This document shows positions 1 through 20,000 of a stretch of DNA of 20,000 nt, one piece after another. Below the pieces are notes generated by a model, which was given only the letters and a program-made list of their open reading frames with translations, was not told the origin of the DNA and ran no database searches. This DNA comes from Rozella allomycis CSF55 (lineage: Eukaryota): the NCBI GenBank assembly GCA_000442015.1, contig KE560907.1, forward strand, positions 56,225 through 76,224, read 5' to 3'. The translations under genes and the position numbers were made by a program. Position 1 is the first letter of the stretch, and each line of letters begins with the position of its first letter.

Positions 1-709
1 CCTTCCAATTCTTGTTGATTTCCATAAATTTGGCTAATAAATCCATGTTTCAATGCTTCATCTGCATGAAATGTTCTTCCTGTAAGGCATACTTCTCTAA
101 CCCAGCTCTATAATACATAGCCATGTATTATACCTGATTCCCGACTACTTTTGGAAACCTTTGAAGAGATCCAACATCGGCACAAAGCCCAATATCAACT
201 TCCTTTAATCAAAGCATAACTATGAAATCACCTTTACGGAAAACTTGGCATCCGCACTCGCCAATCTTATGTCACAGGCGCTAATAATGTCCACTCCAGC
301 ACCAATACATGCATTGTGTACAGCAGCTATTACTGGTTTATTGCACTTTTCCACTGCTGAAACACCGTCCTGCATTGGTCCTAGGATTTGCCTAATTAAC
401 AAGGCAGATCGCGAAGGGTCGCTTTTCTTTTGGTTTGCAAGTGCAGCAAAGTCCATTACTATAACCATTCATATTAAATATTACAATCAATTCCGGAACA
501 GAAATGTTTTCCTTGGCCACTAAGAATAATGCAGCGAACGACTGGGTCCTTGTCCAAATCTTCAAACGCTTGCTTGAATTCTCCCCAGAATCTTTAAAGT
601 GAATTGCATTTTTCTACTTGTAAATTAAAGAGTTGTGTTTTGATGGGTTGTTTAATTCAACAAAAGCAATGTGGCCTTTTTTGCTAACGATGATGGTTTC
701 AAATTGCAT
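1..709 (-). CDS. ECH1: Delta(3,5)-Delta(2,4)-dienoyl-CoA isomerase (crotonase/enoyl-CoA hydratase family), 3' end outside window; introns 592-617, 459-484, 203-231, 108-133
   Basis: Spliced translation MQFETIIVSKKGHIAFVELNNPSKHNSL...GKHFCSGIDL...KPVIAAVHNACIGAGVDIISACDIRLASADAKFSVKEVDIGLCADVGSLQRFPKVVGNQSWVREVCLTGRTF. The EVDIGLxADVGxLQR motif is typical of ECH1. Four GT-AG introns of 26-29 nt restore the frame. Confidence 0.92.
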
Positions 710-973
710 TTTTCGAATTTGTCAAATGCACTAGAATTTTTTGATGAGTATCAGAATTCACGGTTCGTTAGAATTACAGTCAAAATTTATAATACCGAGC
801 TAGTTATGAAAAATACATTTATTCAAGTTTGCCACAAAGAGTGTTTTAAATTTCGTTTGCATCAGTTTCGCTAATGAAGATGTTGCGTAGAACTGTAGTC
901 GTCTAAGAAATATTCATTAAATGATTTCTGATAAGTGGCTTTTCTAAATTTTGGATAACTTACCCCTGCAAAA

Positions 974-2827
974 ATGCCAAACGAGGGAGACACACCAATC
1001 AAGGCATGGGAACAAAGAAGAGCTGTAAAGTAAAAATTTACAATTTATACTATAGAATCGGAGGAAATGGGATGGAAAACCCATTTAAAGTGTCTATGAA
1101 GATGCCGTGTTGGATGAAACCAGGTAATAAGAAAGTTCATGAAGATTCACCTCATCCAAAGGTAAGAGGTCATAATGGGTGGTATAATAGATGATGAGGC
1201 GAGAGTTTAAAATAGATAGCAATACCGTGGTAGAGGATGACATTGAAAAGGACGATAACTTTAATCCGGGGACAGAGGGAAATCAAGGATTTGTAGTGGA
1301 AGAAAATCAAGGTGGGTGGATGAATGAAGATATGAACAGCAACAGTATGAATAGCAAAATGGTGGAACCAATTGAGAATAAGACAATAATGAATGAATTT
1401 CATGCTATAGGCAACGAACGCAATCAAGACAAAAAGGGAGATATATTAGACAGCATTATGAATTTGATTTCAGCACAGAGGAATGAATGTGAAAATGATA
1501 GAAATGAGATTGAAAAGCAAGTAAGAATATTTTCAACGAGAGAAATAGAAAATGATGATTTCCAACTACAAGGGTATAATACTAAGACAAGCGAATCAAT
1601 TAAAGAATTTAAAGAAATCGATAAAAGAAAATAGAATTGACAAAGTTGATGCAACTGTAATTTTCCATGACAGGATTGAAGAAATGAAAAATCAAATAAA
1701 ACATATTTTGGATTTGTCAAAAGATTATGAAAATGTTAAACAAAAATTAATAAATTTCAAAAATAAATTTGATGAAAAAATTGAAGAAAAAAATCGAGAT
1801 TTGAAAGAAAAGGAAAAAGATCTTGAAATTAAGAAATCTTGTTTGGAAAATTCTTTAAATGAAATAGAGATCTTAAAAAAAGAAATTCAAAAGAAAAGTG
1901 AGAATGAAAGTGAATTGAAAAGTAAAGTATTTGATCTAGAAAAAGAAATTCTAAAAATCATTCAAGAAAATGACGAAACTTTGAAATCAATTAATGAAAA
2001 TCATGAAAAAGATTTCATTGAATTAAAAAAGATTCATCTAGATCAAATTTCTAGCTTGGAAATTTCACATTCTGAATCTGTTAAAAGTAAAACCCTTAAA
2101 CCTTAAATCTAAAAATAGAACTGATCAATACCCATGAAATAACAATTTCTGAATTAAAGCAATCCTTTGAATCCCAAAAACAAAATTTATTAAAAGATAA
2201 AGAAATTGAAATTGAAGAATTAAAATCAAAAAGTGAATCTGAGATTAAAGATTTAAATGTAAAAATTCAAGAAGAAAAAGAGAAAATTCAGGAGCCCAAA
2301 ATAGATCTAAATCTTTTATTGGAAGAAAAAGAAGAAAAGTTTGAAAAAGAAAAAAAGGAACTTTATTCAGCCTTGCAGACAGAAATAACAAAATTAACAA
2401 ATGAAAAGAATCAATTAAATCTTTCCATTAAAACACTTCAAGATCAAATTCATTTACTGTCTCAAAAGAAAGACACATCTGATAGCATAACTCAAACTGA
2501 TCAAATTCAAACACCTTCTGTATTCTATTCATTCTTCTTAGATTAGACTGACATTGACTCTCACGTTAAATCTATTCTTCAAGAATTAGGAAATGAAATT
2601 AAAGAGTCTGACTCTAAAAATAAATCAAAGAGATTACCTTTAAACAACATTGATAGCAACACTCGTCAACGTTCTCCTCTTGCTAGAAAATCTTCAAGAA
2701 AATACACTTCTTCTCAAACAAACAGAAAGAAACTCAAAGTGGTATTTTTATTTCTTTCACTAAATAGGTTTATGATCATGATGTCACACCTGACACGCCA
2801 TCATATTGGCCATCAAGTAATGCATAA
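974..2827 (+). CDS. Long coiled-coil protein of unknown function; introns 1030-1055, 1162-1190, 1521-1548, 2087-2118, 2520-2546, 2742-2767
   Basis: Six GT-AG introns of 26-32 nt join the ORF fragments into one frame from MPNEGDTPIKAWEQRR to a TAA at 2825-2827. The centre is E/K-rich and heptad-like; the tail is basic and S/T/P-rich. Confidence 0.75.
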
Positions 2828-2869
2828 ACAACTAAATAATGTCAATAAAAGAATTCGCTATTTATTTAA

Positions 2870-3325
2870 TCATTCAATTTTTATAACTAGTGGTTTTACA
2901 ATCTGCCATTTAGTGAATGTATCAACCGCAAGGACGTTTATAGTAGCCACTCCTCTCTGTCTAGGCACCGTCCAATAAAACTTAAATGGTCCTTTCAATT
3001 TAAGATAGTCTTTCTGAGTAAATGATTGGCGCTTTCCTGCATCACATGCCGGATATTTGACTTTATTGTTGGGTAATGGTAATTGTCCTGCATTAGTCCA
3101 TGCTAGTATACCCTGTAACTTTGATTTTCCTTCTAATTCCAACACTATTGTTTCTCCTCGTTTAACCTTCGATGGGCCTTTGAGTTTATATCCAAGCTCA
3201 GAATTCTTGCCTCCCATTTTGGCTTTCATTTCTTTCTCAGTTATGGAGCACACTGGAGATCCATTAGGATACGCGCTCACATAAAATATTACCAGTGATA
3301 TCAGAAATATTGCTATGGATTTCAT
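2870..3325 (-). CDS. Small secreted Reeler-like domain protein, intronless
   Basis: Signal peptide MKSIAIFLISLVIFYVSA followed by YPNGSPVC, GIL, C...SFTQ and FYWTVP, matching the Reeler pattern (YPxGAPxxC...GFL...WtaP). Confidence 0.75.
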   Translation of the reverse strand: MKSIAIFLISLVIFYVSAYPNGSPVCSITEKEMKAKMGGKNSELGYKLKGPSKVKRGETIVLELEGKSKLQGILAWTNAGQLPLPNNKVKYPACDAGKRQSFTQKDYLKLKGPFKFYWTVPRQRGVATINVLAVDTFTKWQIVKPLVIKIE

Positions 3326-3379
3326 CCTGAAGAAATAGGGGTAAATTTGAAACACTATATGTCATGCATTTTTTCTCTG

Positions 3380-3410
3380 ATTGGTCCATTAATGGATACG
3401 AAGAACCAAT
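3380..3410. promoter_or_regulatory. Putative bidirectional promoter core: two opposed CCAAT boxes flanking a 12-bp palindrome
   Basis: ATTGG at 3380-3384, TCCATTAATGGA at 3385-3396 and CCAAT at 3406-3410, within the 171-bp gap between divergent starts at 3325 and 3497. Confidence 0.35.
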
Positions 3411-3496
3411 GAAATATTGATCAGCTATTTAATTTTCTGCTGTAATTGAAAAACTATAGCACATTATTAATTTCAGAAAAATCATAAATATTTTTG

Positions 3497-4206
3497 ATGG
3501 TCCTATTTTTTAAGAGCACTGGTACGTTAATTTACCTAAAATTTAAAAGTCATTGATCCACCTGCCGAAATATATATGGGAAAAGATAAATTTGAAAGTA
3601 AGCCATAAATTTTCAAAAAATAGACGAGGATTTGATAAAACATGGTTTTGAAGAAGACATCTGGTATTTATCAAGAAATTAAGTTAAGAAAGGTTTCACG
3701 TAGATAATCTGTCTTCTGCTCACGTTTACCTGAGAATGCCGGATGGGATGAAGTGGGATTCTATTCCAGATGCACTTTTGACCGATTGCGCTCAGCTAGT
3801 TAAAGCAAATAGCATTGAAGGAAACAAAAAGGATAATATCAACGTGGTTTATACACCTTGGTCGAATCTAAAAAAGACAAAGGGAATGGAAGTTGGTCAA
3901 GTTGGATTCCACAAAGAAGGCTTGAGAAAAAAGATATTTGTGGAAAAAAGAAGTAACGAAATTGTAAATCGACTGAATAAAACGAAGATTGAAAGAGAAG
4001 TTGATTTTTCTCAAGAAAAGATTAATCGAGATAGAACGAAACGTAAAGAAAGGCAAGAAAGGGAAAGAAAGCAGAGACAAGAGGCCGTGCAAAAACAGAG
4101 AGAAAAAGAAGAACGAGAAAGGCAGTTGCATTATGAAGATGTTTTTGAAAACGCTGTAATGAAATCAAACTATGACAATCAAAATTTGGAAGATGATTTT
4201 ATGTAA
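3497..4206 (+). CDS. CCDC25: CCDC25/Jlp2 family NFACT-R (DUF814) protein; introns 3522-3549, 3598-3623, 3664-3692
   Basis: Spliced [52 protein letters not shown]...[15 protein letters not shown]...[10 protein letters not shown]...VGQVGFH...EDDFM; these are the family's characteristic motifs. Confidence 0.96.
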
Positions 4207-4221
4207 AAAGGTAATAAATTC

Positions 4222-5215
4222 TCATATATTTCCAATGACTGTTTTTGAGACTAAATCAGATTCATTTTCTCCATTCGTGAATATCACCTTGGTGTTTGGC
4301 GCCTTCGACATATTCGCCAGAGTTTCTAAATATCTGATTTGCATCGCCGCGGGTGTGTTCAAAATATCTGATGCTTCCCTCATTAATTTAGCTGCTGTGA
4401 CTTCGGCACGTGCTGCAATCACTTTGCTTTCCCCGACTCTCTTTGCTGCGGCCACCGCGGAAAGATCTTTCAAAGTATAAAGCATTGAAATTTACCATCC
4501 ATCAAGTCTTTCGAGAACTGTAAATCTTTTATAAGAATGCTTTCAATCCCAACGCCCCATGATTTTGCTGTGTCTTCAATTATTCTTTTAATGTCAAGTG
4601 CGATATCGTCTCTGTTAGATACAAGACTATGCAAGTCACGACTACCAATCGAGTCTCTCAATGTGGTTTGTGCTCTTTCACGTAATGCCAAACTAATATC
4701 TGCCACCTGGCACCGGGCCACAAAGGGATCAACAATATGCCAATACAACACCGAATCAATGCTTACATTAACATTATCCTTGGTCATAACCTTTGTAAGT
4801 AAGAATATTATGTTACCTCTTGCCGTGGTATGTCCATGACTTGAATCGATACCGAAACAACTTCTAGGAATTCTGTTTCAGTGTTAATGGAATGAAGACC
4901 GGGATCCAATATTTTGTACACAACGCCAAATTTACTGACAAGGCCTACATTTCCTTGTGTGACTAGTAATTATGAGAGTTAGCTGATACTTGTTTTCATA
5001 GGGTTAGAGCAACAACAACATGGAATATAGGCACCAAAAAAACCCTTTAAATTGCCATACCAAGTCTTCACATTTTCATAGAGTGCATGGCTGCTTGGTG
5101 GAGTATCACTGATGTCGCGGGCGAAGGTAACAGGTATAGAATACCCGTTTGGGGGTTCTGTTACAAATGCTTGCTTCTGAATTTGTGGAGCAACTGACGG
5201 CATTACTGATTCCAT
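4222..5215 (-). CDS. Stomatin-like SPFH/band-7 protein, paralog A; introns 4963-4989, 4791-4816, 4467-4495
   Basis: GLVSKFG...DPGLH, MTKDNVNVSIDSVLYW, ERAQTTLRD, WGVGIESILIKD, AKLMREASDIL...AMQIRYLETL, and a Cys cluster PCCCCSNP. Confidence 0.92.
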
Positions 5216-5255
5216 AATAGATTGGGACTACCCTGGCAAAACTATATTGACAACA

Positions 5256-6203
5256 ATGGACGAAAAATCAAGTATGGATTCTCTTCTGGCCCAAAACAAA
5301 GTTAATGAGTACATAAATACGCCTCCAGTAGATAATATACCGCCGGCTTACAGCATTCCAAATTCATTTGCAAAGACATTGGATGTGCAGCCCCCTTCAC
5401 ATGGCTCTTATGAGAAACTATTAAATGCATGGGGTAATTGTATGGGGTTTTTAGGTGCCTACATTCCCTGTTGCTTTTGTTGTCCTTCTCCATTTAAAAT
5501 AGGTAAAATTATGATATAGGAAAAAACAGTACCACAGGGATATGCAGGGCTTGTCAGTAGATTTGGGAAAGTATACAAAATAGTTGATCCTGGTCTTCAT
5601 TTTGTGAATTTAATGACCGAAAACCTAGAAATGATGGGGATTAAGGTTAATGTTTCTGGAGTTCCAAGACAGCAAGTTATGACTAAAGATAACGTTTCTA
5701 TTTCCGTTGATTCGGTTCTTTATTGGCATGTAATTGATCCCTTTGCAGCCAGATATCAAGTTTCTAACGTTGAAAAAGCTTTGTCTGAAAGAGCCCAAAC
5801 CACTCTAAAAGACGTTATTGGGGCTCATGATTTACAGACTATTGTGTCAAACAGAGAAAAGGTTGCAGCGGAAATAAGAAACATTATCGACAAACCATCA
5901 AGATCCTGGGGCGTTGTAATCGAGTCAGTTTTAATAATGGATATAAGATTTTCTCAAGAAATGTTATTAGATCTAAGTGCTGCCGCGAAACAGAAACGAT
6001 TGGGAGAGAGTAAGGTAATAACAGCTCAGGCTGAAGTTGAAAGCGCTAAGCTAATGAGAGAAGCCTCAGACATTTTAGCTTCAAGTGCTGCTATGCAAAT
6101 TCGATACTTAGATACGCTAACAACAATGGCAAAACACGGTGATCAAAAAGTCATCTTCATGCCAACTGTTCATTCTACTAGTACTGACAATAAGAAAAAA
6201 TAA
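5256..6203 (+). CDS. Stomatin-like SPFH/band-7 protein, paralog B; single intron 5503-5529
   Basis: VPQGYAGLVSRFG...DPGLH, MTKDNVSISVDSVLYW, ERAQTTLKD, AMQIRYLDTL, and a Cys cluster PCCFCCPSP. Clearly homologous to paralog A. Confidence 0.92.
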
Positions 6204-6229
6204 ATAAATTTTGGTCACTTAACTCATAT

Positions 6230-6706
6230 TTATTTGATATGAGCATAGACCACTCGGCCAACATTCGGGTATGATCTGTTGTAATAAGTTTCCCAATCTT
6301 TTAATGTATCGAACTTTTAAATGACAAAATATAACCTTACTTCTTCGTCATTTAAATCATTAAGTTCATTAGAGCACATATCTTCAGTCAAGCATCCTTT
6401 AGCTAATGCCTAAACCAAAAATGCAGATCTATCAATTTACCCTGGCACATTCCCTCCCGGCCAAAATATGATACCCTTTTCCCAGAGCATAAAGATGTCT
6501 TTTGCATGTAACATCATAGATAACTCCGTTAATAGCTACATAGACTGGTTTATGAGAATCTGTCCCATCAAATTCCCGTAGCTCGTCTAGGGTCAACTCA
6601 ACATTAATGGGGTTTTCTTTTTGTAGTTCTTTATTTGTAGAAGCTTCATACTCAGGGATTGCATCTCTTTAACTATAATATTTGCGTTTTACAGATTGGA
6701 AAGCAT
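6230..6706 (-). CDS. DAP1: Cytochrome b5-like heme/steroid-binding MAPR family protein (Dap1/PGRMC-like), absent from the ORF track; introns 6667-6692, 6410-6440, 6314-6340; start codon uncertain
   Basis: Spliced LTLDELREFDGTDSHKPVYVAINGVIYDVTCKRHLYALGKGYHILAGRECARALAKGCLTEDMCSNELNDLNDEEFDTLKDWETYYNRSYPNVGRV is a classic MAPR signature. No N-terminal transmembrane helix is seen in this model. Confidence 0.85.
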
Positions 6707-6923
6707 TTATATGTCGTGGCTTAGATAGAATCAAAAGATCAGATTCAACTTTATCACCCATTGCCTACTAATAGTAATTATAGGAGCTTATAATTCTTCT
6801 TTTGAATTTTTTCGATATTTTGAATAGCTCAATATAATTATACAAAGAGACATTCCCGATTTCTCGAGAGTTTGAGTGATGTTACGTAGATGATTGTCTT
6901 TTCGCTATATTAAATATTACTAT

Positions 6924-7518
6924 ATGTGTAGGGACGTAAAGTGACACGGTCCGATAAATTCTATATTTAGTGTGGCTTGGATTTGCTGCGACTTTTTATG
7001 CCATACCAGGATCTGTATAGTGAAGCTCAAAATACCTTGAAGACATCCAAGTGCCGAATTGGAATTTTGATCTGCTTTACTATTCTAAGTGTAACAAATA
7101 AGCCATGTTAGATAGGAAGATTCAAGTGGTGTACCATTTATATCAAAAGAATCGTTATGACTACGACCTAGACAATTTACTTTCTGTCTATTTGCTTTTT
7201 CTATATTTAACAGGCTTCAAAATCTTTTACCAAAAGCAAATCAACTCTTTACAGTTCTTCAACAAACTTTTCGTTATTAGTGGTTTAGTGGAGACTTTTT
7301 TTGATGCTTTTAAGATTATACCCAGTAAAGCTCTCCTCCTATACGCATACAAACTTGCTGTGTTCTTTTTGTTGCAGTCATATTTTTACGAGCTAGGCAG
7401 AGAACGTCAATACATTATAAATAGGACTGTAAATCAAGATATTCTATCAATGTATTATTATGTTGATTCGGATTCAGAACGATTACCACCATATCAAGCT
7501 ATCGGAAGTCCAGTCTAG
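6924..7518 (+). CDS. Small multi-pass membrane protein with C-terminal LPPY motif; proposed introns 6936-6970 and 7091-7119
   Basis: Proposed splice gives MCRDCGLDLLRLF...RIGILICFTILSIQVVYHLY..., joining ORF 7105-7518. About four hydrophobic segments, ending ERLPPYQAIGSPV. The 5' structure is tentative. Confidence 0.55.
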
Positions 7519-7662
7519 TTTTTACACGCACTATATGACATTTTGACCAATTAAGATTGAACATATAAACTGTAATTAATATCCAATAATAAACCGTTAA
7601 CAATATCGCAGAAAATTTTGTTTCTAAATCCTATTGTGTGGCTAAGCCCAAAAATTAGGGTG

Positions 7663-8789
7663 ATGTCGTTAATGTACATATTTAATCGTGACAAGAGATC
7701 CGAACCCTGCCAAGCGATCGAACTTATTGATTTGAAATCTTCTTTGGGCACCTCATTGCTATTTGCTGGGTACATAACATTCTTTTGCCATTAATGACTA
7801 GTGCTGAAAATGGTGAGATATGTTGCTATTCGCTCGATGATAAAAAAAGAAGATTTTATTTTAAAGCTCACAATAATTGCATTCTTCAACTTAAGTCTTT
7901 TGCCTTTGATAGTGGAATTATTCTTGTTTCTCAGGGAAGAGATTCTTATATTCATCAATGGTTATTCAATTTTAATGAAAGCAATATTCTGAAAAATACA
8001 GATTCTGAAGTTAACCTTAAAGCCTGCAGATCTGTATCAGTGCAAAATTTTAGTTTTTGCAGAATGGAAATAATGCGACGACCGTCAAATGAATTAATTG
8101 GACTTTTACCGGAAGAAAATAATGTATATTTCTTTATTTTTTAATATCAGATATTAATTTTTAATTTGACGTCCAATGAAAGAGTAGATGTCATTTTGAC
8201 CAATGAAAAAACAAATGGTTCATTGATGTGCCTAATACCTTTAAAAGTTGAAAGTCATTCAATTCTTTTAGCTTCAGGACATGAAAGCGGTTCAATATCT
8301 GTATATTGTTATAATTTTCTTTTACGTAAAATAACCTTGACTCACTCCATCAAACTACATAAAGAACCCAGTAAGTCATATAATAGGAATATAAAAGTCA
8401 TGTCAATTGCTTCTCTGGGAAATGCTATTGTTACAACTTCAGTTGATAATATATTGTACATGCTTCAATTCAGCGATTTGACGGATGACTCAAAAACAGA
8501 ATTAGAATATGAAAAATACAACTGCAAGTTGCCTTCACATGGCGTCAATCATGTTTGCGTAAACTCAGATTTGAAAATGATGACTGTATCTAGTTGGGAT
8601 TGTTCGTAATTGGGTGTCATTGAATATTTTAGTGTATACATATATAGTCGCTCTTTACGGCTTAAAAAAACTCTATCGTTACATCGAGACAGCATTTATT
8701 GCTCGATATTTTTCCAGAATGCTGAAAGAGATTTCCTTGCAGTTAGTTCAAAAGATGGGCTTATTAGCTTGTGGGACTTGACTAAATGA
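7663..8789 (+). CDS. ASA1: WD40 protein of the ASA1/GNB1L family; introns 7770-7801, 8124-8150, 8371-8397, 8606-8632
   Basis: LLFAGAENGEI...FKAH...LVSQGRD...FSFCRM...LLASGHESGSI...HKEPIMSI...GVNHVCVNSDLKMMTVSSWD...LAVSSKDGLISLWDL follows the ASA1/GNB1L motif order. Confidence 0.8.
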
Positions 8790-8856
8790 TTAGAGCAAAA
8801 GAAATAAATAACAATTTTTGACATGCAGAGTAACGAATAGGTTGATAACATTTATT

Positions 8857-11800
8857 CTAAGGATAGTTGGCTTTAGAATTCTGCTCTTTTATGTTTCTGA
8901 TTTGATTTCGCGACATTTCAAGGTCTCGGTAAAATATGTTTATGGCATTGTCGACACCATTCTCTTCTCTTAATTTAGCACCCATCTGTTTTGATTTTTC
9001 AATTATTGCAGGATCCGATGTCACGTATTTTATTGCTTCTCCAAGTCTATCAAGTTTCTTCATAGAGCATCCGACACCCAACTCATAGCTTTAAATAAAA
9101 CATGATTACCTCTTGTACTCTTTGAGCCCAAAAGAATTGGTCGCCGAAAAATGGTTTAATAACAGTTGGAACACCAGCACGCATTCCCGCACTTGTTGTG
9201 CCAGCACCTCCGTGATGAACAACACATGCCATTTGCGGAAAGAGCCAATCATGGGGCACTGAATCAATGCAGTAAATAAACTCGGGAAATTGAATCACGT
9301 CATCAGAAGGATTTTCTTTTCGGCCGGACCATCCCTTGCACACTATCGCTTTCAGCCCTGATTTTTTCACGCCATTGATAATTTGGGTTATCAATTCATT
9401 TGTATCATCTACAACTATCGAACCAAATCCAATGTAAATAACTTTATCATCAGTTGACAAAAAATCAATAAGTGCTTTTGGAGGTTCCCATTTATTTTCA
9501 GGATTGTCCAAATTCCAATATCCACTTGTTGTAATACGAACTTTTTGTTACGTTATATGGACCCAATCATGCCAATCATGTGGCTGTGGAGCAACCAAAG
9601 AGCTAAAACAATATAAATACGGAATAGATAAATCATCAATGTTTATAAAGCCAATAGGTTTCTAAACAAGAATTCGATTATCAGTTTACTAAATTCAAAG
9701 TTTCTTTCCTCCATTTATTGGTTTGACTTGCCCTTCCTTTCCAAAATACTTGCTGAAACAGCATGTAACTCATATAGTTAAAACCTCCGCCTAAAGGAGT
9801 TTCTGTTGTAGCAAATGGGTGTGGATACACAGTAGTCCTTGTCCATGGCATAGTAAAAGCACAAAAGTACGGAATTTCTAGTTTTTCTGCAATGTGCATA
9901 CCGGCCATTGCTGTTGGAGATTCGATGATGGCATCAGTTCCCTAAAATTCACATGCGACAATTAAACTACTTGGCAAGCTTCCCAAGCACTGACTAATAG
10001 CTCATCCACCCAATCTCTAAATTTGCGGACACCTTCACGAAAGAACTTTACAGTAAACATTCCATTTTCAACACATAAACTTATAAGCTCTGCAGGATTT
10101 CCGCCTATGCTGGCGAATTCTATTCCATGACTTTCAATCCACTGCTTGTACTCCAAATGAGTTACAATCCGGCATTTATGACCATGTAGAATAAACCCCA
10201 TTCTTAAGGGTGAAATATATTTACTTTGCATAAAGCGATGAAAGGTTGAACATCTCCTCTAGTTCCGATTGTTAAACAGGTTATATGCATCGGCTTTGGT
10301 CGAATCGCAACTTTCAATGGTTGAACAAATACTAGCGGAGTAATGTTTTTGTTTGCCAAATCATCCAATATAACATTATCTGCAGTGGTGGTAATTAATG
10401 ATTTGAAGTATAAAGAAAGTCTGTATTATAGAACTGATGTTAATACTTGTCTGAGATACCATCTTTTTCTTTGCTTTGAAGTTCGCCAACACATTTACAT
10501 AGTGTGTCGATACATTTCATTTTACTATCGAATGAAAAGAAATCGAAATAAAAGTTTCTCAANTATCCACTGCTTGTACTCCAAATGAGTTACAATCCGG
10601 CACTTATGACCATGTAGAATAAACCCCATTCTTAAGAGTGAAATATATTTACTTTGCATAAAGCGATGAAAGGTTGAACATCTCCTCTAGTTCCGATTGT
10701 TAAACAGGTTATATGCATCGGCTTTGGTCGAATCGCAACTTTCAATGGTTGAACAAATACTAGCGGAGTAATGTTTTTGTTTGCCAAATCATCCAATATA
10801 ACATTATCTGCAGTGGTGGTAATTAATGATTTGAAGTATAAAGAAAGTCTGTATAATAGAACTGATGTTAATACTTGTCTGAGATACCATCTTTTTCTTT
10901 GCTTTGAAGTTCGCCAACACATTTGCATAGGGTGTCTATGCATTTCATTTTACTATCGAATGAAAAGAAATCGAAATAAAAGTTTCTCAAATCTTTTGTG
11001 CCGATGTAAAGTCCTTTGAAAATTACTCCCTGATACACAGTCACCTGCTTTGTCTCAATGTCCCTGAGAGGAATTAAAACCTAATAAAACTCATTCATAC
11101 TTTAAATACCTTTGTTTGAATCCCTGTAACTCTAGATATGAATCCCACATAGTTAGGAGTGATAAATATTTTTCCTATTCTCGGAATAGTTTTCAGAAGA
11201 GCACAATTAAAAACTATTCCACTGACAGATGTTGAAGGTACCATCAATGACAGACTCAGATTCAGGCAAGGCGAATNTGGAGTGATAAATATTTTCCCTA
11301 TTCTCGGAATAGTTTTCAGTAAAGCACAATTAAAAACTATTCCATTTTTAGATGTTGAAGGTACCATCAATGACAGACTCAGATTCAGGCAAGGCGAATA
11401 TTTTTCTCAAATCCTTTTCCAGAGCTGCTCTGTCCGACCTAGATATGAAAAGAAAATTCCTCTGAATAAACTTGACCGTTGGAATGAAAAGATTTGTTGT
11501 AAATGTTAATATGTTCTTGGATGGTTTTTCTTCTTCGAAACTTTGCGAATCACCAAGAGTGGTATCACTTAGTCGGTCTTTACGCCTATTTGATTTGTAC
11601 TCATTTCGCCGATATTCTTTATAAAGAAATGAAAGATCTTGATATGCAATGTCTGTGCTTTGAAAGTATGCAAAATAATACTGTTTCTAGTTCAATATCA
11701 TGATTACTTCATCAGTAACATTTTGTTCGTCAGATATTTTAACTATCAAGGCCTCCCTGATTGTCGCAGGACATGAAAGTGATATTTCAGTGATAAAAGA

Positions 11801-12611
11801 ATACGGAATAACAATCTTTGCAATCATAAAGATGTAATTACTTTAATTGAATCTCCAAGATTTTTTGCTTTGAAGGTGGCGGCTTCAATACTCATTAGCC
11901 ATTCGTCAAGTGCTACCTCACTGTCAGCTTGAAATATCCATCTTTTGCCCAAAGCAACAATTTTGAAGGACACGCTAGATATTCTTTTAACATTGCTTAT
12001 TGTTTTCAAATCTAATGACCCAAGCGGACTGTATATATCCTTCTCGAAATTAGCGGAATATTTTACATTTGAAGATTCATAGTATCTCATTGTTTCATTA
12101 TTTAGAATAAACCAATAACTAGTAAATATTGCCGCAGACCTATTCTTTTTCATTAACCATCCCGCCTTTAACGTCTGGCCCTTGAATTAGTATCAACTTG
12201 TGGACTTACTTGCTCAGACGGCAAGGTAGCATAAAAGCAGAGCGAGAATCGTGTTAGAAATAATACCCCTTTCACAAATACATTCCGCACCAACCAGCAA
12301 GGATATTCTGTCAACCAATTAGTGACAATTTACCGGAAATAAAGTGATCATTTTCAGACAGTTCGAATATTTCTTTAATTTTCTTTTCATAATCTGCATT
12401 CTCTTCAATAACAGATTGTTCCCTGGAATGACCTACATTTGCATCTGCGTTGCATCAACAGTGAGTGCTTACGTTGTGTCAAACTTGGATCCCTGAAAAA
12501 TATCTCTGCGTCATTTTCATCTACATTCTTATCAGTGCAAATAGAGGCATTTACTGTGGTGTAAGATAAACTAGCCAAGGCGGATACTATTTTGAAAACA
12601 TGCGTATTCAT
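8857..12611 (-). CDS. ATG26: Sterol 3-beta-glucosyltransferase (GRAM-PH-GRAM-glycosyltransferase), about 14 micro-introns, with two internal duplicated blocks at N joins
   Basis: [18 protein letters not shown] (GRAM), KAGWLMKK...YWFIL...PLGSLDL (PH), [97 protein letters not shown]. Confidence 0.96.
10137..10990. repeat. Direct duplication of 426 bp (10137-10562 and 10565-10990) either side of N10563
   Basis: Offset 428; about 7 differences, all synonymous or in proposed introns in the ATG26 frame. Confidence 0.95.
11156..11399. repeat. Direct duplication of 121 bp (11156-11276 and 11279-11399) either side of N11277
   Basis: Offset 123; 7 differences, 4 in the 28-nt intron and 3 not changing the protein (Gly, Leu). 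Confidence 0.95.
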
Positions 12612-13414
12612 AATAGAAATTTCAAACCAATTAAGTTTAAACTAACAAATTCATTTAGAAATTGATGTTACAAAATTTAACTTTATTCATTTTGATCATT
12701 TAAAATTCATTCCATTATCTGACAATGTTCTGTTTGAAACTGATAAATCATGGAGAAATAGACAATGTGAACATGAATACTTAAAAAGATTCAATTTCAA
12801 ACGTTGAAGGATGTATTTGTAATATCTTAAGGAAGAGTACACAACGAAACTTTGGAGATATCCAGTTAAAAATTCAAGAGACGGAAGCTAATTTATCCAT
12901 TGGAACCATAAATTTTATATCTAATCAAATTTTTCAGTTTATTTCAATGTTGACAATCCACGACGTTAATTCTTAACATGGATAGTGATCAAGAAAAGAA
13001 CATATTCTATTTCAATGTTTACGTAATTCTTCTTAGAATGCTTGATGCATTCCTTTTAATGTGACACCTAGCTTTTAATCTGAACGAGCGCCGCACCTCG
13101 TTTTGAAGACGCGTTCAACGTAAGGAGAATCAATGGTCACGTCTGTATATACATTTTGGCTAATTTTGTAAGGTTTAAGAGATTAAATAAAATTAATACG
13201 CATCCCGAGATAGCGACAATATTTGACTTGTCGTCCATTTTATTGTCATATTTTCAAGTATTGATTGGAAATGCATCTGCACAATGCCATTTACTTATTC
13301 AAATTTAAGTTTTAAAGAACAATTTAATAATTAAAGTCTACTCGAAAAGCTAAACATATAGAGACACCTCTAGAAAACTGATTAGCAATTTAAGTTAAAA
13401 TCAAGTTTATTTTG

Positions 13415-16400
13415 TTATTCCATGTCAAATTCAGAATTATCGTCGCCCTCGGAATAAAAGTCACCTTCGGAATAAAAGTCGTCCTCTTCATAATCCTCAT
13501 TCCAGTCATCAACGACATGTTTTTTCTCCTTAAGGTCATTTTGCATGAATAGCGCCAAGCTTTCTGCTATTTCTTTCTCCTCTCGTTCCGCTCTTTTCCT
13601 TGCTTCATTTTCTTCAATTTCCTTCTGCTTATTTTGAACATCAATCCAATTTTGAAAATCTGTAAATAACTTATGAATAATACATAGATATCTTACTTCA
13701 CTTACATCCTGATCTAACACTATGGTCAATAGATCATCTTCGTCCATTATTTCGTAAAATGGTTTTGCAAGTTTGTAAAACAGTTCGTCACCTTCTTCGT
13801 TTTTCTTTTTGAGACATGTGCGAAAAATATCGATACTGGATAAATCAACAGAGACAAGTAACATTGCAAGACGAATCTTCGTTTCAGTTCCTTTAGCGAT
13901 GGCGTAAGCTAATTGCCAGTTATCTTTTCCCACTGCAGCTTCAAACAAATGTGCCGCGAAAATCATTTTTCTTCCTTCATCTCCACGAAATTTTTCATTC
14001 CACAAATCAAGCCATTCCACATCATAATCTTTAATTAACTGTTGTAGAGTTCCAAGACCAGACAAAGCAATGCGTAATTCATAATTATTAAAATAACAAG
14101 GAATCATTATCTCAAGAATAGATTTGATTTTTTCTTTTGCAGAATGACTGAATAAATGGTCATTCTTTATGGCCCTTGACTCAATGAAGCGAGCGGCTAC
14201 ATCGATTGAAAAGATGCCCTTTTTAATCTGAGCATCGAAAATTGAAAGTGCTTGATCATGAACTTTCTCATCAAGTAAAAGTTTGTCAATATATTGACCT
14301 AGTGTAGAGTGGACGAGCAACGACGCTACAAAACCATCGCGCAAGCCTCTATTTTCTTCGTTGGATGGCCATTGAGTAGATAAACGTATATTCAATTCAT
14401 ATTTCAACTTCTGTCATAAAACGCGAAGACTTTCGTCAATTACGCCTGACACACATTTAAAGGTGTTCAACACAAAGTTAATCGTCGGGATTTGAATTGG
14501 ATGCTTTTTACTGTCCATTGATAAATTATCAAGATTTTCATTGATGTATTTTTTTAATTTGTGCCACTCCATATTTTTTACCATGCGTAGTAATTCAACT
14601 TTAAAGGACAGATCAGGATTTTCGATTTCTTGTAACCTTGCAGAAAGAGTTGCATAAATAAAATCAAGATCAAACATTTCTTCTTCTAAATATTTATTTA
14701 TCTCACTCCAACTTTTACTACTTACCCATTTTAGAATCTTTTGCTGAAACAATAATTCATTTTATCTTTTGACTAAACCTTCATTTGTAATCCAATCTCT
14801 CACTCCAAAAAGATTATTCACCACAAACGGGGCACCAAACATATTAATAGACTTGTCTAGACCATCATTTATTTGGTCCCATTTTTTATTATGAAGATTT
14901 TTTATAAATTGAAGCCTGTTGTAAAGGATTTCATGCTCATTTTGAATTGTATCTTCGTACTTGGCAAGATTGTTCAATACATATTTGAAAAGAATTCCCA
15001 TATTAAGATCACTAATAAAGCTGTCTAAAGAAATCCAGTCCTTTGCTGTCACGTATTTCCACAAATTCTTTTCTGTCAGATATAATTCATACAAATTAGA
15101 ATGATTCTGTTTAATATTACTTTCATAGAAGGCAAGTCTCGTGGTTACATAATCGGCTCCTAAGTAAAAAATATAAGTTTCGTAAAAGTTGTAATAGATA
15201 TTATCCCAATTAAGTTTTCTCAAGTTGATGTTGAACTCCAAATCTGCAACACATTTTAAATAATTCTTGTAAAGCTCACTGTCTTTATTAATGTCACAGC
15301 GCTCTAATATTGATACTACCAAGGCTAAATCCACCTCTCGAGCTTTGTGGTCGTCTTTGATAAGGTCATTGACTGCTGACCAATCTTTTTCTTTCACGGA
15401 TTTTAAAAATTGAAATCTTTTATAATAGATACTTTGCTGTATATCGCTATTGCTGTCCATTTCTGACATTTTGTCCACCACAAAGTCTAGGCCAAGTTCT
15501 TGGATTATATACTCTAGACAATAAGGTTGTAACCTAGCCCAATGATTGTTTTCCACTATATCTAAAAATTGAAGTCTTTTTTTCAAATATTCGGAGGAAC
15601 AGTTTCCATTTGGGCAAAGTACTTTTGCAACAAAGTCAAAACCCAAGTTTCTTACAGTGTCATCAAGATTCGCTCTGATTTTTCCCCAGTTTTTATTTTG
15701 AAAATCCACTGTAAATTCAACAAGTTTTTTTATCAAGGCTTTGGCCGCGTTGCATTGGAACATGGCCATTTTAGGTCTAGCATAAACAAGCATATCAATC
15801 AAAAAGTTAGGAGAAATCAATTTCTTGAGAATTTCAAAGTTAACACTAATAATATCCCATTGATTTTCGTTTATAGACCTTAACAAACTCAATTTTGCGT
15901 ATAGTCCATTTTCAGATTCGATCATGTCTTTATCCACATTTCTCAGGGCAGATACAATAATGGAGATATCGATTTCAAAGCTTACGGTATTTTGTTCAAT
16001 AAAGTTGTTCACTTCACACCACTCACCCTTAAATGCAGCATTAAGGAAGTCCGAAATAACAAGAAGAGATTTTGATTCTTTAGGAATTTCCACGCGAATT
16101 CGATCAAGAACAACTGCTGCAATTTGAGACCAATGTTATCAAAGTTATGCTCCAGTAACGATTTTACTTCAGACCATTCCTTCAGAGCCACATTTTGCAA
16201 GAACTGACGCTTGTCGTAAAGAGCACAATTTTCACTATTATTGTTAACTTTGGAAAGTATTTTCAAAACGTATTCAAAATCTAGTGAGTCAATATCAGCC
16301 TCGAGTCTAGAGTTCACTCGTGCCCAGTCGCTTTTGTTAACTAAACCTTCCAAAGAAGCCGGCATGGCTCTAACCTTAAAGAAAAGTAAAGCCAAGATAA

Positions 16401-16428
16401 CAAACGTTAAGGTACCCCTGGTAAACAT
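13415..16428 (-). pseudogene. Disrupted ~1000-codon secreted protein with about 12-13 tandem ~50-60 aa helical W...LY repeats and an acidic tail; one frameshift (~16125) and two in-frame stops (14762-14764, 14414-14416)
   Basis: Signal peptide MFTRGTLTFVILALLFFKVRA. ORFs 14762-16093, 14414-14752 and 13415-14407 share one frame and are separated by single stops. The repeat pattern continues across all breaks. Confidence 0.75.
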
Positions 16429-16633
16429 TTTTGTAGTGGCTTGGTGCGTTTCGCAAATTTAACCCTGTGTGGCTTAGTTTGAATTTTCAAATTCGGGCAT
16501 TTAGGAAATTCTTACTACTCCCAGTAAATTTCATGGAGTATATTTAATTTTTTAACCAATAAAGGATTTACAAGTTTTAATGATGTCCCTAATGTTATAT
16601 TCTTTTGGGCCATTGGCATGGCTTATTCTTTTT

Positions 16634-16894
16634 AATCTAAAGATCCAAGCGGACTGTATATATCCTCCTCGACATTACCTGAATATTTTACATTTGAAGA
16701 TTCATAGTATCTTATTGTTTCATTATTTAGAATAAACCAATAACTAGTAAAAATTGACGCAGACCTATTCTTTTTCATTAACCATCCCGCCTTTAATGTT
16801 TGGCCCTTGAATTAGCTTCAACTTGTGAATATACTTGCTCAGACGGCAAGGTAGCATAAATGGTAAAAGCAGAGCAAAAATCGTGTAAGAAATA
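16634..16894 (-). pseudogene. Diverged partial copy of ATG26 (matches 12009-12262), including two introns
   Basis: Roughly 85-90% nucleotide identity by eye. Encodes [56 protein letters not shown] then a stop, with a 7-nt insertion near 16860. Confidence 0.9.
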
Positions 16895-16895
16895 T

Positions 16896-16959
16896 GTCTC
16901 GCAGTGCTTGTTTAATCGGACGGGGAGTTTACAAGTCTCGCAGTGCTCGTTAAATCGGA
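16896..16959. repeat. 39-bp tandem repeat (about 1.6 copies) running into N16960
   Basis: gtctcgcagtgcttgtttaatcgga at 16896 and gtctcgcagtgctcgttaaatcgga at 16935; the minus strand reads RFNEHCETCKLPVRLNKHCET. Confidence 0.8.
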
Positions 16960-17296
16960 NAGCCATCCCATAATTTGAACAGATGTTATTATTGCCTAAT
17001 AATTCTTCTGGTTTCCTTGTAAAGTCTGGATCGAGTAAATTGTCGCACTTAACAATTACACCATCTTTGGTTTTCATTTCTATTCGATACTATTAAATAG
17101 ACAAAATCCAGTTACGCGGTTACGGATAGCGCGATGTATTGCATATATTTCGTTCGCGGTCNCATATAAATTTTTTTCACGCAAAACAACTTTTTTCTAT
17201 TTGATCATTTTTTCACATTAGTGTGACTCGCCTAAAATAAAATCTACCTATATGCAAAACATTTACGAATTCATTTTACCGCTTTCTGCAATCGCA

Positions 17297-17332
17297 CGTG
17301 GCCTTTATTTACCGCGTGACCTTCATTTACCG
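17297..17332. repeat. 18-bp tandem repeat (2 copies, plus a partial copy near 17270)
   Basis: cgtggcctttatttaccg / cgtgaccttcatttaccg, 16 of 18 identical. Confidence 0.7.
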
Positions 17333-17501
17333 TTTTCTAGTTTCCTCTTGCGAATCCCGAATCCCCATTATCTTGTTCTGATAAAAAAATGTCTATAAAT
17401 TTTATCTTTTAATTAATATAACTGTTTAATCGATTGGATACTTTTAAAGATTTAAGGGGGACTCAAAACTAAGTGTAACAAGCAAATCTCATGGCTCTAA
17501 N

Positions 17502-18548
17502 CACATGACCATTTTCACTAGCGTCATCCATCGCTCTACCAGACCAATCCAACTGTAATCCACTATGTTTCCACCATTCGAGAATACTAACATGACCATT
17601 TCTACTAGCTTGATCCATTGCAATAAAAGTATATTTTAGCTCTAATCCACTCTCTCTGAACCAATCGAGAACATTAACATGACCATGATAACTGGCCTGA
17701 TCCATACAAAAATACCATTTACGCTCCAATCCGCTTTTCTGCCACCACTCAAGAATTTCAACATGACCATTTGAACTAGCACTCGTCACAGCATCATTCC
17801 ATTTAAGCTCTAATCCACTTTCTTTCCACCAATCAAGTACTTCAATATGGCCATTTGAACTAGCAAAATCCATAGTATTATCGCTCCATTTAAGCTCTAA
17901 TCCGCTATTCTTCCACCACTCAAGAACATTAACATGACCGCATTCACTAGCCCAATCCATAGCATAGTCACTCCATTTAAGCTCCAATCCACTCTCTTTC
18001 CACCACTCAAGAACTTTAAGATGACCATTTGAACTAGCCCAATCCATAGCATATTCACTCCATTTAAGCTCCAATCCACTATTTAGCCACCATTCGAGAA
18101 CTTCAACGTAACCATTGTTACTAGCAAGATTCATAGATTCTGCATCATAGAATAAATTATACTGGCCATTTTCCCACCACCTCAAGACATTTACATGCCC
18201 ATTCGCACAGGCCCAATGTATAGCGCCTCTCGGGCATTTAAATTTAAACCCGCTTTTTTTGAACCATTCCAAGACATCACTGCGTCCAAATCTACTTGCA
18301 CTTATCAAGGAACACTCACTTGCACCGTTTATTTTGGGTAGAAATATACTCAGATATTTAGTTGCTCCAGATGAACAAATTATATTATAATCCGATTTTA
18401 TCTTCAACGCTTCATAAAACAGCTCAACAGAATGAAAAGATAAAAGGAATGAGATACGATCATGTTCTGGAAGCAGACTTTGAATTCTATTTACCAGCTC
18501 GATTGGTAAGTCTTGTAAACGAGTAGAAGGCGCTTTTGAAAGATCCAT
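17502..18548 (-). CDS. F-box plus ankyrin-like repeat protein, intronless, 3' end cut by N17501
   Basis: F-box motif LQDLPIELVNRIQSLLP, then about 10 repeats of 28-29 aa with consensus AMDxASxNGHVxVLEWWKxSGLELKWS (87-nt period). Confidence 0.88.
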
Positions 18549-18642
18549 TAGTGAAAATTACGTAAATAACTTTTGTCGTACCAGGGTTTCTTGTCGCTCC
18601 ATGCGATTATAGTATCTTAATCCTCATAAATTGGATAATAAN

Positions 18643-18795
18643 TTCGCCGTCGGCGTCGTTACCATATCCTTTTTCGCCTTCTACAACTTCACCGTCTCCT
18701 TTTTGTTTTGTATCTTTGCCAATGTCGGTTTAAACTGTACATGTTGCAAACGAATTGCACTGGCCAAAACCAACTATAAATATTGCAGCAATCAT
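18643..18795 (-). CDS. Possible fragment of a secreted Gly/Glu-rich protein, intron 18714-18740, truncated at N18642
   Basis: MIAAIFIVGFGQCNSFAT, then a 27-nt GT-AG segment containing the stop, then YTKQKGDGEVVEGEKGYGNDADGE. Confidence 0.3.
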
Positions 18796-18965
18796 TACAA
18801 GAGATTGCTTGAAGAGGAACAAGAATTGGACAGGATGACAGTAGAAGATGATAGTGAAGAATGAGCATAAGCAAATAAATACATAAATATGGATCTCATG
18901 TCCACGCGCCAATTTCGAGTTTAAAACTCTCAAAAAATAAAACTTATCTAGAAGATAAATATGAT

Positions 18966-19829
18966 TTATTCATCATTGCCATCATCGATGTTATTTAACG
19001 CAATGCAACTTCCGCTTTGATGGTTGGATATATTTATCTCCCCCACGTATTTCCAGCAATTTGGGCAATGATGCTTTACTGCAGCTAGAGCCAACTCGTT
19101 ATGTTGTCGAATTAAGTCAAGAGAAGGTCCATCATCATTTCTGGATAAGGAGACTCGAGTGACTGCCGTTCTGTAACTCCAAAACTGAAATAGAACTCTT
19201 ACATCACCGGTCTCATCAAAAATCCACATATGTCGGTCATAGTCGTCTTCCAATTGAGACGTCAACAGGACGCCATTCTTAGCAGAAAACAATAAATTTC
19301 GGGGAATGAGTTCCGATCGGTCCAGAGGCATAATATGAGCAGCAATTAGATCATTTCCACTGAGTCCTGTAGCAACACATCTTTGGTCTCTACTCAATAC
19401 TTTGTTTCGGAATTTTTTTTGGCACTTCTTGTTTCTATCCACGTGTCGTCCAGTTGAGCATCTGTCATTGATCGACATCGATATGCACGAAGTCACTAGA
19501 TTTGACGATAGGAAACTCGCAGATCCCACCCTACTCATCCCTAATCCCAGTGCACTCGGTTCTATCTTAACTATCCAAGGTGAATCCTCGCTTGTCGCAC
19601 CAAGAGCACTCACTAATGGGCTAGAACGAAAGGCACCAGTATCATTAAGGACGTTACTCGGCGTGGGCTGCGAAGGGGGTGGATAGATGGAAATATTCCT
19701 TGCTGCCACGTTACTTAAATCGGGATTCTCCGCCTTGATGGCCTTCTTGAGATCGTCAATATCACCAGAAAATTTCTTTATGGAAAATGCCGTTTTTTCT
19801 GTGTCGAATTTTAGCCAAACTGTTGTCAT
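18966..19829 (-). CDS. Crinkler (CRN)-like effector: N-terminal ubiquitin-like header, linker, HNH-type endonuclease domain and C-terminal Zn-finger-like motif
   Basis: Header VWLKF...DIDDLKKAIKAENPDLSNVAARNISIY...DSPWIVKI; nuclease FRNKVLSRDQRCVATG...LIAAHIMP...NGVLLTSQLEDDYD; tail CPNC...H...C. Confidence 0.82.
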   Translation of the reverse strand: MTTVWLKFDTEKTAFSIKKFSGDIDDLKKAIKAENPDLSNVAARNISIYPPPSQPTPSNVLNDTGAFRSSPLVSALGATSEDSPWIVKIEPSALGLGMSRVGSASFLSSNLVTSCISMSINDRCSTGRHVDRNKKCQKKFRNKVLSRDQRCVATGLSGNDLIAAHIMPLDRSELIPRNLLFSAKNGVLLTSQLEDDYDRHMWIFDETGDVRVLFQFWSYRTAVTRVSLSRNDDGPSLDLIRQHNELALAAVKHHCPNCWKYVGEINISNHQSGSCIALNNIDDGNDE

Positions 19830-19863
19830 GGAGTTTCAGATCAGGGGGTACCTATTAATAATA

Positions 19864-19889
19864 CTAGCGGTTGTGCTCGCTTCGCTCGC
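19864..19889 (-). mobile_element. Putative Helitron 3' terminus
   Basis: Minus strand reads GCGAGCGAAGCGAGC-ACAACCG-CTAG followed by T: a GC-rich subterminal hairpin, then the CTRR end, then the T of an A^T target site. Confidence 0.45.
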
Positions 19890-20000
19890 ATTGTACTATT
19901 TGTNTTTTTGGAGGTCACACAGGATAGACAACTAATTTTATTTAAAGTATTTATGCAAGGCTTCTCAGAATCATGGATGCATTCCTTTTTGCTAATGTGA

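Follow-up and report, generated by a model that had tools for sequence, protein, structure and literature searches.

In a 20,000-nt stretch of Rozella allomycis CSF55 DNA (contig KE560907.1, positions 56,225 to 76,224, hereafter referred to as the window), the minus-strand interval 10224..10199 is probably a real spliceosomal micro-intron of a sterol 3-beta-glucosyltransferase gene, and the productive mRNA of this gene would be joined at a UG located 4 nt after an AG. Use of this UG was deduced from the DNA in combination with homology, and on these grounds we regard it as reasonably likely. The one RNA run considered, X12, revealed low-complexity matches of about 20 nt elsewhere in the stretch only, and nothing on the gene.

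The host gene and its candidate intron

The gene is of the UGT51/ATG26 type. Its best database match is the protein P0001 of R. allomycis CSF55, its exons map along the chytrid protein P0006, and P0001 as well as the homologs carry the Pfam domains GRAM, PH and GT1 (Glyco_transf_28 / UDPGT). In comparison with UGT51/ATG26 (5XVM, 5GL5), the three domains GRAM, PH and GT1 and the G-x-RGDVQP...GH motif are common to both, and no relevant difference is apparent. When all 14 introns are removed and a duplicated stretch (see below) is counted once, the spliced coding sequence comprises 2817 nt and is open throughout. Judged by its sequence, the gene is an ordinary member of UGT51/ATG26, in which only the intron studied here is unusual. 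The features referred to throughout this discussion are as follows.

8857..12611 (minus strand): sterol 3-beta-glucosyltransferase gene (GRAM, PH and GT1) interrupted by 14 introns, the candidate among them; assigned by homology, bounds approximate
10225..10420 (minus strand): upstream exon, closing with the G-T-RGDVQP loop and IALCK; from homolog alignment
10199..10224 (minus strand): candidate micro-intron, 26 nt, GT..TG (GTAAAT...AATG); from sequence, homolog alignment and best profile score
10219..10224 (minus strand): 5' splice site GTAAAT; the start GTA is shared by 31 of 32 curated introns of the window
10203..10204 (minus strand): internal AG within TTAAG, ending at intron position 22 and out of frame; probably bypassed, or used unproductively
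10199..10200 (minus strand): TG dinucleotide inferred to act as 3' splice site; from alignment, profile and spacing, unchanged in record 8 of the DNA run X1
9971..10198 (minus strand): downstream exon of 76 codons, opening with GFILHGH; aligned to 5XVM/5GL5 from its first residue and supported by homolog identity
10565..10990 (minus strand): upstream copy of a 428-nt tandem duplication, abutting the N at 10563; the duplication probably reflects overlapping contigs that were not merged
10627..10652 (minus strand): candidate intron in the duplicate copy (other allele), ending in TG, with one base different (10637 vs 10209)
10603..10652 (minus strand): 50-nt GT-AG route taken by P0001, in the duplicate copy only, where a synonymous AAA>AAG (10175 vs 10603) makes an in-frame AG

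On the minus strand, TGC AAA closes the exon at 10225 and GGG TTT opens the next one at 10198. This agrees with the initial annotation, which had read the 26 nt between these codons as a GT..TG intron. The junction can alternatively be noted one base rightwards (TA..GG), leaving the mRNA identical. Inside the interval, AG occurs only once, at position 22 and thus 4 nt upstream of the TG; a further AG, present in one allele, follows 24 nt downstream of the TG. The candidate thereby displays a U2-type 5' site, a TG at an independently defined junction and an AG within 28 nt of this TG.

Two other classes of intron were rejected. U12-type introns are characterized by the 5' site consensus (A/G)TATCCTT together with a TCCTTAAC-like branch site; the candidate starts with GTAAAT and contains no TATCC, which rules out this type. 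A GC donor is ruled out as well, as it yields a TAA, and this codon, already pointed out in the initial annotation, was read in the sequence.

A PH-domain fragment of the same gene is located at 16629-16895 (minus strand) and is composed of one exon, the introns on both its sides and portions of the adjoining exons. Its identity to 12004-12235 amounts to about 92%, one gap of 1 nt included, and Ns are found nearby at 16960 and 17162. The fragment represents either the remnant of a pseudogene or a piece of a divergent haplotype that was misplaced.

Homolog alignment, intron lengths and allelic variation

In tblastn searches with P0006 and P0003, the alignment breaks at the K codon (10225) and resumes at the G codon (10198) with consecutive residue numbers, such that no residue is lost. 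The splice models were scored against a profile built from 33 homologs. Removal of 26 nt gave the best score of all models (354.7 bits), followed by a 23-nt AG..AG intron that adds M (349.1 bits) and a 20-nt AA..AG intron that adds VM (348.5 bits); the margin over these two models is only about 6 bits. The 80-nt GT-AG intron as annotated reached 302.8 bits, 52 bits lower than the 26-nt model. The scores were 45.3 bits for the 22-nt GT-AG intron and 44.9 bits for the intron-retained model. The former bears out the initial annotation, which had stated that the sole nearby AG leads to a 22-nt intron and a frameshift: the model contains nine stops.

The distance from RGD to GH amounts to 14 residues in 74 of 78 homologs and equally in the 26-nt model. 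Among the four exceptions, two carry insertions a few residues further on and two are truncated fragments. The downstream exon shows 59-75% identity to 33 non-Rozella homologs, aligns with the solved yeast sterol glucosyltransferase (5XVM, 5GL5) over query residues 1-75 (E ~6e-22), and the catalytic part stays open across four more introns downstream of the candidate. According to the initial annotation, a functional frame needs exactly 26 nt to be taken out. The alignment, the profile scores, the 14-residue spacing and the exclusively synonymous allelic variation described below are all in agreement with this claim.

A metagenome scan for relatives yielded 11 loci with 46-75% identity, all from distant fungi (L010, whose match starts at residue 33, was omitted). 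In each of the ten environmental fungal loci inspected, the next codon follows the K codon in the DNA without interruption, and no intron is found at this place. Two short predicted proteins of another lineage, P0043 and P0054, continue with V beyond IALCK and break off after 4 and 7 residues, respectively. These ends fit a run-on into a GT-starting intron at the same phase-0 site, and the intron position may thus be shared.

For comparison, 32 GT-AG introns of the window were collected in a curated set, the candidate being excluded and the scan permitting lengths down to 18 nt. Thirteen of them belong to the ATG26 gene and were placed by homolog alignment; the other 19 were placed by ORF continuity alone, one of these being a paralogous fragment copy. 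Lengths of 26, 27, 28 and 29 nt occur seven, eight, five and six times, lengths of 30, 31 and 33 nt once each, and 32 nt three times. The set hence ranges from 26 to 33 nt with no intron shorter or longer; all 32 introns end in AG and 31 start with GTA. Introns of about 30 nt are noted for R. allomycis in PMC6349667. The length of the candidate, described in the initial annotation as the most common one, is here the shortest and the second most common (7/32 vs 8/32 for 27 nt).

Internal AGs are frequently passed over in these introns. Skipped AGs with ending positions 17-24 are found in nine of the 32 and, within positions 20-24, in six. In the intron 2520-2546, a TTAG ending at position 22 is skipped and a TTAG at 27 is used, which is a close parallel to the TTAAG at 22 and the AATG at 26 of the candidate. 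With AGs at 20-24 bypassed in six introns and a minimum length of 26 nt in the set, the candidate's AG at position 22 is probably unusable. A scan of the window by open reading frame only, covering all 16 acceptor dinucleotides (AG 28, AT 19, TT 18 and TG 10 hits), was non-discriminating, as in-frame shifts around true introns inflate the hits.

Several other genes of the window were recorded. Two SPFH/Band 7 (stomatin-like) genes are arranged head to head at 4222-5227 (minus strand) and 5181-6203 (plus strand), each with micro-introns. A long repeat-rich gene at 13415-16458 (minus strand) has no Pfam match; it contains in-frame stops inside likely introns of 30 nt (14773-14744, starting with GTC) and 33 nt (14443-14411), and what looks like a 1-nt frameshift near 16130 may stem from an indel in the assembly. 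An ankyrin-repeat gene is located at 17472-18557 (minus strand), its repeats forming a tandem array of 84-87 nt units in the DNA (17539-18223).

Seven single Ns are dispersed over the window, and two of them (10563 and 11277) mark the joints of tandem duplications. The duplication at 10563 comprises 10137-10562 and 10565-10990 (428 nt, 99% identity), that at 11277 comprises 11156-11276 and 11279-11399 (123 nt, 94% identity), and both reveal allele-like differences. From their sequences, both are probably overlapping contig ends that were left unmerged and carry allelic differences. In the initial annotation, the second copy of the candidate intron served as an argument against a read error. 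Its description holds, the copy having the same TG and one different intron base, but the copy is an assembly duplicate of the same locus and not an independent gene. Consequently, the case it makes against a read error is weaker than had been supposed, and the gap is filled by the run X1.

Contigs of the public DNA runs X1, X2 and X3 were compared with the window over positions 1-10562. Runs and window may share one isolate, such that the runs exclude assembly and read errors, but not a strain-specific mutation. Between the window copies and the runs, allelic differences affect 11 codons, four of which are located downstream of the intron, and not a single amino acid is changed; six further differences fall in introns. 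This count was made among 40 of 181 run differences listed, such that others could be non-synonymous, and in codon 367 two changes taken together convert Leu to Leu. If about one quarter of random changes is silent, the chance of four silent changes out of four is roughly 0.004, and 11 out of 11 are very unlikely without selection; both figures are rough estimates. Since all 11 variant codons are silent in alleles bearing the TG, the downstream frame is still under selection. The TG state has accordingly coexisted with purifying selection on the catalytic domain, which argues against a dead gene as well as against models with long introns.

In the same comparison, two AT-rich stretches, each about 21 nt long (2176-2196 and 7844-7866), attracted attention, as a separate contig in each of X1, X3 and X2 matches both of them with 23 other letters in between. 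These matches probably reflect a short repeat shared from elsewhere in the genome, and not a deletion.

Alternative explanations

Of the alternatives, splicing at the AG at position 22 survives best, and we nevertheless consider it unlikely. It would cause a frameshift with a stop after eight codons and the loss of the catalytic domain, leaving either a young pseudogene or a product restricted to GRAM and PH. This AG is the only one within the usual intron span, AG ends every other curated intron, and in the human AG>TG mutants described in PMC2374985, other AGs are activated and splicing does not occur at the TG. However, a lost catalytic domain is difficult to reconcile with a catalytic part that continues open, with the above identity to other homologs, across the introns further downstream, and with allelic changes that are silent in four of four codons there and in 11 of 11 gene-wide, in alleles which share the TG. 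Furthermore, the resulting intron would be shorter than any in the curated set, where AGs at a similar distance are bypassed as described.

A small chance remains for longer canonical introns as implemented in P0001, the sole model for R. allomycis found by protein searches, one of them with the upstream exon. P0001 comprises 1010 aa, includes a duplicated block of about 100 residues twice and collapses to about 938 aa. It bridges the site with a GT-AG intron of 50 nt in one allele and with a GT-AG intron of 80 nt in the second. Both keep the frame, but the first removes the eight residues GFILHGHK from its copy, and the second removes 18 residues. The skipped segment is conserved from chytrids to yeast, lies in the region of near-constant GH spacing and aligns to the solved UGT51, and the profile score falls by the 52 bits noted for the 80-nt annotated model. 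In addition, the AG of the 50-nt intron exists in one allele only, where it arose by a synonymous change, and the longest curated intron has 33 nt. Measured against the homologs, P0001, the only public model, is wrong at the candidate intron. Gene models in the R. allomycis genome are distorted by an AG-only rule and by assembly duplicates, in this case at the expense of a conserved segment of the catalytic domain.

We see only a slim prospect for a shifted donor combined with the AG at position 22. The respective 23-nt AG..AG and 20-nt AA..AG introns keep the frame, add M or VM, and both models are open and score merely about 6 bits below the 26-nt model. Yet their donors, located 1 nt ahead of or 2 nt beyond a perfect GTAAAT, would not be GT. 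The 14-residue spacing would be lost, and both introns are shorter than all 32 curated ones.

An error of sequencing or assembly, by which TG was called in place of a true AG or by which a miscalled GGGG homopolymer shifted the frame, would be conceivable in a window with duplications at single Ns and with the apparent frameshift near 16130 in another gene. The TG and the following GGGG are, however, identical in the two window copies and in the independent DNA run X1. Record 8 of X1 spans 10152-10562 with no gaps and three differences (10209, 10405 and 10427), none of them at the TG or the GGGG. Record 21 of X3 spans 9754-10208, again with no gaps and with three differences, one of which was placed. 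Record 12 of X2 spans the whole of 1-10562 with 13 gap letters, all outside the gene, and 122 substitutions; as only part of these were listed, agreement at the TG rests on X1. No indel within the gene occurs in the contigs of X1, X3 or X2 over window positions 1-10562, and a homopolymer error rescuing the 22-nt intron was rejected on these grounds. An AG at the 26-nt position in the reads, which the initial annotation had named as the observation that would speak against a TG end, is not what X1 reveals: at contig level, it has TG. Since X1 is without difference at TG and GGGG and all three runs are free of indels in the gene, an error of either kind is very unlikely.

Retention of the intron with a frame restored by the ribosome or by a recoding event has a negligible chance: the frame of the downstream exon extends backwards through the 26 nt without a stop, but about nine residues would be inserted into an otherwise invariant spacing, and the perfect 5' splice site and the intron-typical length speak against it. 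For programmed ribosomal frameshifting, a slippery heptamer with a downstream stimulator was looked for, and no such heptamer was seen by eye in the sequence of the region.

Proposed mechanism and known systems

We therefore return to the 26-nt GT-TG intron as the preferred reading. Its normal GTAAAT 5' site and an upstream branch site would commit the intron to splicing. The AG at position 22 would lie below the minimum workable length or too near to the branch point, and would either be bypassed or give rise to an unproductive, frameshifted mRNA. No possible 3' site would be more than about 12 nt away from the branch point, and the second step would take the first dinucleotide ending in G at the usual distance of 26 nt. 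A UG keeps the terminal G, which pairs with the 5' G according to cryo-EM structural work. Splicing at the UG may be inefficient and may be accompanied by splicing at position 22 or at the distant AGs (50 and 80 nt), such that a mixture of products appears likely. The AG at position 22 may even serve for early recognition in the first step, as was proposed for human TG/AG tandems (PMC2374985).

A more general, tentative and rather unlikely idea is that the second step in the 26-33 nt introns of R. allomycis would choose the 3' site mainly by its distance from the 5' site or the branch point. The need for AG would be relaxed, perhaps by loss or alteration of Prp18, Fyv6, Slu7 or Prp22, and productive non-AG micro-introns might then form a genome-wide class which annotation has missed or patched by false long introns. 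The initial annotation had inferred that this spliceosome accepts a UG acceptor at the right distance, which would be a further step beyond the frame evidence. Against this claim, as against UG use in the candidate itself, stands the count within the window, a single TG case vs 32 introns ending in AG.

In a non-exhaustive search of the literature, we found no description of non-AG splicing in Rozella, and a term search did not find GT-TG in the main text of a fungal survey of non-canonical splice sites (PMC7072748). GT-TG introns are recorded in other surveys, too (PMC4176328, PMC1557818). If confirmed by RNA, the candidate would provide a conserved enzyme that depends on a TG 3' site, contrary to the expectation from human genes as given in PMC2374985. 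At only 26 nt, it would also be a compact natural substrate for work on 3' site choice near the branch point in the second step.

Three known systems are informative here. AGs near the branch point can be bypassed (PMC1431707), and in this AG exclusion zone, as in the six window introns mentioned above and probably in the candidate, the used site is preceded at close range by an AG that is passed over. The difference is that the next AG is used in the exclusion zone as described there, whereas the candidate has a TG as its next dinucleotide at the usual distance.

In yeast lacking Fyv6 or Prp18, branch-proximal non-consensus 3' sites, including non-AG sites, become usable as the fidelity of the second step relaxes, and branch-proximal 3' sites need less Prp22 (PMC11651659). 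These sites resemble the candidate in a 3' site very near the branch point, inferred in our case, and in the relaxed need for YAG, which extends to non-AG, and they suggest a reason why a micro-intron might be joined at UG. They are, however, cryptic sites in mutants, whereas the candidate would be a productive site of the wild type.

The closest correspondence is given by the human TG 3' splice sites, which PMC2374985 reports from 36 genes, in the cases described there always within 28 nt of an AG and never as the sole site, the TG being chosen late. Tandems such as those of GNAS, TSPYL2 and ARS2 share with the candidate a normal GT 5' site, a TG end, a purine at +1 and a nearby AG, which is located 4 nt upstream in our case. 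In view of this layout, which escaped the initial annotation, a bypassed AG 4 nt upstream of the TG makes the candidate less exotic than a stand-alone UG acceptor would be. In contrast to the candidate, the human TG is an alternative to a productive AG in introns of hundreds of nucleotides. Here, the AG is out of frame and the TG would be the sole productive site of an intron of 26 nt. In its architecture the candidate matches the known TG/AG tandem. What would be new is the very small size of the intron, together with a working protein that is obtained from the TG alone.
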